A DNA stretch of 64,000 bases from the sequence record NC_031928.1. The stretch is one strand, 5' to 3'. Every line of letters begins with the position of its first letter. The first letter of the stretch is position 1. The notes under the pieces were generated by a model. The model was not told the DNA's origin. It was given only the letters and a program-made list of their open reading frames with translations, and made no database searches. Origin of the DNA: Escherichia phage WG01. Made by a program: the position numbers and the translations under genes. This document shows positions 1 to 64,000 of this stretch, one piece after another.

Positions 1-66
1 AGCATATTAATTTCCTCAGGTTTGTTTTTACATTATACTCCAAGGGAGGAAATTCCTCCCTATGCT

Positions 67-765
67 TTAGAACGAGTGGCTTGAGCCTGCTTCCATAGCC
101 AATACATAAGAAGCTTGTGAACCTTCAAACTTGGCTGCGAAACGAGCGTCCTGGCCTTCACCACGGGCCCATAACAATACATGGTAATCGGCAGGCATCA
201 TTTTCATATTAGTTTTGTTGATAATGAATTTGAATTCAGGGCCATCATGATCTGCAACCACTAAGGAATACAATGGACGGGCCAGGTCCTTATCATCAAC
301 TTGTTTGTAGCCATTGATTACAATTTTACCATTGTCTACAGTAATAGCAAATGTATCAATACTCAGTCCAGAGGACACACGCATCAACTGCTGGTAATCT
401 TCGGCTTTAAGGTCAAAAATAACTTCAGCCACCGGGAACGGAATAGCTTTGCTTGGGAATGCAATTGTGCTTGGGTCGGCAATAGGCCACTTAATAGTTG
501 AACGTTGGTCTTTAATAATTAAAGTGGTTTGGTCTTCACTTACCGAAACTTCAGCACTTTCAGATACCAATGACAGAATACTTAAGAAGCCGTTCAGGTC
601 GTAGATTGCGGCTTCGATATCAAAGGTGTCATTTACAGTAGCTTCACCATAACTTGCACCCGTTACTGAACGAGTTAGAATAGTGTTACCAGGTTTAAGC
701 ATGATACCTGGGTTAATACCGGAGAAGTTTTTCAGAATGTTCAGAGTTTCTTTAGAGAATTTCAT
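67..765 (-). CDS. 45: DNA polymerase sliding clamp gp45
   Basis: 232 aa, ATG at 765; N-terminus MKFSKETLNILKNF and length match T4 gp45 as recalled; lies 3' of gp46 as in T4. Confidence 0.92.
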   Translation of the reverse strand: MKFSKETLNILKNFSGINPGIMLKPGNTILTRSVTGASYGEATVNDTFDIEAAIYDLNGFLSILSLVSESAEVSVSEDQTTLIIKDQRSTIKWPIADPSTIAFPSKAIPFPVAEVIFDLKAEDYQQLMRVSSGLSIDTFAITVDNGKIVINGYKQVDDKDLARPLYSLVVADHDGPEFKFIINKTNMKMMPADYHVLLWARGEGQDARFAAKFEGSQASYVLAMEAGSSHSF

Positions 766-793
766 AATGTTTCCTTATCAAGTCAAAAATTAA

Positions 794-1222
794 TTAAGCA
801 ATAACGATCATTTGTTTACGAATGGATTCAGGCAGAGATTCAATATACTCTGGAATCTGGGAAGCAACAATAGCACCAGCTTCAAGCAGTTGTTCGTCAA
901 AATCTACACAATAATCATCTTCGAGACGTTCAGAACCATCACGGTCGATAACCAGTTTAGCACCTGCGGCCAGTGAATCATTATAGTGGCGACGCATAAT
1001 TTCTACCCACTTATCGGATACGTCGTTATCAATGATACCGTAGAGCATGAACTTAGTTTCTTGTGGAAGAGACTGCAGACGACGTGCAGAGTCGGTATCA
1101 ATATTCAGTACCCATGATTTACGGATACGGTTTTGATTATGTGGGTTGGAATCAGTACGAATGGTTTTAACTTGGATATCTTTAACAGTAATAGCGTTAG
1201 CAAACATAATATTTTCTCTCAT
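794..1222 (-). CDS. hypothetical protein at the T4 rpbA position
   Basis: ORF track 794..1249 opens with TTG; first ATG at 1222; position between 45 and 46. Confidence 0.4.
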   Translation of the reverse strand: MRENIMFANAITVKDIQVKTIRTDSNPHNQNRIRKSWVLNIDTDSARRLQSLPQETKFMLYGIIDNDVSDKWVEIMRRHYNDSLAAGAKLVIDRDGSERLEDDYCVDFDEQLLEAGAIVASQIPEYIESLPESIRKQMIVIA

Positions 1223-1267
1223 TTGGTTGGTAGATGTATTATAAATCAATATTTTAAAGCACTTAAT

Positions 1268-1459
1268 TTAATCAAAGTATTCATAAACGAACCAGGCAGG
1301 ATTCCTGTTCGACATGATTCTATCATACTCTGACTTAAAAGCATTTCGGAGATAATCTTCAGTAACAAGATGTTCGTCTCCAGAGAAGTTATTAACTAAA
1401 ACATACCGCTTTAGTTCAGGAACGGCCAACAAATGCTGGCCTGTTATAAAATCACTCAT
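1268..1459 (-). CDS. hypothetical protein (63 aa)
   Basis: ATG start overlapping gp46 stop (ATGA); T4 45.2 position. Confidence 0.4.
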   Translation of the reverse strand: MSDFITGQHLLAVPELKRYVLVNNFSGDEHLVTEDYLRNAFKSEYDRIMSNRNPAWFVYEYFD

Positions 1460-3138
1460 TCCATCACCGTGAATCGTCCAACTTTCTTCATTTGAAGATG
1501 TTGGCCATAAGCTTGTGGGTCATGGTCTCGGTGAGAGATAATGAACACGTTCGTATCCTCAAGGCTATTCAAGATGGTTGCAATGGTCTTAACGCCTTCA
1601 GCGTCAGTAGCACTGTCAAATACCTCATCAAGAATTAACGTGCTGATATTAACACCTGATACCTTAGAAGCAATATCGCGCCATGTAAAAAGTAGTGCGA
1701 TATCAATACGTGCTTTCTCACCCTGTGAAAATGAAGCATAACTAAAGTCTTCACGTCCACGTGATTTAATCGTCTCATTGAACTCTTCGTCTAGTGTAAA
1801 GACGTAGTCCGCTTCCATAATCTTCAAATAAGAATTTATCTGCTTATTAAAGATAGGAATGTATTTCTTAATAATGGAACCTTTAATACCAGTATCCTTC
1901 AACATTTCTGTCAGAATTCCACGATGGTATTTTTCCATTACCAAGGACGATTTGGTAGAGACGATTTTATCAAGCTCTGCTTGAAGCGCGGCAATCTCTT
2001 CGGCATTACTTACGAACTCAGCAGCTGCTTGGTCGATTAATACTTTAACTTTTTTAGCTTTCTCTACGGCAGTAATGGCTTGTTGCTTATGAGTAGCTAT
2101 CTGAGATTTAATAGCCAGAGCTTTATTACGTTGTTCGGTTACTTGGTCCTTAATGAGCTTGAGTTCTTGGTACTGTTCGTTAATCTTATCCAAAGATTTT
2201 TGAAGCTCAAAGTTCTTATCCTTAATTTTAGTAAGGATATTTCCATGCTCTTCCAGTCCTTGCATACATGTAGGACAACTACCACCGGTTTCGTATAATT
2301 TCACGACCTTAGTAAAGGTTGCCATATCATTCTTGATTGCAAATCCTTTATTGCTCAGGTCACTCATAGAGTTGCTAGGGTCATCATCGACGATGACATT
2401 GAGTAATTCATCAGTCAGTTTTTCTATATTGCCCTTCGCAGTCCTGGCTTCTTTAACGAGCTCATCGTACATTGTTTGTAGACGTGCTGCGTTCTCACCT
2501 GATAATTTACGCTGACGTTCTTCGTTGTCATTATAAATTTTAATTTGCTGGATAATAGAATCCTGTTTAACGTCGATTACTTGGATTTGGCTATTAGTCT
2601 CACGAATCAAAGATTTGTTCAACTTGTCCATATCCGCTAATACAGAAACCTCTAAGAGGTCTTCCACAAGCTTTCGGCGCGCAGGGGTCGACAAACCCAT
2701 GAAAGGGGTATACCCTGCTGTACCAAGTACGACAATCTGTTTGAAACTGGTATATGACATTCCGATAAGCTGTTCAAATTCTGCTTGGAAGTCTTTACTG
2801 CTGGCAGATTCATCAAGACGTTCACCGCCACAAGAGATTTCAAAAATATTGGGTTTTTGCCCGCGCTTGATATAGTATTCTTTGCCATCATATTCCATCC
2901 ACAGTTCGACCAAAAGGTCTTTCTTATTACTTGAGTTAATCAACTGCCCTTTCTTAACATCACGAAAAGGCTTACCGAACAGAGCAAATGTAACGGCTTC
3001 AAGGAACGTAGATTTACCAGCGCCGTTTTTACCGGTGACTAAGGTCTTTTGGACCTTATCAAGTTGGATTGTAATAGGTTGCTGGCCTACCGACATAATA
3101 TTTTTATACGTTACTTTCTTTAACTTAAACGTTTTCAT
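1456..3138 (-). CDS. 46: recombination endonuclease subunit gp46 (SbcC/Rad50-like ATPase)
   Basis: 560 aa, same length as T4 gp46; Walker A GKNGAGKST; long coiled-coil middle; C-terminal signature region. Confidence 0.93.
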   Translation of the reverse strand: MKTFKLKKVTYKNIMSVGQQPITIQLDKVQKTLVTGKNGAGKSTFLEAVTFALFGKPFRDVKKGQLINSSNKKDLLVELWMEYDGKEYYIKRGQKPNIFEISCGGERLDESASSKDFQAEFEQLIGMSYTSFKQIVVLGTAGYTPFMGLSTPARRKLVEDLLEVSVLADMDKLNKSLIRETNSQIQVIDVKQDSIIQQIKIYNDNEERQRKLSGENAARLQTMYDELVKEARTAKGNIEKLTDELLNVIVDDDPSNSMSDLSNKGFAIKNDMATFTKVVKLYETGGSCPTCMQGLEEHGNILTKIKDKNFELQKSLDKINEQYQELKLIKDQVTEQRNKALAIKSQIATHKQQAITAVEKAKKVKVLIDQAAAEFVSNAEEIAALQAELDKIVSTKSSLVMEKYHRGILTEMLKDTGIKGSIIKKYIPIFNKQINSYLKIMEADYVFTLDEEFNETIKSRGREDFSYASFSQGEKARIDIALLFTWRDIASKVSGVNISTLILDEVFDSATDAEGVKTIATILNSLEDTNVFIISHRDHDPQAYGQHLQMKKVGRFTVME

Positions 3139-3359
3139 GTATTGTTCTCACGAATTGTTTGTTCAGCATATTCTAGCATTTCTTCGGAAGAAGCAAACAC
3201 GTCGTCAAGTTCCATGGCCCATGAAACACCTTCAGAATATTCAGAAGTGACATACATAGTTCCGGTATACCAAGAACCATCCACGTCCCATTCTACATTA
3301 CCGAACCAGCCATCGCCAATATGAAAATCATGTTTATACATTTTCATCATTATAAGCAT
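3135..3359 (-). CDS. hypothetical protein (74 aa)
   Basis: ATG start; T4 46.1 position. Confidence 0.4.
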   Translation of the reverse strand: MLIMMKMYKHDFHIGDGWFGNVEWDVDGSWYTGTMYVTSEYSEGVSWAMELDDVFASSEEMLEYAEQTIRENNT

Positions 3360-3597
3360 CCTTGATGCATGATTCAGCCATATGAATTAATGTTTCTGGA
3401 GTATCATCTACCATTACATTAAAGCTAAATTCCACAGCCCAATCAGTAGCAACATAAACTTTAATAAGCTCGTTGGTATCGCGAGTGCTCACGGCTTCAA
3501 ACCAGAACTTAATGATATTCGTTTGGTTATCGTCATCAATAACGATGCAGTCGTGTTCTAGTTCAAGGCCTGATTTTTTGAATTCATCTAAAGTCAT
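3334..3597 (-). CDS. hypothetical protein (87 aa)
   Basis: ATG start overlapping gp47 stop; T4 46.2 position. Confidence 0.4.
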   Translation of the reverse strand: MTLDEFKKSGLELEHDCIVIDDDNQTNIIKFWFEAVSTRDTNELIKVYVATDWAVEFSFNVMVDDTPETLIHMAESCIKDAYNDENV

Positions 3598-4616
3598 CGT
3601 GTAACCTCATTATAAAGTTGTGCGGCCATAGTCTTAAGGGCTTTAACATCGTCTTCAGTGTGGCCATCAGGAAGGGCATCGATATAATCATACATCATAT
3701 CCAAGAGGGACTTAACTTCATCTTCCTCTTCAGAATCATCGATATCAACACTGTTATCTACCTTAGACACAATACGTAAAGAGTGAACAACCTTTTCAAG
3801 TTCAGATTCGAACTTGGTAAGCCCGTCATCAATTTTATCGACTATAACACGAACCGCAATATTTGTAAAATCTTTGTAATCGATAGTCGCATTCGGATAA
3901 TGAATCTTACGATGCCAACAAGTTTCATTGATGATGAAATCCATTTTATGGGTTTCTGTATCGAAAATCCAGAAGCCACGAGGGTCGTTCTCATCACCTG
4001 CAGTCAGGGTCCATGGCGTACCAATATACTTGACGTTTGCTGCATCAGAAATGGTGTGGAAGTGACCAGACCATACTTGCTTATACTTCTTAAGGAAATC
4101 AGGTTCTAAACCATGTGATTTCATTCCTTTATAGAAATAGAAACCATTTAATTCCCAGTGGCCAATACAGAAATCGGCAGTAGTATTTTTGATATGGTCC
4201 ATGATATCGGTCGTGTTTTCTTCACACATCCATGGAATCAAATCAATTTCTGTACCATCAAAATTAACCGTAGTAGGTTTCTCAATAACCTTGATATGGT
4301 CGTATTTACCCAGAACTTCAGAAGCAGCGTTCGGAGTCAATGTGTTTTTGTAGTGCATATCATGGTTACCAACGACCGTATACATGGTAATGCCGTTGGC
4401 TTTAAGCAAATCGGAGATTTCGCGAGCGAATTCCATACACTTATGGGTAATTGCTTTACGAACGTCAAAGATATCACCGTATTGAATCCATACAGTAATG
4501 CCATTTGCTTTAGAATAATTAATAGCGTCTTGGATACCTTGACGTTGGATATTTTGTACCCACACATCATCGGCCTTCACTCCAAGGTGCCAGTCACCTG
4601 TGTTTAATATTTTCAT
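3594..4616 (-). CDS. 47: recombination endonuclease subunit gp47 (SbcD/Mre11-like)
   Basis: ORF track start is TTG; ATG at 4616 gives 340 aa starting MKILNTGDWHLG; calcineurin-type phosphoesterase motifs DWHLG, GDIFD, GNHD. Confidence 0.92.
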   Translation of the reverse strand: MKILNTGDWHLGVKADDVWVQNIQRQGIQDAINYSKANGITVWIQYGDIFDVRKAITHKCMEFAREISDLLKANGITMYTVVGNHDMHYKNTLTPNAASEVLGKYDHIKVIEKPTTVNFDGTEIDLIPWMCEENTTDIMDHIKNTTADFCIGHWELNGFYFYKGMKSHGLEPDFLKKYKQVWSGHFHTISDAANVKYIGTPWTLTAGDENDPRGFWIFDTETHKMDFIINETCWHRKIHYPNATIDYKDFTNIAVRVIVDKIDDGLTKFESELEKVVHSLRIVSKVDNSVDIDDSEEEDEVKSLLDMMYDYIDALPDGHTEDDVKALKTMAAQLYNEVTR

Positions 4617-4798
4617 AAGCCAAGCGCCGTTATTGCAATGCAAAATAAAATTATTGAAATGAACCCGTCAGGAGTGGAAAAGAATCCTATCCAACAAGCT
4701 CGTGTGAATGTGTAGAATGCCATGAATAACACGACATATCCTAAAAGTAGTTCCATATGTTCTCCTCAGTTGGTTCATTTTATCATCCAAATATAAAG

Positions 4799-4819
4799 CA
4801 AAAAAGGAGCCTAAGCTCC
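4799..4819 (-). terminator. rho-independent terminator
   Basis: minus-strand hairpin GGAGC-TTAG-GCTCC followed by T6. Confidence 0.6.
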
Positions 4820-4984
4820 TTTACCAACTAATACACCGTACAGAGGTTCGTGATTAGACCTGAACTTGATAGGCTTATAGGTAATAGTACCTTCATTTTC
4901 TGCTTTAATACGAGCGGCTTCAAATTGAAGTATCATCTCATTTTTGTCAGATTTAATCTTATCAAAATCCATCGAATTCGTCAT
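4811..4984 (-). CDS. hypothetical small protein (57 aa)
   Basis: ATG with AGAGG 6 nt upstream; stop codon inside the terminator hairpin; not in ORF track (under 60 aa). Confidence 0.25.
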   Translation of the reverse strand: MTNSMDFDKIKSDKNEMILQFEAARIKAENEGTITYKPIKFRSNHEPLYGVLVGKGA

Positions 4985-5042
4985 TCATACAACCTCTTAA
5001 ACTTTTTCGTATTCGTCTTTCATTAGCCGCCTGTCCACGTTA

Positions 5043-5243
5043 TCATCGTTGCCACCATTTCTTAAGTTGATGAGAATCTACCCAAACCTTGGCTACGGGC
5101 TCAATCCGAAAAATTCCATCGGAATACTGGCCGACCATTTTATATTCGGTTTCGGACTGCTTAATACAGATATTACCGTATGAGCGAAGTCTAAAGGCGG
5201 CTCCAATAAGAAGCCGTTTAAAGGGTTTATTTACTAGGGCCAT
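5043..5243 (-). CDS. hypothetical protein (66 aa)
   Basis: ATG start; compact early-gene array. Confidence 0.35.
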   Translation of the reverse strand: MALVNKPFKRLLIGAAFRLRSYGNICIKQSETEYKMVGQYSDGIFRIEPVAKVWVDSHQLKKWWQR

Positions 5244-5538
5244 TGACGATTTCCCAAATTTGTTTGCGGGTAGATTCCCACATCAATTGAACAAGTTCAT
5301 CAGTAACAGGTTGACGGTAAATACCACGTAATTTAATTAAAGCGTACTTATATGCTTCAAAGTTGTTTTCAAGTACAGCGCCTTGGGCATGGAGATTTAA
5401 ACGACGGATTTCACGAGCATTCTTCTTAAGAATCTTAGCCGCTTGAGAATTAGCTTCTTTAATATTGTGCTCTTCTAAACGTTGCTGGGCTTCTTCAATT
5501 TGCTCATCAGTCAATTGAGAAATGTCATGGCTTTGCAT
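5227..5538 (-). CDS. hypothetical protein (103 aa)
   Basis: ATG with AAAGGA RBS. Confidence 0.4.
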   Translation of the reverse strand: MQSHDISQLTDEQIEEAQQRLEEHNIKEANSQAAKILKKNAREIRRLNLHAQGAVLENNFEAYKYALIKLRGIYRQPVTDELVQLMWESTRKQIWEIVNGPSK

Positions 5539-5539
5539 A

Positions 5540-5731
5540 TTAATCCTTTGGAGTCAATTCAATAGTGAAGTAGAAATTAGCGTTCTCAACATGATAACGG
5601 TAATCTACGTTATTGTCAGGAGAAGTGAATTCAATATTCCTGACGTTAAGTGGGTCAATATCAATAGGAAGACCTTTAACATCCCGTAATATCAATTTAA
5701 TAAAATAAGGGAGTGCTTCGAAGTCTTCCAT
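5540..5731 (-). CDS. hypothetical protein
   Basis: ORF track start is GTG inside gp55; first ATG after the gp55 stop is at 5731. Confidence 0.3.
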   Translation of the reverse strand: MEDFEALPYFIKLILRDVKGLPIDIDPLNVRNIEFTSPDNNVDYRYHVENANFYFTIELTPKD

Positions 5732-5753
5732 TCCATCTAAAAGTGGAGTGATA

Positions 5754-6311
5754 TTAATCTGATGTTCCATATAAAAAATCCAGTTCACCAACTTTAGGTT
5801 GGGCACTCTTATCAGACCCTGGTGCTTTAGTTAAAGAGGTTTCATACTGAGTCATTTTGTCGTAGATATCTTGGATAAAGGTTTCATCTGCAATACCTAC
5901 CATGTCGTCATCATTACTGTCATAGACATTATGGACGAAGTAGCTATATTTCTTTGCCATTTCTTTACGTTCTTTTTTGATACGCTGAACGAAGGCATTA
6001 AAACAAGCCATAGTGATATATGCATGTGGGTTGTCGTATTTTGTTTCGTCGAAGTTGTGAAGACCTTTAATCGAAGCTTCGATTCCATCAGCAATCATTT
6101 CTTGCTTCCAAGATTGGGTATATCCTGAGAAGTTGAAACGTTTACTTAGTCCTTCAGCAATGAGCATAATAGCCAAGCCGATAACGTCGTTCTGGCGAAC
6201 TATTTTATTAGGATCGGTATTTTCTCTGAGTTCTGTTTTCCATTGGGTGATAGCTTTCAGAAGCTCCTTATTATTTACATAGTTATTTTTAGTCAGTTTA
6301 ATTTCGGTCAT
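5754..6311 (-). CDS. 55: late-transcription sigma factor gp55
   Basis: 185 aa, ATG confirmed; near-identical to T4 gp55 as recalled ([55 protein letters not shown]). Confidence 0.95.
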
Positions 6312-6377
6312 TGTTACCTCAGATAACTCAAATCATAGGTCTATTATATCATAGTATTTGAAGACCCTTTTAAAGCA

Positions 6378-6641
6378 TCAACGGAGTAAGCAATAAGCCT
6401 GAAATACGGTTTCAAGGATTTGTGTGAACTCGGAATAAGAAATTGTATCAGTACATCCATGTTCAGACATATATCCACAAAATTCTTTAAAAAGACCTGG
6501 ATATTCGCGATGGTTGTATTTGGAAATATGAGACTTCCATACTAAAGAAGTCTCACCACAAACAAACTCAACATCCATACGGTTATCTATTAAGAAAAAT
6601 CCGAGACCTTCGTAGGCGAGGGTGGTGGATATGGGTTTCAT
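6378..6641 (-). CDS. hypothetical protein (87 aa)
   Basis: ATG start; several Cys/His. Confidence 0.4.
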   Translation of the reverse strand: MKPISTTLAYEGLGFFLIDNRMDVEFVCGETSLVWKSHISKYNHREYPGLFKEFCGYMSEHGCTDTISYSEFTQILETVFQAYCLLR

Positions 6642-6904
6642 TGTAGGAATCGAGCTCCTTCTAGTGCGTCATCAAGATTATCAAACTCGTCGACATAATC
6701 AACACCGCCAACTTCGTCCTTCGCATAAAGCCAGTACTGTTTAAATTCGTATTCGATGATGAAGTGGTCACCCTCAATCTGGAGAGCCCCATCACCATTA
6801 AATTGAACTGCATAACCTGTAAAGCGGACATCATTCAAGAGTTCTTCTTTCATAGCAATCATTTCCAAGTTTTTATCGTAATTAGAGAGTTTTATTTTAA
6901 TCAT
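6638..6904 (-). CDS. hypothetical protein (88 aa)
   Basis: ATG start, ATGA overlap with neighbour. Confidence 0.4.
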   Translation of the reverse strand: MIKIKLSNYDKNLEMIAMKEELLNDVRFTGYAVQFNGDGALQIEGDHFIIEYEFKQYWLYAKDEVGGVDYVDEFDNLDDALEGARFLQ

Positions 6905-7230
6905 TTCGCTGCCTTAACAATTTTCAGGTCAACGAATTTTTTCTTACGTTGGTTTTTCATACGACGGATGGTTTTATCCGTGATTTCACCAGGGGCCCAA
7001 GCTTTAGATTCTACACCAAAGGCAGCGACATCGAATTCATCGAGGATATATTGAACCAGGATTTCACGAATACCGTTCTTACCAATTTTCTGGTCTTTAG
7101 AGTGCATGATAGGTAACAGTTCAGCAACCCATTGGTCAAGAACCTGAGGAGTTACAAAACCTGTTTTCATCAGTTCGTTTACTTTATCGAAAGCGAAAGA
7201 GTTCAGTACGTTTTTAATAGCTTGTGACAT
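6901..7230 (-). CDS. hypothetical protein (109 aa)
   Basis: ORF track start is TTG; ATG at 7230 has GAGGA RBS and an early promoter just upstream. Confidence 0.4.
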   Translation of the reverse strand: MSQAIKNVLNSFAFDKVNELMKTGFVTPQVLDQWVAELLPIMHSKDQKIGKNGIREILVQYILDEFDVAAFGVESKAWAPGEITDKTIRRMKNQRKKKFVDLKIVKAAK

Positions 7231-7264
7231 AATAATTTCCTCAGTTTTAAAGTTATAATCCGTA

Positions 7265-7300
7265 GGACCATTATACTCTGGTCCCAAGAGTTTGTAAACT
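7265..7300 (-). promoter_or_regulatory. T4-type early promoter cassette
   Basis: minus strand GTTTACA, 17 nt, TATAAT; dyad GGACCAGAG/TATAATGGTCC. Confidence 0.6.
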
Positions 7301-7499
7301 ATTTTTGACTCATTGCACCTTTCCAGCCTTCGTACATAGATGCAGCTGAAATTAATAAAGCGCCTGAACAACTTGAATATTTGTGGTTCCAAAACCAGTT
7401 CAGAAAAACTTCGTCATCAATACCTTGGGCTATCATATTTTCAAAGAACTGACGACGAGCTTCAGCAATTCGCTGTGATAATTTAGATTCAGGATTCAT
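7299..7499 (-). CDS. hypothetical protein (66 aa)
   Basis: ATG start. Confidence 0.35.
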   Translation of the reverse strand: MNPESKLSQRIAEARRQFFENMIAQGIDDEVFLNWFWNHKYSSCSGALLISAASMYEGWKGAMSQK

Positions 7500-7638
7500 T
7501 TAAATTTTCCAGTTTCCGTGTTTATCAATGAATTTAATCCAGTCATTTACTGACCACGTGGTTGTATCGCCCTTTGGACTAACATTTAAAGTGTATAGTC
7601 CTTGCTTAAAAAGCATTCGTTTGATATTCATATTTTCC

Positions 7639-7932
7639 TCAGCTATAACGATAACATTCGTTTGATTTACGTTTTGCAACTCGATGAGAAGTATTGTAAT
7701 CAGGTTCATCGTCATTGTAAACATCTTTTTTCAGCTTTCTCACTTCTTTACGAAGCTGGCGGTTCATTTCGTTCTTAACTTCAGAATCAACACCGCGCAT
7801 ACGTTTCCACTTGTCGGAACGGAAGATATTTTCTTCAACCAGTTCCTGACTTACGCCGTCCGGTGCTTTACGACGTCCGGAATAATAAAAATCTTTTACA
7901 GACAATTCTTTACGACGAATAGTTTTACCCAT
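7639..7932 (-). CDS. hypothetical basic protein (97 aa)
   Basis: ATG with GAGGT RBS; Lys/Arg-rich. Confidence 0.4.
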   Translation of the reverse strand: MGKTIRRKELSVKDFYYSGRRKAPDGVSQELVEENIFRSDKWKRMRGVDSEVKNEMNRQLRKEVRKLKKDVYNDDEPDYNTSHRVAKRKSNECYRYS

Positions 7933-7934
7933 AG

Positions 7935-8189
7935 TTACCTCAGCAGTTTGTATCCAATAAGATTTTTAATGTATTGGACATCTTTGACATCCAAATCTAA
8001 CTTAATATCTTTCAGACGGTCGCACAGGGTCAAAAAGGTTACATGTTTCCAATTCTTCACTGGGCAACAATAAGTCTTAGGACCATTTGCAATTTCAATA
8101 TTCTTATCAGTGACGGTGAGAAAAATCAGGCGCTCATCATCCAGATTAAGGGTAATGATATTTTTCATTGAATGTAATTTCAGACTCAT
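7935..8189 (-). CDS. hypothetical protein (84 aa)
   Basis: ATG start. Confidence 0.4.
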   Translation of the reverse strand: MSLKLHSMKNIITLNLDDERLIFLTVTDKNIEIANGPKTYCCPVKNWKHVTFLTLCDRLKDIKLDLDVKDVQYIKNLIGYKLLR

Positions 8190-8368
8190 GATTTAATTTC
8201 CTTAGCTACTGAACAAAATAAAGAACGGTCGCACACCATCAATGGAGCATCAGGGTGAGTCAAAGGTTGATACCATACATCGAGATTTGTTACCTTTGTT
8301 ACTTGAACAGGGTAGCCATTTACTGAATAATACTGGTCGGCTTTAATTTCTTTATCTTGGATAGTCAT
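8186..8368 (-). CDS. hypothetical protein (60 aa)
   Basis: ATG with GAGGAG RBS. Confidence 0.4.
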   Translation of the reverse strand: MTIQDKEIKADQYYSVNGYPVQVTKVTNLDVWYQPLTHPDAPLMVCDRSLFCSVAKEIKS

Positions 8369-8387
8369 AATGTTCTCCTCATGTGTT

Positions 8388-8428
8388 GATAGGATAGACT
8401 ATAACACGTGAGGAGAGGAAGTAAATAC
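8388..8428 (-). promoter_or_regulatory. early promoter cassette (degenerate copy)
   Basis: ATTTAC -35-like and TATAGT -10-like, same layout as the other cassettes. Confidence 0.4.
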
Positions 8429-8745
8429 TAATCTTCAATTAAATCTTGGTCATAACCAAGTTCAATCAAAAGCGATTTGAAGGCAGGAATATTTTCTATT
8501 TTCTTATTATCGACAAATATGACAGGATAGCGTATCGCTAAGCTCTTGAAGCCTGCACGTTTGGCCAATGATACTATAAGAGGCTTGTCGTATACTGCGC
8601 CTGACGGCGTCTGGTTAATCACAGGATAGAAAGTATGTGGGATAGAAAGGGAATTTAGGAGCGATAGAACAGCAATGCACCCTGGACAGCGCATGACTGT
8701 CTCAGGGATACCGTAAATCTCAATTTTAGTTAACTTTTGGTCCAC
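8428..8745 (-). CDS. glutaredoxin/thioredoxin-fold protein (NrdH-like?)
   Basis: 105 aa; GTG start with AAGGAG RBS; CPGC after a beta-strand-like KIEIYG; C-terminal YPVIFVDNKKIENIP resembles the glutaredoxin P-x-I-F motif. Confidence 0.5.
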   Translation of the reverse strand: MDQKLTKIEIYGIPETVMRCPGCIAVLSLLNSLSIPHTFYPVINQTPSGAVYDKPLIVSLAKRAGFKSLAIRYPVIFVDNKKIENIPAFKSLLIELGYDQDLIED

Positions 8746-9022
8746 AGGAAATAACTCCTTGGTAGTCCCAAGTTTTTAGAACTTCGTCTTCATTAGTTCC
8801 GTATGGGACGTAAATCTGGATAAGGAACCCGGTATCATCAAAAGAGAAATAGACAGTAGGTTTAATACCATGAATCTCTGACAGAGCATAGATGTCCTTG
8901 AGGTCGTCTTCCTTACCTTTAAAGAATTCAGGGTTCAGGTCACAGTCATGGAAGTACCAATCATCACCAAACTTGTCCCAAGCGGTCCAATTCAAAGCTA
9001 CATATTCTTCAAAACGTTTCAT
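8726..9022 (-). CDS. hypothetical acidic protein (98 aa)
   Basis: ATG with AAGGTGA RBS. Confidence 0.4.
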   Translation of the reverse strand: MKRFEEYVALNWTAWDKFGDDWYFHDCDLNPEFFKGKEDDLKDIYALSEIHGIKPTVYFSFDDTGFLIQIYVPYGTNEDEVLKTWDYQGVISCGPKVN

Positions 9023-9234
9023 TCTTTCACCTTCATCATTTTTGCAATAACACTATGAACAGCCTGGATTCGTTTGTCGAACTCGGACCCTTCAAGACCT
9101 TTTTCAGTACTCAGAGCACCAATAATCATGAACAGCAATCCAAACGGAATAGCCAGGATTAAAAGGCATACGATAAACAGAACCAATGTTATATTAGCCA
9201 GGATATCAGAAACAGCATTACGAAATTTATTCAT
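9019..9234 (-). CDS. small membrane protein
   Basis: ORF track start is GTG; ATG at 9234; one long hydrophobic helix. Confidence 0.35.
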   Translation of the reverse strand: MNKFRNAVSDILANITLVLFIVCLLILAIPFGLLFMIIGALSTEKGLEGSEFDKRIQAVHSVIAKMMKVKE

Positions 9235-9355
9235 TAAAGAACCCACATGTTAGTTACAACAAATAACCATTGAGCAGGATACTCAACACCCATAATACGC
9301 ACCGCATCATTCAGAGATTCGGCTAAAGCATAAAATGTGTAGCCATAAAAATTAA

Positions 9356-9829
9356 TCATTTAAGCGATTTCCTCAGTTGTTTTTTAAATGAATCGACCAT
9401 TTGTTTCTTAGTGTCAGATTCATTATAAGTCATTCCATGTGAAAGCATTTCAGCAATCATTTCTTCCTTACCTAACCTGCTGAACTCTTTGGTTTTATCA
9501 GGAACGAAATTAGGATGGATATTGTTTTCAGTATAATCAGCTTTCAGATAGACCAGCAAATTCTCTAACCATTCGAGGTAGTCAACGTTTTGACCTTTAA
9601 GACCAGAACGGTTGAACTTATGCTTCATTTGTCCTTCTGCAGCATTACACAGATTACATAGTAAACCACGAACCTTACCGGCTTTTGGCCCGTTCAATTC
9701 ATGGTCGTGGTCAAGGTGGTTACTTTGAACATCAGGGTTTAATTCACGTTTACAAATCAAACACTTACCACATTGTGCATCATAAAGTTTTTGTTTTTCT
9801 TCTTTGTATAATTTGCCGGTCAACAACAT
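9356..9829 (-). CDS. 49: recombination endonuclease VII (Holliday junction resolvase) gp49
   Basis: 157 aa, same length and near-identical to T4 endo VII as recalled (MLLTGKLYKEEKQK...CNLCNAAEGQMKHKFNRSGLKGQ). Confidence 0.95.
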   Translation of the reverse strand: MLLTGKLYKEEKQKLYDAQCGKCLICKRELNPDVQSNHLDHDHELNGPKAGKVRGLLCNLCNAAEGQMKHKFNRSGLKGQNVDYLEWLENLLVYLKADYTENNIHPNFVPDKTKEFSRLGKEEMIAEMLSHGMTYNESDTKKQMVDSFKKQLRKSLK

Positions 9830-9864
9830 AATAAACCCTTACCATTATTAGATAAGGGTATTTA

Positions 9865-10062
9865 TTATTTTTCAAATGTACTATAAAACGAGCGATGCAA
9901 CCGTTTAAATTGACGAATCATCTTTTTAGTAGGACGGGTGTATAACCCTACACAAGTGGCCATAAACTGATCAGTAGGACTTCCTTTAATAAGAAGTTTC
10001 CAGACTTTACCGCCATTTAACTTTTCAGTATAAATCAGTTCAGTTTTCATAGTAAAACCCAT
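9865..10062 (-). CDS. hypothetical protein
   Basis: ORF track start is TTG; ATG candidates at 10062 and 10050 with weak RBS. Confidence 0.3.
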   Translation of the reverse strand: MGFTMKTELIYTEKLNGGKVWKLLIKGSPTDQFMATCVGLYTRPTKKMIRQFKRLHRSFYSTFEK

Positions 10063-10094
10063 ATTCCATATCAATTAAATCATTGTTTGAAGGT

Positions 10095-10127
10095 TCATTA
10101 TACTCTATTTCGGAATCGTTGTAAACG
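10095..10127 (-). promoter_or_regulatory. T4-type early promoter
   Basis: minus strand GTTTACA, 17 nt, TATAAT. Confidence 0.6.
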
Positions 10128-10181
10128 GGTTCCTCTGGCTCGGTAGGTTCTATCGTATCCCACCGAGCGACATACCATGGC

Positions 10182-10490
10182 TTAACGGTCACACCACCAA
10201 CTACTTACTTCAAAATCAGGTTCACCGTGTTCCCAGTACCAAGGACCGACTGGATGCCAATCACCGTGTTCATCTTCTTCAAATTCTTCAGATTCAAGGC
10301 CAACGTATTGCCATTGGACTTCGTAAGCGGTGCCGCCGATTACAACAGTGTTCTCGCCATATGGATGGGCTACAGCAAAGTCTATACCTTCTGCTTTAGC
10401 CAACCAAACCATATATTCGTATAGTTTATATTCCAGGTCATCTTCGGTACCATCACCTAGAAAAATGGTTTGTTCGTTTAATTCAATCAT
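10182..10490 (-). CDS. hypothetical acidic protein (102 aa)
   Basis: ORF track start is TTG; ATG at 10490 overlaps the upstream small ORF stop (ATGA). Confidence 0.35.
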   Translation of the reverse strand: MIELNEQTIFLGDGTEDDLEYKLYEYMVWLAKAEGIDFAVAHPYGENTVVIGGTAYEVQWQYVGLESEEFEEDEHGDWHPVGPWYWEHGEPDFEVSSWWCDR

Positions 10491-10648
10491 TTGAAGTTCC
10501 AGAATGAAGCACCAACCAGAAATAAAGGCCAACAAATCATAGACGTCAACCACCAACAAAAGTCACCTGAATCATCTAATTTAGCTAGGGTCTTAGCATA
10601 ACCAATACCGATGATAAGATACAAAACAACCAACATTAATTCAATCAT
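10487..10648 (-). CDS. small hydrophobic protein (53 aa)
   Basis: ATG overlapping nrdC stop (ATGA); MIELMLVVLYLIIGIGYAK; not in ORF track. Confidence 0.3.
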   Translation of the reverse strand: MIELMLVVLYLIIGIGYAKTLAKLDDSGDFCWWLTSMICWPLFLVGASFWNFK

Positions 10649-10908
10649 TTGAAATACGCTCGCAGTTGGTCAAAGCCACCAATATGACTTCCATCAGGGG
10701 CAAATACTTGCGGCATGGTCAAACCGATTTGAGATTCGCGACCAAGCGCAGCCAGGAGTTGAGCAATCTTCTCATCATCAAATACGCCTTTTTCCGGCAT
10801 CACGTTAATGAATTCGTAAGGTTGTTTCTTAACATCAAGCAGACGTTTGGCATTATCACAGAAAACACAACGGTGAATATTTGAATCATAACCATAAACT
10901 TTAAACAT
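10645..10908 (-). CDS. nrdC: glutaredoxin-like thioredoxin NrdC
   Basis: 87 aa, CVFC active site; near-identical to T4 NrdC as recalled. Confidence 0.9.
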   Translation of the reverse strand: MFKVYGYDSNIHRCVFCDNAKRLLDVKKQPYEFINVMPEKGVFDDEKIAQLLAALGRESQIGLTMPQVFAPDGSHIGGFDQLRAYFK

Positions 10909-10909
10909 T

Positions 10910-11146
10910 TTAAATTCCTAATATTTGTTTGAATGCTTCAGAACGGTCAAGTTCTGTTCCATATTTTTCCATGTGCTCATATTTTAAATTATACACATCA
11001 GATAGTATATTATTATACGAGCGAGTTAAAGCAGATTTCAATACTGAATAACTGTCCGGAAATTTACCATGCTCTTTATAATAAGCTAAAGTAAGTTCGC
11101 GGACTGCCTTATCGGCAGCCTCTACATATTCTTTACGCTTTGCCAT
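10910..11146 (-). CDS. hypothetical protein (78 aa)
   Basis: ATG at 11146 downstream of the overlapping Zn-ribbon ORF. Confidence 0.35.
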
Positions 11147-11444
11147 TTTCTTCTCGCTCAAATTTATGTTTACAATGGCGGCATTTGTAACGAAGATTAC
11201 TAGTCTGCCAATGGACCAATTGAACCTGTTCTGTGCCGCACTTAGGACAGTTAGGAACATTCTTAGAAGCTTGTTCTCGTCGTGCGACCATAGCCATTAC
11301 AGCATCCCAATTAACGGCATCACCATAATCATCACAACCATGAATTTTACCAACCAATTCAACTTCAACATCCGCGGCTTTAATAAATTTCAATAAGCCG
11401 GTATTAGATGCTGAAGCAATATCTTCAGCTAAACGTTGTTTCAT
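11133..11444 (-). CDS. zinc-ribbon protein (103 aa)
   Basis: ATG with GGAG RBS; C-terminal CPKCG...CRHCKHKF. Confidence 0.45.
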
Positions 11445-12451
11445 TTCAGCAGCTCCAGAGCCTGTTCAAGACGGTCTAAACGATTGGTAGACTCTTCCCA
11501 AAGTTTCTTGGCAGCGGTATATTGTCCAGCCAGTTTTTTGTTGATAGCAAGGGCATCTTTATACGCTTTTTCTAAGGCAACGACTTCTGGTAACTTGGAT
11601 TTAGTAATTGGTGTAGGGGCCATGATAGGGCCGTTCAAGTCGTTAATCAAATCTTCTAATGTAGCAGGCTCTTTATCAGTGTTCACAATTTCCTCACATT
11701 TTTCTTGGTAAATTTCAGCGTCAGTTTTTGGAACGGTACATTTGATTTCACGGACTGTTACTAAGACTTCATATCCTTTCCAGCCTAAGTGGTGTTTAAC
11801 TTCTTGGGTCTCATATTTCTCTACGGTATCCATCAGAGCTAAAGCCTGTTCGATAGTATTCAAGGTATCGTAAGCAATATCTTGATACTTTACAACTTCC
11901 GCATCATCTTTAGGTTTCCTATTAGGCGACCAAATAACAGAAATAATAGCTTTTCCTTTATAACTATTTGTTTTAATCATGCAATTAGCCATCGGGTGAA
12001 TAGTACGACAATCACCGGAAACTATAGTTTTAGAGGCCGCTTTGAGAATTAATGCAGAGTTAGCCTTGAATTCGCTAACCCAACGTTGCGGAAATAAACT
12101 ATTAGGGTCCATACCTTTAATTTTGATATAACCTTTTATGGTATCACCAAACCATTTGTAGCTAACAACACGGTTGGAACCTGGATATTTCTCTTTACCG
12201 AACTCAGAAAGGATGTCCTTATTGACCAGGCGCGAAAGCAGTCGAGAACCTTTAAATGTTTTAATGATATCATGAATGCACAAACGGCCTGCAATCTTTT
12301 CGATTTCAGCTTTGAAACAGCGCGATAATGCATCATCAATTTGGTCGACCCATTTATTGATATTAGAAACTATTACCTCGTATGGGGTTAACGGAGGGGT
12401 GTTGGTAGTGATATACGTAGTAAAGGCATTGATGTATTCAGTACGAGTCAT
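11441..12451 (-). CDS. conserved hypothetical protein (336 aa)
   Basis: ATG at 12451 with GAGGAG RBS; the 13 upstream codons of the ORF-track version lie in the promoter. Confidence 0.5.
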   Translation of the reverse strand: MTRTEYINAFTTYITTNTPPLTPYEVIVSNINKWVDQIDDALSRCFKAEIEKIAGRLCIHDIIKTFKGSRLLSRLVNKDILSEFGKEKYPGSNRVVSYKWFGDTIKGYIKIKGMDPNSLFPQRWVSEFKANSALILKAASKTIVSGDCRTIHPMANCMIKTNSYKGKAIISVIWSPNRKPKDDAEVVKYQDIAYDTLNTIEQALALMDTVEKYETQEVKHHLGWKGYEVLVTVREIKCTVPKTDAEIYQEKCEEIVNTDKEPATLEDLINDLNGPIMAPTPITKSKLPEVVALEKAYKDALAINKKLAGQYTAAKKLWEESTNRLDRLEQALELLK

Positions 12452-12477
12452 GATATTCTCCTCAGTAGATTTAAAAA

Positions 12478-12509
12478 GATTATACTCCATCCGTCCTTGG
12501 ATGTAAACA
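12478..12509 (-). promoter_or_regulatory. T4-type early promoter
   Basis: minus strand GTTTACA, 17 nt, TATAAT. Confidence 0.65.
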
Positions 12510-13403
12510 TTATTTTAGAGCTAATACTGCCGCGCTAAGCTTGTCACGCTGGATTTCCATGTTCTTGATGCGAATCAATACGTCTTGAATACTCTTTTTC
12601 TCATCTTCGATCTGGCCGTTTAAACGGTGGATTGATTCCTGGAGGTGGTCCTCATGATACTTCTCGATAGGTTTCATCGTAGGGTTAGTAACCACCAAAG
12701 AATTCTCGGGTTTAATTTTCCAATGATACGGTTCGGAATTGAATGGGCTTGGTACAGCAGTGGTTTTGAATTTGTCATAGGCCGCATACTGGCCTACACT
12801 GTCACATGATACTGCAGAGATACGACGTTCCATTTGTGGGTCCTTTTGTTGGGATTGATAAGGGGCATAAGACAAAAGATATTCACGAGTTAGTTTAACA
12901 TTAAAATACACTGCATCAGGCCGTCCGGAACAATCAGCATATTCATCGGTTGTAACTTTATATGATTCTACTGCCTTAATACGAGTCATTGCTTCCCTGA
13001 ATAAGGTTTCGAATGCTTCACGAAGAGCCTTATTGCCTTTTGAGGTGGGACGGAAACGAACTTGAATACCGTCAGGCAGAATATTAATGACTAGGTTACG
13101 AGCCGTAAAATTAATATTCTTGATATTGACAGGAACCGTAGAAATACGTCCTGCGGTAGCCAAGAGGTCTTTGATATTAGCTCGCAGTGTTGCACCAAAT
13201 AAATGAGCAGGGCAACGGCAATAATCGTTCAAAGAACTAATATAAGTCCCTTTACGACCTACACCATAAGTATAATTACCATTACAAATATGGCCAAAGT
13301 CTGCCAGCCGATCGATAGCGATACGACGAGTCGTGTCATGGTCATAGATGGAATATTCTTTACGTGTTTTAATGTTCATATCAGAGTCCAAATAATTTTT
13401 CAT
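12510..13403 (-). CDS. hypothetical protein (297 aa)
   Basis: long ORF; start ambiguous (13403 or 13379). Confidence 0.5.
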   Translation of the reverse strand: MKNYLDSDMNIKTRKEYSIYDHDTTRRIAIDRLADFGHICNGNYTYGVGRKGTYISSLNDYCRCPAHLFGATLRANIKDLLATAGRISTVPVNIKNINFTARNLVINILPDGIQVRFRPTSKGNKALREAFETLFREAMTRIKAVESYKVTTDEYADCSGRPDAVYFNVKLTREYLLSYAPYQSQQKDPQMERRISAVSCDSVGQYAAYDKFKTTAVPSPFNSEPYHWKIKPENSLVVTNPTMKPIEKYHEDHLQESIHRLNGQIEDEKKSIQDVLIRIKNMEIQRDKLSAAVLALK

Positions 13404-13596
13404 AGAGTTTAGCGATAGGCCACAGAATTAGCATACATAACCAGGCAAAGCAAAATACTGGCCATACAAATGTAATGAATACCGCATCATAGCTTGATTC
13501 AATTTTAACCGGGTTCCACGCGCCTGTTTTATGCGCAATCAAAGCAGTAATAAATCCTATCACAAGATAAGCAAGAATAAAACCAATAATTTCCAT
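13381..13596 (-). CDS. small membrane protein (71 aa, two TM helices)
   Basis: ATG with AAGGA RBS; two hydrophobic segments. Confidence 0.45.
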   Translation of the reverse strand: MEIIGFILAYLVIGFITALIAHKTGAWNPVKIESSYDAVFITFVWPVFCFAWLCMLILWPIAKLYEKLFGL

Positions 13597-13598
13597 AA

Positions 13599-14441
13599 TT
13601 AATCCTTAAGAAGATTTAGGATATCGATATATTTTTGACGTTCAGCCTTGGCTTTAGCATTCAGACCAGAGAGTCGGAAAATCTCATCATCTTGTTGTTG
13701 AATTGTAACATTCAAGCAAGTAAGCAAATTGCTAAAATACTCAATCTGGGCTTGATGCTTCTCATTGCTGCGCACTGGCACAGGTTCCGGTTTAGGAGCT
13801 TGTTCTGAATGCTCTTCAGCCAGGTCTTTAATTTTATAAAGTTTAATACGCTGACCCACCCCAGTTTCGGCATCACCAAAACTAAGAACACCGTGCTGTT
13901 CTAATTCGGACAAGGCTAATCGGAGATGGAACTTCCAGTTGTCATATTGACAACCACTAAAAGTTGAAATGGTATACTCATTTTCATTTCTGGGGTGGTT
14001 AACAATACTAAAGATAATCCAATCACCTGAACCATTAGTCTTAAAGGTCATTTGTTTATCTTGACCTTTTGCAAGGCGAGCACCTAGTGCTAGTAGACGT
14101 CGTTGGTTGGCATGAAGGTCTTGAACCACTTCGTCAAATGACATCGCCGGGATTAAACGACCATAGAGGTCGTAGCCTTTGTTATAATTTTTAAGAATAA
14201 TTTTGGCATTAGCACGAGACAACATACCTGTTTTACGAAGAGTTTTCATGACCCGGTCTTCTAAGGTAAACGACCTGGTCTTGTCAAAGATTTTAGTGAA
14301 GTCATCTTTAACAGTACAAACGTTGAACTTGTCCCACATCATATATAGAACCTTTTCAACCACTTCTTTAGAACTCGGAATACGACCAAATTTAACAACT
14401 TTTTTAACTTCAGAACGAATTTGATTAATTGCCTGTGACAT
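13599..14441 (-). CDS. hypothetical protein (280 aa)
   Basis: ATG with GAGGA RBS. Confidence 0.5.
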   Translation of the reverse strand: MSQAINQIRSEVKKVVKFGRIPSSKEVVEKVLYMMWDKFNVCTVKDDFTKIFDKTRSFTLEDRVMKTLRKTGMLSRANAKIILKNYNKGYDLYGRLIPAMSFDEVVQDLHANQRRLLALGARLAKGQDKQMTFKTNGSGDWIIFSIVNHPRNENEYTISTFSGCQYDNWKFHLRLALSELEQHGVLSFGDAETGVGQRIKLYKIKDLAEEHSEQAPKPEPVPVRSNEKHQAQIEYFSNLLTCLNVTIQQQDDEIFRLSGLNAKAKAERQKYIDILNLLKD

Positions 14442-14465
14442 AATAATTTCCTCAGTAAGTAATTA

Positions 14466-14500
14466 AGAACCTAGAACCATTATACCATCCTTGGTATAAA
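14466..14500 (-). promoter_or_regulatory. candidate MotA-dependent middle promoter
   Basis: minus strand GCTTTA (MotA-box-like), 12 nt, TATAAT; no GTTTAC -35. Confidence 0.35.
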
Positions 14501-14504
14501 GCGT

Positions 14505-15029
14505 TTATGCGAGAACCGTCTTTAAACGCTCTTCAAATTTCTGAAGCAGAGCTTGGCGTTCAGCTCGTTGTGATTTGTACTGCTCGATACGACCTGAAGT
14601 GAGGGCGTACTGTTCGTTTACTGATTCCCGCATGAATTCAGGAATCTCTTTACAAGCTTTGATTTCGTCAAACTTATCAATAACAGCTTGTTGTTCAGCA
14701 ATCAGATTATCGAAATAAGCGATATCAGATTTAACGTTTGCCAGGTCAGATTCGGTAGGCATTAAACGTTTGTTACGTTCAGCTTGATAAGCTTGATTGG
14801 TTTCACGACTCCAGTGAAGAGTACGTTTTTTGTTAGTGTTTTTATAGAGCTCTACAATACCAACTGAATCGATGACAACAATCCAGTTCCAACGGCTTTT
14901 GTAAATCTCTCCTCCAGATACAGTAATCTCATTACCACAAGCAACGTCGTTAAAGAACTTGCTTTGTTTTTCGGATTTGAAATTACCATTGTTATAATTG
15001 ATGAGTGAAAAAATATCTTTAGCGTTCAT
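14505..15029 (-). CDS. hypothetical protein (174 aa)
   Basis: ORF with coiled-coil C-terminus. Confidence 0.5.
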   Translation of the reverse strand: MNAKDIFSLINYNNGNFKSEKQSKFFNDVACGNEITVSGGEIYKSRWNWIVVIDSVGIVELYKNTNKKRTLHWSRETNQAYQAERNKRLMPTESDLANVKSDIAYFDNLIAEQQAVIDKFDEIKACKEIPEFMRESVNEQYALTSGRIEQYKSQRAERQALLQKFEERLKTVLA

Positions 15030-15043
15030 GTTAACCTCCAGTA

Positions 15044-15081
15044 GTTGATAGGTCTATAGTATCATTTCTACTGGAGATGTA
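15044..15081 (-). promoter_or_regulatory. early promoter cassette
   Basis: GTTTAC -35 and TACTATAGACC -10 region with dyad CAGTAG/CTACTG. Confidence 0.55.
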
Positions 15082-15086
15082 AACAA

Positions 15087-15428
15087 CTAATAGAAACTTT
15101 TTTCACCGGCTTGACCACTAAACCAAGCGGATTGGGTGTTCTCTTTCCGTTGGTGTTCAATACGAATGCGATATTCATTCCTGATGGCGCAGAGTTCATC
15201 TCGGAAGTCGCCTGCCAACTTTACCTGCTTATGGTCTAGATTTATTAAGGCCTGGGTCTTCGCGGCCAAGAGCAGTCTCTTGTAGTCTCCTTCTTCACAA
15301 TCGGTTTTATAAACTCTATTAGTATATCCATCGATAAGTTCTTTATCATAGTCCTCGACGGACTGTTTCATAGCTTTGGAAAAAGTCTGACCTGCGTTAT
15401 AAAGATTGTAAATAAATTGTTCAAACAT
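15087..15428 (-). CDS. hypothetical protein (113 aa)
   Basis: ATG ORF. Confidence 0.45.
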   Translation of the reverse strand: MFEQFIYNLYNAGQTFSKAMKQSVEDYDKELIDGYTNRVYKTDCEEGDYKRLLLAAKTQALINLDHKQVKLAGDFRDELCAIRNEYRIRIEHQRKENTQSAWFSGQAGEKSFY

Positions 15429-15437
15429 AATTCACCC

Positions 15438-16418
15438 TTATTTCAGAAGTGTAACTTCAGCGATTTCGCTCCAGTCATTTTTATCGGTGGCAATGAAGTC
15501 CGCCAGATAAAGAGCTGTACGTAATGATACGTTACGAAGACGAGATACATTAGCCTTCATCCATGCTAAAGCTTGGTAAGTCTCGGCATCAGTCAGACCA
15601 CGGTTTTGCATCATATCAGTGGACAGGATAACGTCTTCAACACGAACCATAATCTCTTCGTTAGAGTGAACTCCGAGGTCTAAGTAAACTGAACGAGATA
15701 CTAAAGCCTGGAGGTGTGGAGCAAGTTTAGTTCCACGCTCTAATTCACGGTCAATATCAACGTTGGTGATGAACACGATGGTGCCTTCATACTCAAATTC
15801 TTTATCGATATTTTTATCATCAAGATAAGAACTTGAAGTGCTCCAGCACACCTTACGTTTTTCACCAGTATCCAATGCTGCTTTTAACAGGTTCAGGATA
15901 TCCATATCAGAGAATACATCAACATCATCAATAAGAAGAACACTATTAGGGCCGCGGTTATTCCAAAGCTGCTCGTAAAGACCGATTCCACTAATCTTTC
16001 CGTTGATTGATTTATATTCGATAGTTTCATTTTCGTGGGCATTCTGTAATGCTTTATCCAAAGAATATGTTTTACCAATACCTGCGGCACCAGAGATTAT
16101 AAGGGAACGAATTTTACCATCGATGATTCCGTTAGTCATCATGTTCATTACTTTAAAACGTTTGTTGATACGGTGTTTCATTTCTTCAGCGGATTCAGTA
16201 ACCATTGCAGGAGCTGGTGCGCCTTCGGTTTCGATATCACATTTGAATACCCATACACCACGTTCAACACCATCAATCTGTACGAATACCTTGCCATCAC
16301 CGAGGTGAGCTTCGGATTCATGAATTTTGTTAGGGAACCAGGTTTTACCTGAACTCATGAACGTACCAGAGATTTCATTACCGCGATAGATACCTTTGTT
16401 GATTTTGATAGTTAACAT
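15438..16418 (-). CDS. P-loop NTPase (326 aa)
   Basis: ATG at 16418 with GGAGA RBS; Walker A GAAGIGKTYS and Walker B VLLIDDVD; upstream ORF-track codons lie in the promoter. Confidence 0.55.
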   Translation of the reverse strand: MLTIKINKGIYRGNEISGTFMSSGKTWFPNKIHESEAHLGDGKVFVQIDGVERGVWVFKCDIETEGAPAPAMVTESAEEMKHRINKRFKVMNMMTNGIIDGKIRSLIISGAAGIGKTYSLDKALQNAHENETIEYKSINGKISGIGLYEQLWNNRGPNSVLLIDDVDVFSDMDILNLLKAALDTGEKRKVCWSTSSSYLDDKNIDKEFEYEGTIVFITNVDIDRELERGTKLAPHLQALVSRSVYLDLGVHSNEEIMVRVEDVILSTDMMQNRGLTDAETYQALAWMKANVSRLRNVSLRTALYLADFIATDKNDWSEIAEVTLLK

Positions 16419-16444
16419 TATATTCTCCATTTCACTCAGTAGAT

Positions 16445-16485
16445 TTGATAGGTCTATAATAACATGTTTAAAGCAGATGTACACA
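16445..16485 (-). promoter_or_regulatory. promoter cassette variant (GTGTACA -35, TGCTTTA box)
   Basis: same dyad core GATAGGTCTATAATAACATG; -35 reads GTGTACA and a MotA-box-like TGCTTTA overlaps it. Confidence 0.45.
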
Positions 16486-16486
16486 C

Positions 16487-16717
16487 TTATTTTGCAATAA
16501 TTTCACAGAAGCCATCTTTATAGCGGGCCCATGTTTCACCATTTACTGTATAAAGAGCAGCTTTACGGCCATTAGGCATAACAACTTGTTTACCTTTGTT
16601 TTTAGTTACTGCTTCAATAATTTCGTATTCTTCAGCACGATCAGCTTTAAAGGTATCTTCCAGAGCGATCAAGTTAGTAGTGTAAGAACCGTATTTGTAA
16701 TTTTTGATAGCGTACAT
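16487..16717 (-). CDS. hypothetical protein (76 aa)
   Basis: ATG ORF between two identical promoter cassettes. Confidence 0.4.
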   Translation of the reverse strand: MYAIKNYKYGSYTTNLIALEDTFKADRAEEYEIIEAVTKNKGKQVVMPNGRKAALYTVNGETWARYKDGFCEIIAK

Positions 16718-16757
16718 TTTTATATCTCCGTTTGGTTTAAGTTTTCAGCTCTTTAGC

Positions 16758-16796
16758 TGATAGGTCTATAATAACATGTTTAAAGCAGATGTACAC
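16758..16796 (-). promoter_or_regulatory. promoter cassette variant (duplicate of 16445..16485)
   Basis: near-identical ~40-bp copy. Confidence 0.45.
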
Positions 16797-16816
16797 TACT
16801 TTTTTGCACTAAACCC

Positions 16817-16838
16817 AAAAAAGGCCCGAAGGCCTTTT
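16817..16838 (-). terminator. rho-independent terminator (bidirectional shape)
   Basis: GGCC-CGAA-GGCC hairpin flanked by A6 and T4. Confidence 0.55.
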
Positions 16839-16839
16839 A

Positions 16840-17850
16840 TCATTTATAATACGAGTTATGGTTTTCTAGGTAAACCTGCTCAACGAACTTGTCCCAGAAC
16901 TTCATGTCTACCTTCTCAGGCATACCGTTCTTGGCCGCCCAGATGGCATTGGTTTCGACTTCATCAACGATAGCTTCAAGTTCGGCCTGTACATCTTTAA
17001 AAGCATGAAGCCCTTGTTTGATTTCAAGGATAAACGGTGCTGTACGTAAAGGATATTGGAGGTCACCTGTTTGATAGATTTCCTTCAACTGGTATCCAGC
17101 ACGATAAGCGTGGCTCAGAGCTTTCCAGTCAATACCTTCGTTAGCTTCAGCTTTACGAGCACGTTCACCATATTCCGCATCAAGCTTATTCAGGGATTGC
17201 TTGAGCTCTGTAATTGATAACGTTGTTTGGTACTTACGTCCGAGAACAGTATAGAACGTTTGCGGACCTGTTTTCTCATGGTTATGGAATACCCATTCAC
17301 AGAACTCATTTTCAGGGAGTCTGTGTTTGATATCTTCTACCTTAGTACGACGAAGTCTATCAGGGATTCCTTCTTGATAATCGACCCACTGTTCAGGAAT
17401 CTGGTTAACAATAGCCAGTACACCACGCAGTGCAGCTAGTCGAGAACCCTTAACACCATATTTAGAAGCTTGCTTACGGACGTACCCTAAATAGGCTTTC
17501 ATGTTAGTCGTATAGAACCGAGAACGATTGTCTTGGATAAATTTCCATACACCAGGTAAATCAGATTTAACCACCAGTTCAGGTGGAGTGTGGAGCATAT
17601 CCAGAGCAACGGTTTCGCCTTCAGCAGCCAGTTTAAAGAAATATTTCAGACTGTAAAGCTCGTGGTCAACATCATCTTTAGTGTTTTTGGAAGCAGTGTT
17701 ATTCGTATTCAGGTTGGTATGGTTCATAGCCGTACCTAACAGAATATCACGCGGATGTGGAACAAAGATTTCTTTAAAATCAACATCAGATTCTGGAGTA
17801 CTTGTTCCATAAAGGTGGCTACCGAAGTAGCCTTTCATAACTGTTCTCAT
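16840..17850 (-). CDS. hypothetical protein with minimal nucleotidyltransferase-like motif
   Basis: 336 aa; N-terminal GYFGSHLYGTSTPESDVDF fits the pol-beta superfamily pattern hG[GS]x(9-13)Dh[DE]h; remainder predicted helical. Confidence 0.45.
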   Translation of the reverse strand: MRTVMKGYFGSHLYGTSTPESDVDFKEIFVPHPRDILLGTAMNHTNLNTNNTASKNTKDDVDHELYSLKYFFKLAAEGETVALDMLHTPPELVVKSDLPGVWKFIQDNRSRFYTTNMKAYLGYVRKQASKYGVKGSRLAALRGVLAIVNQIPEQWVDYQEGIPDRLRRTKVEDIKHRLPENEFCEWVFHNHEKTGPQTFYTVLGRKYQTTLSITELKQSLNKLDAEYGERARKAEANEGIDWKALSHAYRAGYQLKEIYQTGDLQYPLRTAPFILEIKQGLHAFKDVQAELEAIVDEVETNAIWAAKNGMPEKVDMKFWDKFVEQVYLENHNSYYK

Positions 17851-18299
17851 TCTTTGTCCTCGAAGTGGATTACCGGACAGACCTTAGATTTACGAGCTTT
17901 AATGTATTGAATAACGATGTTTTCTTTAGTTTCTCGGCCTTCACGCTCAGCTTGAATACGTTGCCATTCCTTTTCTTCTCTACGGGCATCATACCATGCG
18001 TGTAAATTCATCGCACCGAATGCCAAACCAATGGATAGCGCAATAATAAGAGCTATTGCAACCAATCCTAAAACAAACCCTAGACTCAACAGAACAGGGG
18101 TACTTAATACAAAGAAATGCTCTAATACACCAACACCTGCAACAGTTAATCCAAAAAGCGTACTACCTGCAACAACAGCACAAGCAAAACAAGCCCAAAC
18201 CATTTTCCAGAAGTAAGCACACAAAGAGTGTGGTCGAGAATGACGGTCATAAAAACGGTCATGAAGTTTAGCGTGCCAAGAGTTTGCATTGATAATCAT
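17847..18299 (-). CDS. membrane protein (150 aa)
   Basis: ATG with AAGGA RBS; three or four hydrophobic helices. Confidence 0.45.
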   Translation of the reverse strand: MIINANSWHAKLHDRFYDRHSRPHSLCAYFWKMVWACFACAVVAGSTLFGLTVAGVGVLEHFFVLSTPVLLSLGFVLGLVAIALIIALSIGLAFGAMNLHAWYDARREEKEWQRIQAEREGRETKENIVIQYIKARKSKVCPVIHFEDKE

Positions 18300-18309
18300 A
18301 ATATTTTCC

Positions 18310-18870
18310 TTAAGAGTTCATAGTTGGGATAACAGAGTTCAGATAAGAGACTAAAACTTTTAGTTCGTCTTTAGTAAATACCACTTCACTTTCACCATCG
18401 TGTCTTTGGGTCAAGGATAACAAATCACGGCCCTGATGTTGATACACGGTTAATTCAGTATCATAATTCAGTTCTTCTTCATCACCTTCAAAGGTTTCAC
18501 TAGAACGAATCACGGCATCTTGGCCAGGGACTTTCCATTCAACTTCCGGCTTGCATTCTTCCTGGAACAGTTTGAAAATACAATCAAAGAATTTATCAGA
18601 ATCGCTGATGCTCAGACATTCAATACCATTTTCCAGATTAAACCCGGTTTCATTTTTATAGATATAGGCAAACATATCATCATTGATATCGATAGGAGCA
18701 CTAGCCCGACCGTTAAGATAATCGTGTCTATCTAAAACCATTAAATCATAAAGCGGTTTAATATCAGCGATAGTCAGTACGATTTTATCGTCTTCTTGTG
18801 AAAGCTCAATTGCGTTATTAACTACTTCAGCGGACAGTTCGCCAAACAATTCAGTTGTTTCAATAATCAT
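18310..18870 (-). CDS. hypothetical highly acidic protein (186 aa)
   Basis: ATG with GAGGA RBS; strong D/E excess. Confidence 0.45.
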   Translation of the reverse strand: MIIETTELFGELSAEVVNNAIELSQEDDKIVLTIADIKPLYDLMVLDRHDYLNGRASAPIDINDDMFAYIYKNETGFNLENGIECLSISDSDKFFDCIFKLFQEECKPEVEWKVPGQDAVIRSSETFEGDEEELNYDTELTVYQHQGRDLLSLTQRHDGESEVVFTKDELKVLVSYLNSVIPTMNS

Positions 18871-18880
18871 TTTCTATTCC

Positions 18881-19078
18881 TCAACGGTTATGTTTTAAAA
18901 TACTATAAAGCTCTTCGACTTGGTCTGCATTCAGACAAATCATATCATTTTCTTGTTGGAGCGTGATTCCACCTTTTTCTTCCCAATCTTTAACAAAGAC
19001 GTCATCGTCAGATTCTTCAACATCTGCTAAAAGGGCAATCACACCATCTTCAGAACAACCATTTGGATCGTATAACAT
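18881..19078 (-). CDS. hypothetical acidic protein (65 aa)
   Basis: ATG ORF. Confidence 0.35.
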   Translation of the reverse strand: MLYDPNGCSEDGVIALLADVEESDDDVFVKDWEEKGGITLQQENDMICLNADQVEELYSILKHNR

Positions 19079-19199
19079 TTACAATTTCCTCACTAACCAT
19101 GAAAAGAATAAACCGATTAAAATAGGGCCTATAATCATTGTTGACCAAGCCCAGGGTTCTAAGTAATAAATCATCTTCATGCTCCTATGCCGACAGCCA

Positions 19200-19382
19200 T
19201 TAGGCTTTCAACCCATTCAGATACTCAACCAATGCCGCTTTAGAGTTATCCAAATCTCGTTTACACTGCTCTATTGCGGAATATGAATAGCCTTCGCAAT
19301 GTTCTACTGCACTATCATAAGAATCACGTTCAATAGCAGTAGCTAGTTTAAGGATTTGTTCAATCTGTTCAGTAGTTAACAT
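19200..19382 (-). CDS. hypothetical protein (60 aa)
   Basis: ATG ORF. Confidence 0.35.
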   Translation of the reverse strand: MLTTEQIEQILKLATAIERDSYDSAVEHCEGYSYSAIEQCKRDLDNSKAALVEYLNGLKA

Positions 19383-19386
19383 AATA

Positions 19387-19623
19387 TCACCAGTATTTGT
19401 TGATAGTAGAAATTAATTCTTGGGCTTGGGTAGTCTTCAGTTTACATCCACAACCCTTTAATGTGTCTTTAAGGAGCCACGGTTCCTTGAGCTCGTCCTT
19501 TTCTAGACGAATTCTGTATCCTCGATAATCAGCGAAGATACTTCGGTCGTCGAATATCTTAATCTCAAGGATACGACCGTTGATTTCATATTCTAATGAA
19601 ACCGTAGTACTTGTAAGTTTCAT
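19387..19623 (-). CDS. hypothetical protein (78 aa)
   Basis: ATG ORF directly downstream of a promoter cassette. Confidence 0.4.
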   Translation of the reverse strand: MKLTSTTVSLEYEINGRILEIKIFDDRSIFADYRGYRIRLEKDELKEPWLLKDTLKGCGCKLKTTQAQELISTINKYW

Positions 19624-19640
19624 ACTGTTCTCCTCATTAG

Positions 19641-19680
19641 TTGATAGGTCTATAGTATCATGTTCCTAGAGGATGTAAAC
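19641..19680 (-). promoter_or_regulatory. early promoter cassette
   Basis: GTTTACA -35, TACTATAGACC -10 region, same cassette. Confidence 0.55.
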
Positions 19681-19687
19681 ACCTAAA

Positions 19688-19714
19688 CGAAAAAAGGTCC
19701 CACCGAAGTGAGAC
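19688..19714 (-). terminator. rho-independent terminator
   Basis: 8-bp stem with CGAA-type loop followed by T6 on the minus strand. Confidence 0.55.
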
Positions 19715-19720
19715 CTTTGA

Positions 19721-20104
19721 TTATTCTAACGTCAGCAAATACTTAGTCTGGTAAAAGACGCCAGTGATATCGTCCAAAGTCGACTGGATGGCCTTAGGAA
19801 GGGTGTCATAGATTTTATCAGATGCTTTAAGAAGCTCGTCAAGGAAATCTACAGGGTCCTTAGGCAAGTCTGAAGCAGACGGTAATGATGCTTTATATTC
19901 TTTGCCACTGAATCCAAGATATTGCTCACTAAATTGGTCCAGCGGTCCTTGAACTTCTACATAATAGAAGTCATACGCTTTGTGTCTTGCATAGCTTTTG
20001 GTTTCTAAATGGGCTGACTTAAAATAGGCTAAAGAAACCAGTAGCCAACCAATATAAGAATCCACTTCAGACCCTCGACTGGGTACGAAATCATTGAACT
20101 TCAT
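19721..20104 (-). CDS. hypothetical protein (127 aa)
   Basis: ATG ORF; T4 rI.-1 position. Confidence 0.4.
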   Translation of the reverse strand: MKFNDFVPSRGSEVDSYIGWLLVSLAYFKSAHLETKSYARHKAYDFYYVEVQGPLDQFSEQYLGFSGKEYKASLPSASDLPKDPVDFLDELLKASDKIYDTLPKAIQSTLDDITGVFYQTKYLLTLE

Positions 20105-20384
20105 CTTCCACCTTCATTAGTTTTACATAACGCTCTCCGATGGCCCGACCTTCAATTGAGCACGCTTCTATAGTCCGACAACTTGAAATCTTCCAGGAAG
20201 CCGTAACATAGGCCCAATAGTCTTCGGAGGCCTTTACGCTGGGTCTACTCATTTGCGCATAAACAGGCATCGCACTACTAGCAAATGCATCCATCAATTT
20301 ATCATTGGCACCATTTGCTAGTGAAACTGTAGGGCTTAAACATCCCGCCATAAGGATACAAGCCGCTGTACGGAAAATATCCAT
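20091..20384 (-). CDS. secreted protein, candidate RI-like antiholin
   Basis: 97 aa (T4 RI length); N-terminal signal-like segment; position adjacent to tk as rI is in T4; sequence similarity only loosely recalled. Confidence 0.4.
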   Translation of the reverse strand: MDIFRTAACILMAGCLSPTVSLANGANDKLMDAFASSAMPVYAQMSRPSVKASEDYWAYVTASWKISSCRTIEACSIEGRAIGERYVKLMKVEDEVQ

Positions 20385-20473
20385 ACAAAAGTCCTTTGTT
20401 GTTTTATACTATTTGCCTTTCGGCCTTAACCGATAGCGATTACCAAAAGCTAAAGCTCTACGGTTAGTATTAT

Positions 20474-20481
20474 TATTTATA
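20474..20481 (-). promoter_or_regulatory. candidate late promoter TATAAATA
   Basis: exact TATAAATA on the minus strand ~90 nt upstream of the ATG at 20384. Confidence 0.3.
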
Positions 20482-20755
20482 GCTTTTTAAGCTTACGACA
20501 ATAAGAATAGAACACGTCGTTAAAATTATATTCAACCCAATTCCTCTGTATAGGCGAGGTAATGGAAAGCATATAATGCGCTTTAATTAAATCCATCCCG
20601 TTTTTATTAGGACACTCTTTATTATTAGCATTATACGTCGCTGCTACAACCTCTATCTCTCTTTTGTAAGCCACATCATCCATGATAGGCGAAAGAACAA
20701 TATAAGAAATAGCCACAGCGAACGCTAGAATTAAAATCTTTGAATTTAGGTCCAT
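20477..20755 (-). CDS. membrane-anchored/secreted protein (92 aa)
   Basis: N-terminal hydrophobic segment ILILAFAVAISYIVL. Confidence 0.4.
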   Translation of the reverse strand: MDLNSKILILAFAVAISYIVLSPIMDDVAYKREIEVVAATYNANNKECPNKNGMDLIKAHYMLSITSPIQRNWVEYNFNDVFYSYCRKLKKL

Positions 20756-20762
20756 AATACCC

Positions 20763-21335
20763 TCAACTCGTTATTTCTATCCAGTGCTTCCTGCACAATG
20801 ACACGTAAGAATCGTTGCCACCTATAGAAACTTGGGCGCCGTCCTTAATTGCGATACCATCCTGGACCCTAGCAGTCATAGTAGCTTTACGGCCACAATG
20901 GCACACACCTTTGTACTCAACGAGTTTATCTGCCGTAGCGAGTAATTCAGCAGAGCCAGGAAACAGTTTACCCTGAAAATCAGTTCTTAGCCCATAGCAC
21001 ATAACTGGAACATTATAATTGTCTACTATCTTTGCCAGTTGTTTTATCTGTGCAGGTTCTAAGAACTGTGCTTCATCCACAAATACACAGTGGATATCTT
21101 TTTGAGATTCAGCCCAACGATAGAACTCGTATAGGTCCATATCCGGAGTCACGGCATTAGCCTCTTGACTAATCCCTATACGAGACGAAATGCTATGGCT
21201 TGATTCTCTATTGTCTATCGCAGGCTTTAAAAGGAGTACGCCCATACCGCGTTCTTTGTAGTTATGAGCCGCTGTTAGCAATGAAGCGGTCTTCCCAGAA
21301 TTCATCGCCGCATAGTGAAAATAAAGTTGAGCCAT
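20763..21335 (-). CDS. tk: thymidine kinase
   Basis: 190 aa; P-loop AAMNSGKT; C-terminal CHCG...C zinc site; close match to T4 Tk as recalled. Confidence 0.93.
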   Translation of the reverse strand: MAQLYFHYAAMNSGKTASLLTAAHNYKERGMGVLLLKPAIDNRESSHSISSRIGISQEANAVTPDMDLYEFYRWAESQKDIHCVFVDEAQFLEPAQIKQLAKIVDNYNVPVMCYGLRTDFQGKLFPGSAELLATADKLVEYKGVCHCGRKATMTARVQDGIAIKDGAQVSIGGNDSYVSLCRKHWIEITS

Positions 21336-21344
21336 ATTACCTTC

Positions 21345-21551
21345 TTAAAGACTATTTACATAAGCAATTAATTCATTTTCTTTCTCATCAAATCGATTAG
21401 CAAATTCTTCCAGATGGTCGGCATCTATAGGGCCGTATTCATCATAAAAGGCGTTTGCTTCTGTATGCTCGTCCAAAAGCTCATGGATAAGCTCAAACAA
21501 TTTATCTTTCTGTTCTTTACTCAGACTCATAACCATTGCACCTTTAAGCAA
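21345..21551 (-). CDS. hypothetical acidic protein (68 aa)
   Basis: ATG ORF. Confidence 0.35.
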   Translation of the reverse strand: MLKGAMVMSLSKEQKDKLFELIHELLDEHTEANAFYDEYGPIDADHLEEFANRFDEKENELIAYVNSL

Positions 21552-21739
21552 TATTCTTCTACATGCTGTTTACGTTTATTTTTATCTATAAAAGTATATT
21601 CAACATATTCACCAATATACCATTTATCGGTGTTGTGTTGACTTTTTATAGGGCATTTAGTTACTCGTGTTTCGGTCCAGCGTCGAATAATTTCCGCTTT
21701 GTTTTTAGGGTCAAACGGATGCGGGTAATGGGCTTTCAT
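21527..21739 (-). CDS. hypothetical protein (70 aa)
   Basis: ATG ORF. Confidence 0.35.
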   Translation of the reverse strand: MKAHYPHPFDPKNKAEIIRRWTETRVTKCPIKSQHNTDKWYIGEYVEYTFIDKNKRKQHVEEYCLKVQWL

Positions 21740-22178
21740 AATCTACCACCACTAAATTAATATCAGGAGTAAACAAATTAATCAATTGGTAAACCTTGTC
21801 CCAATCACCACCAGCAATACCACAACCAATGCGAGGAATATAAATTCTTGGTTTAAACAAAAGACCTTTTGCGGTACGGTTTAATTCTATCATACAGTTT
21901 ACTAAAGCACCATAATCAAGATTAGGGCCTGGTTCGTATTGGGTATATAAATTATAGCAAATTTGGCCATTATTACCTGTAGCTTGAGTAAACGTGCCAA
22001 GTTTTGCCAAATTGCCTAAATAAGTAGTTTTATCGATAGCGAGAATAGGCGGATAAGCCTTAGCCAATTGCCCAGCTACACCTGAACCCATTGTGTGGAA
22101 ACAGTTGCACCCGTGTGCAACATTATTACCTTGAAGAAACAGGGCGACGATATCGCCCTTAATATAATCAATAATCAT
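21711..22178 (-). CDS. macro-domain protein (ADP-ribose binding/processing fold)
   Basis: 155 aa; Gly-rich loops NVAHGCNCFHTMGSGVAGQL and IGCGIAGGDW resemble macro-domain ligand-binding motifs. Confidence 0.55.
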   Translation of the reverse strand: MIIDYIKGDIVALFLQGNNVAHGCNCFHTMGSGVAGQLAKAYPPILAIDKTTYLGNLAKLGTFTQATGNNGQICYNLYTQYEPGPNLDYGALVNCMIELNRTAKGLLFKPRIYIPRIGCGIAGGDWDKVYQLINLFTPDINLVVVDYESPLPASV

Positions 22179-22531
22179 TTAGAGTTTAATCCTCGATTGT
22201 ATGAGTCAACGAGTCTGTCTACCATAGACGCGCACATTTCTTTGTACTTTTTATCAGATGGAATACATTCAGTAACGTTTAGACGTTGCTCGTATCTTTT
22301 AGAAAGAGTTTTCTCTTTCATTCGGCGATGCTCTACGTCATTCTGGCCATCTTTAAAAGCAGCTGTGATTTTTGAACTGAATTCGATAATGCATTCAGTA
22401 TTGCTCGGATGACAATAATCTTTTGCTGTACGGGTAGCATACTCGACAATTGAATTATTACTATCATCAACTTGTGACGCTAATACTCCCGGAGCAATCA
22501 ACATAAGCGCTATAGTCATCTGCTTAATCAT
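22175..22531 (-). CDS. secreted Cys-containing protein (118 aa)
   Basis: signal peptide MIKQMTIALMLIAPGVLASQ; four Cys. Confidence 0.4.
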   Translation of the reverse strand: MIKQMTIALMLIAPGVLASQVDDSNNSIVEYATRTAKDYCHPSNTECIIEFSSKITAAFKDGQNDVEHRRMKEKTLSKRYEQRLNVTECIPSDKKYKEMCASMVDRLVDSYNRGLNSK

Positions 22532-23071
22532 TTAATACACCGCCTCAAACATCTTTTTAGATTTTAGGTAATTGGCCTTTTCTAGAACTTCAGAAGCATA
22601 TTTACTGCCTGCTTTGGCGTTCCAGCCCGCATTATAAGAAGCAATCGCTTTTCTCAGGTCACCTTTGTGAACATCAATCCAATAAGACAGTTCAATGTAG
22701 GCCCAAGAGGCACTGTTCTGTCGTTTTTGGACCATACGAATTATTTCTTTGTCTGACATCTTCCAACCTACCTGTTGAACACGACTTCTTAACGTAGGCA
22801 AGTAATTTTGGAACATGCCATAAGCATGGTGCTTATCTTTATTTAAACCCTGATTAATTCCGGCAGATGATTCCTGCCATAGTAATCCGGCCATGATATA
22901 TCCTAATCCTTTTTGATTAGGGTTTTCTTTGAACTTTCCCGACTTTTGGTATTGTTCACCGAAAGCATATGCATAATGCAAATTGTCGAGTTGCTCACTG
23001 TTGAAAGTAGGCTCTACGCTATAGGCAGACATACTAACTGTCAATAGTAAAGTGGCTAATACTTTTTTCAT
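22532..23071 (-). CDS. periplasmic lytic transglycosylase-like protein (SLT domain)
   Basis: 179 aa; signal peptide MKKVLATLLLTVSMSAYS; SLT-like motifs WQESS, AYGMFQ, SYNAGWN. Confidence 0.5.
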   Translation of the reverse strand: MKKVLATLLLTVSMSAYSVEPTFNSEQLDNLHYAYAFGEQYQKSGKFKENPNQKGLGYIMAGLLWQESSAGINQGLNKDKHHAYGMFQNYLPTLRSRVQQVGWKMSDKEIIRMVQKRQNSASWAYIELSYWIDVHKGDLRKAIASYNAGWNAKAGSKYASEVLEKANYLKSKKMFEAVY

Positions 23072-23083
23072 GAGACCTCATTA

Positions 23084-23542
23084 TTAAAGATAGATTACTT
23101 TCGTGCTGGTTTTACCTTCTAAACGTTTAGAGTTAACAAATGCCATACGACATTTAAGGGAATATCCTTTATCAGGATGTTTACGGTCTACAGTCATACC
23201 TAGCCATAAGGTTTTATCGGTAATTTCGAGACGCAATGGGCGATACACTTTACCAGGAATGATTTCGGCTTCTACATCAGGCAGAGGTTCCTGGATTAAA
23301 AATTCATGAATTTCTTTAACATGGTTATGGAGTTGCTTGAATAAAGCAAAAACGTATTTTTCGTCGATTTCACGTTGGATAGCACGGTCCAACAAGTGAT
23401 TAGAGTACTTAATAAAGAAGGCTGGGACTCCGCTCTTAATGGCGGCTTTTTTGATGGACGCATTCAGTTCACGGAATTCGGTTTCGAACTGACGACGTAA
23501 TTTATTGCGGCGGATGAATACTTCTGAATTAATTTCTGACAT
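23084..23542 (-). CDS. regB: RegB site-specific endoribonuclease
   Basis: ATG at 23542 gives 153 aa (T4 RegB length) starting MSEINSEVFIRRNKLRR, closely matching T4 RegB as recalled; the longer ORF-track version runs into the promoter. Confidence 0.85.
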   Translation of the reverse strand: MSEINSEVFIRRNKLRRQFETEFRELNASIKKAAIKSGVPAFFIKYSNHLLDRAIQREIDEKYVFALFKQLHNHVKEIHEFLIQEPLPDVEAEIIPGKVYRPLRLEITDKTLWLGMTVDRKHPDKGYSLKCRMAFVNSKRLEGKTSTKVIYL

Positions 23543-23559
23543 TTTGTAATCTCCTGTAG

Positions 23560-23600
23560 TTGATAGGTTTATAGTATCATACCTACAGGAGATGTAAACT
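23560..23600 (-). promoter_or_regulatory. early promoter cassette
   Basis: GTTTACA -35, TACTATAAACC -10 region, dyad CCTGTAG/CTACAGG. Confidence 0.6.
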
Positions 23601-23603
23601 GCT

Positions 23604-23882
23604 TTAGTACTTTTCTTCCGGTTGGAAAACGGAACGACACGCCCACATACTAGCTTCTTTAAGACGGTCAATTGCATTACGAATCTGGGTAATGCGTTCA
23701 TGAGCCTGGTCTAGTTCTTGTTCAGAAACCTCTTCGGTATCTAAGTTCATATAATAGGTAACATGTTCTTCTTCTAGAGCTTTAAACATCAGCCCTAACC
23801 GAATTTCGGCATCTTTAATAGCATTCACTTTACCGATTTTATCGTCGGTATGTGGTTTGTAACCCTTGATATCTTCAATCAT
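23604..23882 (-). CDS. hypothetical protein (92 aa)
   Basis: ATG ORF; T4 vs.3/vs.4 position. Confidence 0.4.
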   Translation of the reverse strand: MIEDIKGYKPHTDDKIGKVNAIKDAEIRLGLMFKALEEEHVTYYMNLDTEEVSEQELDQAHERITQIRNAIDRLKEASMWACRSVFQPEEKY

Positions 23883-24097
23883 TTCACTTCCTCGCCAGTT
23901 GCGATATCATATTCTACCAAACGAAGGCCTTCAGTCCAACCTTGCACGGAGATATAGGTAGTCGGGTAAATCATTTCTTTACCGTTCCACCGACCGCCAT
24001 CCCAGACTTCCAGAAAGTCTTGTTCACCTGGTCCATTAAGCCATTCAACAAATCTTTTCAGAGCTTCTTCAGAACCTTCAATTGTCAATTTAGACAT
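23879..24097 (-). CDS. hypothetical protein (72 aa)
   Basis: ATG ORF. Confidence 0.4.
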   Translation of the reverse strand: MSKLTIEGSEEALKRFVEWLNGPGEQDFLEVWDGGRWNGKEMIYPTTYISVQGWTEGLRLVEYDIATGEEVK

Positions 24098-24434
24098 ATT
24101 TTTTCCAATCAGAAATCATATGAATCTCTTGGTCATAAGTCAAGAGACTACGAGCAATAATACCCTTACAAGGCCCTGAGATGAACTCGAGAGTGAAGTA
24201 AGGAACCTGTTTCATTAATCGGATACTAGGAGCATGACATCTAAAACGAGAGCCCTTAAAGGGCCCTGTCATGAATACATATTCCAATGGGTAGAAATAA
24301 GCATATTCGAAATTTGCAGTAAGGTCCTCTCTTCGAACCTTACGTGAGAAATAACAGAACTCAAAAAGTTCTTCATCAGTCATCATTGCATTCCTATCAC
24401 AAAGAACAGAGGCAAAGGCTTGTCGCCTTGGCAC
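24090..24434 (-). CDS. hypothetical protein (114 aa or shorter)
   Basis: ORF; start uncertain. Confidence 0.35.
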   Translation of the reverse strand: MPRRQAFASVLCDRNAMMTDEELFEFCYFSRKVRREDLTANFEYAYFYPLEYVFMTGPFKGSRFRCHAPSIRLMKQVPYFTLEFISGPCKGIIARSLLTYDQEIHMISDWKKYV

Positions 24435-24910
24435 ATAAATTTATTAATCATTACCTGGTAAGCTTCATAGAACTTATCCATCGCTGGAAGGCGCATTGGC
24501 TCTTCGATAATAATCAATAATCGAGTAACAGATAGTCCACGATACTTATGGAAATTGTCTTCATCAAGGAAACTGCGCACAGTATCATAGACAACAAAAC
24601 CAGGACCTTCGACTTGGAGATGTGGGTGTGCCTTAGAAACCTGTTTTATTACATTACAAATTTCTCGCGAGCGATGCGAAGAACTCGACATAACAATCAC
24701 ATCATTACCCTTGGAAACCCAATCAGCGGCGAACTGAGCAAGGGCACTTGTTTTACCTGTTTGGCGTCCGCCATCAAGTCGAAGAGTACCAAACTCTTGC
24801 ATTCTTGAAGCAGGTTCATACCAGGTATATTGGTCTGAGTCTAAACGTTCAATGGCGCGTTCAGCGAAGGCGTGCATTAAGGTTAGATAAATGGGAGTTA
24901 AAAATTTCAT
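24383..24910 (-). CDS. small P-loop protein (175 aa)
   Basis: ATG at 24910 with AAGGA RBS; GRQTGKTS Walker-A-like loop. Confidence 0.4.
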   Translation of the reverse strand: MKFLTPIYLTLMHAFAERAIERLDSDQYTWYEPASRMQEFGTLRLDGGRQTGKTSALAQFAADWVSKGNDVIVMSSSSHRSREICNVIKQVSKAHPHLQVEGPGFVVYDTVRSFLDEDNFHKYRGLSVTRLLIIIEEPMRLPAMDKFYEAYQVMINKFMCQGDKPLPLFFVIGMQ

Positions 24911-25059
24911 AGTATTTCCTTTGAGGGCCGTTCCTTGGCACATTAATTCGTCCCTTTCTGCATTTACCCATTACCGCACTTGGGCTCGACCTTATTACAG
25001 GTTGGCGGGAGTCCCTCACAGAATTGTGAGGTCCAGGTTGCTCCCATTTAAAATGCTAA

Positions 25060-25317
25060 TTAACGTTCTTCGTGTTTAAAACCTTTCTTAGTAAACAGCT
25101 TAACAACATCTGCTACTTTACGAAGTTGATCTGCATCAGCAACCAGTTGCTTAACCACTTTCTCGTCAGTTTCTTTAGAGCTAAAAGCGTGCTCAAGTTC
25201 GTCATCATTAGGGTCGGCCATAGAAACTTCAGTGCCGGAAGGTTTAACGTTTACAATCATATTCCAACGTTTAGAAACTAAAGTGGATTCTGTAATAAAT
25301 TCTTGGTAAGTTTTCAT
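25060..25317 (-). CDS. internal-protein-like packaged protein (CTS-tagged, 85 aa)
   Basis: N-terminus MKTYQEFITE, the T4 capsid-targeting sequence ending in the prohead-protease motif I/L-x-E. Confidence 0.6.
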   Translation of the reverse strand: MKTYQEFITESTLVSKRWNMIVNVKPSGTEVSMADPNDDELEHAFSSKETDEKVVKQLVADADQLRKVADVVKLFTKKGFKHEER

Positions 25318-25325
25318 ATTAAGCC

Positions 25326-25685
25326 TTAAAGATGGTCTAGTGCCGGGTTATGAGGTTTTTCTGCTTTAGTAGTGTTTTTATGCCAATCTGATTTAGAAAC
25401 ACGGATGGCATCCGCGCCATAAGAACTCTTAAGGAGACCTTTTTTATTGTACACACTTATTGAAGTAAGAGAATCACCATTCCATGTAGCATGAATGAAG
25501 TTAGATTTAGATTTAAGTTCTTTAGCCAAGCTCTGGTTAGTGGCCATGGAAGCAAAGTCTTTACCTGTAACTTTAAAAACTTCAGATGGGTTCAGCCCTT
25601 CTTTGGCCTTAGCCAATTGTTCAGGAGACATAGCTTCGTTAATGCGCTGAGTAGATTCAGTAATAAATTGTTGGTAAGTTTTCAT
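25326..25685 (-). CDS. internal-protein-like packaged protein (CTS-tagged, 119 aa)
   Basis: N-terminus MKTYQQFITE. Confidence 0.6.
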   Translation of the reverse strand: MKTYQQFITESTQRINEAMSPEQLAKAKEGLNPSEVFKVTGKDFASMATNQSLAKELKSKSNFIHATWNGDSLTSISVYNKKGLLKSSYGADAIRVSKSDWHKNTTKAEKPHNPALDHL

Positions 25686-25727
25686 ATTATTCCTTAAGTT
25701 GATAGAAGTATTCTATCACGGATTTAA

Positions 25728-26144
25728 TTAAGCGTAAATAGCCTTGCCGTAATGTTTGTACCAGGTAGAGCGTTGTGCAATTTTTTCGTCCAAACGGGCC
25801 TGAGATATAGCAATAGAAGCTTCGTGTGGAGTATAGTCACCACGGAATTCCTGAGGAATGTCACTAATGTCCTGGACAGTAGTATCCTTGATATTAAAAC
25901 CACGTTTTAAACATTCGGCTATAAGCTCAATTTGTCGCTTACGTAAAAATTCAAGCTTATCGTAAAAGAATGTAACATGGCCTGTGCCAAGGATAAAAGT
26001 AGGACTGATTTTGAAATCACGGACACGTTTACCATTAGCAACATGCTTACGAACTGCACCGAAAACACGTGGTAATTCACGATATTCAGCCATTAAGTGT
26101 TGGTCAGCCAATTCAGATACTAAGGTAAGGTTGATACGAGTCAT
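25728..26144 (-). CDS. denV: endonuclease V (pyrimidine-dimer DNA glycosylase) DenV
   Basis: 138 aa; near-identical to T4 DenV as recalled ([34 protein letters not shown]...). Confidence 0.95.
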
Positions 26145-26159
26145 TTTTAATCTCCTGTA

Positions 26160-26200
26160 GTTGATAGGTCTATAGTATCATGACTACAGGAGATGTAAAC
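26160..26200 (-). promoter_or_regulatory. early promoter cassette
   Basis: GTTTACA -35, TACTATAGACC -10 region, dyad CCTGTAG/CTACAGG. Confidence 0.6.
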
Positions 26201-26224
26201 AACTTTTATCAAGTATAGGCTTTA

Positions 26225-26821
26225 TTAATTACCACGGGCAGCATTAGCAACGGCGTAAGCGTACTGAATATTAGCGTCTTTAAACGTACCTTTAGAGGTA
26301 TCTATTTCTGCCTTAAAGCCGCCTTTAGCCATAACATCGGCAAATTCTTTACGGAAAGTCATTGCATCAAGACCTTTCCATGCGGATTTATGCTTGGCAA
26401 ATTCAAGACCGGCGAAGTTGACCGCCTTAGCCAATTTATTATCAATAGTCCATTTACCTGCTTTAGGTACAAATACAGGACCTTTCTGTTTAGAGAACAG
26501 TTTTAAATTCCAGCGACGAAGGTCGCCGTCAGCTTTAACAAAAGCTGCGTCCAAGTTACTAGCAACAACATCTTGGATATGGGCAAATTTAAGTCCATCA
26601 GCTTCAATATTTAGGTCGTTACGCCAGCGAAGTCCTTCCCAGGCGAAAGCTTTAAAATCAGAAGCTTTTGTAGCCAAGTACCGTTCAATAGGAGCTGTTT
26701 TAGCGTCAAAACCGTTTCCTGGGTTGTCAACGCCGTTTCCTTTGTAAGTCCACTCATCTTTATTAATGCCTTGGACCTTTCCTACAGAAGCTTCGGCGAT
26801 AAATTCTTTATACGTTTTCAT
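26225..26821 (-). CDS. ipIII: internal protein III-like (CTS-tagged, 198 aa)
   Basis: N-terminus MKTYKEFIAE; length and position next to e match T4 IPIII. Confidence 0.7.
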   Translation of the reverse strand: MKTYKEFIAEASVGKVQGINKDEWTYKGNGVDNPGNGFDAKTAPIERYLATKASDFKAFAWEGLRWRNDLNIEADGLKFAHIQDVVASNLDAAFVKADGDLRRWNLKLFSKQKGPVFVPKAGKWTIDNKLAKAVNFAGLEFAKHKSAWKGLDAMTFRKEFADVMAKGGFKAEIDTSKGTFKDANIQYAYAVANAARGN

Positions 26822-26867
26822 ACGGGTTCCTTAAAGGAAAATATTTTAATTGGTCTGTTCAAGTAAC

Positions 26868-26903
26868 TGTAGATATACTATCACAATTCTAGGAGATGTA
26901 AAC
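26868..26903 (-). promoter_or_regulatory. early promoter cassette (short copy)
   Basis: GTTTACATCTCCTAG followed by TAGTAT. Confidence 0.45.
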
Positions 26904-27302
26904 TTATTTATAGGTCTTCATCCAATTCTTGAACAAAGCCGCGACGTCTTTCTCTTTAACGTTCAGTTTAATGTCCAACATTTTACCACCCGCTGCTCTG
27001 GTTTGGCGAATCTTAGCAGTACCGGTTTCGCCATTCCACTCAACATAATACTGTCCAGTGTTCATTGCAATACCATCACCGTAGTCTTCATTTTTAGAAG
27101 TGGTGAATGCTAGCTTCATAGTCTTAGATACACGAGCCTGCATGCCTGTCTGAAGGGCATTACGAACGCGAATAACCTGAGGAGTGGCCTGGGTCAAGTT
27201 CTCATTCAGTTCTTCAGTGAACTCTTCAGATTCAAACATCGCCAAAAGTTCTTTAGATGCAGGAATTACATTCTCTGCGATAAATTCATTATAAGTTTTC
27301 AT
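26904..27302 (-). CDS. internal-protein-like packaged protein (CTS-tagged, 132 aa)
   Basis: N-terminus [10 protein letters not shown]; T4 ipII position. Confidence 0.6.
26905..26912 (-). promoter_or_regulatory. candidate late promoter TATAAATA
   Basis: exact TATAAATA on the minus strand upstream of ipIII, overlapping the upstream stop codon. Confidence 0.4.
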
Positions 27303-27783
27303 ATGCTTTCCAAGTACCTGTTTTAAATGTTGAAATCACGCGCTTAGCACGATTAGGAGTTTGTTTATACCAACGGGATTGAGCCAGGTTAACTGCCGCA
27401 TCGTTCCAACGTTTCTGTTGGAGCATACGTAAAGAGTTAGTGAACCCTGCTACGCCTGCTTCACCCATTTGGAAGACCATGTTAATTAAAGCACAACGAC
27501 GAACTTCGTCCAGTACATCATAAACAGGTTTCAATTTAGGATTACGCAGAATAGCTCTACGAGCATTTTCAACCGATCGGTTAAAGAGTTGTTCAGCTTC
27601 AGCCATAGTAATACGACCATTACAAACTCGACCCATAAGCTTATCAAGTTCAGCACGAGCAACATCTTTAGAAGGGTTCTTAGTAATCAATTGGCCAATG
27701 CCAATAGTCCAATAACCTTCAGTGTCTTTATAAAGATTTAAATCAAGACCTTCGTCTTGACGTAACATATCAAAAATATCCAT
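27289..27783 (-). CDS. e: lysozyme (endolysin) e
   Basis: 164 aa, same length as T4 lysozyme; catalytic Glu11/Asp20/Thr26 context [21 protein letters not shown] conserved. Confidence 0.95.
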
Positions 27784-27787
27784 AATA

Positions 27788-27813
27788 CCTCCTGAGTATA
27801 GGAGGTATTTATA
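27788..27813 (-). promoter_or_regulatory. late promoter TATAAATA with RBS-sequestering hairpin for e
   Basis: minus strand TATAAATA-CCTCC-tatactca-GGAGG-tatt-ATG; the 5' arm CCTCC can pair with the RBS GGAGG. Confidence 0.6.
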
Positions 27814-28263
27814 TCAAAAGAGTGAATCCAAAACCTTAAACATCGACGGGCCCATGACATATTCCCATTGTGGCCGTTTAATCAAGGCAAAAGCATCGAA
27901 TTCAGGAATAGTACGACCATCAGGGAACGTATGGTAAGCCGTACATTTGCAATCCTTGAACTGCTCGTGTTCCACAGGAACTGTATATAAGAACAGATGT
28001 AGATTCTTATTGCTTGAATATTTGAACTCACCTAGGTCTTTCAGGAACGCAGGATCGTATGCTGTGAATCCAATCTCTTCTTCGGTTTCGCGCATTGCCG
28101 CTTGAATGGGCTCTTCGCCTGGTTCGACATGACCCTTAGGAATGTCCCATTTATGACGCATATTCTCTGGATTACGAGAGCCTGTTACACGGCCCATGAC
28201 CAGTTCTTTATCAACGGTCATGAATAAAATACCGGCAGATAGTTCTTTCACTTTCTTACTCAT
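27814..28263 (-). CDS. nudE: Nudix hydrolase NudE
   Basis: ATG at 28263 gives 150 aa; Nudix box GHVEPGEEPIQAAMRETEEEIG; follows e as in T4. Confidence 0.85.
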   Translation of the reverse strand: MSKKVKELSAGILFMTVDKELVMGRVTGSRNPENMRHKWDIPKGHVEPGEEPIQAAMRETEEEIGFTAYDPAFLKDLGEFKYSSNKNLHLFLYTVPVEHEQFKDCKCTAYHTFPDGRTIPEFDAFALIKRPQWEYVMGPSMFKVLDSLF

Positions 28264-28492
28264 CGTCTCGTTCCCATGATTGTTTAAAAATATCTTGCAT
28301 AATAATTTGAAGTCTATTTTCTGATGATGGACTTTCACTATCAGACACTTGAAGCATATAGTCACCAATAGGACAGAACATATCCATATCGCTTTCTAAG
28401 TCTTCTTTAATTTTCTCTTCTGATGTTCCGGTATCATAGGAATACAGATAAGAATCACATGACTCAGATTTAATATAAATTGCAATGCTCAT
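28256..28492 (-). CDS. hypothetical acidic protein (78 aa)
   Basis: ATG with AAGGAA RBS lying in the conserved junction motif. Confidence 0.35.
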   Translation of the reverse strand: MSIAIYIKSESCDSYLYSYDTGTSEEKIKEDLESDMDMFCPIGDYMLQVSDSESPSSENRLQIIMQDIFKQSWERDDE

Positions 28493-29076
28493 TTACGGCA
28501 TTCCTTAATAAAAGAGTTTAATGTATTTTTCTTAGTGATATCGTCATATACCTTTTTAACTTTAGAAATACGAAAAGGTACTTCGATAACAGAGGTCCAT
28601 AAAAATGATGCGATAAGACCTAAGATAGCAGCAGACATCGCTGAAGCGAATACACAAATAGGCAGGTCATTATCTGTTGTCAGGAAAAACCCTAGGAGTG
28701 GGAAAAATAATATACCCATCCAAACATAGAATCTAGAACTCACCAATTTGTCGTATTCATCACTCCAGGCACGGAAGCCGTATTTTTTGCTATAACAAAT
28801 CAATGGGTCTGGAGTCTGTTCTTTATATGGTTCCGCTTGCCAGCCGTTTACAATATAGCCCATTTTATATTCCTCAATTAAAAGCTGTTTCATTTCGGCA
28901 GTACAACCTGACCAATCTATTGTACTGGCTGAAATTCCTTCATCACAGTCATCGATATTTCGCCAGGACTTTTTAATAATCATATTCTCACCACTTGGGA
29001 TAATAATTCCAGCATTTTCCGACCGACGGATGAAGTTTGTATCAATACCCATACAACCAGGTTCATAAAGGGCCAT
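28489..29076 (-). CDS. membrane protein with conserved C-terminal FIKEC tail (195 aa)
   Basis: ATG start; two C-terminal TM helices; tail ...NSFIKECRK. Confidence 0.45.
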   Translation of the reverse strand: MALYEPGCMGIDTNFIRRSENAGIIIPSGENMIIKKSWRNIDDCDEGISASTIDWSGCTAEMKQLLIEEYKMGYIVNGWQAEPYKEQTPDPLICYSKKYGFRAWSDEYDKLVSSRFYVWMGILFFPLLGFFLTTDNDLPICVFASAMSAAILGLIASFLWTSVIEVPFRISKVKKVYDDITKKNTLNSFIKECRK

Positions 29077-29762
29077 TACCAGCCCTCCATAGGGAATTCC
29101 AGATATACTTGAGCATTAACGCGGATTTCATTTGTAATCTTTTTAACACGGTCTGTATTACGAGACACACGACCAAACCAGCGCCAACCGTTACTTACTG
29201 CACGAGAACCTGTATGCCATGTCTGCCAATCAAACTGGAGCAACGTGCGGTCAGGAGCATCCCACTTAGTTAATTCATTAGACTCAATTTTTTCCAGAAC
29301 TTCTTTATGCCACTGGCGATAGATAAGTTCGCCTTCAGGAATCTGACTGAACTGGGCAGTTCCGGTTGCAAAATGAGTAGGACACACATCAGCGTTAACA
29401 AGACCAAGAATATGTTCAGAATGGTATCGAGGATTATCATAATCAGGTTGCCCTGCGGTAATAAAGTGTTGACCCACCGGAATATCCGGGCGTGGTACAT
29501 CATCATGGTGGAAGCCTGGAATTGCAGGGTACCAGCCGGGCATTAACATGTGTACACGGGAATCAAATACGCATTCAACGGCTTTCCACTCATCAGGGAG
29601 ATTAGTAATAAAGCTACGAGTAATAGGACCACCATTTTGTGCAGCAAAATTCAAATCACAGTTAAAGAACATAGGCTCGTTTTTAATATCATCATTAGAA
29701 ATATGACCTGCAAAACCACCTACTGCACGAGCTTTAGAATTAAAAGTTTTCGGACCGTTCAT
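29076..29762 (-). CDS. hypothetical protein (228 aa), His/Asp-rich
   Basis: ATG with GAGGA RBS; HHDD...H cluster. Confidence 0.5.
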   Translation of the reverse strand: MNGPKTFNSKARAVGGFAGHISNDDIKNEPMFFNCDLNFAAQNGGPITRSFITNLPDEWKAVECVFDSRVHMLMPGWYPAIPGFHHDDVPRPDIPVGQHFITAGQPDYDNPRYHSEHILGLVNADVCPTHFATGTAQFSQIPEGELIYRQWHKEVLEKIESNELTKWDAPDRTLLQFDWQTWHTGSRAVSNGWRWFGRVSRNTDRVKKITNEIRVNAQVYLEFPMEGW

Positions 29763-29776
29763 AATATTTTCCTCAC

Positions 29777-29989
29777 TTACTTTTTGTTGAAAAAGTACAT
29801 TTTACCTTTAGGAGATAAGGATACACGAAGTGCGTTACCAATACCAACTGAACATTTAACCAGGTCAGCAGATTTCAATTCACCAAATGCTTGACGAAGG
29901 TCACCATCACGAGTGTTAACCATCAGGCATTTAGCACCAGCTGCACGAACTTCGTTTAACATGTTGATTGCTTGGTTAGAAAGTTTCAT
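29777..29989 (-). CDS. hypothetical protein (70 aa)
   Basis: ATG at 29989 with GGAGA RBS; upstream ORF-track codons lie in the promoter. Confidence 0.4.
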   Translation of the reverse strand: MKLSNQAINMLNEVRAAGAKCLMVNTRDGDLRQAFGELKSADLVKCSVGIGNALRVSLSPKGKMYFFNKK

Positions 29990-30015
29990 TTTATTCTCCA
30001 TTTCACTCTGTTGTT

Positions 30016-30056
30016 TTGATAGGTCTATAGTATCACACCTATAGACCTTGTACACT
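30016..30056 (-). promoter_or_regulatory. promoter cassette variant (GTGTACA -35)
   Basis: dyad GGTCTATAG/CTATAGACC around TACTATAGACC. Confidence 0.5.
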
Positions 30057-30067
30057 GTTTTGTGCAA

Positions 30068-31027
30068 TTATTTTTCGAAAGGACGAATTAAATGTTGGTT
30101 ACGCTTAAACCGTTCAATGTAGTCGTTTTCACCTAAAGTCTTGTACATATTAACCACAGCTTGGTAGTTTTCCCATGCATAAGTGCGGAACCAACCTGAA
30201 GTGATTGAGGTGCACACTTTCTCAAGGGCCATATAGAAACTTAATGATGGTGAAATATTGAAGTCATTAGGAACCTGTGAACGTTCTAGTGCCAGGACAC
30301 AAGTTTCTTCATACACACCAGCCAGTTTAATAGCTTCAGGCAAAGCCTCGAACTTCTCACGAGAGGTCATGACTTCAGAACCTTCCTTCATATAAAAGGT
30401 ATATGCAGGGCGCCCTGCCAATGCCACTGCTTCATGGATAGAGTCGTGGTCTAGGGTATAAATGGTATCATTAAAGAACGATGATTTGTTTACATCCAAT
30501 TTAGGGTGGGAATAGCTCAACGTTTCTTTTTGACGTTGCAACATAATTTCCTGGAGTTCTTCGTTAAGGGTGATACCTTTATTACGAAGGTATTTGATGT
30601 GGGACATGGTTTTCAAGAAGAACGGATTATTCTTCAAGAAACGATGGGAGGTTTTGATAGCCAGACAGATATCAGGGGTTGCCCAATAGAAACCTGTAAG
30701 ACGGTCCTTTTTAATATGATTTTCAGCATATTTCAGAAGACGATAACTTGAGGTGAAATCTTCATCTTGGAGCTCACCGGTGATTTCTCGTACGTTAGTC
30801 AGAGCACGAACGATATATGCTTCAAAATAGGTTTCTTTACCGTTGTACATGCATTTAAAAGCCTGGACATCAGGATTATCCACAGGAACATGGGCACCAA
30901 ACATCCGAGCTTTAAAGTGATTCCATGAGCCTTGGTCGGCAATGAAATCCCAATCAGAATTTTCGATATGCTTACTTTCAATCAGACCAGCGTGGTGCAG
31001 TGCACGAGAACCAATAACTAACATCAT
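30068..31027 (-). CDS. hypothetical protein (319 aa)
   Basis: ATG at 31027 with GAGGA RBS; N-terminal VIGSRALHH...SDWDF is only weakly nucleotidyltransferase-like. Confidence 0.45.
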   Translation of the reverse strand: MMLVIGSRALHHAGLIESKHIENSDWDFIADQGSWNHFKARMFGAHVPVDNPDVQAFKCMYNGKETYFEAYIVRALTNVREITGELQDEDFTSSYRLLKYAENHIKKDRLTGFYWATPDICLAIKTSHRFLKNNPFFLKTMSHIKYLRNKGITLNEELQEIMLQRQKETLSYSHPKLDVNKSSFFNDTIYTLDHDSIHEAVALAGRPAYTFYMKEGSEVMTSREKFEALPEAIKLAGVYEETCVLALERSQVPNDFNISPSLSFYMALEKVCTSITSGWFRTYAWENYQAVVNMYKTLGENDYIERFKRNQHLIRPFEK

Positions 31028-31046
31028 AATATTTTCCTCAGTAAAC

Positions 31047-31286
31047 TTAAATTTCAGCGACGTAATCGTTATGCAATTCCCACATATCATCAGAATTATT
31101 CTTAATGATAGGAATTATCTCATTAGAGATTTCTTCAGCATAAGGGTCATTGATACAGTGGGCATCTTCAAAACGAACACCGTAATCAGACTTCTTATAA
31201 GAGAAGCCATAAATCTTTTTAAACTTGGCGCGAGTAATGCGTACCGGTTCATTAGACTTATCGGACATCGGAGCGTAATACCACAT
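31047..31286 (-). CDS. hypothetical protein (79 aa)
   Basis: ATG ORF downstream of a promoter cassette. Confidence 0.4.
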   Translation of the reverse strand: MWYYAPMSDKSNEPVRITRAKFKKIYGFSYKKSDYGVRFEDAHCINDPYAEEISNEIIPIIKNNSDDMWELHNDYVAEI

Positions 31287-31305
31287 ATGTTCTCCTCATG
31301 TTTGT

Positions 31306-31350
31306 GTAGGGTAATAGTAACATGATTTTCTAGAGTTGTACATCACTTCT
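31306..31350 (-). promoter_or_regulatory. promoter cassette variant
   Basis: TGTACA -35-like and TACTAT -10-like with dyad GGGTAATAG. Confidence 0.4.
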
Positions 31351-31680
31351 GCAATATTCTAAAAATAATTTATCATTGTCTACTGTATCCCAACGACGCC
31401 AAGACGGGTTCCAGACCAAAGCGTTGTCACCACAATCATTGAGCTTAAAATGGTCGTAGTACATAGCTATGTGTCTAGTCTCGTCACCAGAGAACCCCAG
31501 TATAGGCTCACCGCGGGTGTGATACATATGATGGTGCATTGAGAGGTCGCATTTGTAAAACATCTCACGTTTACCACGAACGAACAAGAAGGCCTGTCCA
31601 TTCATATAGAATTCTTTATTTGTTTTCAAAAGATATTTGAATACTGAATCTTTATGCATAAGTCCTCCTACCACATCCAT
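31330..31680 (-). CDS. hypothetical protein (116 aa)
   Basis: ATG ORF; His/Cys-rich. Confidence 0.4.
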   Translation of the reverse strand: MDVVGGLMHKDSVFKYLLKTNKEFYMNGQAFLFVRGKREMFYKCDLSMHHHMYHTRGEPILGFSGDETRHIAMYYDHFKLNDCGDNALVWNPSWRRWDTVDNDKLFLEYCRSDVQL

Positions 31681-31689
31681 GTGGTTAAA

Positions 31690-31917
31690 TTATTTTCCTA
31701 ACGAAATACGAGTAGGTTTTTTACCGAAATAGTCTTCATAAGAACCATCTAAACGACCTGCTTTAGACCGACAATATGAATCGTACTTTTTGTAATAAGT
31801 CATCTCAGTATTATAACGCGGGTGTCTATCAGCCATAATAATACTTAACGGCCAACCTTTGGCATAATCGCGAAGACCATTTATTTTACGAATGTATCTT
31901 TTCTTTAATTTTAGCAT
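31690..31917 (-). CDS. hypothetical basic protein (75 aa)
   Basis: ATG overlapping upstream stop. Confidence 0.4.
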   Translation of the reverse strand: MLKLKKRYIRKINGLRDYAKGWPLSIIMADRHPRYNTEMTYYKKYDSYCRSKAGRLDGSYEDYFGKKPTRISLGK

Positions 31918-32135
31918 GAGCTCGGATACCAGATTTTACCATCGGCCTGAGCAACGAAGGTGCGACCAGCTTCTTCGCCATAACACGAGCTATTCAGCCA
32001 ATCTTCGAGACGAACTTCACCGTCATAATCGTCGAGCTCAACACCAAAACTTTGAGCAGAAGCCATATCTTTTACTTTCTTATACAGTGCAGCCAGTTCA
32101 AGTGCAGCTTTTTCTAATTCATTAATATCAGACAT
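31911..32135 (-). CDS. small acidic protein, paralog family member (C-terminal W..SSC)
   Basis: 74 aa; ATG with AAGGTGA RBS; ends WYPSSC. Confidence 0.45.
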   Translation of the reverse strand: MSDINELEKAALELAALYKKVKDMASAQSFGVELDDYDGEVRLEDWLNSSCYGEEAGRTFVAQADGKIWYPSSC

Positions 32136-32146
32136 TTTTTATCACC

Positions 32147-32359
32147 TTAGCAAGACATAGAGGATGTAAACCAGAAACCTTCACCTTCCGGAATACCGTA
32201 GTCATCACGGACCCATTCGTAATCATCATATTCCGGGTTCTTTGGAGAAATGTATTCTCCACGACCAGAAACACGGAACTCTTCACCCGTTTCGTCAGCC
32301 ACAGACTGGCCTTTACGTACTAATTCACGGATTTGGTTTTCAATTTCATCAATAGTCAT
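32147..32359 (-). CDS. small acidic protein, paralog family member
   Basis: 70 aa; ATG with AAGGA RBS; ends FWFTSSMSC. Confidence 0.45.
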   Translation of the reverse strand: MTIDEIENQIRELVRKGQSVADETGEEFRVSGRGEYISPKNPEYDDYEWVRDDYGIPEGEGFWFTSSMSC

Positions 32360-32368
32360 TTTATTTCC

Positions 32369-32650
32369 TTAACATTCAGAAGAAGAGGACACCCAACCAC
32401 CATTTTCTAGGCTGGTAGTGTAATCATGTTGGTTTACAATAGCGTACTGAGCTTCACCGTATTCTTCCCAGTGGGCAAGGTCGGCTTTCAAGGCGCCAGG
32501 AGAATAATAGTCACCGCCCATACCGCGAGCAGGGTATATATTAAAATGAGTCTCATATTTGTTTGCAATTTCCTCGGCACGACGAATAGCTTTATGGATA
32601 TCATTTACTGCTTCAGCCAATTCTTTATTTTTATGGTAATCATTCATCAT
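32369..32650 (-). CDS. small acidic protein, paralog family member
   Basis: 93 aa; ends GGWVSSSSEC. Confidence 0.45.
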   Translation of the reverse strand: MMNDYHKNKELAEAVNDIHKAIRRAEEIANKYETHFNIYPARGMGGDYYSPGALKADLAHWEEYGEAQYAIVNQHDYTTSLENGGWVSSSSEC

Positions 32651-32659
32651 AAAATTTCC

Positions 32660-32950
32660 TTAGCACATTGCCGAAGAGGAGATCCAAGCACCAACTGTAA
32701 CGACGCCATTTTCAACTTCACCACCGTTGTTTTCAATTTCATCTTTAAACCATTGGGAGCATTCATAACCGACAGGATAATATGTACGGCCTGAACCATA
32801 ATCACCAGTACCGAATTGGATACCATACTTATCGGCAATAGCTTCACATTCATGTTCGATGGTATTCACTTTATTCAGAAGAGCATAGATAGCCTTTTCT
32901 GCAGATTTCTCGTCATTGTGTTCCGGGATTTCAATTTCAATTTTATTCAT
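32660..32950 (-). CDS. small acidic protein, paralog family member
   Basis: 96 aa; ends GAWISSSAMC; shares IA.KY..F...YY core with 32369..32650. Confidence 0.45.
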   Translation of the reverse strand: MNKIEIEIPEHNDEKSAEKAIYALLNKVNTIEHECEAIADKYGIQFGTGDYGSGRTYYPVGYECSQWFKDEIENNGGEVENGVVTVGAWISSSAMC

Positions 32951-33300
32951 GATTTACATTCCTTAATAAAGGTTTCAAGGTCATTACGTTTAGTTTGTTT
33001 TACATACTCATTATAATTAGCCATAGCTAAAGCATATCTCTTTTTACGTGGCTTGTTTATTTTATTAGTTTGGGCAATATCAAAGACCCATGGGATAAAA
33101 AATCCTATTAAAGCCGGAACCCAAATCCACGCGAGGCTCATATCTTCAAACGGATGGCGAGGCATACCATTAATAATCCCACCGACAAGAAATCCAATTA
33201 TCCCTGCAGTCATACTAGTAGCAATGCCGAGGAATAATGAAATAGAGATATCGTAATCTGCTAATGCGTAACCAGGGTCGGTTTTACTAGGCTTATGCAT
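32947..33300 (-). CDS. membrane protein with conserved C-terminal FIKEC tail
   Basis: ATG at 33300; two TM helices; tail ...LETFIKECKS. Confidence 0.4.
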   Translation of the reverse strand: MHKPSKTDPGYALADYDISISLFLGIATSMTAGIIGFLVGGIINGMPRHPFEDMSLAWIWVPALIGFFIPWVFDIAQTNKINKPRKKRYALAMANYNEYVKQTKRNDLETFIKECKS

Positions 33301-33829
33301 TTTGAACCTCTTTAGCGTATTCGCGACATTCAGCAATAAAACGATCAAGCTTACGGTGTTGTTTACGACTTTCTAATGTGTACTCATTAGCCAAAATAAT
33401 AAGCTCATCTTTATCGTAATTTTTAATATCAGAGTAAGATGGGCGACGGTCAACCATTCCAAATACATCACCATTTTCTAAAGCTACATAGCATACTAAA
33501 TGGTAATCATCGTCTGCCATATTAAGAAGCACACAATCAGCGCTCTCGTTTAAAGAATATACTGAATAACGTAGTCCAGCGAATTCCACTCGTTGAATAG
33601 CCAGATTTACGTCAATAATTTCCAAAGCATCTTCAAAAGAAAGGTCTTCAGCTAAAGCAAAAATAAAAGGTAATTTGGTAGTATCGCCACGGCTAGATGT
33701 TCTGCTTAAGAAATCGTTTGAATAGCCTAGGTCTTGGCGAATTCTATAAAGAACTGAATTGGTTTCATGGGAAAGACCACTATTTTTAAACCAATCAATA
33801 TTTGATATCAGGTCGTCATATAAACTCAT
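33293..33829 (-). CDS. hypothetical protein (178 aa)
   Basis: ATG with GGAGGAGAGGAG RBS; C-terminal DRFIAECRE resembles the FIKEC tail. Confidence 0.45.
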   Translation of the reverse strand: MSLYDDLISNIDWFKNSGLSHETNSVLYRIRQDLGYSNDFLSRTSSRGDTTKLPFIFALAEDLSFEDALEIIDVNLAIQRVEFAGLRYSVYSLNESADCVLLNMADDDYHLVCYVALENGDVFGMVDRRPSYSDIKNYDKDELIILANEYTLESRKQHRKLDRFIAECREYAKEVQNA

Positions 33830-33877
33830 AATATTCTCCTCTCCTCCAAATAGGGAGACCGAAGTCTCCCGGTAACA

Positions 33878-34471
33878 TTACTTAAGTGAATTAATGTAGT
33901 CTTCGATATCAGCAGAAGTCGTATCCATTCCAACTTGCGGGCCTTTAAACGTTTCTACGCGCATCAGGGTGTCTTCGATATCAATCTTGGTCAGTGCAGC
34001 AATTTCAACAACATCGTCGGCAGTAGCAATACCAAGGGCAGCCATATTACGAGTTTCACGGATGTACTCGAGCTTAACAGCCAGTTCCTGACGAGAGTCA
34101 TCAAGTTCCTTAACCTTCAGTTTAATTTCATTACGCATTTCGATATAATCATCGGCTTTCTTACGAAGCTGGGTAGCTGTACGACGATAAAGGAGGCCAA
34201 GTTTAGCATGTACCTGGACATCAGCGCCTTCGGCAATCAGTTTACGAATTTCACGTTCTTTAGAAGCAGCGAGCTGGTCTTTTTCATTAGCCAATGCACG
34301 AATACGTTTTTCTTCATTCACAGACTTAACATGAGCAGTCTGGAGTTCAGTGATTTTATCAATCAGAGTAGAAGCAGCTTTGGTGTATTGGTCTTCGATT
34401 GACAGGTTCTGAGCCATTGCGGTGCCCAGTTTAGAACGAATGAATTCAACGATTTTCTTTAAAGTGTTCAT
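33878..34471 (-). CDS. coiled-coil protein (197 aa)
   Basis: ATG at 34471 with GAAGGA RBS; upstream ORF-track codons lie in the promoter. Confidence 0.45.
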
Positions 34472-34500
34472 AGTATTTCCTTCAGTTGGTTGATATTTTG

Positions 34501-34545
34501 TAATCCATGAGGACATTATACCCTGTCCTCTGAGGTTTGTAAACA
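34501..34545 (-). promoter_or_regulatory. T4-type early promoter with stem-loop
   Basis: minus strand GTTTACA, 17 nt, TATAAT; dyad GAGGACA/TGTCCTC. Confidence 0.6.
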
Positions 34546-34547
34546 TT

Positions 34548-34946
34548 TTATTTCATTTTTGCGAGGCAGATTTCATTGGCTTCCCATTGAGCTTGCTTAA
34601 TAATAGCTTTGGATACAGGAGCCCTTTGGCCATAAGTTTTTGACGTTGAGAGAACAATACATTTGTTTGCTTCATTATGCCAGCCCCATGATTTTTCGCC
34701 ATGAGTACCTTTAACTACAGCTGACACCTCAACAGAGCAACCACCATCAGAAATCTTGGTTTCGACAACCCATTCATTTCTCTCAGCAGCTTCAATTTCT
34801 AATCTAGTTTTTTCTTCATACATCGCGGCCCAATCAGTTTTTGCCAAGTTGAAAGTAAGAGCTTTCTCTAATTCTTTGGCATATTTTTGTTGTTCAGGTG
34901 TTAATGAATTATACAACTCTTGCATTTCTTTATCTTCGATATTCAT
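34548..34946 (-). CDS. hypothetical protein (132 aa)
   Basis: ATG with GAGGAG RBS. Confidence 0.45.
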
Positions 34947-35004
34947 TATGTTCTCCTCAAATTATGGGCTCATAATATCTTAATCATGAGCCCATGTAAA
35001 CGTT

Positions 35005-35268
35005 TTATTTCATATTATTGAAATAATTTTCTGCATCAAAATCATTACCATGGTAAACTTTGGTAGACGATTTGGCGTAACCTTCAGCTGAGAACATATT
35101 AATCACAACTTTAATTGTATACCACTGTCCATCTTCATTACCCATTACTGCATAGGTTTCATACACCGGGTGTTCAGGACCGATAACCTTAATATCGTTA
35201 ACTGTGGCACCAAATTCTTCCGGAACACATTTCATAAAGAAATTAAACACTTCACCATAATTATCCAT
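35005..35268 (-). CDS. hypothetical protein (87 aa)
   Basis: ORF track start is GTG in the promoter; ATG at 35268 with AAGGAG RBS. Confidence 0.4.
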   Translation of the reverse strand: MDNYGEVFNFFMKCVPEEFGATVNDIKVIGPEHPVYETYAVMGNEDGQWYTIKVVINMFSAEGYAKSSTKVYHGNDFDAENYFNNMK

Positions 35269-35291
35269 TTTACTCTCCTTCACTCTGTTGT

Positions 35292-35332
35292 TTTGATAGG
35301 TCTATAGTATCATGTTCTACGAAAGAGTAAAC
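35292..35332 (-). promoter_or_regulatory. early promoter cassette
   Basis: GTTTAC -35, TACTATAGACC -10 region. Confidence 0.55.
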
Positions 35333-35355
35333 ATCTTTTTTAAACCTTTTAGAAA

Positions 35356-35384
35356 CAAAAAAGGCCCAACCTTTCGGAAGGGCC
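35356..35384 (-). terminator. rho-independent terminator
   Basis: GGCCC-TTCCGAAAGG-TTGGGC hairpin followed by T7 on the minus strand. Confidence 0.55.
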
Positions 35385-35389
35385 TAGAA

Positions 35390-35944
35390 TCAGTTCTTGT
35401 AGAACCGGAATGGGTTTATGTGGAAGGCTAACATAGCCTTAGGGATTTTACGAGACAAAAGACTCTTAAGTTTCCAACCACAGTATACACGAAGGTAAAA
35501 GGTAATCCCACCTACTTTAAGATACGGAACTGAAGCAAAGACTCCCCATGCTTCGTCATTCCACATCCATAACCATCCATGATGAGCTTTATCAGGAGAA
35601 CCGGATTCAACGTCAGGATTACCACGATAATGGAATTCTGAGCTACAATCGCGTCCAAGTTTATGGTAAGCAAAGTTATAAGCTTTATTTCGCCATAGCC
35701 AAGCTACCCTCTGGAGATAAACACCGCCCGGCATTTTCCTGATTTTAGCCCAACGTTTAATATGACCTTTGTCACCGTCAATTGGATTATCGTATGTCAT
35801 CATCCAATCAAAGCCATAAGGCAATTTACCGGTCTTTTTATTATGGAAAGGAACTACAAAAGGCGCAAGGATAACGGCCAGAACCATAGAGATGAAATCC
35901 AGTGGAACCAACAGAACCCAACTCAAATATTTTAAAAGTTTCAT
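35390..35944 (-). CDS. membrane protein (184 aa)
   Basis: ORF track start is TTG; ATG at 35944; N-terminal TM helices; Trp-rich. Confidence 0.45.
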   Translation of the reverse strand: MKLLKYLSWVLLVPLDFISMVLAVILAPFVVPFHNKKTGKLPYGFDWMMTYDNPIDGDKGHIKRWAKIRKMPGGVYLQRVAWLWRNKAYNFAYHKLGRDCSSEFHYRGNPDVESGSPDKAHHGWLWMWNDEAWGVFASVPYLKVGGITFYLRVYCGWKLKSLLSRKIPKAMLAFHINPFRFYKN

Positions 35945-35988
35945 ATATTTCTCTAAGTTAACCAAAAAAGCCCCAGACGGGGCTTTCG

Positions 35989-36453
35989 TTATTTGATTTG
36001 TTTAGCAGACCAGATACGGTCTTTGATGATTTTCTGAATATCTTCAACATACTCTAAGTCGTGAGCATGTGGATTATCTTTGAAGCTATGTGCTCGTGCC
36101 AGTTTCTGGCCTTCTGTTTTGATTACTAAAAGCTCTTTAAGAATTGCTTCATACTTAGAAATAATTCCTTTGGCGATATTTTTTTCTTGAGCGGCTTTAG
36201 GGTCCGCTTTTGACGCAGGTGCTTTACCTGTAGCTTTCTGGAACAATTCACCTGATGCAGCTAGGCTTTTAAAAACTCGGCTAACAGTATTGGCATTAGT
36301 AAAACCTTCGGCTTTAAAATCTTTAATAAAACGGAAACGTTCTTCATCAGAGGCGTCTTTGTAAGAATATTTACCTGCTTGAATTGCTGCAATCGCAGCG
36401 GCTTTTACATCTGAACTAGATTGTTCAGTCAAAAATTCATTGTAAGTTTTCAT
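35989..36453 (-). CDS. internal-protein-like packaged protein (CTS-tagged, 154 aa)
   Basis: N-terminus [10 protein letters not shown]; late promoter ~27 nt upstream. Confidence 0.6.
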   Translation of the reverse strand: MKTYNEFLTEQSSSDVKAAAIAAIQAGKYSYKDASDEERFRFIKDFKAEGFTNANTVSRVFKSLAASGELFQKATGKAPASKADPKAAQEKNIAKGIISKYEAILKELLVIKTEGQKLARAHSFKDNPHAHDLEYVEDIQKIIKDRIWSAKQIK

Positions 36454-36479
36454 ATTATTTCCTAAGTTAGTTTACTACA

Positions 36480-36487
36480 TATTTATA
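36480..36487 (-). promoter_or_regulatory. late promoter TATAAATA
   Basis: exact TATAAATA on the minus strand ~27 nt upstream of the ATG at 36453. Confidence 0.55.
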
Positions 36488-36488
36488 C

Positions 36489-36518
36489 AAAAAAAGCCCA
36501 ACCTTTCGGAAGGGCCTT
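36489..36518 (-). terminator. rho-independent terminator ending the tRNA/stable-RNA transcript
   Basis: same hairpin as 35356..35384 (GNRA loop) followed by T7. Confidence 0.55.
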
Positions 36519-36559
36519 TAACCTAGGGTAACCTTGTCGGGGTTCCACCTGCTAGGCAA

Positions 36560-36898
36560 GTGTTTGTACGAAACGCCGGGATTCGAACCCGGTTATTAAG
36601 TAGTTGACGCCACTCAATATTTTTAAAAGGCCATATCTCGACCATATCCGAACGTTCCGTCAAAAACGCTACTCGGCTTACGGCAAAGATATTTCCTCGA
36701 ATCGATAATTCGGTGCGCCGTTTCTGCTGTGATGTAAGGGGACGTTAACAGATCGTAAAGATTTGTTAATGCCAGTCCTTACTCAGGGAACATCAGTCCG
36801 ACGACTTACCGGTAGCGACCCGGTTTCTTGTTTGTTGCGCCGGTGAATGCTGGTAATCAGTCTTCATACGACGGCTTGACTATATAATAGTCTTCATT
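36560..36898 (-). ncRNA. candidate stable RNA(s) downstream of the tRNAs
   Basis: ~340 bp with no ORF of 60 aa or more; minus-strand T-arm-like hairpin CCGGG-TTCGAAT-CCCGG at ~36575-36595; no full cloverleaf found by eye. Confidence 0.25.
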
Positions 36899-36973
36899 TG
36901 GTATCCCGCCCTGGGATCGAACCAGGACCGCAAACTTAGAAGGATCGTATGCTATCCATTACACCAGCGGGAC
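36899..36973 (-). tRNA. tRNA-Arg (anticodon TCT)
   Basis: minus strand cloverleaf with anticodon loop CTTCTAA, T-loop GGTTCGATCC and encoded CCA. Confidence 0.8.
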
Positions 36974-36978
36974 GTAGT

Positions 36979-37055
36979 TGGTGACCCAGACCAGATTTGA
37001 ACTGGTAACCTTTCCCTTATGAGGGGACTGCTGCTAACCATTGAGCTACAGGGCC
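36979..37055 (-). tRNA. tRNA with CAT anticodon (Met or lysidine-type Ile)
   Basis: minus strand GGCCCTGTAGCTCAATGGTTAGCAGCAGTCCCCTCATAAGGGAAAGG...GTTCAAATC...CCA. Confidence 0.7.
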
Positions 37056-37060
37056 TTAAA

Positions 37061-37327
37061 TCAAACTACAAATCCAGCAGGAGCATTATCATCTTTAGCC
37101 ATGTGCTGAATTGTATGATAAGTCATTTCTTCAGGAGCAACCAGATAAGCCGCAGCGTTAACTAGTGGAATTATTTTTGGTTTAGCGAATGTGCTATCGG
37201 CAATTGCCATAAAGGGCTCGCCGTCGGTCTCAACTTCACCAAATTGACATTCATACGAAATAGAACAACGTTTGGTAGTGGTTGTCTTGGTTGCCGGGTC
37301 ATAAAAAGCTAATTTTAATACTAACAT
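37061..37327 (-). CDS. hypothetical protein (88 aa)
   Basis: ORF track start is GTG; ATG at 37327 with GAGGTG RBS. Confidence 0.4.
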   Translation of the reverse strand: MLVLKLAFYDPATKTTTTKRCSISYECQFGEVETDGEPFMAIADSTFAKPKIIPLVNAAAYLVAPEEMTYHTIQHMAKDDNAPAGFVV

Positions 37328-37506
37328 AAACACCTCAAATAAAATTAAGTAAAGTAAGTTTGATTAATAGACCTTGTCTATTATGAAAGGTTCTTTGAGG
37401 GAAGAACCTTTGGTAATAGAGGGTTACTTAATAATGTTAGAGTAATAATAACACATTACTCTTAAAGCATATTACTATTTTTAGGAATAGTCTGGTCAAA
37501 TTTGAT

Positions 37507-37797
37507 TCATTGTGGCCACATATTAATGTAATCAAGTTTAATAGAAGCAATCTTCAAAGGATTTTTAAAGATGTCGTATTCGACCAACCCGTTTTCAGTT
37601 GCGGTGTAGAAAGTAAAGTTAACAGAATTATAACGGCGACCATTAACTTTTAGTTTAACGTCGCTTGAACTACGACCAATATTAACCTGTTGGACATCAA
37701 GCACAGCACCTTTGCCAAAGTTGCGAATCAGTAGCTCTGCTGCAACCTGGTCTGAATTATATCCATTCTCTGGATTAGTAACCTTAACGTATAACAT
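37507..37797 (-). CDS. hypothetical protein (96 aa)
   Basis: ATG ORF. Confidence 0.4.
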   Translation of the reverse strand: MLYVKVTNPENGYNSDQVAAELLIRNFGKGAVLDVQQVNIGRSSSDVKLKVNGRRYNSVNFTFYTATENGLVEYDIFKNPLKIASIKLDYINMWPQ

Positions 37798-38199
37798 TTA
37801 ACCCTCGTCTACAATAGTATGGGTATTGGCATTAACAATCTGCCACCAGTCAAAACGATCTGAGCCGTAAAGAGGATTATTCTCGTTTTCTTTAACAATT
37901 TCACGTAGTTCGTCTTCAGAAAATGCTTTAGCGATTAAATCGGTATAGCCACCACGTGGATAATAGTTATCACCAGCGAACAAAAGGAAATTTACCTTTC
38001 CAGAAGGAACATATGCTTCCTTAGGATACTTGTTTCCTGCATGGTCTACCACTTCAATATAACGGTAAGGAATATCAGTACTTTCAACCCATTGCCAAGC
38101 CGCAGCAGGGGATTCAAAAGCATCAACACCTAAACGGTTATCTTCATCTTTAGACGGATTATTTTCATAATCCGCATATACATAATATTCAACGTTCAT
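37798..38199 (-). CDS. hypothetical acidic protein (133 aa)
   Basis: ATG ORF. Confidence 0.4.
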   Translation of the reverse strand: MNVEYYVYADYENNPSKDEDNRLGVDAFESPAAAWQWVESTDIPYRYIEVVDHAGNKYPKEAYVPSGKVNFLLFAGDNYYPRGGYTDLIAKAFSEDELREIVKENENNPLYGSDRFDWWQIVNANTHTIVDEG

Positions 38200-38384
38200 T
38201 ATTCACCTTTAGAGATTTTATCCATAACGATAGCGATTAAGCCGATTAGAAATGCTACTACCAATGAGATAGAATTTTCTGTTGTTGTCAGTAGTCCACA
38301 AATGAATCCTACAAACATCGAAAAGCTAAAAGCCATTGAAGCAATTACTACAGCAACATTACGAATCAGTTCAGCGCGTTTCAT
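38199..38384 (-). CDS. small membrane protein (61 aa)
   Basis: two hydrophobic helices. Confidence 0.4.
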   Translation of the reverse strand: MKRAELIRNVAVVIASMAFSFSMFVGFICGLLTTTENSISLVVAFLIGLIAIVMDKISKGE

Positions 38385-38401
38385 TTTATTCTCCTCAGTA
38401 G

Positions 38402-38442
38402 TTGATAGGGTAATAGTATCACTACCCTATCTAAAAGTAAAC
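38402..38442 (-). promoter_or_regulatory. early promoter cassette
   Basis: GTTTAC -35 and dyad AGGGTAATAGTATCACTACCCT. Confidence 0.5.
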
Positions 38443-38453
38443 GGTTTTATAAA

Positions 38454-38762
38454 CTATTTTATTCCGCGTGATGCAATCGTATTCTGCCGTTTAACGCCAG
38501 TTTGTTTAAAGTTATGATTGTCGAGTTGATCGGTACGAGCAACTCCGAATGATGATTTAATCTTAGCTTTAGATCCTTTAGTTATAGAAATAAACATCTC
38601 GGGAGCCCCTTTCTTAAAGTCCGAAGCAATTACTTCAACACCGTTCTTAGCAAGTGACCTCAGAATTGCTTCCACATACTCATCATCAAGACCTGCTTGA
38701 GTATGAATAACGAATGTCTTTGGTGCAGCCGCTTCATTGATAAATTCTTGGTATGATTTCAT
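38454..38762 (-). CDS. internal-protein-like packaged protein (CTS-tagged, 102 aa)
   Basis: N-terminus MKSYQEFINE. Confidence 0.6.
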   Translation of the reverse strand: MKSYQEFINEAAAPKTFVIHTQAGLDDEYVEAILRSLAKNGVEVIASDFKKGAPEMFISITKGSKAKIKSSFGVARTDQLDNHNFKQTGVKRQNTIASRGIK

Positions 38763-38784
38763 TTTATTTTCCTAATTAATTTTG

Positions 38785-38822
38785 ATGAGATAATAGTACC
38801 ACAACCCTATTTAAAAGTAAAC
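38785..38822 (-). promoter_or_regulatory. early promoter cassette
   Basis: GTTTAC -35 and TACTAT -10-like. Confidence 0.45.
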
Positions 38823-39095
38823 TCATTTTAAATAAATTGCATATTTTTTATAACCCGCTGTCTCATGACGAAGACCCTTATCATTAGCAAAACGCTCAAT
38901 GTTGTTAATTTGATTCTGGTCAAGTTCAGAGATGTCAAACACGAAAAAGTTACGTTTGTTGCCTAAAGTTACGTGATTAGTCAAATCGATGTTATAGAGA
39001 TGATTTATATTATCAATCATGGTCTTAACAGATTTGTTAATTTTTACTTCTTCATTAAGAATAGATTCAGCGATAAATTCTTGGTATGATTTCAT
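38823..39095 (-). CDS. internal-protein-like packaged protein (CTS-tagged, 90 aa)
   Basis: N-terminus MKSYQEFIAE. Confidence 0.6.
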   Translation of the reverse strand: MKSYQEFIAESILNEEVKINKSVKTMIDNINHLYNIDLTNHVTLGNKRNFFVFDISELDQNQINNIERFANDKGLRHETAGYKKYAIYLK

Positions 39096-39096
39096 T

Positions 39097-39318
39097 TTAT
39101 TCTACGCCTGCGGCTTTCAAAAGTTTTTTAAGATTGGCTATGCCGCCAGCAGAAAACGTGACCTTGCCACCTTTTTCATTGATAGAGCCAGTCAATTTAG
39201 CAAGCTTATCACTAGGGACTTTTTTAAAATCAGCCAGTATGCCATCAAAGGTTTTTGTAACAACCGGCAGTTGGTCATGTTTTTTGGCTTCTGTAATAAA
39301 TTCTTGATAAGCTTTCAT
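39097..39318 (-). CDS. internal-protein-like packaged protein (CTS-tagged, 73 aa)
   Basis: N-terminus MKAYQEFITE. Confidence 0.6.
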   Translation of the reverse strand: MKAYQEFITEAKKHDQLPVVTKTFDGILADFKKVPSDKLAKLTGSINEKGGKVTFSAGGIANLKKLLKAAGVE

Positions 39319-39345
39319 TTTTGATTTCCGTTTGGTTAGTTTGTT

Positions 39346-39385
39346 TTGATAGGTCTATAGTATCATGCCTATAGACCTTGTAAAC
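39346..39385 (-). promoter_or_regulatory. early promoter cassette
   Basis: GTTTACA -35; dyad GGTCTATAG/CTATAGACC. Confidence 0.55.
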
Positions 39386-39396
39386 AACTTTTTAAA

Positions 39397-40295
<899 letters not shown>

Positions 40296-40303
<8 letters not shown>

Positions 40304-41057
40304 TTTTATTTCCTAATAATTTATCAATAGTGGTGTATAGTTCAGAAAGAGTGCCGTTATTTTCAACAACAACGTCACCAGGTAAAATTGGTAGACCCGC
40401 TTCAGTGATGTGCGAGTCTTGTACTTGACCGGTTTCAGCGCGAACTACATGAATAATCGTAGCACCCATCGCTCTGAGCGAATCAATTTCGTGTGTTTGA
40501 CGAACATCAGGTACGACATAGTATTTCGCATCAGAGTATATTTTATCAAAATAGTCTAAAGCGAACAACTTAACCCAATACATCTTATCAAATTGGTTAA
40601 CAATAATATCAGTCCCAAGGGTCTGCATGAGACGACGTACTGACCAATTGTTATTTTTATTTATTACTTCAAACAGTTGGTCTTTTGTTTCTTCAGACAG
40701 ATACTGGACTGGGGTAAGACCATAATGATATGCGGTACGAACATCCATTCCTGGAATAGGAAGGATATTATTCAGTTTGACAATAGCATTTTCAAAGATA
40801 TCAATCACATCATATGGTTTTAAAGGAATGATTTCTTCACGGTCGTAACCGATACCTTCAAAACAGTTAAAATCTAGTTTAGGCATGTAACTACGGTCGA
40901 ATACAGGGTCATCAGAGATGTATTCATAGGCTTCAGCCAGATACTTTTTAATAGGACCTGCGAGCTGAAATTTTACCGAATCCATATTTTCGATTACATA
41001 GTTAGCAACGGTATCCTTACCGCTACGTTTGATTCCTACAATTGATATTAGTTTCAT
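40296..41057 (-). CDS. 1: deoxynucleoside monophosphate kinase gp1
   Basis: 253 aa; N-terminal P-loop GIKRSGKDT; matches T4 gp1 as recalled. Confidence 0.9.
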
Positions 41058-41647
41058 TATTTTCTCATAGATGGATGCATAGACATACGAGCCACTCGTT
41101 GTTCGGCATACGAATCAATTTGTGGACGACCTGTAACTATTGTACCATCTATTTCTACAGCAAACGATTTGAAGTTGAATGTTGCTGTGGCGATAATCGC
41201 CGGGTCAGAATCCTCTTTATAAGAGTACTGGATTTCCGAGAGGTCGGATGGCCAACCACCGTAGTAATGAATGCTCATTACGATTTTCTGTTTGTTGTTA
41301 TCAAGGATGTGGAGGGTGATAGCTTCCGGTTGACCTTTAGGATGCCAGGCTTCTGAATCATGGGTTACATAGTTGTTTAATGACAACATCCACTTATAAA
41401 CGTCAAGCCACGATTTCAATTCACGGTCCACAAGAAAGTTCACAATCAACGGGTCGAATTCTACAGTAGAACCTGGCAGCTTAGCACGATGTATGCCCTG
41501 GGTCGATCCTGGGACGTCTGAGACCGGAATATGGATACCCGGTAGTGTTACATCTTGTACGTTCAATTTGAATGCCTGTGTCATTCCTGCGTCACTAACC
41601 TCTAAGATAAAGTTAGTAGTGTTAGTTTGGTTAAATAAACCGTTCAT
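41057..41647 (-). CDS. 3: tail completion/sheath stabilizer gp3
   Basis: 196 aa; position between genes 1 and 2 as in T4. Confidence 0.7.
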   Translation of the reverse strand: MNGLFNQTNTTNFILEVSDAGMTQAFKLNVQDVTLPGIHIPVSDVPGSTQGIHRAKLPGSTVEFDPLIVNFLVDRELKSWLDVYKWMLSLNNYVTHDSEAWHPKGQPEAITLHILDNNKQKIVMSIHYYGGWPSDLSEIQYSYKEDSDPAIIATATFNFKSFAVEIDGTIVTGRPQIDSYAEQRVARMSMHPSMRK

Positions 41648-41729
41648 AGGGTTCCTATATTGCTTAAGTCCCAGACAGTGTATAATGGTCCTAGGTCTGT
41701 TCCATTCAATAACTGGCTGGGATAATAGA

Positions 41730-42557
41730 TTATGAATTCTTCCATACTTTCTGAGCTGAATAACGCTTGCCTTTAGACATGAACTGTTGGAGCGGCATCA
41801 TTACGACATTAGCCCAATCAGACGGTTTTATCTCTACTAAAGGTCCCTTAATATTTCCAGGGATATAAGCCTTAATCATCACGTCGGCGCCAGCGAATCC
41901 TTTTACCTTACTCCAATCGATTTTTAATTTAGTCGAGTTCGTAATGGTAGGCGTACTCGCGTATTGCTTCAGCAATTCTTCCAGAAATTGCTGACGTGCT
42001 TTAGGTGGAATATAGTGTAAGTTCAGTCCGTACATTAAATTATGCTTACCTAACCCAAGATAAATTATTAAAGGATATTTGTCCCAGTATGGTAGGGTAT
42101 CCTTATGTTTGGCATCATAGATATAAGCATAAAGCTTACCAGGAGACGGTTTAGATACCTGGTGCCCACGAATTCCTTTCTTTAATGTTTCTGTAAACCA
42201 TTTAGCCGATTTATTGTTTACAGCGGCGCCCTCGTTAGCAATCTTATCACGAATACTCTTTCTAAAACTATTCACCAAAATTAATTGACGTTCTGCTTTG
42301 GTTAATTTATTGCCAGGTTTCTTCTGAAGTTTTTCAACCTGTACAGCAGTTTTAATTCGACTCGAGTATCGAGACATCGCAGATGTAAAGCTAGAATACT
42401 TGATGCCTTTATCTTCAGCGAATTTCTTAGCCGAAACACCTTTAGCCTTAGCGTTGGCATATTCAACGCCTAAAGTTATCCATTGTTGTTCTGAACGAGT
42501 AGGCTTGGAACCTTTTGTAGTTTCAGTAGCCTCGTTGATGTAAGAAAATATACTCAT
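41730..42557 (-). CDS. 2: DNA end protector gp2
   Basis: ~275 aa; ATG at 42557 overlaps gp4 stop; position as in T4. Confidence 0.8.
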
Positions 42558-43003
42558 CCTTTCCATCCTAATTTTTTCAGTGAGTTTTCGGTAATCAATC
42601 TGAAATTAATTCCCATTTTATCTGCTGTAGCTTTAGCAGCTTTCCATTTATCTTTATTTACACTCCATGTATAATGTTCGTTGATATATCTCTTTTTAGC
42701 AGCTGTAGTCATTTTAGCAGGCGCCGCTGGAGGATGGGTCTCTTTAAAAGGTTTGACTTCGAAAAAGAATTGTTGACCATTGTCGAACTTCACCCAGAAG
42801 TCCATAAAATACCGACGTTTCTTTCCATCAGCGTTACTAAAATATGGAATCACAACCTCTTCCGAGTTCCACTGGACGACATTAGGATGGTTGTCAAGCC
42901 AACGCATAAGCCATGCTTCCCAAGAGGAACGATATTGGATTTTCTTCCAATCACCTTTATATTTTTGTAAGTTTGTAGGTTTAAATTTCCCTGAGTAGGC
43001 CAT
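42554..43003 (-). CDS. 4: head completion protein gp4
   Basis: 149 aa (T4 gp4 is 150); AGGAGG RBS; divergent from gene 53. Confidence 0.85.
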
Positions 43004-43048
43004 AGTGCCTCCTTATAAATATTAATATTATTTATACTCGGAGGCACT
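43003..43048. promoter_or_regulatory. divergent late-promoter region for genes 4 and 53
   Basis: TATAAATA on the plus strand (43014..43021) and on the minus strand (43029..43036), bracketed by a perfect 9-bp inverted repeat AGTGCCTCC/GGAGGCACT that contains both RBSs. Confidence 0.65.
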
Positions 43049-43651
43049 ATGCTCTTCTCATTTTTCGATCCTATAAATTACGAATCAAAAACAGTCAAGC
43101 CAGATTCCGGCTCATTAACTGATGCCGATGTACTGAGCGTACCGATGACTGATATATTTAGAAACTATAAAGAATATTTTGATAAAGTGGCTAAAAATTA
43201 TACACTTAAAACATATTATATCAGTGGGGCCCCTCGTCCAGAAGAATTAGCCCATCAACTTTATGGTAACGTGCAATTATATTGGGTTTTATTGATGTGT
43301 AATAACGTATATGACCCTTATTACGGCTGGATTACAGGCCAAGAATCTGCGTATCAAGCAGCTATTCAACGTTATGCTACTGCAGGCGGAAACCAAGTCC
43401 TTTATCATGTCAATGAAAAGGGTGAGAAATTCTGGAATCTAGTAAATACTCCGGAAAATCCTTATACTTGGTACGATAAAGGTGATACAGAAAAACGTTA
43501 TCCTCAATATGAAGGTCCTTTGGCTGCAGTAGATATTTACGAGGACGCCATTCGTAAAAATGAATATAAGCGCGAAATAAAGATTATAGACCCTAATGAC
43601 ATCGAGTCCTTTGTTTCCGCTTTAATTAGAGAAATGGAGAAAGCCCTCTAA
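43049..43651 (+). CDS. 53: baseplate wedge protein gp53
   Basis: 200 aa; MLFSFFDPINYESKT matches T4 gp53 as recalled. Confidence 0.9.
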   Translation: MLFSFFDPINYESKTVKPDSGSLTDADVLSVPMTDIFRNYKEYFDKVAKNYTLKTYYISGAPRPEELAHQLYGNVQLYWVLLMCNNVYDPYYGWITGQESAYQAAIQRYATAGGNQVLYHVNEKGEKFWNLVNTPENPYTWYDKGDTEKRYPQYEGPLAAVDIYEDAIRKNEYKREIKIIDPNDIESFVSALIREMEKAL

Positions 43652-45438
43652 TGATTAACATGTCTGATAATGTAAGTTGGTTCGTCGGTGTAGTTGAAGA
43701 CCGAATGGACCCACTCCAACAAGGCCGAGTACGCGTGCGCGTATGGGGTATGCATCCCTATGAAAAGGTGCAAGGTCCTGTAAAAGGCCTTCGTACAGAA
43801 GATTTACCATGGATGTCGGTATTAATGCCTACATCTTCTGCCTCTGTTTCAGGTATCCAAACCGCTATGACTGGTATGGTCCCCGGTACACAAGTTTATG
43901 GTCACTTTCTTGATAAGTGGAAATTAAACGGACTTGTCCTTGGTACATACGGTTCCGCTTCAAGACAGAAGGCTAATCCTAATGAAGGGTTTAGTGACCC
44001 TACAGGCCAATATCCGCTTTATTTAGGTAACGATGCTGCTGCTTTAAACCGAGGTGGTGAAGTTGGATACGATGCCACTTCTAACGTAATACAAGATGCA
44101 AACACTGATGTAGGTATTAATCCTGACGGGTTGGATTTAAGTCAAGTCAAACCAGACGATAATCCTAATTTCACAATAGAAAACATGCTTCATCGTGATG
44201 AAGGGCTTAGACTGAAGGTATATTGGGATACCGAAGGTTATCCTACTATAGGTATAGGCCACCTTATCACACCACAACCTATTAGAGATATGAATCGAAT
44301 AAACAAAATATTATCTAATCAGGTAGGACGAGAAGTTAAAGGTAACCCTGGTGCAATATCAATGGATGAGGCTTCTAAATTATTCCAAGAAGACCTTAAA
44401 AAAGTCCAAAACGATATAGGTCGGCATAGTGTTGTAGGTCCTGTTTACAATAAAGAAAACCGTTCAAGACAAATGGCTCTTGAAAACATGGCTTTCCAAA
44501 TGGGATTAGGTGGATTGGCTAAATTCCGTGGAATGCTTAGTGCAATGCTAATAGGCGATTATAAAAAGGCATTTGAGGAAGCTCGTAATTCAGTATGGTT
44601 TAACCAAACTAAAGGTCGCGCATCAAGGGTGTCAATGATTATCCTCACAGGTAACATGGAATCATATGGTATTATGGCCCCTAAAGAAAGGTCATTTAAT
44701 GGCCGTTCGTATAGAATGATTCAAACCTTTGTGGCCCCTACAAATTCAGACCCTGCCGACCCGTGGACTCCAGAAGACACAAGGATTCTTTTTAAAGAAC
44801 CTGATTCTAGTTATAAAGGCGAATATCCATATGTCCAAACCATGCAAACTGAAGGCGGGCATATCCAAGAATTCGATAATACCCCAGGGCAAGAACGATA
44901 CCGTTTAATCCATCCTACCGGTAGTTATGAAGAAGTTGCTCCTGATGGACGTAAAACTTCTAAGACGGTAGCCGATGGTTATTATATGACCCAAGGCGAT
45001 TCAAATACTTATGTTGGTGGTAATAATAAAGTCAACGTTGGTGGCGATGAAACCTATTATAATATGGCAAACGTGCGCCGTCAAACTGATGGGTCTGAAA
45101 GCATTCATATTCGAGGGAATGAAACCAAAACTGTAGAAGGTAATGGAACTCTGCTTGTTAAAGGAAATGTTAAAATAGTTATTATGGGTACTGCTGATAT
45201 AACTGTTGAACAAGAAGCATATATTACGGTTGAAAAAGATACAACAGTTAATGTCAACCAGAATGCAGATATAAGCGTTAAACAAAAGGCCACAATCAAT
45301 GCTCAAAATATGGATGTAAATGTCGAACAAGATTTAAATTTTGCAGCGACGAACATTAATTTAAACGCATCAAATACTGTGCATATGGATGGCGGTTCAT
45401 TAGCTAAAGTATCTGGTGGCAACGTACAGGTCGGTTAA
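43651..45438 (+). CDS. 5: baseplate hub/central spike protein with lysozyme domain gp5
   Basis: 595 aa; N-terminal WFVGVVEDRMDP; lysozyme domain DEGLRLKVYWDTEGYPTIGIGHL; C-terminal beta-helix repeats. Confidence 0.93.
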   Translation: MINMSDNVSWFVGVVEDRMDPLQQGRVRVRVWGMHPYEKVQGPVKGLRTEDLPWMSVLMPTSSASVSGIQTAMTGMVPGTQVYGHFLDKWKLNGLVLGTYGSASRQKANPNEGFSDPTGQYPLYLGNDAAALNRGGEVGYDATSNVIQDANTDVGINPDGLDLSQVKPDDNPNFTIENMLHRDEGLRLKVYWDTEGYPTIGIGHLITPQPIRDMNRINKILSNQVGREVKGNPGAISMDEASKLFQEDLKKVQNDIGRHSVVGPVYNKENRSRQMALENMAFQMGLGGLAKFRGMLSAMLIGDYKKAFEEARNSVWFNQTKGRASRVSMIILTGNMESYGIMAPKERSFNGRSYRMIQTFVAPTNSDPADPWTPEDTRILFKEPDSSYKGEYPYVQTMQTEGGHIQEFDNTPGQERYRLIHPTGSYEEVAPDGRKTSKTVADGYYMTQGDSNTYVGGNNKVNVGGDETYYNMANVRRQTDGSESIHIRGNETKTVEGNGTLLVKGNVKIVIMGTADITVEQEAYITVEKDTTVNVNQNADISVKQKATINAQNMDVNVEQDLNFAATNINLNASNTVHMDGGSLAKVSGGNVQVG

Positions 45439-45439
45439 T

Positions 45440-47503
45440 ATGAATTACTACGATAAAGTTGATGAAGTGGTAGGGACTGTAACAAGTCCCTGTGATGACG
45501 CAGTAGGACCCGGTGAATATCGCCGGGTTAAATGGGAATTATATAACCCAACAGGTGCTTTTATTCAACCTGGGAATGGCGTTGAATGGGATACCGAGAT
45601 TATTCCACTAGCTACACATTTATACACACAAAATCCATTTGGTAATAAGTCCGAAACTTTTCCTGCACCTCCCCCACCGGAAGATGGAACAAGTCAAGGT
45701 ATCTGGTGTGCTAAACTCGGAATATTCTTTATTACGCAATTGGATTTAGAAAATTATGTAGAATCGATTGGTGCAACTCTTTTGCCCGGTAATGATTGGT
45801 ACGGCGCTGATTTATCAAAATCTGTATTGTATAAAACATCTATTGAATATGATATGTATCGCATCGAAAACTGTGGCGGTGTATGGACATCACAAGGCCC
45901 CAGAATGGACCCCAGGACGATGATTGCAGTTACGGCTGATTATCATATGTATGTCAACTTTAACGGCCTTGGTGACTCCCGCAGGGCTTATTTGAAGTAC
46001 TATGAGACAAAACCTTGTACTTATGTTGGACTGGTATTAAATCTAGATGTTGATATGAGTATCCCAGGAACTCCGATTCCGGGACCGGTATCCATCGGGT
46101 CTTTACCGCCAGAAATAACCGGGCGAGCCAGGGCAATAAGCTGTGTTCCTTTTACAGCGGAATTCCCTTACAACGGATTGACCAATGCGATTATGGCTTC
46201 ATGGAATACATCTAGGAATTCATTCAAATTATATTGGGATATGCTCCCTGGATGGCCATCATCTGGTGGAACCGATTGGGAAAAATTCTTCGATTCTGGT
46301 TATAGTAAGCTATCGGTCGCAATGGAAGAGCTAGGCAACTCGGCTGTTGCTATGTGTCAATATGTTCAGCAAATGGCTTTTCTTGCATTTAAAGATGCCA
46401 TATCACAGGTCTTGAATATTGTTGGCGGTGGGTGGGACTTACTTAAAAGCTTTTTACCCTCGATTACTATTATGGGCATGACTATTGACCTAGAAGACCT
46501 CTGCACTTCAGGTGATGGTGTACAGAAATTAAAAGAAGCATGGAAAAACTTTAATTTAGAAGAAACCATCCAATCGATTTATTCTGCCATTGGGTCTGCA
46601 TACGATTATTCGGTTGAACGCGTCAAGATGTATTCGCGTGACCTTATTGATGCAATTACAGACTTGTATGACTGGGCCTGGTCTCAATTGCTTATGGCTG
46701 GTGTTGCATTATCAAAACTGTGTGTAGACCTCGCTCAAATATGGAGTATGCCTCCTATAGTTCCGAACCCAGTTTGGAGCGTTATTACTGCGGTCAAGGA
46801 AATGATGAAGCAAGTTAAACCACTGGACATGATAATGAGCGGTAACTTTCCAGGATTCACAGCATCAGATGTTTATCAAATGGTTATGGAAAAGGTAGAC
46901 CAGAAAATAGACGAAGCTTATGCAATGATTGAGGCTCTTAAAACCCAGGCACTCAATCTGTGGAATGAGATTAAGCTCAAAAAGCAAGAAGTACAAAAAC
47001 AAGCTATTGAATTTAAACAATATCTTTCAGGAATGTACGAAAAAGTTACAGACGAGCTAACTGCTCAGAAGGAAGCCGCATTAGCACAAGCTGAAGCTGC
47101 ACTCGAACTTTTAAAGAATAAATATAATCAGATTAAGAACTCTATTACCGAAAGTCAAACCTCCGTTTCTGATGTATTAGATATGGCTTTAGAAGAATTC
47201 AAAAAACTTCCTATTGTGGCTCAAATGGAAGAACTTCTCGGTATGCTCGGAGCTACTGTAGATGATATCATGGTTATATACGAGAACTCAGTAACTAAAG
47301 CAAAATCTTTATATCACGAATTTACTGATGGTTCCAGGTCAATGAAAGACTTGTGCAAATCAATGTATAACCAAATATCAACATTATCCTTAAGTAAGGT
47401 GGTACAATGGATTAATAAGATGCTGGGAATATTCGGTTTAACGATTGCATTTCCATCCCTTTCCATTTGCATACCTTGTTTAGAATCTCCTACTAGGAAT
47501 TAA
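45440..47503 (+). CDS. large hypothetical protein (687 aa) between genes 5 and 6
   Basis: ATG at 45440 directly after the gp5 stop; mixed N-terminal half, long coiled-coil C-terminal half, hydrophobic C-terminus; no motif recognised. Confidence 0.6.
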   Translation: MNYYDKVDEVVGTVTSPCDDAVGPGEYRRVKWELYNPTGAFIQPGNGVEWDTEIIPLATHLYTQNPFGNKSETFPAPPPPEDGTSQGIWCAKLGIFFITQLDLENYVESIGATLLPGNDWYGADLSKSVLYKTSIEYDMYRIENCGGVWTSQGPRMDPRTMIAVTADYHMYVNFNGLGDSRRAYLKYYETKPCTYVGLVLNLDVDMSIPGTPIPGPVSIGSLPPEITGRARAISCVPFTAEFPYNGLTNAIMASWNTSRNSFKLYWDMLPGWPSSGGTDWEKFFDSGYSKLSVAMEELGNSAVAMCQYVQQMAFLAFKDAISQVLNIVGGGWDLLKSFLPSITIMGMTIDLEDLCTSGDGVQKLKEAWKNFNLEETIQSIYSAIGSAYDYSVERVKMYSRDLIDAITDLYDWAWSQLLMAGVALSKLCVDLAQIWSMPPIVPNPVWSVITAVKEMMKQVKPLDMIMSGNFPGFTASDVYQMVMEKVDQKIDEAYAMIEALKTQALNLWNEIKLKKQEVQKQAIEFKQYLSGMYEKVTDELTAQKEAALAQAEAALELLKNKYNQIKNSITESQTSVSDVLDMALEEFKKLPIVAQMEELLGMLGATVDDIMVIYENSVTKAKSLYHEFTDGSRSMKDLCKSMYNQISTLSLSKVVQWINKMLGIFGLTIAFPSLSICIPCLESPTRN

Positions 47504-47504
47504 A

Positions 47505-49463
47505 ATGGCTACTCCTACGAATTACCAATTAACAAGAACCGTTAACGCTATCCCAAAAGTATTTGTGGGAGCTACGTTTGAAGAGATTAAAAAGAATATT
47601 ATCGATTGGCTTTCTAGCCAGGACGAATTTAAGGATTACGATTTCGTTGGTTCGCGAATGAATATCCTGATTGACATGTTAGCTTACAACACCCTGTATA
47701 TGCAGCAGTTTGCTAATACCGCGGTATATGAATCTTTCATCGGTACTGCTAACTTGCGTTCCTCCGTCGTCCAGGCTGCACAGGATAACGGCTATTTGCC
47801 AAGTTCTAAATCAGCAGCCAAAACAAGTATCATGTTGACCTGTACCCAAGCCCTGAATGAAAAGAATATTCGTATCCCACGTGGTACTAAATTCTTGGCC
47901 TATGCCCGTGATACTTCAGCAGACCCGTATGCTTTTGTTACCACGGAAAACGTTATTGCCGTACGTGATGTTAATAACCAATATCTTCCTATCGTATCTT
48001 TAGCACAAGGTCGTATTATCCGTACTGAACTTAAGTATGACCCTAAAACTCCTATTCTTATTCGTGACCCGGATATTGATAGACAGGAAGTTAAACTTTA
48101 TGTCGATGGCGCAGAATGGACTAACTGGACTAATAAATCCATGGTTCATGCTGGTAGTACATCAACAATTTACTATATGCGTGAAACCGTAGATGGTAAT
48201 ACTGAATTCTTCTTTGGTGAAGGTGTTGCTGAAAAATCAGTTGCAGGTGGGGTATTAGAAGCTAATTATATTGGTGGTTTAAAACCTGTTAAAGATGCTA
48301 CCATTGTTATAGAATACCTTCGTACAGATGGTGAAGTTGCTAACGGGGCAGTGGACTTTAGTTATGCGGATTCTTTGGCATATATTACGGTTGAAAAAAT
48401 TACAGAAAACTACGATGAAAACCCGGATTATGTAGGTGCTGACGGTGGTGGTGACCCTGAAGATATTGAACGTATTCGTGAACTTGCTGTAGTTAAACGT
48501 GAAGCCCAGATGCGTGCTGTAACCGGTACAGATTATGATACATTCGTTTCGGAGCGATTTGGTTCTATTGTACAAGCAGTACAAACCTTTACAGACCCAA
48601 ATAAACCAGGTTATGCCTTTGTTACCATTAAACCTAAATCAGGATTGTATTTGACTGCGGTTCAACGCGAAGATATCCAAAATTATCTTTCAGAATTTAA
48701 CTTGGCACCTATTACCCCTTCGGTTATTTCTCCTGACTACTTGTTCTTGAAGCATAAAATTAAGGTTTCATATGCACTGAACAAATTACAGGAATCCGAA
48801 CAATGGTTAACGGCTCAAATCCTTTCCCAAATAGACCGTTATTATATTAACGAAGTTGAAATATTCAACCACGGATTTGCCAAGTCTAAAATGCTGACTT
48901 ATATTGATAATGCAGACCACAGTATCCTTGGCTCTTCGGCTACGGTAACAATGGTTCGCGAGGTATTAAACTTCTTCAAAACACCTGAAGCAGGTATTAA
49001 ATACTATAATCAATACACCAACCGTTCTGTAACTTCTAGTGAATTTGAGTTCGTCCCAACAAACGTATCTGATGTTGTTAAATCTTACAACGTACGTATT
49101 GTTGCCACAGATAAAGACGAACGAGGCGATGGTAAAATGGTTATAGGTCCTTTCCGACCTGGCGATGTAATTGAAAACCAATACATCCAACCTTACACCG
49201 GAGATGACTTCGATAAAATGGCAGCGCCTGCAGACCAATCGGTCTACTATGTTATTGGCGAAATTGATTATTACTCGGACTTTATTTTCTGGGATATCGC
49301 CGCAATAGGCCTTACTTCCGACCGTTTTGAAGTCCAGTCTATTGAACTTTATGCAGGGCCAGACCAAGACAACATCTTTACCAAAGACGGTTCTTTAATC
49401 GTATTTGAAGATGACCTTCGTCCTCAGTACACAACTATAGAGTTGGAACCAATTACAATATAA
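47505..49463 (+). CDS. 6: baseplate wedge protein gp6
   Basis: 652 aa; NYQLTRTVNAIPKVFVGATFEEIK and later blocks match T4 gp6 as recalled. Confidence 0.93.
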   Translation: MATPTNYQLTRTVNAIPKVFVGATFEEIKKNIIDWLSSQDEFKDYDFVGSRMNILIDMLAYNTLYMQQFANTAVYESFIGTANLRSSVVQAAQDNGYLPSSKSAAKTSIMLTCTQALNEKNIRIPRGTKFLAYARDTSADPYAFVTTENVIAVRDVNNQYLPIVSLAQGRIIRTELKYDPKTPILIRDPDIDRQEVKLYVDGAEWTNWTNKSMVHAGSTSTIYYMRETVDGNTEFFFGEGVAEKSVAGGVLEANYIGGLKPVKDATIVIEYLRTDGEVANGAVDFSYADSLAYITVEKITENYDENPDYVGADGGGDPEDIERIRELAVVKREAQMRAVTGTDYDTFVSERFGSIVQAVQTFTDPNKPGYAFVTIKPKSGLYLTAVQREDIQNYLSEFNLAPITPSVISPDYLFLKHKIKVSYALNKLQESEQWLTAQILSQIDRYYINEVEIFNHGFAKSKMLTYIDNADHSILGSSATVTMVREVLNFFKTPEAGIKYYNQYTNRSVTSSEFEFVPTNVSDVVKSYNVRIVATDKDERGDGKMVIGPFRPGDVIENQYIQPYTGDDFDKMAAPADQSVYYVIGEIDYYSDFIFWDIAAIGLTSDRFEVQSIELYAGPDQDNIFTKDGSLIVFEDDLRPQYTTIELEPITI

Positions 49464-49464
49464 A

Positions 49465-49486
49465 CCTCTTCGGAGGTTTAAGGAGA
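49465..49486 (+). promoter_or_regulatory. intergenic hairpin between genes 6 and 7
   Basis: AACCTC-TTCG-GAGGTT stem-loop with no T-run, immediately before the gene 7 RBS. Confidence 0.3.
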
Positions 49487-49490
49487 TTTA

Positions 49491-52400
49491 ATGTCTGTAC
49501 AAGCGCCTTATGTTACTAGTCTGAGAATTGATAAACTCTCGGCTAACCATGTGAGCATTCTTTGGGATGACGTAGGCGCCAACTTCTATTATTTCGTAGA
49601 ACTGGCCCAAACGAAGGATGCGGGTGTAGAAATTCCCGACGATAGATTATTTTGGAGAAATTTAGGTTACACCCCTAATAACGAATGGTTTGAAGAGGCA
49701 TTCATTTCTCCTAATTCATTTTATAAAATGCGAGTTGCGGTGGCCGCCCAGGGGTTTGAGCAGTCCGAATGGGTTTACACTGAAGAATTTGAAACTTTCT
49801 CTACCAACGCATATACATTTGAGCATATGCGCGAATTCACTTTGTCTAATAAATTTATTGAAGAAAAATTCACAAAAAATAATCAGAATTATGTGAACTT
49901 TAATACCGATGCCATTATGGCTTCCTTAATGACGGAAGATTTTAACTTTACGCCAGCGTATTCGCATTTGTCATCTATATCAAATTATGTTTTAAAAGCC
50001 GACCGTTTCCATGAAATCCAAGGAAGCATCCAAGCGGTTTGTAAAGACCCTAAACGTTCTATTTTAATGGAACTTGGTGGTGTACTTTACCTTTTAGAAA
50101 GATTCCAAAGTACTGCTAAGGTTTCTAATGATAAAGGGCAGAACTGGCATTATATCCGTTTGTTTAATGACCGAGTAGGTAACCCTGTTTCGCGTACAGC
50201 ACATTACCAAACTGAAACTACTACGTATGTTCTAGGTTATGACCAAATATTTTACGGACGTAAATCAAGTGATATTCGTTGGTCTGCTGATGATGTCCGT
50301 TTTAGCTCCCAAGATATAACATTTGCTAAAATAGGTAGTGATATCGACCTTCCATTTGAAATCGAGATATTTGGGTCATATGCAAAACTTCCTTTGCCTA
50401 TTTCCACTATTGCTGAAGCTATATGCGCTTCTGATGATTTCATTTATGTTGCAGGTAGAGACAGAGTTTATAAAGCAAAAACATCTGAGGCCCCTATAGA
50501 CACCGACCCTAGTTCTCCGACTTATGGAGAGAAGATATTTGAAAGCGGATATTCGACTATCACAGGGAACCCTAAAGCAGTTTGTTATAAATTAGATTCT
50601 ATCCAAGGCCATACATTTGCTTTAATTACAGGTGAAGTTAAAGAAGAAAAAATGGACCCTACGGTCGAATCCAATGTGGTTGATTCTGAATCCAAAGGTG
50701 TTTATTGGTTAGACACTTCAACTGATACATGGACCCGTGTATTTGGAAACACTGAAGAAGAACGTCGTCGTATAGAGCATGGATATACCAGCATGTCTAC
50801 TGATGGAGAGGAATTATTTTTCAGTTCAAGCAACTTTAGATATGAAGTAGAGGTTGATTCTGAGCTTCCTTTGGAATACCCTGAAATTGTCACCTCCGCC
50901 GTTAAATATGTTAAAGATGAACAATGGATTCACGATAAACATTATTTGATGATGAGTTTTAGGTCTAACTCTAAATCCGATTTCAAAGAATTTAAACCTG
51001 GGCGTATGGCTTATTATGCCGAACCATTCTTTAGTTGGTCTCGACGCGATGGAACCCGTTCATGGATTACCACTGGTGACCATGCGATGGTTGTTTATAA
51101 CGATGCTTTATACCAGAAAATTATCGACCTGAACAGTGGTTCTTCACCTGAACGTATTGTTCATGAGATTTGGAATAAAGGTTTTTGTAAAGTCACATCT
51201 CCTAATATAGAGTTCAACGGCTTTAAGAAATATTCTTCTGGAATGATGATTCACAAATCTACAGGTGAATTGGTTGGATATTTTGAATTCGACTATCGTG
51301 TACGCGATGAAGTCCGTGTTATTTGGAAGCCTAAAGAAATTATGTTTACGGCTGAATTGCAAAACCAAGAACATGAAATCCCGTGGAAACCTAAAGAGGA
51401 AGTTGGTGAGCAAGACCCGGACCTCCAGCCTTTACTGGTTAAAATGATTCCAGATAGTTATTTGCTTCAAGATAGCAACTTTGAAAAATTCTGTGAATAC
51501 TATCTCCAATTTATTAGTGATGGCTCAGGTACACACTATAATAATTTGTTGAATCTTATTCGTAACCAATACCCACGTGAAGAAGATTCATGGGAATATT
51601 TGTGGTCGGAAATCTATAAGCGTAATATCTATTTGTCGAAAGAAAAACGCGACGAAGTAGTTCGTTTTTTCCAGGCGCGCCAAACCGATTTTTGGTCTAC
51701 AAAAGGTACCGAAGCTTCATATAAATTCCTGTTTAAATTGCTTTACAATGAAGATGTAGAAATTGATATCGAGTCCAAGAACTCTATCGAATATGATATC
51801 ATCGTAGAATCTGATAATATCAGTGAAGATATCGTAGGCCAAACGATTTATACTCCTACAGGTCGTAGTAATGTTACTTATATAGAACGAAATTACAAAG
51901 ATGGTAAACTGCAATGGCGTTTAACCATTCATAATCTTTTAGGTCGTTTTATAGTCGGACAGGAAATTAAATCTGAACGTACTTCGTTCAAGGGTATGAT
52001 TGTTCAGGGCGTACGTGGTAAAGAGCTTTTGAGTAACAATATCGACTATATCAACCGTAACCGTTCTTATTATGTGATGACCATTAAGTCTAATCTCCCT
52101 ACTTCTCGTTATCGCAACGATGTTTTGAGATTTGTTCATCCAGTAGGTTTCGGCTTTGTAGGTATAACTTTGCTTTCTATGTTCGTTAACGTAGGTTTAA
52201 CGCTAAAACATACAGAAACTATTATTAATATCCTTAAGAACTACAAATGGGACTCAGGTTTGCCATCTGAATGGTATGATAGAGTTGCTGTAATAGGTTT
52301 TGATGGTAATATAGAACGAGACCCTAGAACAGGACTTCCGGTTTATAACGTTGGACCTAAAGCAGGAGAACCGTTTGATATCCCTGCAGATTATGATGCG

Positions 52401-52586
52401 GAAAATGATTTCTCTGTATTCCAAGGTCAATTACCACACGAACGTATTAAAAAGCATAGTCCATTGTTTGACCAAAGTGCTGTGACCTTTGCCAATTGGC
52501 GTGCACTGGTTGATAAGCGTCTTAAAGACGATATTGGAAATCCTAGAGACCCTAAAGTTCCAACTCAGGTAAAAATTAATGATTAA
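49491..52586 (+). CDS. 7: baseplate wedge protein gp7
   Basis: 1031 aa (T4 gp7 is 1032); position between 6 and 8. Confidence 0.9.
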   Translation: MSVQAPYVTSLRIDKLSANHVSILWDDVGANFYYFVELAQTKDAGVEIPDDRLFWRNLGYTPNNEWFEEAFISPNSFYKMRVAVAAQGFEQSEWVYTEEFETFSTNAYTFEHMREFTLSNKFIEEKFTKNNQNYVNFNTDAIMASLMTEDFNFTPAYSHLSSISNYVLKADRFHEIQGSIQAVCKDPKRSILMELGGVLYLLERFQSTAKVSNDKGQNWHYIRLFNDRVGNPVSRTAHYQTETTTYVLGYDQIFYGRKSSDIRWSADDVRFSSQDITFAKIGSDIDLPFEIEIFGSYAKLPLPISTIAEAICASDDFIYVAGRDRVYKAKTSEAPIDTDPSSPTYGEKIFESGYSTITGNPKAVCYKLDSIQGHTFALITGEVKEEKMDPTVESNVVDSESKGVYWLDTSTDTWTRVFGNTEEERRRIEHGYTSMSTDGEELFFSSSNFRYEVEVDSELPLEYPEIVTSAVKYVKDEQWIHDKHYLMMSFRSNSKSDFKEFKPGRMAYYAEPFFSWSRRDGTRSWITTGDHAMVVYNDALYQKIIDLNSGSSPERIVHEIWNKGFCKVTSPNIEFNGFKKYSSGMMIHKSTGELVGYFEFDYRVRDEVRVIWKPKEIMFTAELQNQEHEIPWKPKEEVGEQDPDLQPLLVKMIPDSYLLQDSNFEKFCEYYLQFISDGSGTHYNNLLNLIRNQYPREEDSWEYLWSEIYKRNIYLSKEKRDEVVRFFQARQTDFWSTKGTEASYKFLFKLLYNEDVEIDIESKNSIEYDIIVESDNISEDIVGQTIYTPTGRSNVTYIERNYKDGKLQWRLTIHNLLGRFIVGQEIKSERTSFKGMIVQGVRGKELLSNNIDYINRNRSYYVMTIKSNLPTSRYRNDVLRFVHPVGFGFVGITLLSMFVNVGLTLKHTETIINILKNYKWDSGLPSEWYDRVAVIGFDGNIERDPRTGLPVYNVGPKAGEPFDIPADYDAENDFSVFQGQLPHERIKKHSPLFDQSAVTFANWRALVDKRLKDDIGNPRDPKVPTQVKIND

Positions 52587-53583
52587 TTCTACAGTAGTTT
52601 ATCGTTCTATTGTTACTTCAAAATTTAGAACGGAAAAAATGTACAACTTTTACAGAACAATAGGTGATGGTGAAGACCAGAACACCATGTATGTATCTTT
52701 CGGAAGGGCCCGACCATGGGCCGATAACGAAAACGACCCAGGTTTTGCCCCGCCATATCCTGTAGATGATTCTGAAGGCGTAGAAGACGTCTGGACAAAC
52801 ATGATGGGATGCGTTAAGGTTTATAAGAGCATGTTGGATTGTGTTGTCCCGCGCAAAGACTGGGGCGATACCTCTTATCCTAATCCGTTTACTTTCCAGA
52901 TTGGTGAAATTGTAGTGGCGAACAGCCAGCCGCAAAACCGTACTGATGTCGGTGCCGGGTGGATGGTTTATCGTTGTGTAGATATCCCAGAATCAGGTAC
53001 ATGTTCTATTTTGTCCCTTGATAATAAAACTGAGTGTATTAAACTTGGTGGTAAATGGACCTCAAATGTACAGTCGGTTAAAGCTCCAGCAGGTCAAGGT
53101 GATACGGAAGGTATGGTTGATACGGGTGATGGGTATCTCTGGGAATATTTGTATGAGATTCCACCTGATGTAAGTATTAACCGTTGCACTAATGAATATA
53201 TTGTAGTACCATGGCCAGAAGAAATTGCCGAAGACCCTGAACGTTGGGGATACGAGAATAATCTTACTTGGCAGCAAGACGATTATGGATTGATTTATCG
53301 TATTAAAGGCAATACCATTCGTTTTAAAGCATTCTTAGATTCAGTTTACTTCCCTGAATTTAGTCTTCCTGGTAACAAAGGATTTAGACAGCTTTCGATA
53401 ATTTCTAATCCATTAGAAGCTAAAGCTCACCCATCCGATCCGATCATTAAAGCCGAAAAAGAGTACTATGATGTTATAGACCTCTCCCGCCATTCAGGTG
53501 AAATGATTTATATGGAAAACCGTCCTCCGGTTATTCGTTCCATGGACCAAACAGAAGAAATTAACATTATCTTCGAATTCTAA
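52579..53583 (+). CDS. 8: baseplate wedge protein gp8
   Basis: 334 aa, same as T4 gp8; start overlaps gp7 end. Confidence 0.9.
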   Translation: MINSTVVYRSIVTSKFRTEKMYNFYRTIGDGEDQNTMYVSFGRARPWADNENDPGFAPPYPVDDSEGVEDVWTNMMGCVKVYKSMLDCVVPRKDWGDTSYPNPFTFQIGEIVVANSQPQNRTDVGAGWMVYRCVDIPESGTCSILSLDNKTECIKLGGKWTSNVQSVKAPAGQGDTEGMVDTGDGYLWEYLYEIPPDVSINRCTNEYIVVPWPEEIAEDPERWGYENNLTWQQDDYGLIYRIKGNTIRFKAFLDSVYFPEFSLPGNKGFRQLSIISNPLEAKAHPSDPIIKAEKEYYDVIDLSRHSGEMIYMENRPPVIRSMDQTEEINIIFEF

Positions 53584-53586
53584 TAA

Positions 53587-53610
53587 GGGCCGCAAGGCCC
53601 TTTCGGGTTT
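53587..53610 (+). terminator. candidate terminator after gene 8
   Basis: GGGCC-GCAA-GGCCC hairpin followed by TTTCGGGTTT. Confidence 0.4.
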
Positions 53611-53644
53611 AATAAATACAGTATATCAATAATGAGGCATACCT

Positions 53645-54505
53645 ATGATTAAGCAAACTGGTAAAGAACTAATTGACGTCGGTGAAATTGGTAATGCCAG
53701 CACCGGCGACATTCTTTATGATGGCGGTGTTAAACTGAACACTGACTTAAACAACATATATAATACTTTCGGCGACCAACGCAAAACTGCTTTAACTGGT
53801 GAATTAACCGGTCAGAAATTACACGCTACAGGTTATTATCAAAAATTTGGTGATATGGACCAAGCAAGCTCAGTAGATTTAGGCTCTTTGGTGGATATCG
53901 ATGCTTCTACCGGTTCTATCGTATTAACCACTGTAAAAGGTGCAGTCGGTGAAGGAATCGAGATTATCAACTCTAACGGGAGTATTTCTTCCACTAATTA
54001 TCTTGAAATCCGTATATTGGATACTTTTGCAAGCCATTCAACTTCGACTTTGCGTATCGTAACACCCTATACACGGGTTCTTTTATGGTGTGTATCGGAT
54101 ACAAACGGCGTTGCAGTATGGGATTATTCAATTGAAAGTATGTTTGGTGATAAACGAGTTCCATTAAATAAGACATATAATATATCTTCTGTCGCTCGTG
54201 ATATTCCGGTGGTTTATTCCGGCCAGTATTCATTGGTCAAACTTTTAGTTACGGCAGTGAATGCCAACGAAACCATTTACAAAGCTTCAGAATATCTTGT
54301 GTTTATCGACAACCAAGCTAAAAAGATTTATTCCACCGAATACGCTGTTATTAAACGTGGGCAAACTTCAGATGATGACGAAATTTATTCCCTAGATTTT
54401 AAATTCGATACATCAAACTATATTATCGCGACCGCTTCTTCTGTCAATCCTATGAGGCTTGCAATTAAGGTCGTAGAAACCCAAACTATTGGAGTTCCAG
54501 TATAA
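53645..54505 (+). CDS. 9: baseplate protein gp9 (long tail fiber socket)
   Basis: 286 aa (T4 gp9 is 288); order 8-9-10. Confidence 0.88.
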   Translation: MIKQTGKELIDVGEIGNASTGDILYDGGVKLNTDLNNIYNTFGDQRKTALTGELTGQKLHATGYYQKFGDMDQASSVDLGSLVDIDASTGSIVLTTVKGAVGEGIEIINSNGSISSTNYLEIRILDTFASHSTSTLRIVTPYTRVLLWCVSDTNGVAVWDYSIESMFGDKRVPLNKTYNISSVARDIPVVYSGQYSLVKLLVTAVNANETIYKASEYLVFIDNQAKKIYSTEYAVIKRGQTSDDDEIYSLDFKFDTSNYIIATASSVNPMRLAIKVVETQTIGVPV

Positions 54506-56316
54506 TGAAACAAGACTTAAAAGTAGGTTCCGCTGTTGATGACGGGTCCGGTGATTACCTGCGTGCAGGTGGTCTTAAAATTAATAACAACTTCAATGAG
54601 CTTTATTACCAATTAGGTGATGGCAACAACCCTCATGCAGCAGGCGCTTGGAAACAGCATTCTACTGCAGATGGTGCTTTGTTGAACGCTGTAATGGGTC
54701 ATAGCTATACCCTTAATACTCAAGGTGGGCGTATTAACGTTCAGCTTCCTAAAGGCTCTCCTGAAGAATATAACTTTGTTATCCGTGTACGTGATGTGTA
54801 TTCCTCATGGCAAGCTAACCCTGTAACCCTAATCCCTGCCACGGGTGATACCATTAAGGGTTCAGCTACTCAAGTAGAAATTGCTCGCAACTTCTCGGAC
54901 CTTGAATTAGTTTATTGTGCCCCAGGACGATGGGAATACGTTGAAAATAAGCAAGTAAACCGTATTCCAAATAACGACCTCGCTACTGTAGCAACTAAGC
55001 AGTTTATTGCCACTGAAGGTCAAACAGACTTTCTAGACATTTTCCCAGGGCTTTCTTATAACGTAGCAAGTTTAAGCGTTTCGCAACGTGGTAACAATTT
55101 GTTCTACGGTATTGATGATATTTTTGATGCGGCTACTGCAGAATTCGGTTCTCCGGGTGCTCAACCAGGTGAATTGGTTGCCTTGAATGGTAAAGACATC
55201 CGTTTAAAATATCCTTGTGAAGCAGGTGATACTGTTATTATCAAATCATATAATGACGGGCTTGCTCAATGGCGCAGTTCTTATAACCGCCGTGATATAA
55301 CAATCCAAAGTTCAGAATTGACTAAAAACGTTTCTGTTCCTGGTTCTTCTTTCGTGGCTGATTTGAATACTTCGCATGTTATATCGGCCGCAGATTTGAA
55401 TATTTCTGTTAATAGTCCTATCAACCCAAATGCTTGCCAAGTTATGCTGAATAGCACATTACTTCATCAAGCTGGTACGGCAGGACTTCCTTCGTTTTAT
55501 TGTGAAGGTGCTGATGGTCGTACTGCTACCGAGTGTTTTAATGCTGGTGGTCAATGGACCCAATCTAAATCAGATTATATTTTTAATTTGACTCCTGAAG
55601 ACAAGATTGAATCTATTGAATTTGGACGTAACTTTGAACACGGCGATATTCTTACAGTAATTTGGTACAATAATGATATCGGTACCACCATGGAAATTGA
55701 TGAGATTTTGGATTATACCAACAACATCTATATTTCTAAAGGGCCTTCTATCGATATAACAGGTCAAGTTCGTATCACTGATGTAGACAATCCTTTTGCA
55801 CCTAACGTTGAACCGGTCGCCGCGTCCAATATTACAATAGATACAGCAGCAACGTTTTTTGATTTGGTTTATCCAATAGGAACCATCTATGAGAATACGG
55901 TGAACCCTAATAACCCTAAAACTTATATGGGCTTTGGTTCATGGAAGCGTTTATCTGATGTGTTCTTGGTAGGTTGGTCTCCTGACGCTAGTTCTTTGTT
56001 TAATGCAAATAACAACGATCTGGATTCTGCTGGTATTCCACAGTCAACTGCTGGCGGTACTGGTGGCGCTCATGTGGCTAATTTGAAATATGAGAATATC
56101 CCTGAACTTAATACCGATGATAAAGTCCTTATTGCTGATAACGATGGCCCTATTTTTGTAGGTGGATGTTTAGTTGACCCTGATTCACAAGGACCGGCTT
56201 ATACAAAATATCGTGAAGATAAAGCCAGTATTAATAAGGCTCAAGGAACCACTCCTATCCCGGTTAATACTCTACCACCATACTTAACTGTTCATCGCTG
56301 GATGAGGATTGCATAA
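54505..56316 (+). CDS. 10: baseplate wedge protein gp10
   Basis: 603 aa (T4 gp10 is 602). Confidence 0.88.
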   Translation: MKQDLKVGSAVDDGSGDYLRAGGLKINNNFNELYYQLGDGNNPHAAGAWKQHSTADGALLNAVMGHSYTLNTQGGRINVQLPKGSPEEYNFVIRVRDVYSSWQANPVTLIPATGDTIKGSATQVEIARNFSDLELVYCAPGRWEYVENKQVNRIPNNDLATVATKQFIATEGQTDFLDIFPGLSYNVASLSVSQRGNNLFYGIDDIFDAATAEFGSPGAQPGELVALNGKDIRLKYPCEAGDTVIIKSYNDGLAQWRSSYNRRDITIQSSELTKNVSVPGSSFVADLNTSHVISAADLNISVNSPINPNACQVMLNSTLLHQAGTAGLPSFYCEGADGRTATECFNAGGQWTQSKSDYIFNLTPEDKIESIEFGRNFEHGDILTVIWYNNDIGTTMEIDEILDYTNNIYISKGPSIDITGQVRITDVDNPFAPNVEPVAASNITIDTAATFFDLVYPIGTIYENTVNPNNPKTYMGFGSWKRLSDVFLVGWSPDASSLFNANNNDLDSAGIPQSTAGGTGGAHVANLKYENIPELNTDDKVLIADNDGPIFVGGCLVDPDSQGPAYTKYREDKASINKAQGTTPIPVNTLPPYLTVHRWMRIA

Positions 56317-56981
56317 TGACTTTAACTGAAATGAAAAGCGGGTTAAAATCCCGCTTAGCCGATTATTTGGAATTATCTTACACTAGTGACAAGCCTACTG
56401 CTGTCGCTGACCAACGTCCTATTGGTGGTCCTTCTGCAAACCAAACCCAGAAGGGTGTTTATTTTCCTACGGTCCAAAGTGCAATAGATGATATTGCATT
56501 TAGAACAGAGCTTCCTGTGAACTCTGTTATTATTACCACAGAAAACAGAGCACCTGGATTTATCCAGCAATCTGATAAAATTACATTTACCGGTTCTATT
56601 TCTTCAGGCGGTGAACTTGGCGACCCGGTTATTATTAAAGTGTTCGGACTTCCTGTAGAGGTCTTAGTTGGCGATTCATCTGTATTGGTTGCATCTAAAG
56701 TAAATGATGTGTTTTTAGACGCTATTGCTAATAGCTATATTTTGGCCGAAACTGCTATTGATGCCTTAGACCAATCTACCTTGAATATTAAATACAATGA
56801 CTATCAGAATCATATTTTTTCACCATATAAACAATCGGGTTGTACAATTTCCCATACTATAGTCCAACAGCCAAGGGCTGGATACGGTAAGTGGGAATAC
56901 TTAGGTAACTCTACCCAATCGTTAGCAGGTGGTACAGTTAACGGCACGATTCCTTTATATTACTATAAGAGATTATATTAA
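56316..56981 (+). CDS. 11: baseplate protein gp11 (short tail fiber attachment)
   Basis: 221 aa (T4 gp11 is 219). Confidence 0.88.
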   Translation: MTLTEMKSGLKSRLADYLELSYTSDKPTAVADQRPIGGPSANQTQKGVYFPTVQSAIDDIAFRTELPVNSVIITTENRAPGFIQQSDKITFTGSISSGGELGDPVIIKVFGLPVEVLVGDSSVLVASKVNDVFLDAIANSYILAETAIDALDQSTLNIKYNDYQNHIFSPYKQSGCTISHTIVQQPRAGYGKWEYLGNSTQSLAGGTVNGTIPLYYYKRLY

Positions 56982-58507
56982 TGTCAACAAACACACTAAA
57001 ACACATTAGTGATAAATCGGAATTCAAATCATTCGACCCTACTGGGTCGAATTTCCCGCCTGATATTACTAATGTTCAAGAAGCATTGGCAACTATTTCA
57101 TTAATCGGCGTCACAGGTAATGTTCCTTCAGCTACAGAAACGTCCCAAGGCATTATTCGTCTTGCCACAACACAAGAAGTAATGGATGGTCTGGATGCTT
57201 ATAGTGCAGTGACACCGGCAACTTTAAAAGCCCGTTTAGATATTCCTACTCAGGCAACAGAAACTTATGTAGGTATCACCCGTTATGCTACTAACGCTGA
57301 AGCTATAGCAGGCACAGAGCCCCAGGCTGCAATCGTAGCAACTTCTTTGAAAGCGGTAATGGATTATACATTTGAGAACCGTTTATCAACAGAGAACGCC
57401 ACAGGCGTTATCAAGATTTCAACTACACCTGCCGCATTAGCTGGTACCGATGATACCACAGCAATGACCCCACTTAAAGTATCTCAGGCAATTGGTGCAG
57501 CGACGGCCGCGTTACCGGTTTATTCTACAGCAACGACTACAAATGAAGGTTTAGTTCGTTTAGCGACCAATGCAGAGGTTGGTAATGGAAGTCTTTCGGT
57601 AGGTATCGCTATTTCTCCGGCAGGATTAGCCACATTAACTTCCACCGAAGAACGAAGCGGTATTATTAAACTCGCAGGTTGGGATATGGTATCTAATGGT
57701 ACCGACCATACCGCCGCAGTTACACCGGCTTCTTTGTTAGCTCGTACAGGTAATACTGGACGTATTGGGTTGGTTCGTTTATCTACTACTGTAGGCCAAG
57801 GCGATGGTAATACGGCGCTGGCTTATAATGCTAACGTTATTTCTACTTCAGGCGGCGAAATATGGGGTACTTTAAACGTTAATGGAGCATTACGTCGTAA
57901 TGGTGTTGATGTTGTTACCCATGACCAATTATCAGATAGCGTTCCGGTGGGTACTATTTGCATGTGGGGTGGCAATGAAGGTAATATACCTGGTAAATGG
58001 CGTGCTTGTGTAGGTGGGACTTACACTGGTGGTGCATATTTAAATGCTGTTGGTGGGCGTTGGGGATGGTGGGGTGCTATTCCAGATTTCCGTGGATTAT
58101 ATCCTCGTGGCGCTAACATGGTCGGTGGATATTCTGAAGGCGAAGTTAACCCGCATATTGCCGGTAACCGAGGAGAAGACGGTAAAGGTAAAGCCCGTTT
58201 AGGTAATGGTGTTGGTTCTTTCCCGCAATCTTCCGTTCAAGCCCAAGCATTACGTTATCATAAACATGCTGGTGGTTTTGGTGAACATGATAACTATGGC
58301 GCTTTTGGTAACACCGCTAACTCCGGATATGTTGGTACTCGTAAAGGCCTTGACTGGGATAACCGTAGTTATTATACCAACGAAGGTTTTGAGACCACCG
58401 ATCCTTGGAACCGTGATGGACATACCACATTGAATAGTGAAGGTCTTATTGCCAACGAAACACGTCCATGGACAATGTCCGTTCTTTTTATTATTAAAGT
58501 AGAATAA
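56981..58507 (+). CDS. 12: short tail fiber protein gp12
   Basis: 508 aa; repeated motif G(I/V)xRLATxxE (GIIRLATTQE, GITRYATNAE, GLVRLATNAE, GLVRLSTTVG). Confidence 0.9.
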   Translation: MSTNTLKHISDKSEFKSFDPTGSNFPPDITNVQEALATISLIGVTGNVPSATETSQGIIRLATTQEVMDGLDAYSAVTPATLKARLDIPTQATETYVGITRYATNAEAIAGTEPQAAIVATSLKAVMDYTFENRLSTENATGVIKISTTPAALAGTDDTTAMTPLKVSQAIGAATAALPVYSTATTTNEGLVRLATNAEVGNGSLSVGIAISPAGLATLTSTEERSGIIKLAGWDMVSNGTDHTAAVTPASLLARTGNTGRIGLVRLSTTVGQGDGNTALAYNANVISTSGGEIWGTLNVNGALRRNGVDVVTHDQLSDSVPVGTICMWGGNEGNIPGKWRACVGGTYTGGAYLNAVGGRWGWWGAIPDFRGLYPRGANMVGGYSEGEVNPHIAGNRGEDGKGKARLGNGVGSFPQSSVQAQALRYHKHAGGFGEHDNYGAFGNTANSGYVGTRKGLDWDNRSYYTNEGFETTDPWNRDGHTTLNSEGLIANETRPWTMSVLFIIKVE

Positions 58508-58516
58508 GGGTAAAAA

Positions 58517-60106
58517 ATGATTAACAAATTGGAACTTAGTGAGTTACCATTTGTTGACGGCGTACCTGATGCTCCTCAAAAGCGTATCCAATGGATACGC
58601 GAGGGTGATTGTATGTCTGCAGCAAAAACAAAATACGGCAATGAAGGTAATTTGAACGCTGCTGCTTTAGGAGTTCAGAAAAACGTTGAAGCTCTTGATG
58701 CGAATGATTTGAAAACCGCAGATAAAGTTAACGAACTGGTAGAAAACGTTAATAATATCAATGATGCCTTAGAAATGGCTACGGATATTTCCGTCATCCA
58801 ACAAATTGAGAAAAACCGTGTTGATATCGTAGAGCTTAAGAGAGTAGAAGGCGAAACCACTACTGGGCTAAACAATTTAACCATAAATTTAGACCACCTA
58901 AAAGAAGACGTTGGTTACCATGACCCTTTACAAGATGGCCCATATTTAACTGTACGTGAAAATATTGTTCTTCTTAAAACCGAAATAGGTCATTATGAAA
59001 ACCAGGATATAAATGGTAATCCGTTGCCTCCTGGTGAAACCAGCGAAGCCACCGGTATGAAACGTCGCATCATTGATAATACCACTCAATTGGTCGACCA
59101 TCGTCTTCGCATTGATACCCTTGAAAGGAATTATGAAGATTCTGACGTCGGGCAACTAGGTATTAAATTAAATGAAATTCGTGCTGAACTCGGGCCCCAT
59201 TCCGATACGGTAGGTAAACAACAGGCTTATACCCGAATTTCTGTATTAGAAACGGCTGCAATTAATTTCAATACATCTATCGACGAAATTAAGACTAATA
59301 TTGATTTCTCCGGTATGCCTATAAAGGACCGAGTAACTACTTTAGAAAGCAAAACTCTTACCCTAGAAAATTCAGTCAACGTTGATTTAAAACCTCGTGT
59401 AACATCAATTGAAACCCAAATAGGTTCTGAATCAACTCCTACTTCTATTAATGGACGTTTAAGCGGTCTTCGTACTGATGTAAATGACCTTAAAACCATA
59501 GTGGGTGTTAGTTCAAGTGATGGCTTACGTTTCCAAGTTACTGATATCAACCGCCGTTTAGGTAGTGAAGTATCTCCGGCAGCTGGGACCATTAATAAGC
59601 GTTTAAATGACGTTATTATCCAAGCAAACCAATCTACTTCATCTATCCAGGATATTCAAGTAGAAATTGGAAATAACCAATCCGGTATTAAGGGTACTTT
59701 ACTTAAACTCACCAATAAGGTTGACGGGACAAACCCTAACGGTACTACTGTAGAAGAACGTGGTCTTATTAACGCGGTTACTTCTTTAGAAACCCGGATG
59801 TTAGGTAAGTTGAATGATGCCCCTTCCGATGGTAAGCTTTATGCTCGTCGTAATGCTACGTGGACCGAAGTTCCTAACGTTTCTACTGAAATAGGGACCG
59901 TTAAAGCTGATTTAGTTGTTACCGATGGTAATGTGGCAGCTTTAACTTCTAGAGTTACTACAGCAGAAGATAAAATCACTGCATTAGAAACTGAACTTGC
60001 TAAACGTCCACCAGTGGCTCCAGTTGCTGATGGACTTCCATATGTTCTTGTTAATAATGCGTGGGTGCTATTGTCAGATTTTGTGACTTTAAACCCAGCA
60101 CCATAA
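58517..60106 (+). CDS. wac: fibritin (whiskers) Wac
   Basis: 529 aa; N-terminal LPFVDGVPDAPQ; long coiled coil; C-terminal foldon-like GLPYVLVNNAWVLLSDFV. Confidence 0.9.
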   Translation: MINKLELSELPFVDGVPDAPQKRIQWIREGDCMSAAKTKYGNEGNLNAAALGVQKNVEALDANDLKTADKVNELVENVNNINDALEMATDISVIQQIEKNRVDIVELKRVEGETTTGLNNLTINLDHLKEDVGYHDPLQDGPYLTVRENIVLLKTEIGHYENQDINGNPLPPGETSEATGMKRRIIDNTTQLVDHRLRIDTLERNYEDSDVGQLGIKLNEIRAELGPHSDTVGKQQAYTRISVLETAAINFNTSIDEIKTNIDFSGMPIKDRVTTLESKTLTLENSVNVDLKPRVTSIETQIGSESTPTSINGRLSGLRTDVNDLKTIVGVSSSDGLRFQVTDINRRLGSEVSPAAGTINKRLNDVIIQANQSTSSIQDIQVEIGNNQSGIKGTLLKLTNKVDGTNPNGTTVEERGLINAVTSLETRMLGKLNDAPSDGKLYARRNATWTEVPNVSTEIGTVKADLVVTDGNVAALTSRVTTAEDKITALETELAKRPPVAPVADGLPYVLVNNAWVLLSDFVTLNPAP

Positions 60107-60131
60107 TAAAAGGGCTTCGGCCCTTTTTTGC
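60107..60131 (+). terminator. rho-independent terminator after wac
   Basis: AAGGGC-TTCG-GCCCTT hairpin followed by T6. Confidence 0.6.
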
Positions 60132-60139
60132 TATAAATA
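60132..60139 (+). promoter_or_regulatory. late promoter TATAAATA for gene 13
   Basis: exact TATAAATA 22 nt upstream of the ATG at 60161. Confidence 0.6.
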
Positions 60140-60160
60140 CGGTTATTAGAGGAATAAACC

Positions 60161-61096
60161 ATGGCAAGTGAATCATATAACCCTAAGCAACTCAAGGACG
60201 CAATCCTGCGCCGCCTGGGTGCACCGATTACGAATATTGAAGTAACTACAGACCAAGTATACGATTGCATCCAGCGCGCCCTGGAGCTCTACGGTGAGTA
60301 TCATTATAACGGCTATAACAAAGGTTATCAGGCTTTTTATATAGGCCATGATGACGAAGAAAAATTCCGTAACGGCGTATTTGACCTTAAAGGCCGTAAT
60401 ATATTTGCAGTAACACAAATTTTAAGAACTAATGTAGGTTCTTTAACATCTATGGATGGCCAAGCGACTTATCCATGGTTTACTGATTTTGTATTAGGCC
60501 TAGCTGGTATTAACGGCGGTCTTGGAACTTCTTGTAACAGCTTTGGGCCTAATGCCTTTGGTGCTGACCTCGGGTATTTTACACAATTAATGCAATATCG
60601 TTCTATGATGCAGGACCTTTTGGTTCCATTGCCTGATTATTGGTATAACGATGCCACTGAACAGTTGAAGGTAATGGGTAACTTTGTTAAAGGCGATTTT
60701 ATTGTAATTGAAGTTTATACTCGCTCTTTTAATGGGGTCGATTCTATGGTAGGAAATACCGCAGGATATGGATATGCCTCTGGTGGGTGCGACGAAAATG
60801 AATGGAGCCCCGGAGCTATTTGGGATAACCCGGCTCGTCGTATTTCAGGTATGAGGGCAGGTGAAGACCTTGGTTTGCAAGATGGTTCATATAATAACCG
60901 TTGGGTCAAAGATTATGCGACGGCATTGGTTAAAGAAGTCAATGGTAATATTTTGGCCAAACACCAAGGCATGCAACTTGCGGGTGGAACCACTGTAGAT
61001 GGTATTCGATTGATTGAAGAAGCTCGTTTAGAAAAAGAACGCCTTCGCGAAGAATTAGATTTACTCGACCCACCAACACCTATTTTAATTGGATAA
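60161..61096 (+). CDS. 13: neck protein gp13
   Basis: 311 aa (T4 gp13 is 309); order wac-13-14. Confidence 0.88.
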
Positions 61097-61098
61097 TT

Positions 61099-61872
61099 AT
61101 GGCTACTTTCGATTCGAGTTTATTTGCCAAGCTGGAAAATAATACTGGCTATGCTAACACGAACGAAACTGAAATAATGAATCCGTTCGTCAACTTCTAC
61201 AAGCATGAGAATACCCAAACATTGGCTGATGCTTTAGTTGCTGAGTCTATTCAAATGCGTGGTATTGAGCTTTATTATATACCACGTGAATACGTTAATC
61301 CAGACCAGCTATTTGGCGAAGACCTTCAGAACAAATTTACTAAAGCCTGGAAATTTGCAGGTTATTTGGATTCCTTTGAAGGTTATTCCGGTGACAATAC
61401 TTATTTCAGTAAGTTCGGTATGATGGTTAATGATGAAGTAACAATCACAATTAACCCTAACCTTTTTAAACATCAATGCAATGGCACTGAACCTGTTTCA
61501 GGTGATTTGATTTATTTCCCAATGGACAACAGCCTATTCGAAATTAACTGGGTACAACCTTACGACCCATTCTATCAAGTAGGAGCTAACGTCCAGCGGC
61601 GCATCACCGCTACCAAGTTCATTTACAATGGTGAAGAACTTCGCCCTGAATTACAGAGAAATGAAGGTATTAATATCCCTGAGTTTAGTGAGCTTGATTT
61701 AATGCCTGTTAAGAATATCGACGGATTGGCTGATATCTCCGACATTCAATATGAAGAGGTCAATGAGATTAATGCTGAAGCGGCGGAATTCGTACATCCT
61801 TATGTTGTAATTAATGGACGAGGAGAGGATGCTCCTCCTACAGCATTTGATGATGCTTTTTTAGATGATTAA
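61099..61872 (+). CDS. 14: neck protein gp14
   Basis: 257 aa (T4 gp14 is 256). Confidence 0.88.
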
Positions 61873-61880
61873 ATAATACA

Positions 61881-61905
61881 TGGCGCATGGTGCGCCATTT
61901 TAGGA
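61881..61905 (+). terminator. candidate terminator after gene 14
   Basis: ATGGCGCA-TGG-TGCGCCAT hairpin followed by TTTT. Confidence 0.45.
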
Positions 61906-61911
61906 GGTTTG

Positions 61912-62774
61912 ATGTTTGGACATTGGTATAATAGTTCGCTACGTCGCTATATTGTTTTGATGGGTGATTTATTTTCCCATGTTCAAGTAGCACGTCAAAG
62001 AGAAGATACAGGACTTAAATTTATTAAGGTTCCTATTACGTATGCTTCTAAAGAAAGATTTATGGCAAATTTGGGTAAATGGACGGCAGTACAGAATATT
62101 CCAAATCCTAATATGACAGCTAAAGAACGGGCCGAACAAAAAGCTAAAGTGGAAACAGTTCTTCCGCGTATGAACCTCCAAATGGTTGATATGCTTTACA
62201 ACTCACAATATAAAACAGCCCTTCAAAACAGAACACAAATTCAATTTGAGAATGGCGACCCACGTAAGCGTGTCAGCCAATATTCTCCTACTCCGGTTAA
62301 AATGATTTTCGAACTGGGTATTTACACTAGAACCCAAGATGATATGTTCCAAATTGTAGAACAGATTATGCCTTATTTCCAACCTCACTTCAATACAACT
62401 ATCACTGAACTCTATACAAACGAAATTAAATTTGACCGTGATATCCGTATTGTGTTCCAATCTATAGCAATGGATGAACAATTAGAAGGTGATACCACTT
62501 CTAGACGTCGCTTAGAGTGGTCTATGATGTTTGAGGTTAATGGTTGGTTATATCCTCCTGTGAAGGAAATGGAAGGCGAAATTAAAACCATTTATCTTGA
62601 TTTCTTTGCCAACTCAAAGGAACTCGCTCCTGAAGGTAATTTCGAATCGGTTGATAGCGAAGTGGTTCCTAGAGGTGTAGAAGAAAAAGAATGGGATGGT
62701 AAGTCCATTCAAACATATTCACAAGATATTCCAGTGCCTGTCGAGCCAGCGCCTCCAGCACCAAGGAGAAACCC

Positions 62775-62778
<4 letters not shown>
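61912..62778 (+). CDS. 15: tail sheath stabilizer/tail terminator gp15
   Basis: ORF track start is TTG; ATG at 61912 with AGGAGG RBS; [21 protein letters not shown] matches T4 gp15 as recalled. Confidence 0.9.

Positions 62779-64000
<1,222 letters not shown>

Follow-up and report, generated by a model that had tools for sequence, protein, structure and literature searches.

A tagged, late-promoter gene cassette between rnaC and e.8 in T-even phages that likely encodes a T4-type internal protein

Introduction

The closest described counterparts of the gene analyzed here are the internal proteins (Ips) of T4 and related phages. In T4 the capsid targeting sequence reads MKTYQEFIAE; the Ips are cut once beside this tag, and foreign proteins fused to it stay in the capsid (PMC8442874). 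The prohead protease gp21 cleaves after the Glu of I/L-x-E motifs (PMC12991175). Ip genes have been described as lying in two genomic hotspots, and a 2025 study found that GmrSD type IV restriction enzymes are disabled by T4 Ip1, Ip2 and Ip3, each protein acting on a different one (PMC12373910).

A second described system is the PeSL, the promoter-early stem-loop cassette of T4-type phages, known from RB49/phi1 and from PST/T4 (PMC2839356, PMC4122927). A PeSL combines a sigma-70-like early promoter with a stem-loop, and its conservation extends over about 100 bp (PMC2839356). T4 late promoters are also well catalogued. Among the 50 listed, 32 are perfect and nine have A(-13), the commonest single deviation (PMC2988020).

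Here we compare a 154-aa ORF of a Dhakavirus with both systems. We consider it likely that this ORF is a T4-type internal (injected) protein gene, carried in a small mobile cassette at a third Ip locus between rnaC and e.8.

Results

The window (the whole 64-kb stretch of DNA analyzed) belongs to a Dhakavirus (Tevenvirinae) and shares 99.9% identity with Escherichia phage vB_EcoM-E33, hereafter E33. QL01, JS10 and MX01 are near relatives, and the gene order is as in T4. Along the minus strand gp2, gp3, gp1, 57A, 57B, an ipI-type cluster and the trna.4-.2 homologues come first. They are followed by tRNA-Met (36979-37055), tRNA-Arg (36899-36973), the rnaD and rnaC homologues, the 154-aa ORF, a DUF7338 gene and e.8, whose homologue was read from the sequence at 35005..35283. 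The stable-RNA homologues cover 36567..36829 of the minus strand, rnaD at about 36712-36829 and rnaC at 36567-36705, as placed by eye beside the annotated T4 rnaC/rnaD region without a formal alignment. An Rfam search of the sequences upstream of the ORF returned the two tRNAs only, rnaC and rnaD having no Rfam family.

The original prediction had described a 154-aa ORF with a capsid-tag leader, preceded by an exact minus-strand late promoter about 27 nt before its ATG and separate from two other internal-protein loci. Each of these elements was found. The ORF lies at 35989..36453 on the minus strand with the leader as described. The T4-type late promoter is an exact match, TATAAATA, running from 36487 to 36480 on the minus strand with a spacing of 26 nt to the ATG at 36453. 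The two further internal-protein loci are present at 25060-27302 and 38454-39606, apart from the ORF. A Shine-Dalgarno sequence, AGGAAA (36458..36463, minus strand), precedes the ATG by 4 nt.

The ORF is a real, conserved gene of T4-like phages, an orthologue of RB32ORF132c and a member of phrog_2280. Its family is represented in 510 phage records and was confined to T4-like phages in two large protein searches. The protein family is small; among 1.84 billion proteins it has nine representatives at 50% identity, and the related-locus search found eight loci only. All the records listed for the family are annotated hypothetical, and phrog_2280 is labelled 'unknown function'. A literature search on RB32ORF132c found no paper, nor did we find transcript, virion-proteome, cleavage or injection data for the ORF product in the literature.

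We compared the site between rnaC and e.8 among T-even phages. T4, T2, T6, RB18 and RB69 all have the same stem-loop after rnaC. There is no gene at the site in T4, T2 and T6, in which rnaC is followed by one stem-loop, GGTATCTA(A/G)GCC... and e.8. The junction after rnaC in these three phages reads ...GCCCCGACCGAAAGGTTGGGGCTTTTTGGTATCTA(A/G)GCC... and continues into the e.8 early promoter; the octamer TATAAATA is absent from it. RB18 has the stem-loop, GGTATAAATA (which includes TATAAATA), the ORF, a second stem-loop and then the GGTATCTAGGCC flank as in T4, and the direct repeats on either side are 36 nt long with one mismatch. At this position RB69 encodes another tagged gene (MKTYAEFLTEAAKLPSE...), which a frameshift divides into ORF149c and ORF148c and which is elsewhere an intact 187-aa ORF. 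Both tagged genes are found in tandem at the locus L012, with a stem-loop before each and three stem-loop copies altogether. Two more loci, L008 and L013, probably also carry both genes because they share their downstream flank with L012. The unit behaves as a discrete cassette, since the same site is empty and has one stem-loop in T2, T4 and T6. By this comparison, the site between rnaC and e.8 would be a third, variable internal-protein locus.

The RB69-type second gene is found in 165 phage records, all of those listed being annotated hypothetical, and is absent from the window. Like the 154-aa ORF, the RB69ORF149c/148c family has this insertion site, the upstream stem-loop, a leader of the same kind (MKTYAEFLTE) and the same length class; its late promoter is the A(-13) variant. 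No direct similarity between the RB69ORF149c/148c family and the window protein was detected at E <= 1e-3. The two tagged families are distant paralogues, linked solely via Tegunavirus gp154 and P0010, which share 29% identity over 177 aa (E = 1e-13). Tegunavirus encodes the two tagged genes side by side, without the repeats, and within 130 nt upstream of the Tegunavirus homologue of the ORF, fHe-Yen9-01 gp153, no late promoter and no terminator was found.

The ORF had also been predicted to sit between two copies of one GNRA-loop terminator, as an insulated cassette with its own terminator. Both copies are present, on the minus strand at 36487..36517 (upstream, the left border of the cassette) and at 35355..35385 (downstream, the right border), but they bracket two genes, the ORF and DUF7338. 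Only two exact copies of the 21-mer GCCCAACCTTTCGGAAGGGCC exist in the window, one at 35364-35384 and one at 36496-36516, with 0 copies expected from 100 shuffles. A search of the 64-kb window allowing up to three mismatches found no copy beyond these two. Beyond this core, the repeat is 97% identical over 31 nt. Folded as RNA of the minus strand, each copy has a G+C-rich stem that is interrupted by a 2x2 U.U internal loop and capped by a GAAA tetraloop, and a run of U6-7 follows (U7 in the upstream copy). The energies are -15.1 kcal/mol for the upstream copy (z = -2.4) and -16.0 kcal/mol for the downstream copy (z = -3.0). From this structure we infer that the upstream copy ends the tRNA/rnaD/rnaC transcription unit. 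The downstream copy is followed by a GTTTAC..TACTAT motif that resembles the early promoter before T4 e.8 and may likewise be a promoter.

The terminator of the ORF itself is a different one. Directly 3' of the stop codon, at 35966..35985 on the minus strand, is GCCCC-GUCU-GGGGC followed by U6 (-15.4 kcal/mol, z = -3.4), with a sequence unrelated to the repeated terminator. All three hairpins have the make-up of an intrinsic terminator, a G+C-rich hairpin and then a U-run, with energies of -15.1 to -16.0 kcal/mol. A pattern scan gives the inverted repeat of 35966-35985 on the plus strand. The DUF7338 gene (35390..35944, minus strand; PF24027, E = 5e-63; phrog_2143) codes for 184 aa as annotated in E33, and its start at window position 35944 is that of the E33 annotation. 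It is internally deleted in IME341. Because its ATG is only about 20 nt past the U-run of the ORF terminator and it has no recognizable promoter, DUF7338 is probably expressed only by read-through. A promoter-less gene at this position suggests that the 35966-35985 terminator is leaky. Thus the ORF does have its own terminator, but 'insulated' is too strong a word for a cassette in which DUF7338 probably depends on read-through.

The first ten codons of the ORF (36424..36453, minus strand) encode a leader like the capsid targeting sequence, ending in an L-x-E prohead-protease motif. Seven of its ten positions match the T4 tag, the differences being Q5N, I8L and A9T, and L8-T9-E10 is the candidate gp21 site. 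The residue after the predicted cut is Gln in the window protein, Ala in T4 Ip2 and Ip3, and Ala, Ser or Gly in close homologues. M-K-[STA]-Y-x-[EQ]-F-[IL]-x-E is the leader of nine ORFs in the window, every one of them on the minus strand. The ipII/ipIII-type locus at 25060-27302 and the ipI-type locus at 38454-39606 hold four each; the ninth is the 154-aa ORF. Of the other eight, four match PHROG families whose annotation is internal head or internal virion protein.

If cut at Glu10, the mature form is predicted to have 144 aa, a mass of 15.9 kDa and a pI of 9.50. This basic pI falls inside the range of mature T4 Ip1-3 (9.02-9.65). The AlphaFold model of the protein, made with a 10-sequence alignment (pLDDT 78), consists of helices only and has two domains. 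Residues 13-67 make up an N-domain of three helices, residues 68-84 a low-confidence linker rich in Lys, Pro and Ala, and residues 85-151 a long helical hairpin. Searches with the protein against Pfam and PADLOC gave no match, those against NCBIfam and PDB sequences gave weak, below-threshold matches only, and the PHROGs search returned the unknown-function family plus a weak match confined to the leader. With Foldseek, an earlier single-sequence model found nothing in the PDB at E <= 0.001, and the BFVD search found only the protein's own family. Overall, the fold searches yielded generic helical-hairpin matches and no functional clue. T4 Ip2 shows weak similarity to the protein past the tag (34% over 44 aa, pairwise E = 6e-5). 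We also considered whether the protein is an Ip3 homologue and rejected this, as the similarity to Ip3 is restricted to the tag.

The model also places a second L-x-E motif, LKE at residues 105-107, inside a confidently predicted helix. Cutting there, if the motif is accessible, could fragment the protein. The motif bears on the possibility that the protein is a component of the prohead core, taken into the scaffold by its leader and then degraded or expelled, and not an injected effector. In T4, most proteins of the scaffold are degraded once assembly is over (PMC8442874). The exposed, low-confidence Lys/Pro/Ala-rich linker would fit such a fate, and the long helical hairpin resembles coiled-coil assembly proteins, though only generically. 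We find a core component unlikely. The gene is dispensable and polymorphic, being absent from T2, T4 and T6, which suits an accessory function better; the size and basic pI are those of retained Ips; and the internal LKE is in a helix predicted with confidence.

A leader identical to that of the ORF is also found on ORF 39397..39606 within the ipI-locus cluster. Between the two, the ten leader codons have five synonymous and no non-synonymous differences. Homologues at 36-47% identity retain M-x-x-[YF]-x-E-F-[LV], and the leaders of distant homologues include MLKFNEFLAE, MLEYSEFLKE, MKFKEFLIE and MISFNEFV...ITE. Given the synonymous-only differences and this retention at 36-47% identity, the tag peptide is kept by selection and not by recent DNA copying. 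Such conservation, like the identical leader in the ipI-locus cluster, is unexpected if the ORF product is an unpackaged cytoplasmic late protein whose tag-like N-terminus is a non-working relic of ip-gene recombination. We regard a relic as quite improbable, even though about 30 nt of similar 5' sequence is common to ip genes and is a possible recombination substrate, and the leader departs from the T4 tag in three residues, with the Tegunavirus and other distant versions more divergent. The more divergent leader of the Tegunavirus homologue fHe-Yen9-01 gp153 is MLEYSEFLKE.

The octamer TATAAATA has the layout of a T4 late promoter, an 8-bp box about one helical turn before the start and no -35 element. 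Transcription is predicted to start near 36474. A scan between the upstream terminator and the ATG found no sigma-70-type promoter. With 7 TATAAATA sites against 7.6 expected, the window has no more of them than chance would give. All seven are 21-89 nt upstream of a same-strand ORF; the signal of these sites lies in their position and not in their raw number. The ORFs behind them include what we take, from their N-termini, to be the lysozyme e, gp4, gp53 and gp13 homologues. Another is Ip3-like, identified by an N-terminal match to T4 IpIII.

To see how the region before the ORF is conserved, we compared it with the upstream regions of ten other loci across Dhakavirus, Mosigvirus and Tequatrovirus. 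The alignment has ten sequences, the window and nine of the ten other loci, and L006 was added for the 11-locus count. A late promoter comes straight after the terminator in all 11 orthologous loci. With the window counted, it is TATAAATA in 8 of the 11 and AATAAATA, the A(-13) variant, in the other 3. Four elements are invariant in the ten aligned sequences: the stem-loop core CCGAAAGGTTGGG, the U-run, ATAAATA and the AGGAAA of the Shine-Dalgarno sequence. The spacer between promoter and start codon (26-39 nt) contains indels and substitutions. Dedicated late transcription of the ORF is well supported by this conservation of its putative promoter. A fortuitous TATAAATA, with the ORF expressed mainly by read-through from the tRNA/stable-RNA unit, is very unlikely, as the chance-level count of sites, the two U.U mismatches through which the upstream terminator may leak and the reliance of DUF7338 itself on read-through have to be set against an ATAAATA that is invariant in ten sequences from three genera while the adjoining spacer diverges, the correct placement of all seven exact window sites before same-strand ORFs and the lack of the octamer at the empty T2, T4 and T6 junctions.

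The other tagged genes of the window mostly have T4 early-type promoters or none that is recognizable, and late-only expression is therefore not general for Ip genes. Among them the Ip3-like gene alone also has TATAAATA, at -91.

Discussion

The comparative evidence supports the earlier reading of the ORF as part of a late-expressed cassette for a packaged protein, and nothing that we found contradicts it; we infer late transcription, packaging and injection of the product from the sequences compared. Like T4 Ip1, Ip2 and Ip3 and Ip4-Ip13 of T-even phages, the ORF encodes a leader of about 10 residues with an I/L-x-E gp21 site. T4-type Ips and the ORF protein are both small, basic and variably present among close relatives, and the genes of both are transcribed in the direction of their neighbors. 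The ORF is absent from T4, T2 and T6 and is replaced by the other tagged gene in RB69, the variable presence that is characteristic of the non-essential Ips. Unlike T4-type Ips, the protein is built of two helical domains and belongs to a small family of its own. The recognized Ip loci are next to 57B (ipI) and next to e (ipII/ipIII), and the ORF is instead between rnaC and e.8, a matter of location and not of mechanism. Judged by its predicted features, the ORF product agrees with the Ips in every sequence-level property compared (leader, protease site, size and charge, dispensability), and location alone sets it apart.

The cassette also resembles the PeSLs. In both, direct stem-loop or terminator repeats flank a variable ORF, a single element marks the empty site of relatives and the unit brings its own promoter and terminator. 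The flanking repeats are 36 nt in RB18 and 31 nt in the window, with three copies in L012 and one in T4, T2 and T6. The repeat of the ORF cassette, about 31-36 nt, is composed of the stem-loop, the U-run and the first promoter bases, compared with about 100 bp in a PeSL. The systems differ in their promoters, a strong sigma-70-like early promoter in the PeSLs and the gp55-type late promoter TATAAATA here. Because its promoter is of the late type, we ruled out that the ORF cassette is a true PeSL.

For a T4-type internal protein gene in such a cassette, we propose the following course of events. The upstream stem-loop would stop transcripts of the tRNA/rnaD/rnaC unit. In late infection, gp55-RNA polymerase would start at TATAAATA, which abuts the U-run of that terminator, and produce a short-leader mRNA with AGGAAA as its ribosome-binding site. 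By analogy with the T4 tag, the 10-residue leader would direct the protein into the scaffolding core of the prohead. There gp21 would cut after Glu10 of the L-T-E motif, leaving the basic, all-helical, two-domain protein of 144 aa and 15.9 kDa in the head, and the processed protein would be injected with the DNA. Its most likely function is then an anti-restriction role at injection, neutralizing host defense as Ip1, Ip2 and Ip3 do against GmrSD, a role suggested by analogy with these proteins. Homologous recombination between the terminator direct repeats may excise or insert the cassette. The patterns of occupancy are observed, and recombination of this kind is the proposed reason why the number of tagged genes at the site varies from none to two among T-even phages.

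We put forward a wider reading only tentatively. The site may be an unrecognized third Ip hotspot of T-even phages, made of terminator plus late-promoter cassettes as a late counterpart of the PeSLs. Its two-domain helical injected proteins, in about 500 and about 165 phages for the two families, would possibly be new inhibitors of host defenses such as GmrSD variants or sensors of modified DNA. This third site may have been overlooked since T2, T4 and T6 are all empty there.

The ORF probably adds a member and a locus to the well-known Ip kind. If the third hotspot is real, two more families of tagged, late-expressed proteins are present in Tequatrovirus, Mosigvirus and Dhakavirus, and both are widespread in therapeutic and collection phages. 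It would lengthen the list of candidate injected anti-defense proteins, which can be tested against natural E. coli isolates. The occupied and empty architectures would provide a natural example of terminator repeats moving single-gene expression units between phage genomes, and the rnaC-e.8 site would offer a safe insertion point for engineered packaged cargo.

Tagged genes and late promoters elsewhere in the window

Two classical Ip loci in the window each hold four ORFs with a capsid-targeting leader, all on the minus strand (25060-27302 and 38454-39606). Most of these eight, which add to the 154-aa ORF, have T4 early-type promoters (GTTTAC...TAcTAT) ahead of them, not late ones. The predicted mature protein of one, 39397..39606, is acidic (pI 4.1), which is atypical among Ip proteins. 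Two exact copies of the T4-type late promoter octamer TATAAATA lie back-to-back on opposite strands at 43014-43036, 25-27 nt 5' of divergent homologues of gp4 and gp53, named by their N-termini. T4 probably shares this divergent late-promoter layout.

Stable RNAs and the second passenger gene

After tRNA-Arg, the minus strand carries homologues of two stable RNAs of T4, rnaD (about 36712-36829) and rnaC (36567-36705), placed by eye against T4. The distance from the tRNA-Arg 3' end (36899) to the start of rnaD is about 65 nt longer than in T4. The nearest GenBank record leaves both homologues (36567-36829) unannotated, and Rfam has no family for them. The second passenger of the cassette, the DUF7338 (PF24027) gene (35390-35944, minus strand), codes for a protein with an N-terminus that looks hydrophobic by eye. 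No promoter was found in the roughly 20 nt from the preceding terminator to its ATG, and its expression would probably need read-through of that terminator. In IME341 (L007) the gene carries an internal deletion, and many relatives lack it.

Variant arrangements of the cassette genes

In RB69 (L014, 7429-7991, minus strand), RB69ORF149c and ORF148c appear to be two pieces of a single tagged gene, separated by a frameshift. An intact version of 187 aa is found in locus L012 (3100-3663) and in 165 phage records, hypothetical in every record listed. The database homologue P0009, a 94-aa protein from a public sequencing-run assembly, is a fusion in which the N-terminal portion of a trna.3-like protein is followed by the 32 C-terminal residues of the 154-aa ORF family. 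This implies either a mis-assembly or a deletion variant that has lost the tRNAs, both stable RNAs (rnaD and rnaC) and the greater part of the cassette. In Yersinia phage fHe-Yen9-01 (L004, 2422-3537), gp154 and gp153 are paralogous to the two cassette families and are arranged in tandem, with diverged leaders (MLQYNEFLKE and MLEYSEFLKE, respectively) and 9 nt between the ORFs. Neither the stem-loop repeat nor TATAAATA is present in this region, and the layout may represent an older, fixed arrangement of the two genes.

Follow-up and report, generated by a model that had tools for sequence, protein, structure and literature searches.

The closest described relatives of the RNAs studied here are the two stable RNAs of phage T4, rnaC (species 1 RNA) and rnaD (species 2 RNA). 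In T4, the tRNA cluster and the species I and II RNAs are made as one primary transcript of ~1.75 kb that ends past the species I gene (PMC2330249). RNAC has been seen by northern blot during T4 infection (PMC9697503), and both RNAs are classed as late-accumulating RNAs of unknown function (PMC9697503; PMC3014915). Our literature search found no functional study of either rnaC or rnaD. The T4 genome record (NC_000866) annotates tRNA-Arg, a 1-nt gap, rnaD (119 nt; 71053-71171), a 6-nt gap and rnaC (139 nt; 70908-71046).

We analyzed a 64,000-nt stretch of Escherichia phage WG01 (NC_031928.1), which we call the window. A sequence-only reading of the window had proposed a reduced tRNA cluster followed by ~340 bp of noncoding DNA that could encode stable RNAs analogous to T4 RNA C/D, degenerate tRNAs or a novel ncRNA. 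Reading 5' to 3' on the minus strand, we found a tRNA with anticodon CAU, a tRNA-Arg(UCU), about 400 nt without a credible gene, and a hairpin followed by U7. The stretch after the tRNAs is noncoding, as had been proposed; however, it is longer than estimated, with ~400 nt between the end of tRNA-Arg at 36899 and the U tract at 36489. The features of the locus are these:

36489-37055, minus strand: tRNA and stable-RNA operon, ending in a terminator
36979..37055, minus strand: tRNA with anticodon CAU, T4 tRNA-Ile type, CCA encoded (ARAGORN; Rfam RF00005, 53.9 bits)
36899..36973, minus strand: tRNA-Arg(UCU), CCA encoded (ARAGORN; Rfam, 48.8 bits)
36833..36898, minus strand: 66-nt spacer from tRNA-Arg to rnaD, missing from T4, GiZh and fPS-90 (alignment)
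36878-36892: palindrome GACTATATAATAGTC, hairpin-forming, inside the spacer
36859-36867 and 36889-36897: direct repeat ATGAAGACT (minus-strand reading), inside the spacer
36712..36832, minus strand: predicted rnaD (species 2 RNA) ortholog, 86% identical to T4 rnaD
36706..36711, minus strand: 6-nt linker GAAUUA from rnaD to rnaC (T4 annotations)
36567..36705, minus strand: predicted rnaC (species 1 RNA) ortholog, 139 nt (NC_000866 boundaries; 36568-36704 by X03016)
36698-36704 with 36569-36575: acceptor-like stem of rnaC, CGAUUCG/CGUUUCG, 7 bp
36576-36592: T arm of rnaC, CCGGG-UUCGAAU-CCCGG
36658-36663 and 36604-36609: complementary loops of rnaC, UUGACG and CGUCAA
36517..36566, minus strand: 3' trailer CAAACACUUGCC..., kept in relatives without rnaC (alignment with IME08 and MN01; fold)
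36489..36516, minus strand: intrinsic-terminator-like hairpin GGCCCUUCC-GAAA-GGUUGGGCU with U7, the end of the operon (fold)

When we compared the 431 nt that lie 3' of tRNA-Arg with other phage genomes, we found 100% identity to Escherichia phage QL01 (a Dhakavirus) and, from position 77 onward, 88-95% identity to several hundred Tequatrovirus genomes, in which the matched segment is tRNA-Arg/rnaD/rnaC/terminator. The QL01 record bears no annotation in this segment, while the GiZh and fPS-90 records mark the terminator and GiZh also marks rnaC. By alignment, the gene order tRNA-Arg, rnaD, rnaC, terminator is the same as in the annotated T4, GiZh and fPS-90 loci. Window rnaC is identical to T4 rnaC at 137 of 139 positions (nhmmer E = 1.2e-47) and shares its place after rnaD and before the terminator, its length and its predicted fold; one of the two substitutions turns an A-U pair in a 9-bp hairpin into G·U. 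Window rnaD has the same invariant ends as T4 rnaD and the same order after tRNA-Arg, and several positions of its central hairpin are changed with the fold kept. From sequence comparison, it is almost certain that the noncoding stretch contains orthologs of T4 rnaD and rnaC. The RNA C/D option of the earlier reading therefore holds in a stronger form, as true orthologs in the T4 gene order go beyond analogs, and a novel ncRNA is ruled out, since T4 work of the 1970s-80s had already described both genes, which are annotated in NC_000866, X03016 and AJ880101. Neither rnaC nor rnaD matches any family in Rfam 15. The two genes are ordinary for T4-like phages and already known biology, and the annotation result is routine in that it adds rnaD and rnaC to the QL01 record. 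As a whole, 36489-37055 is probably a T4-like tRNA operon cut to two tRNAs, which are followed by the 66-nt spacer, the rnaD and rnaC orthologs and a terminator, with products that would mature like tRNAs and with rnaC as possibly a tRNA mimic; we grade the separate parts of this reading below.

Both tRNA genes are those of T4: the CAU tRNA is identical to T4 tRNA-Ile at 74 of 74 positions, and tRNA-Arg(UCU), which reads AGA, is identical to T4 tRNA-Arg at 75 of 75. ARAGORN labels the former Met, which is the usual mislabel of a CAU tRNA-Ile given the 74/74 match. ARAGORN and Rfam agree on these two minus-strand tRNAs and find no other in the 64-kb window, so that the reduced cluster (Arg-tct and cat) read from the sequence is borne out. 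The tRNA finders and Rfam, which had been suggested as a check, call no complete tRNA between 36500 and 36898. ARAGORN finds no tRNA there and no Rfam family reaches threshold, including in a permissive-threshold scan of 36400-37100 whose only credible matches are the two tRNAs; the best Rfam match in 36500-36898, to tRNA-Sec, has 16.6 bits where the gathering score is 47. In GiZh and fPS-90, which are Tequatroviruses, the tRNA-Arg(UCU) at the same position is clearly different in sequence. Since the window tRNAs are T4's and those tRNA-Arg genes are different, the tRNA region looks mosaic, as if exchanged between genera; in T4, SegB homing drives the inheritance of the tRNA region (PMC2330249). 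A minus-strand 90-aa ORF (37061-37333; QL01_138, hypothetical) stops 5 nt short of the first tRNA and sits where T4 carries its first tRNA subcluster.

Between tRNA-Arg and rnaD, T4 has a gap of 1 nt, whereas the window has the 66-nt lineage-specific spacer. With blastn, we found the spacer in 25 phage records and no others, at 95% identity or more; those examined are Dhakavirus relatives, and the spacer thus appears to be specific to a Dhakavirus subgroup. Its fold has an energy of -16.4 kcal/mol (z = -3.2 relative to shuffles). The palindrome noticed in the sequence-only reading is present; as a T4 late promoter it was rejected, as it does not equal TATAAATA. Both copies of the direct repeat noticed there are also present; however, the repeat is only weakly beyond chance because this 9-mer occurs four times on the minus strand of the 64-kb window, twice outside the spacer. 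We also rejected the idea that the spacer is a truncated duplicate of rnaD, since the local alignment score was matched by 251 of 2000 shuffles. The spacer may simply lengthen the rnaD leader. It alters the precursor and leaves the homology of rnaD unaffected, and because it separates rnaD from tRNA-Arg, the 5' end of rnaD is uncertain in the window.

At the other end of the operon, the terminator that had been called strong is present by fold as a hairpin with U7. However, its stem (36495-36516) is interrupted in this phage by a 2x2 U·U internal loop, whereas the T4 counterpart is a perfect stem, and because of this loop the hairpin is missed by a simple terminator pattern scan. The homologous terminator site is annotated in GiZh, fPS-90 and X03016. 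A scan of 36300-37500 found no sigma-70 promoters. The T4 late-promoter consensus TATAAATA occurs on the minus strand at 36480-36487, immediately 3' of the U tract of the terminator, and a 154-aa ORF (35989-36453) has its ATG ~27 nt downstream of this consensus.

To define the fold of rnaC, we aligned homologs from a phage collection, viral contigs and metagenomes. A loose pattern gave 93 matches in the viral contigs, of which 20 were true and ~73 were chance matches; a stricter pattern gave 10 matches in the metagenomes, all of them in lineages already sampled, and the diversity amounts to about six lineages. The 25 distinct rnaC sequences come from Tequatro-, Dhaka-, Moon-, Karam- and Kanagawaviruses and from kv_tblp8-like Klebsiella phages, and every one of them is 138-141 nt long. 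With these 25 sequences, RNAalifold predicts a four-way junction. The molecule is closed by a 7-bp acceptor-like stem that contains two invariant U·U pairs (alignment columns 2-8 with 135-141); there follow a long arm of ~70 nt with several helices (columns 9-80), an A-rich linker, the 9-bp hairpin (columns 91-116) and, in the 3' part, a 5-bp T stem with the loop UUCGAAU. Standard pairs make up 98.6% of the pair cells; in controls with the partners slid by 1-3 columns, the share is 36-49%. Double changes are present in 23 of the 39 pairs, and the observed covariation score was reached by none of 500 shuffles. The acceptor stem, for instance, switches between CGAUUCG/CGUUUCG and CGGUUCG/CGUUCCG, and the third pair of the T stem is G-C, U-A or A-U. 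The loops are invariant and the stems variable. Window rnaC folds alike on its own (-49.9 kcal/mol, z = -4.25). The T-arm-like hairpin that had been picked out by eye is thus present as the T arm of rnaC, and the remainder of rnaC departs from the tRNA plan, which is why no cloverleaf could be built around it; the covariation analysis proposed at that time, carried out on the 25 homologs, supports a tRNA-like four-way junction. Taken together, these comparisons indicate that rnaC is a conserved, covariation-supported RNA with a predicted four-way junction, a tRNA-type acceptor stem and a T arm.

The alignment also points to two candidate tertiary contacts. The loops UUGACG and CGUCAA, which could form a 6-bp loop-loop helix, are complementary in 25 of 25 sequences, and in the kv_tblp8 lineage (4 sequences) they change jointly to UUGGCG and CGCCAA, which replaces an A-U pair with G-C. 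The GG (36631-36632) of an otherwise invariant UGGCC sits at the place of D-loop G18/G19, and UGGCC may make an elbow contact with the T loop. UGGCC becomes UCGCC only in the Kanagawavirus sequences, where UGCAUGC replaces UUCGAAU as the T loop of an otherwise conserved rnaC; this replacement would be accounted for by a compensated tertiary contact or else by incipient decay in that lineage. Because each of the two contacts rests on one lineage, we regard them as leads and not as proofs.

The ends of rnaC also resemble those of a tRNA. In X03016, T4 species 1 RNA (137 nt) extends from the first C of the acceptor stem as far as the discriminator U, and ...ACCA is the end of species 2 RNA. With these boundaries, the first base of window rnaC is C36704, which puts U36705 at position -1, as in an RNase P site; the base at position -1 is U in 21 of the 25 homologs and A in the other 4. 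After the rnaC stem, U-CCA-A is encoded in kv_tblp8-like phages, as compared to U-ACA-A in the others. Trimming to the discriminator followed by addition of CCA is the established route for T4 tRNAs that have no encoded CCA. Species I RNA was reportedly sequenced in the 1970s as a 140-nt molecule, which would fit 137 nt plus CCA. From the X03016 boundaries, the base at position -1, the CCA encoded in the kv_tblp8 lineage, the single T4 primary transcript and the place of rnaC among tRNA genes in Karamvirus (see below), we infer that rnaC would mature like a tRNA. The operon would give one precursor from which all the tRNAs, rnaD and rnaC would be cut out by the host tRNA-processing machinery. 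RNase P would cleave 5' of C36704, the base that opens the rnaC acceptor stem, and the 3' end would be trimmed to the discriminator U36568 before CCA is added. We consider this route through the tRNA-processing enzymes fairly likely; a CCA end on rnaC is likely as well, given the annotation boundaries and the one lineage that encodes CCA.

What rnaC would do once matured is a more tentative matter. rnaC offers the acceptor/T-arm half of a tRNA but no free anticodon loop: the 6-nt hairpin loop CGUCAA appears to be paired to the tip of the long arm, and rnaC would for that reason be unable to decode. On these grounds we suggest that rnaC may be a tRNA mimic, a reading of our own that we put forward as a possibility. 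As a mimic, rnaC would engage a protein that reads the acceptor/T-arm half of tRNA, and would act as a decoy, sponge or cofactor. Two observations count against this reading. The Kanagawaviruses have lost the canonical T loop, which weakens models of strict tRNA mimicry, and rnaC is dispensable, as it is deleted in close relatives and replaced by an ORF in Gaprivervirus.

rnaD differs from rnaC in structure and distribution. Window rnaD combines a 5' hairpin, ACCGG-GUCGCUA-CCGGU (36808-36824), with a long irregular stem; GUCGUCG closes this stem by pairing with the 3'-end CGGCG-C-AC, and the RNA ends in ...GCGCACC. In an alignment of 23 distinct sequences, ~40 nt at the 5' end and ~25 nt at the 3' end are invariant, and both invariant blocks of the window are identical to those of T4. 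In the consensus structure (RNAalifold, pair counts), pairing holds for 98.6% of the cells, and double changes occur in 5 of 22 pairs; the 5' hairpin has an A-U to G-C covariation, and the closing helix is without any variation. The minimum free energy of window rnaD is -35.9 kcal/mol (z = -2.85). The support for the modeled structure of rnaD is real, and more modest than that for rnaC. Between the invariant ends, the central hairpin (36735-36790 in the window) is present as three unrelated sequence types that form a mosaic across genera, and the window carries the hairpin called 'type i'. IME341 carries the spacer of this window yet has a T2-type rnaD hairpin, and the types cross genus boundaries. 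This pattern suggests that the central hairpin is a swappable module, and we model rnaD as a distinct rod-like RNA with invariant ends around that hairpin. Only Tequatro-, Dhaka- and Gapriverviruses were found to carry rnaD.

At its 3' end, window rnaD reads ...CACC-G as compared to ...CACC-A in T4, and it is therefore without the encoded terminal A of CCA. Near this end, GAAACG (36717-36722) is a perfect complement of CGUUUC (36570-36575), on the 3' side of the rnaC acceptor stem, and this stem takes its A-U form only in lineages that also bear rnaD. An alternative pairing of GAAACG with CGUUUC in the precursor is possible.

The three unrelated hairpin types between invariant ends would also fit a different function, in which the two RNAs are trans-acting sRNAs that base-pair with host or phage mRNAs and the central hairpin of rnaD is the targeting module. 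The RNAs have been termed 'small regulatory RNAs' (PMC9697503), and a convergent rnaD SNP arose in every line when a T4-like phage was adapted to one E. coli host (PMC12685909), a finding that fits this alternative and hints at a host-specific function without giving a mechanism. However, there is no known target, no trans-acting regulatory sRNA has been characterized in T4 (PMC3014915), and rnaC is almost wholly paired internally, with both conserved loops included. We consider a base-pairing sRNA function unlikely.

The presence and absence of the two genes among relatives bears on whether they act only as parts of the precursor. In IME08, CLB_P2, vB_EcoM_005 and IME341, rnaD is kept and rnaC is cleanly excised, with a deletion junction that joins ...GCGCACC to GAACACUUGCC...; vB_EcoM_005 and IME341 have the same 66-nt spacer as the window. 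In Gapriverviruses (MN01, P896), a 384-nt ORF replaces rnaC. The 3' trailer and the terminator are retained wherever rnaC is gone (IME08, vB_EcoM_005, IME341, CLB_P2 and the Gapriverviruses). Karam-, Moon- and Kanagawaviruses have rnaC without rnaD, and in Karamvirus rnaC lies between tRNA-Trp and tRNA-Gly with spacers of a few nt, like a tRNA gene. In these comparisons, rnaC and rnaD behave as independent, dispensable modules. If both acted in cis only, as structured 3' modules that guard or organize the tRNA precursor and leave stable fragments as by-products, their position at the 3' end of the operon before the terminator in Tequatro-, Dhaka- and Gapriverviruses would be accounted for, as would the loss of rnaC without loss of the tRNAs. 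However, the Karamvirus rnaC is in the middle of a tRNA array and not at its 3' end, the loops and both U·U pairs stay the same from genus to genus, more than a mere barrier would need, and T4 infection leads to the accumulation of RNAC as a discrete species (PMC9697503). A role in cis only is quite unlikely.

Tools and records also place a tRNA inside rnaC. ARAGORN calls a 95-96-nt Phe-gaa or Met-cat 'tRNA' in rnaC of Karamvirus-like phages (L006, 1547-1642; L009, 1547-1641), and the GenBank record of SonariX holds a 95-nt tRNA-Met annotation in its rnaC homolog. We rejected an internal tRNA of 93-96 nt (the tRNA-Sec match in the window; the ARAGORN calls in Entb_43 and SonariX), as its acceptor pairing is not conserved. 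In KM16, KaAlpha, Kosakonia 305 and kv_tblp8, the two strands CGGAACG and CGUUUCG either anti-covary or do not form the pairing, in contrast to the covarying terminal stem. The same ARAGORN calls and the weak Rfam tRNA-Sec match, along with the canonical T arm and the acceptor-like stem, could be taken to mean that the region holds functionless pseudogenes, the decayed remnants of lost T4 tRNA genes. Against this, the length of rnaC is fixed across genera, compensatory changes are seen in more than half of its pairs with nearly all pair cells paired, invariant loops lie between variable stems, the internal 'tRNA' relies on the non-conserved pairing, and T4, with all eight of its tRNAs, has the same two genes. 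Decay is thus largely refuted by the covariation and is highly improbable; the degenerate tRNAs of the sequence-only reading are ruled out because rnaC shows many compensatory changes, as expected under strong structural selection.

The earlier statement that the region has no ORF needs qualification. A mechanical search gives a 46-aa TTG ORF (36523-36663), which owes its existence solely to an A-to-G change: T4 and GiZh have a TAG here that the window has lost. The same change turns A-U into G·U in the 9-bp hairpin of rnaC. However, no stop-free frame is common to all 25 rnaC homologs on either strand, so that no ORF is conserved. Many GenBank records have 'hypothetical protein' CDSs over rnaC/rnaD. 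That the region encodes small proteins is hardly credible: the 46-aa ORF and the hypothetical proteins annotated under the match in dozens of records speak for it, but T4 and GiZh have the closing TAG, every frame is interrupted in at least one of the 25 homologs, and the substitutions pair within stems and do not follow codon periodicity. The 'hypothetical protein' and '95-nt tRNA' calls over rnaC/rnaD in related records are probable errors.

We return to the mimic reading, which can be extended to a model of both RNAs. Speculatively, rnaC might be a tRNA-derived, CCA-ended RNA in which a large insertion at the D-loop position pairs with the loop at the anticodon position, so that the acceptor/T-arm half alone is left accessible, and might serve as a dedicated decoy or cofactor for an enzyme that reads this half, with rnaD as a second, host-specific module; we think this full model doubtful. 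We know of no earlier description of a decoy or cofactor role for rnaC or of a host-specific role for rnaD. If the decoy/cofactor reading is true, the target could be, for example, a host tRNA-targeting defense nuclease or a toxin that modifies acceptor ends. T4 RNA C and D have gone ~50 years without an assigned function, and the comparative model provides concrete targets for mutation: the four-way junction, the two invariant U·U pairs, the contact between the loops, the probable CCA end and the modular gain and loss of the genes.

In common with tRNA (RF00005), rnaC has an acceptor-type stem (7 bp) stacked on a T stem (5 bp) with the loop UUCGAAU, both stems showing covariation, and it also shares with tRNA a discriminator base, a four-way junction and a location in tRNA arrays. 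In contrast to tRNA, rnaC is 139 nt long, has two invariant U·U pairs in its acceptor stem and a ~70-nt arm at the position of the D arm, is without a free 7-nt anticodon loop (the sole candidate is the 6-nt CGUCAA), and is not called as a cloverleaf by ARAGORN or RF00005. tmRNA also combines an acceptor/T-arm minihelix with a long helix that replaces the anticodon arm, is non-decoding and is matured by tRNA enzymes. By its predicted fold, rnaC resembles the tRNA-like domain of tmRNA in having an acceptor/T-arm minihelix and a long helix and in being non-decoding; however, rnaC is without the tag reading frame, the pseudoknot ring and the G3·U70 alanine identity pair of tmRNA, and ARAGORN finds no tmRNA in the 64-kb window. 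Taken together, homology, synteny, length and fold make this locus a member of the T4 rnaC and rnaD gene families; it is neither a canonical tRNA nor a tmRNA.

Follow-up and report, generated by a model that had tools for sequence, protein, structure and literature searches.

Genes 4 and 53 stand back to back on either side of a 45-bp gap in the window, by which we mean the whole 64-kb stretch of DNA that was analysed. By sequence similarity, the window is assigned to a JS98-like Dhakavirus of the Tevenvirinae: the 1.3 kb searched around the gap matches Escherichia phage QL01 at 100% identity and JS98 at ~91%. Long open reading frames (ORFs) in the window's ORF list lie overwhelmingly on the minus strand to the left of 43003 and on the plus strand to its right, the few on the opposite strand each overlapping a larger ORF; this part of the genome therefore switches strand at the 45-bp gap. 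The preliminary description had placed the region of interest at 43003-43050. The gap it delimited is real, but those limits take in one base of the gene 4 start codon and two bases of the gene 53 start codon. The genes around the gap are as follows; the gp4 annotation is also carried by the orthologues in QL01, JS98 and T4.

40296-41057, minus strand: gene 1, dNMP kinase
41057-41647, minus strand: gene 3
41730-42566, minus strand: gene 2
42554-43003, minus strand: gene 4, head completion (head closure) protein, an ORF of 149 aa matching Pfam PF08722 (TnsA-like N, E 2.9e-24)
43004-43048: gap between the divergent genes 4 and 53, 45 bp
43049-43651, plus strand: gene 53, baseplate wedge subunit, an ORF of 200 aa matching Pfam PF11246 (Phage_gp53, E 9e-73)
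43651-45438, plus strand: gene 5

Read along the plus strand, the gap and its bordering start codons comprise CAT (43001-43003), AGTGCCTCC, T, TATAAATA, TTAATAT, TATTTATA, CTC, GGAGGCACT and ATG (43049-43051). This sequence is the near-perfect palindrome that had been described: the mirrored element GGAGGCACTATG occurs twice as a perfect 12-nt inverted repeat, and these are its only two copies in the 64 kb. The mirror symmetry holds overall but breaks at two places, namely a T facing CTC between the Shine-Dalgarno (SD) sequence and the box, and the central 7 nt. With its arms extended to 21 nt (42992-43012 and 43040-43060, 86% complementarity), the repeat is the longest in the window among inverted repeats whose arms are separated by at most 60 nt. 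Folded as RNA, it reaches -33.6 kcal/mol on the plus strand and -32.9 kcal/mol on the minus strand (z = -8.5 and -7.4, respectively). Chance was rejected as the origin of the palindrome, given its rank among short-range repeats and the failure of any of 200 shuffles to fold as well. The elements within the gap are the following, of which the core at 43014-43036 (23 bp) is 100% A+T.

42992-43060, either strand: full imperfect palindrome, a hairpin predicted in read-through RNA, reaching into the first codons of both genes
43004-43012, minus strand: gene 4 proximal leader, SD GGAGG (43012-43008) and spacer CACT; anti-SD arm for gene 53 on plus-strand RNA
43014-43021, plus strand: TATAAATA, late-promoter box for gene 53, 27 nt before the ATG at 43049; predicted +1 at 43027
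43022-43028: A/T spacer between the boxes, 7 bp, containing both predicted start sites
43036-43029, minus strand: TATAAATA, late-promoter box for gene 4, 25 nt before the ATG at 43003; predicted +1 at 43023
43040-43048, plus strand: gene 53 proximal leader, SD GGAGG (43040-43044) and spacer CACT; its complement is the anti-SD arm for gene 4 on minus-strand RNA

Turning to transcription, late promoters of the T4 type carry a TATAAATA (or A/TATAAATA) core at -13 to -6 of the non-template strand (PMC1524935). As had been noted, the same motif is present on both strands of the gap, each copy a perfect match. From the -13/-6 rule of T4 we infer start sites at 43027 (plus) and 43023 (minus), both of which are A. 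The motif by itself carries no evidential weight: seven copies of TATAAATA were observed in the window against 7.6 in shuffles, and its bare frequency was accordingly rejected as a significant signal, so that only position is informative. Five of the seven copies precede, by 21-27 nt, the start of a same-strand ORF of at least 149 aa, and the leader distances at the gap (27 nt for gene 53, 25 nt for gene 4) compare with 25-37 nt in relatives. The phage would be expected to encode the gp55, gp33 and gp45 clamp genes, as suggested by its Dhakavirus identity and by the conservation of gp55 among T4-related phages (PMC2988020).

Each box is situated beyond the symmetry centre from its own gene and beside the SD of the other gene. 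The earlier reading is refined by this: instead of standing back-to-back, the two promoters cross and overlap. Going by the geometry of the predicted starts, the divergent late transcripts would overlap by 5 nt; we infer that two polymerases therefore cannot occupy both promoters at once and that only one orientation would be in use at a time.

Some 2,500 phage records carry gene 4. Loci retrieved with gp4 as query yielded 36 distinct 4/53 gaps, almost all of which have a box on each strand at 25-37 nt from the ATG concerned; the carriers include nearly all T-even-type, Acinetobacter-type and Krischvirus-type phages. The T4 gap (NC_000866 77338-77384) runs CAT, TGGATTCTCCT, TATAAATA, GATAATA, TATTTATA, AACAGGAGGGCCC and ATG, and the RB69 gap (NC_004928 80627-80687) contains TATAAATA, GTATTAT and TATTTATA. 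Both resemble the window in having the same genes, crossed boxes on both strands, a 7-bp gap between the boxes and an SD flanking each box. All 22 diverse sequences of an alignment have ATAAATA unchanged on each side, amid variable spacers and outer arms, so that the boxes are conserved at orthologous positions in T4, in RB69 and throughout this alignment. The central spacer varies in sequence and ranges from 4 to 15 bp among the relatives, and box variants of the CTAAATA type appear in RB43-, Slopekvirus- and Aeh1-like phages. Two loci with longer gaps of 66-67 bp (L049 and L056) have overlapping back-to-back boxes (TATTTATAAATA) that still lie 27-28 nt from each ATG, and Aeh1 has a back-to-back TATTTAGCTAAATA. 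Since the box-to-ATG distance is kept when the gap lengthens, as in L049 and L056, the crossing is a result of compaction.

Homing-endonuclease insertions were also observed among these loci; they lie between the paired boxes and gene 4, taking over the gene 4 leader and leaving the rest of the arrangement intact.

The architecture is already known, being common to T4 and RB69, with the RB69 pair predicted in the literature: Nolan et al. 2006 list opposite-strand late promoters at RB69 80613(+) and 80684(-), which correspond to the 4/53 gap, and also predict a late promoter at Aeh1 gene 4. In time-resolved omics of T4 (PMC9697503 supplement), genes 3, 4, 53 and 5 are classed as late RNA and late protein, assignments that give time classes and not 5' ends. 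The T4 GenBank records examined are annotated with no promoter features, and no genome-wide 5'-end data set for T4 was found in the literature. The T4 genome review by Miller et al. of 2003 reportedly lists late promoters for both gene 4 and gene 53. The divergent late promoters proposed for the two genes are well supported by this combination of the layout shared with T4 and RB69, invariant boxes, leader distances, the RB69 prediction and the T4 late class.

We propose that the 4/53 gap may serve as a compact two-way start module for T4-type late transcription and translation. On each strand, a gp55-type box (TATAAATA) 25-27 nt before the start codon would be followed by a strong SD. The boxes would be crossed because two box-SD-ATG units are packed head-to-head in 45 bp, with the gene 53 box adjoining the gene 4 SD and the gene 4 box adjoining the gene 53 SD. 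Such a module, with the palindrome mostly a result of packing and the masking of ribosome-binding sites (RBSs) probably incidental, is the best overall explanation of the locus, and one that we hold with considerable confidence. It locates, in a JS98-like phage, the signals for late initiation of two operons, head-completion (4-2-3) and baseplate (53-5-...).

How far packing accounts for the palindrome was assessed with a null model in which the two boxes, two GGAGG cores and two start codons were fixed and the other 19 positions randomised. Over the 51-nt CAT..ATG span, the null sequences fold at -15.8 +/- 2.9 kcal/mol versus -25.5 kcal/mol for the window. Motif content thus explains about 60% of the hairpin stability, and most of the palindrome exists because two copies of the box-SD-ATG unit are placed in mirror image. 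The T4 hairpin, at -15.3 kcal/mol over the same span, equals the motif-only expectation; the arms of T4 and RB69 are complementary only through their SD cores, whereas the window arm is perfect over 12 nt, start codons included. The stability of the window is reached by 0.06-0.4% of motif-preserving nulls (it exceeds 99.6-99.9% of them), an excess that arises because the CACT spacers are identical and the SD-ATG spacing is equal on the two sides.

These identical spacers have a narrow distribution. The exact 73-nt sequence is found in ~10 phages (QL01, MX01, IME540, FB, PSD9, E33, LQ5, LHE83 and others), whereas ~35 other Dhakaviruses differ from it at three positions. A 1-nt indel sets the QL01 clade apart from other Dhakaviruses. 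In the latter, gene 4 is preceded by GGAGGC[A/G]ACT and gene 53 by GGAGGC[A/C/T]CT, the two varying independently, and the two spacers of the closest relatives likewise vary independently (e.g. GGAGGCAACT versus GGAGGCCCT). In the sequences compared, perfect arms (GGAGGCACTATG on both sides) are a trait of the QL01 sub-clade, with Krischvirus as a second case. In Krischvirus, both leaders are an unusual non-consensus AGGGTGCTAAAATG, perfect over 14 nt in pEJ01 and with one mismatch in the RB49-type PHB13.

Beyond these two lineages, pairing between the arms is not maintained in relatives. No compensatory arm changes were found across the relatives, and the arms do not co-vary; in an RNAalifold consensus of 22 sequences, the box stem and three SD pairs are all that survives (covariation term -0.59). 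Arm duplex energy averages -11.1 kcal/mol within genomes versus -10.6 kcal/mol between genomes (permutation p = 0.11), and in several relatives the arm duplex is weak (-4 to -5 kcal/mol). Start-anchored leader identity is marginally higher within genomes (6.4/14) than between them (5.8/14; p 0.02-0.06). Taken with the hairpin stability above the null and the Krischvirus leaders, this marginal identity leaves room for a force particular to certain lineages, be it selection for pairing or conversion of one arm by the other.

We next consider what the hairpin would do in RNA. The preliminary description held that read-through RNA of either gene would include the complementary arm and could occlude the RBS, while late transcripts would escape this. 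The claim for late transcripts agrees with the predicted geometry: starts at 43027 and 43023 lie inside the loop, so late transcripts would leave out the 5' arm, whereas read-through RNA would have both arms. In silico, the late transcripts fold only weakly (-6 to -8 kcal/mol), the late gene 53 leader retaining weak local pairing of its SD. A minimal read-through RNA of ~99 nt reaches about -33 kcal/mol, and lower with longer flanks; on either strand the predicted probability that its SD is unpaired is ~0, and its AUG is also essentially always paired. The same tendency is predicted for the relatives, in which the median energies are -16 and -18 kcal/mol for read-through RNA versus -4 and -3 kcal/mol for late transcripts, with a median AUG accessibility of 0.06-0.10 versus 0.64-0.77. 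RNA entering from outside would thus be expected to form a very stable hairpin from both arms, hiding the SD and AUG, and late transcripts to stay open. The occlusion of read-through RNA accordingly holds as thermodynamics, with SD and AUG paired in the longer RNA and freed in the late RNA, but is not supported as a selected function, the arms showing no compensatory evolution.

A stronger form of this idea, that the palindrome is a selected two-sided translational insulator whose internal late promoters yield open mRNAs, fits the geometry and thermodynamics just described, and T4 e, soc, 49 and I-TevI are established examples of the mechanism (PMC3014915). The same genome uses this logic at gene e and in two early promoter-in-hairpin cassettes; these sites in the window are as follows.

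23549-23593: PeSL-like early promoter-in-hairpin cassette
26145-26199: PeSL-like early promoter-in-hairpin cassette
27813-27806: TATAAATA box of gene e, with a hairpin of -14.1 kcal/mol in the textbook arrangement

Because the gene e hairpin reaches only about -14 kcal/mol, even a motif-only 4/53 hairpin would be strong enough to matter. An insulator would also be consistent with the excess of the window hairpin over motif-only expectation, with the retention of the 73-nt sequence in MX01 although its flanks are only 94.6% identical, and with the independent occurrence of a perfect 14-nt mirrored leader in Krischvirus. In T4, moreover, omics data show many late proteins to be made from early RNAs, making translational delay a general need. 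Against it stand the missing compensatory changes, the independent loss of extended pairing on each side in close relatives, the finding that a genome's own arms pair no better than arms taken from different genomes, and the weak arms of several relatives.

The supply of read-through RNA bears on the same question. A search of the 43 kb preceding gene 53 found no plus-strand gene or TATAAATA, which would leave that gene's half of the insulator without a purpose. Toward gene 4, the only plausible source seen is a putative promoter antisense within gene 5, recognised by its match to consensus:

45056-45084, minus strand (antisense in gene 5): sigma70-type promoter-like site, TTGACG-17-TATAAT, 11/12

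This site, ~2 kb from the palindrome, occupies the position that the oriE/repEA early promoter has in T4, and T4 oriE depends on an early promoter (PMC3016281). It is directed toward gene 4, in line with an insulator, and masking could therefore matter only for gene 4, which faces this early-type promoter. A search of the nearby minus strand for a MotA-type middle promoter feeding genes 4-2-3-1 gave no match. In T4, gene 4 RNA is late, gene 2 RNA middle and gene 1 RNA early; the late class of gene 4 RNA argues against heavy early transcription across the gene 4 start, and the RNAs of both gene 4 and gene 53 being late-class counts against the insulator. Considering these points together, we regard a selected two-sided insulator as doubtful, and masking at this locus as probably a side-effect of the two-way start module.

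Two further features near the locus were examined and set aside. A RepEB homologue was considered as a sign of early antisense transcription; it has 40% identity over 45 aa and is not independent evidence, because it lies antisense to the conserved gene 5. A terminator-like hairpin on the minus strand (43114-43096), a candidate for shielding gene 4, was rejected because synonymous sites in relatives do not preserve its pairing.

The hairpin might instead act as a terminator, attenuator or RNase III site on antisense or read-through RNA at the strand-switch point. On the plus strand, UUUUU (43061-43065) comes directly after the end of the extended stem at 43060, T4 has a terminator-like call at the gene 53 SD/ATG followed by U6, and a stem of ~27 bp with bulges would be long enough for a double-strand RNase substrate. 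The features of an intrinsic bidirectional terminator are nevertheless incomplete: U5 occurs on the plus strand only, after an interrupted stem, the minus strand having no U-tract, and the site was not called by the terminator scan. The conserved gp53 N-terminus, MLFSFF, accounts for the T-run, conservation of the stem does not extend past the motifs, and terminators belong to gene ends while this site comprises two gene starts. A role in RNA termination or processing is accordingly improbable.

Symmetry could, alternatively, reflect a signal in the DNA, such as a site for a dimeric protein or a cruciform, linked for example to the oriE-like region. The palindrome is strong and its 23-bp core is all A/T, the counterpart of T4 oriE is ~2 kb away, and DsbA is reported on A/T-rich sites overlapping two T4 late promoters (PMC2988020). 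A DNA operator or cruciform is unlikely, however, because conservation is limited to the promoter boxes and SD cores; the spacer (4-15 bp) and outer arms vary freely, and there was no match to Rfam or other motifs. We consider it the most remote of the explanations weighed here. A known RNA family was likewise rejected: the only Rfam match, a generic hairpin one to mir-1684, scored 20.8 bits, below the gathering score of 60.

For the two-way start module, the importance beyond annotation is small, the conspicuous palindrome being mostly a consequence of packing. Two general consequences would follow from its geometry. Crossed late promoters would have to compete for one polymerase-sized site at the late strand-switch point, and any compact 4/53 junction is predicted in silico to mask both ribosome sites automatically on foreign transcripts. 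Residual interest lies in this possible polymerase competition and in the QL01 clade and Krischvirus, two lineages that have each perfected the symmetry of their arms; this is a possible natural case of quasi-palindrome correction or of selection for masking. Leader symmetry in these lineages might be maintained by arm-to-arm templated (quasi-palindrome) correction. That the identical leaders of QL01-type Dhakaviruses and Krischvirus form a selected double-sided switch of the e/soc/49 type, with late promoters inside the loop, is a tentative suggestion and seems to us rather unlikely.

Comparison with known systems helps to define the module. In T4 e, soc, 49 and I-TevI, the position of the late promoter deprives late RNA of the 5' arm needed for the hairpin in which longer transcripts bury their SD and AUG (PMC3014915), and the predicted late starts of the 4/53 gap similarly leave out the arm that would hide the RBS. 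The T4 cases have documented same-strand early or middle transcription upstream, whereas the upstream source at the 4/53 gap is putative; their structures are conserved, whereas the 4/53 pairing is not conserved beyond the motifs. Masking at the 4/53 gap would, in addition, be two-sided, which none of the T4 cases is, and its anti-SD arm is, unlike theirs, the SD of the other gene.

Bacterial bidirectional promoters, described by Warman, Grainger and colleagues, owe their origin to symmetry of the -10 element and typically have starts 18, 10 or 23 bp apart (PMC12825309). The 4/53 gap is like those of E. coli in its pseudo-symmetric A/T-rich sequence, its divergent transcription and its mutually exclusive polymerase orientations (PMC12825309), the last two being predicted here. 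In E. coli, the starts lie around or within a shared -10 element, whereas the 4/53 gap has two separate facing gp55-type boxes with starts crossing by 5 nt; the 4/53 gaps of L049, L056 and Aeh1 have the back-to-back or shared form seen in E. coli. Finally, the module resembles the PeSL (promoter-early stem-loop) cassettes of T4-type phages in combining a promoter with a stem-loop at a gene boundary (PMC2839356, PMC4122927). PeSLs contain sigma70 early promoters and occupy hyperplastic regions, whereas the 4/53 module has late boxes and lies in the conserved core genome.

Overlapping late promoters on opposite strands are not unique to the dual-promoter module in the 45-bp gap between genes 4 and 53. 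Such a pair was predicted by Nolan et al. in RB49, in the intergenic stretch that separates gene 34 from a hypothetical gene; at RB49 144965-145038 (locus L116; L-numbers denote loci of related phages compared with the window), the late-promoter box TATAAATA was read on the plus strand only. Upstream of gene 4 in Aeh1 (L089), back-to-back TATTTAGCTAAATA separates this gene from a divergent neighbour other than gene 53. In Krischvirus (L112, L113, L086, L087; pEJ01 and PHB13/RB49 type), the unusual leader AGGGTGCTAAAATG opens both gene 4 and gene 53, forming a 14-nt inverted repeat that is perfect in pEJ01 and has a single mismatch in the RB49 type. This pair is independent of the GGAGGCACTATG pair of the window, and the identical Krischvirus leaders could have arisen through arm-to-arm conversion or selection.

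Five IMG/VR relatives (L045, L059, L063, L067, L076) carry a 600-730 bp insertion that separates gene 4 from the dual-promoter module, at about 470-1200 of each locus, and in L067 an HNH homing-endonuclease ORF was detected within it. The insertion begins at the exact position where gene 4 usually starts. Gene 4 in these loci retains its SD alone and is presumably co-transcribed. In the window, the end of gene 4 overlaps the start of gene 2 by 13 nt (42554-42566), the stop codon of gene 3 adjoins the start of gene 1 (ATAATGA, 41057), and neither TATAAATA nor a MotA-type promoter was found on the minus strand from gene 4 to early gene 1.

Two features of the window lie antisense within genes 5 and 53:

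45056-45084, minus strand: near-consensus sigma70 promoter-like site (TTGACG-17-TATAAT), antisense within gene 5
43086-43114, minus strand: terminator-like hairpin followed by ACTGTTTTTG, antisense within gene 53, just before the palindromic 4|53 gap

The first shares its relative position with the T4 oriE/repEA early promoter, and an ORF at 43655-43810 (minus strand) has 40% identity to T4 RepEB but runs antisense to conserved gene 5. The terminator-like hairpin is probably fortuitous, because its stem positions differ among relatives at synonymous sites without compensation.

Turning to promoters associated with SD hairpins, the following minus-strand regions were identified:

23549-23593 and 26145-26199, minus strand: near-identical cassette pair, early-type promoter and SD hairpin
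27765-27830, minus strand: start region of gene e (lysozyme-like, 164 aa)

Both cassettes contain a T4-early-type promoter (GTTTAC, 17 nt, TACTAT). The anti-SD hairpin arm ATCTCCTGTAG forms the promoter spacer, and the SD of the next ORF lies inside the opposite arm CTACAGGAGAT. The cassettes represent, for early promoters, the promoter-inside-hairpin logic, whereby the SD is masked in a longer RNA and the transcript from the internal promoter lacks the 5' arm, and they resemble the promoter-early stem-loop (PeSL) cassettes of T4-type phages. At gene e, TATAAATA is present at 27813-27806 (minus strand) and the SD is masked by a 10-bp hairpin, AAUACCUCCU/AGGAGGUAUU (computed -14.1 kcal/mol), the same classic arrangement as that of T4 gene e (PMC3014915).

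Follow-up and report, generated by a model that had tools for sequence, protein, structure and literature searches.

The 687-aa open reading frame (ORF) between baseplate genes 5 and 6 of Escherichia phage WG01 probably encodes the tip protein of the spike in this Bp7-like, T4-type phage, as a nonhomologous substitute for gp5.4 and perhaps also for gp5.1. We analyzed a 64,000-nt stretch of the genome (NC_031928.1), here called the window. A spike-tip role has already been proposed for a relative of this protein in phage RB43; what is new here is the inheritance of its gene as a cassette with the end of gp5. The features discussed below are as follows:

43014..43021, + strand, T4-type late promoter TATAAATA upstream of gp53 (motif scan)
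43651..45438, + strand, gene 5, baseplate hub and cell-puncturing spike with lysozyme, 595 aa (Pfam, phrog_430)
45208..45438, + strand, variant gp5 β-helix C-terminus, ∼76 residues, the spike tip platform (identity comparisons)
45208..47493, + strand, exchange cassette comprising the gp5 tip and the 687-aa ORF (blastn breakpoints against QL01)
45440..47503, + strand, 687-aa ORF, putative non-PAAR spike-tip protein
47505..49463, + strand, gene 6, baseplate wedge (Pfam; blastn against congeners)

The gene, its neighbors, and its family

The ORF listing and the sequence agree on an ATG at 45440 and a TAA stop at 47501-47503. We favor this ATG over an upstream GTG (45416) because all homologues begin at the equivalent MNY or MDY in our alignment. 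A single base follows the gp5 stop codon (TAA, 45436-45438) before the ORF begins, leaving no intergenic space at this junction, and a single base separates the ORF stop from the gp6 ATG (47505). A sequence-only reading had described a plus-strand ORF that fills the gp5-gp6 interval with 1-nt gaps; its coordinates and both junctions read as claimed, and the three peptide strings it quoted are all found in the translation.

Pfam identifies the neighbors as gp53, gp5, gp6, and gp7; gp5 contains Gp5_OB (3e-61), Phage_lysozyme, Gp5_trimer_C, and Gp5_C domains. The late promoter is the sole T4-type late motif on the plus strand from 38 to 54 kb, and because it precedes gp53, the gp53-gp5-ORF-gp6-gp7 genes probably form one late transcription unit. 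The ORF would then be expressed late, together with gp53 and gp5, and its translation is probably coupled to that of gp5.

The ORF matches the phrog_5296 profile from end to end (E = 0; aa 1-682 against positions 1-684 of 685). Full-length homologues occur in 214 phage records, and 62 full-length protein clusters lie at 31 to 100% identity; the ORF is therefore a genuine gene, far beyond chance. It is a full-length member of phrog_5296 and, judged by sequence, the orthologue of RB43 orf205w (43% identity over 99% of its length) and of Bp7 EpBp7_0254. One GenBank record names a homologue "tail length tape measure." Neither Pfam nor NCBIfam assigns the protein to a family, and when 1.84 billion representatives were searched deeply with an HMM, no remote family emerged other than ∼8 full-length clusters; the additional matches were tape-measure proteins aligned only in amphipathic helices. 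Matches to tape-measure, endolysin, and integrase entries in Pfam, NCBIfam, and PHROG were rejected as subthreshold coiled-coil noise.

Exchange of the gp5 tip and the ORF as a cassette

In both flanks of the ORF region, the window shares ∼98.7% identity with QL01, a phage of the same genus, but QL01 carries gp5.1 and gp5.4 (PAAR) between these flanks. The blastn breakpoints of this pair fall at 45207, within gp5 (aa 519), and at 47494; identity to PAAR-type congeners restarts ∼10 nt upstream of the gp6 ATG. The boundaries recur in an independent swap within Tequatrovirus, the genus of T4 itself: between G8 and T2, the equivalent breakpoints are at aa ∼515 of gp5 and 10 nt ahead of gp6.

The two parts of gp5 have different affinities. 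Compared with QL01, window gp5 is 97.9% identical over aa 1-519 but only 19.7% over aa 520-595. Compared with gp5 from G8, an ORF-type phage of another genus, the same two segments are 66.5% (body) and 90.8% (tip) identical. More generally, the window gp5 tip is 41 to 91% identical to those of ORF-type phages but 18 to 26% identical to those of PAAR-type phages; the tip goes with the ORF and not with the rest of the genome. The gp5 of the window ends in ...KVSGGNVQVG, and the ORF-type gp5 proteins that we compared have a common terminal motif, G[GA][NT]VQVG.

We examined ORF-bearing loci from GenBank (n = 6), IMG/VR (n = 12, some being the same phages), and divergent metagenomic sequences (n = 3). 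In every one, the ORF is preceded by a gp5-type β-helix with G[GA][NT]V.VG at its end and starts at the stop codon of that gp5 or within ∼10 nt of it. This adjacency is kept where gp6 does not come next (S13) or gp25 intervenes, and where gp5 lacks a lysozyme domain.

PAAR genes are missing on the ORF side of the exchange. We found no gp5.4 in the window, either by tblastn or with an HMM built from five gp5.4 proteins. Phage E33 matches most of the window at 97.5 to 99.6% identity; its entire 170,625-bp genome yielded neither gp5.4/PAAR (tblastn and HMM) nor gp5.1 (tblastn), in a search whose positive control was detected at 41% identity. Five gp5.1 proteins used as tblastn queries against the window or E33 gave just a 14-residue chance match elsewhere. 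These comparisons show that, in the loci and genomes examined, the ORF and a PAAR gp5.4 are mutually exclusive and the ORF is obligately linked to a particular gp5 tip.

That the ORF fills the slot of genes 5.1 to 5.4 exactly and travels with the β-helical tip of gp5 argues for a spike-associated virion protein. It likewise supports an earlier suggestion, made from the sequence, that the product could be structural or ejected, given its place in the spike module.

That the ORF merely landed in this interval, as unrelated accessory or selfish DNA (mobile-element cargo or a moron), is strongly disfavored and, we believe, very improbable: the 5-6 interval does vary among T4-like phages, and the window and E33 differ by a homing-endonuclease gene elsewhere, but Pfam, PHROG, and NCBIfam searches found no nuclease or mobility domain in the ORF, which is always full length and directly after gp5 across 29 to 100% identity and several genera, always with the matching gp5 tip and never alongside a PAAR gene.

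Predicted architecture and comparison with spike-tip proteins

The AlphaFold2 (AF2) monomer model of the ORF is confident (pLDDT, 86; pTM, 0.77), and together with the alignment it divides the protein as follows:

45440..46039, + strand, aa 1-200, compact α/β N-terminal domain, a fold without a PDB neighbor
46040..46318, + strand, aa 201-293, Pro-rich, less conserved, with a β-strand (234-241) containing C235
46319..46864, + strand, aa 294-475, conserved helical core (alignment, AF2)
46865..47179, + strand, aa 476-580, hairpin of two long antiparallel helices (475-529 and 538-575)
47180..47500, + strand, aa 581-687, conserved C-terminal helices and terminal hydrophobic β-strand (motif TLSLSKVxQWxNKxL)
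47456..47485, + strand, aa 673-682, C-terminal β-strand with C677 (AF2 secondary structure)

The N-terminal domain contains the conserved motif NDWYGADLSKS and two invariant cysteines, C18 and C193. Model confidence for aa 201-293 drops once the C-terminal part is removed. The core comprises a helix (294-328), a hydrophobic helix (398-435), and the motifs SMPPxVPNPxW and PLDxIxSGNFPGFTA. Conservation is lowest in the hairpin, which is the origin of the weak tape-measure and coiled-coil matches and probably an exposed distal rod. Foldseek found no PDB structure at E ≤ 0.001, only ABC-transporter helices.

The sequence-only reading had described the C-terminal half as a long coiled coil. Its helical character holds, since aa 294-664 (about 60% of the protein) are helical in the model, but only the hairpin (∼475-575) is coiled-coil-like. 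The membrane anchor implied for the C-terminus did not survive: the hydrophobic stretch is predicted to be a helix end followed by the β-strand 673-682, with two conserved prolines. We reject a C-terminal transmembrane helix on the basis of these prolines, the AF2 strand, and the joint loss of C235 and C677, which occur together in 43 sequences and are missing together from P0062, P0063, and P0065. The conserved cysteines fall into two pairs, C18/C193 and C235/C677, and strand 673-682 (C677) is likely to pair with strand 234-241 (C235).

In T4, the slot occupied by the ORF holds gp5.1 and gp5.4, the PAAR-repeat spike tip (PDB 4KU0). Both tip proteins would have the blunt end of the gp5 β-helix as partner and presumably the same role, completion of the membrane-piercing point. 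They differ in size (687 versus 97 aa) and in the gp5 tip sequence with which they occur. As the earlier reading had reported, the ORF has no match to the T4 5.x proteins: gp5.1 and gp5.4 lack homology to it by tblastn, HMM, and hhalign, the last giving a probability of 0.1% against the gp5.4 profile. Pfam found no PAAR domain (PF05488) at E ≤ 0.1, and we saw no fold similarity to the small conical β-structure of gp5.4. Nor is there a conserved histidine for a PAAR-type His/Cys metal site; the three histidines all lie outside the invariant or nearly invariant columns. Binding of the ORF to the blunt end of a gp5/VgrG β-helix is suggested indirectly by its coinheritance with the gp5 tip.

The closest precedent comes from RB43, whose orf205w was tentatively proposed as a "unique" spike-tip protein in a 2025-26 preprint (bioRxiv 10.1101/2025.08.28.672839; PMC13611949). 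According to that work, RB43, RB16, and Lw1 lack gene 5.4 and carry the homologue; a 17.7-Å cryo-EM map of the RB43 baseplate, with C6 symmetry imposed, has a larger spike tip, whose density the authors assigned only "possibly" to orf205w; coexpression of orf205w with gp5β failed; and in an AF3 prediction for phage Helios (gp202 trimer plus gp203), the homologue sits at the tip of gp5 (bioRxiv 10.1101/2025.08.28.672839; PMC13611949). Like the ORF, RB43 orf205w and Helios gp203 follow a gp5 with a variant C-terminus in the absence of gene 5.4, and orf205w also has an N-terminal α/β part followed by an all-helical remainder. The window differs from RB43 in its Dhakavirus (Bp7-like) backbone: the nearest relatives of this backbone are PAAR type, which is why the cassette boundaries are visible here. 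Our AF2 model is of high confidence, whereas the preprint termed that of the RB43 homologue low confidence. Tip function is putative for every phrog_5296 member, RB43 orf205w included.

Phage P1 offers a looser parallel. As described in PMC13611949, which cites PLoS Pathog 2026, its UpfB, like the ORF product, is an α-helical extension past the β-helical spike of a contractile-tailed phage, but P1 keeps a PAAR protein (UpfC) and adds three UpfB copies as a tripod, whereas the ORF is one polypeptide that would replace PAAR.

A putative non-PAAR tip and its alternatives

We propose that the ORF product uses its conserved core to bind the gp5 β-helix trimer at the blunt platform formed by its C-terminus, probably with one copy per gp5 trimer; in ORF-type phages this platform has a matching sequence of its own (...G-G-N/T-V-x-V-G). 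The poorly conserved hairpin of ∼100 residues would face away from gp5 and form the foremost point of the spike. When the sheath contracts, this tip protein would reach the outer membrane before any other part of the virion and would then be taken into the periplasm along with the gp5 β-helix. Direct binding to gp5, this orientation, and a part in penetration are what we infer from the evidence above; a 77-kDa asymmetric monomer atop a three-fold platform is structurally unusual.

We found no proteomic detection of this family in virions in the literature. The ValerieMcCarty phage proteomics concerns PAAR-type phages and is hence irrelevant to the ORF; the phiEap-3 paper has no mass spectrometry (MS); and the MS table for Morganella phage MP1 lists nothing between gp141 and gp147 (gp6), which would be informative only if MP1 carries the ORF.

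The protein might do more than sharpen the spike. In one extension of the spike-tip explanation, which does not exclude location at the tip and which we consider unlikely, the tip-borne protein has its main role after puncture: once it is released in the periplasm, its amphipathic and hydrophobic helices would refold into a membrane and help to form the DNA conduit or disturb the envelope. Precedents are α-pore-forming toxins and T3SS translocators, and such a role has been proposed for tape-measure proteins. It would fit a protein seven times the size of a PAAR cap with a conserved hydrophobic helix (aa 398-435), as well as reports that the P2 spike protein reaches the periplasm. It also fits weak similarities of aa ∼470-665 to PF10145-containing tape-measure profiles, in apolipoprotein-like amphipathic regions (E 1e-9 to 1e-4), and to Hbl-B of the ClyA family, one of the α-helical pore-forming toxins (ClyA/Hbl/YaxAB): Hbl-B, in the coiled coil, is the best match (E 0.003) in a profile search of the PDB that returned nothing significant. 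These likenesses, however, lie in generic long-helix regions, where prefoldin, HlyD, and designed bundles score equally or higher, and the hairpin that they match is less conserved than any other part of the ORF. Furthermore, no segment is convincing as a transmembrane helix; the hydrophobic C-terminus is a Pro-containing β-strand whose cysteine covaries with the N-terminal half. In its full form, which we hold to be similarly doubtful, the ∼77-kDa tip would be a delivered device: it is shed, its disulfide-clamped bundle opens, and it inserts into the membrane or engages an envelope component, nucleating a DNA channel or conditioning the periplasm.

Identity as a tape-measure protein can be rejected, because the matches cover only amphipathic helices. 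The PHROG tape-measure matches are at E 4e-4 or weaker, Pfam found no PhageMin_Tail domain (PF10145), and the genomic context of the ORF is the spike, whereas tape-measure genes belong to the tail-tube module. The E33 annotation includes a separate baseplate hub subunit, about the size of gp29, elsewhere in the genome.

We also give little credence, at roughly one chance in ten, to a nonvirion assembly factor, later discarded, that would act as a cap or chaperone for the variant end of the gp5 β-helix while it folds or the hub assembles. T4 tail assembly employs several dedicated chaperones, strict coinheritance with the gp5 tip would be expected equally of a folding or capping chaperone, and the lack of published proteomic detection is compatible with it; the larger RB43 tip density would then be due to a longer gp5 β-helix or to another protein. 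Yet that density is larger in a group of phages with no PAAR or other candidate tip gene, and the window β-helix is just 15 residues longer than that of QL01 (595 versus 580 aa for total gp5). At 687 aa, with a rod-like hairpin and a conserved domain that is novel, the protein would be an atypical chaperone, and its gene takes the place of a structural gene, 5.4.

If the spike-tip explanation is correct, a T4-type spike can do without the universal PAAR cap and carry in its stead a protein seven times larger that has no structural relative. T4 gp5.4 was itself characterized only recently, and how contractile injection systems complete the piercing point, and what the tip does beyond sharpness, is under active study. 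The identical boundaries in the two phage pairs imply that the functional unit is the gp5 tip plus the tip protein; the cassette predicts that the tip protein requires a cognate gp5 end, which may bear on the failed coexpression of the RB43 protein with gp5β. Should the tip prove to be delivered, phages would have an equivalent of the effectors that T6SS spikes carry, on a fold unseen before. QL01 versus Bp7/E33 and T2 versus G8 are natural near-isogenic pairs whose sole difference is the gp5 tip and tip protein; they allow a direct test of how a non-PAAR tip affects host range, for instance with hosts whose LPS is truncated.

The interval between gp5 and gp6

The sequence-only reading had described a single ORF filling the gp5-gp6 interval of Escherichia phage WG01, and this finding is real: the ORF listing gives a 687-codon plus-strand frame, direct reading of the sequence leaves one base on either side of it, and all peptide strings quoted earlier are found in its translation. 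Pfam identifies its neighbors as gp53, gp5, gp6, and gp7.

43014, plus strand: T4-type late promoter motif TATAAATA, just 5' of gp53
43029, minus strand: second TATAAATA motif
45436-45438, plus strand: gp5 stop codon (TAA), 1 base before the ORF ATG
45440-47503, plus strand: ORF, 687 aa (ATG 45440, stop 47501-47503)
47505, plus strand: gp6 ATG, 1 base after the ORF stop

The motif at 43014 is the only one on the plus strand between 38 and 54 kb, and the gp5-ORF junction is too small for a promoter or terminator; we infer that the ORF is cotranscribed late with gp5 and translationally coupled to it. The two TATAAATA motifs lie back-to-back, 15 nt apart, where the divergently transcribed genes gp4 and gp53 leave a short gap.

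In the ORF region, identity is 99.5% with Escherichia phage vB_EcoM-E33 and 96% with Bp7 (both genus Dhakavirus), and the protein is 100% identical to a Bp7 "hypothetical protein." It is matched end to end by phrog_5296 (unknown function), and Pfam and NCBIfam contain no family for it. With tblastn, full-length homologues were found in 214 of 50,697 phage records (versus 1,416 records with a gp5.4-like gene); hosts, where named, are nearly all Enterobacterales (Klebsiella, Escherichia, Enterobacter, Cronobacter, Citrobacter, Proteus, and others), and the RB43, RB16, Lw1, KP15, and Miro homologues are ∼43% identical to the ORF protein. A search of 5.8 billion proteins yielded 62 clusters, each covering the whole or almost the whole length, and searching 1.84 billion representatives with a profile added only a few divergent full-length members and fragments. 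The family is narrow and its architecture invariant. GenBank records MZ612130.1 and PQ657830.1 name their homologues inconsistently, one as "baseplate hub structural protein" and the other as "tail length tape measure." This naming is probably automated, and our tests did not support the tape measure label.

Joint exchange of the gp5 tip and the ORF

QL01, of the same genus, matches the window at 98.7% identity as far as 45207, which corresponds to gp5 codon ∼519 within the C-terminal β-helix, and identity restarts at 47494, 11 nt 5' of the gp6 ATG. Between these breakpoints QL01 has a different gp5 end and genes 5.1 and 5.4 (PAAR); the same pattern, with 67% coverage, recurs in the near-identical phages PSD9, ABTNLS3, and LQ5. 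A second, independent swap occurs in T4's own genus, between ORF-carrying G8 and PAAR-type T2, which share 96.6% identity as far as gp5 codon ∼515 and 97.3% identity again starting 10 nt 5' of gp6.

Identity of gp5 body (aa 1-519) and tip (aa 520-end) among ORF-type and PAAR-type phages
Window vs QL01 (same genus, PAAR-type): body 97.9%, tip 19.7%
Window vs G8 (other genus, ORF-type): body 66.5%, tip 90.8%
G8 vs T2 (same genus, PAAR-type): body 98.6%, tip 26.2%

Together, the DNA breakpoints and the body and tip identities show that the exchange unit is the last ∼75 gp5 residues plus the ORF, in place of the last ∼60 gp5 residues plus 5.1 and 5.4.

The ORF and PAAR exclude each other in the genomes and loci examined. 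In the complete 170,625-bp E33 genome, five diverse gp5.4 and five gp5.1 queries gave no tblastn match at E ≤ 1 (as a control, a 41%-identical query recovered the QL01 gene at 9e-21), and an HMM of the five gp5.4 proteins run against all six-frame E33 segments gave a best E of 1.7. Likewise, no PAAR gene lies within 3.5 kb of the ORF in any of 12 IMG/VR loci.

E33 and the window are mostly 97.5 to 99.6% identical, with a patch (16846-19195) and gaps such as 37980-39605 that are only ∼88% identical or unaligned, indicating local replacements in small-ORF (hyperplastic) regions. Between gp2 and gp3, E33 also has a gene of 645 bp (E33 19622-20266, "site-specific intron-like DNA endonuclease") that is missing from the window, where the aligned segments abut at 41729/41733, the junction of gp2 (41730-42566, minus strand) and the gene below it; the difference looks like presence or absence of a homing-endonuclease gene. 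In phage vB_EcoM_FB (MT682711.1, 76086-83719), the equivalent of window 43000-50000 is ∼630 bp longer and its alignment is split in two, which points to an insertion somewhere from gp53 to gp7.

The ORF start lies at the stop of a ∼580- to 600-aa gp5, or no more than ∼10 nt away from it, in RB43, KP15, S13, phiP4-3, G8, and the 12 IMG/VR loci, which are partly the same phages. In these loci gp5 ends K[VI][ST]G[GA][NT]VQVG; PAAR-type gp5 proteins of E. coli, Klebsiella, and Aeromonas phages have the terminus DGSRI[DN][ILV][GR]. The three most divergent family members (29 to 33% identity) also directly follow a gp5-type β-helix, ending TGGTVSVG, TGGTVVVG, or TGGTVKVG. What is conserved is linkage to the gp5 β-helix tip alone, because gp6 and the lysozyme domain vary: one divergent locus has gp25 between the ORF and gp6; in a JGI metagenome locus (3300076144, L029 219-1388) the divergent member P0065 directly follows a gp5 homologue of only 390 aa that has an OB domain and a β-helix but lacks the lysozyme domain; and in Cronobacter phage S13 (L006 2601-7267) the ORF is followed by small opposite-strand ORFs rather than gp6, its baseplate wedge genes having been split from the gp5 module.

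Predicted structure and the C-terminal segment

An AlphaFold2 monomer model built from a 43-sequence alignment is confident (mean pLDDT 86.2, pTM 0.77). Residues 1 to ∼200 fold into a compact α/β domain, whose pLDDT stays mostly >90 even when it is modeled alone, and 201 to 293 are Pro-rich and more variable. The α-helical part, 294 to 664, includes two long helices (294-328 and 398-435) and a helical hairpin (475-529 and 538-575), and it is followed by a β-strand (673-682). Since Foldseek found no PDB match at E ≤ 0.001 and profile-profile comparison with gp5.4 gave 0.1% probability, the ORF protein is analogous rather than homologous to PAAR; its N-terminal domain has no relative of solved structure.

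Most conserved stretches of the ORF protein
461-475: PLDxIxSGNFPGFTA
648-662: TLSLSKVxQWxNKxL
118-132: NDWYGADLSKS
326-340
432-446: SMPPxVPNPxW

Conservation is lowest in the long hairpin (476-580), which fits an exposed rod whose length is more important than its sequence. A membrane-active role after delivery draws on weak matches to PHROG tape measure families (E of 4e-4 and weaker), to tape measure proteins in the deep profile search (1e-9 to 1e-4), and to Hbl-B (0.003, same coiled-coil region). The tape measure matches are confined to aa ∼470 to 665, in apolipoprotein-like amphipathic regions of those proteins, and all sit in the least conserved part of the ORF protein and are most simply compositional; we give this role a low probability. 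The C-terminal segment, described as hydrophobic in the sequence-only reading, is rejected as a membrane anchor: it contains two conserved prolines, is a β-strand in the model, and shares in a paired cysteine loss.

C18 and C193 are invariant. C235 and C677 covary, both being present in 43 sequences and both lost in the divergent members P0062, P0063, and P0065. Because of this covariation, because few strands in the model are longer than 234-241 and 673-682, and because residues 205 to 294 drop in confidence when the C-terminal part is omitted, we infer that the C-terminal segment packs on strand 234-241, possibly through a disulfide or shared site, and would clamp the two protein ends together.

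A probable non-PAAR spike tip

The Leiman and Belin groups report in a preprint (10.1101/2025.08.28.672839) that RB43, RB16, and Lw1 lack gene 5.4, that orf205w (∼690 aa) fills the 5.1-5.4 locus, and that the RB43 baseplate, mapped by cryo-EM at 17.7 Å, has a larger spike tip, whose density a low-confidence AlphaFold model of orf205w fits; coexpression of orf205w with gp5β was unsuccessful. For Klebsiella grimontii phage Helios, an AF3 model places the homologue gp203 on the gp5 trimer (PMC13611949, 2026). This kind of tip is thus already proposed in the literature: the preprint words its assignment as "possibly," the Helios paper speculates that gp203 is a gp5.1/gp5.4 analogue, and a 2006 comparative-genomics paper merely lists RB43ORF205w with a nonsignificant domain match. 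We found no report of virion detection of any family member; the one T4-like mass spectrometry table of potential relevance, that of Morganella phage MP1, which may lack the ORF, has nothing between gp141 and gp147 (gp6), so gp5 too is missing from it.

We conclude that the ORF product is probably a spike-tip protein of the virion, taking the place of PAAR and docking on a matching, co-inherited gp5 β-helix end. It is a member, in a Bp7-like Dhakavirus, of a recently proposed kind. To this proposal we add cassette boundaries from two independent natural swaps, a gp5 terminal motif, genome-wide absence of PAAR from the near-identical E33, a confident model whose N-terminal domain has no PDB neighbor, a variable distal hairpin, and a cysteine covariation that reinterprets the C terminus.
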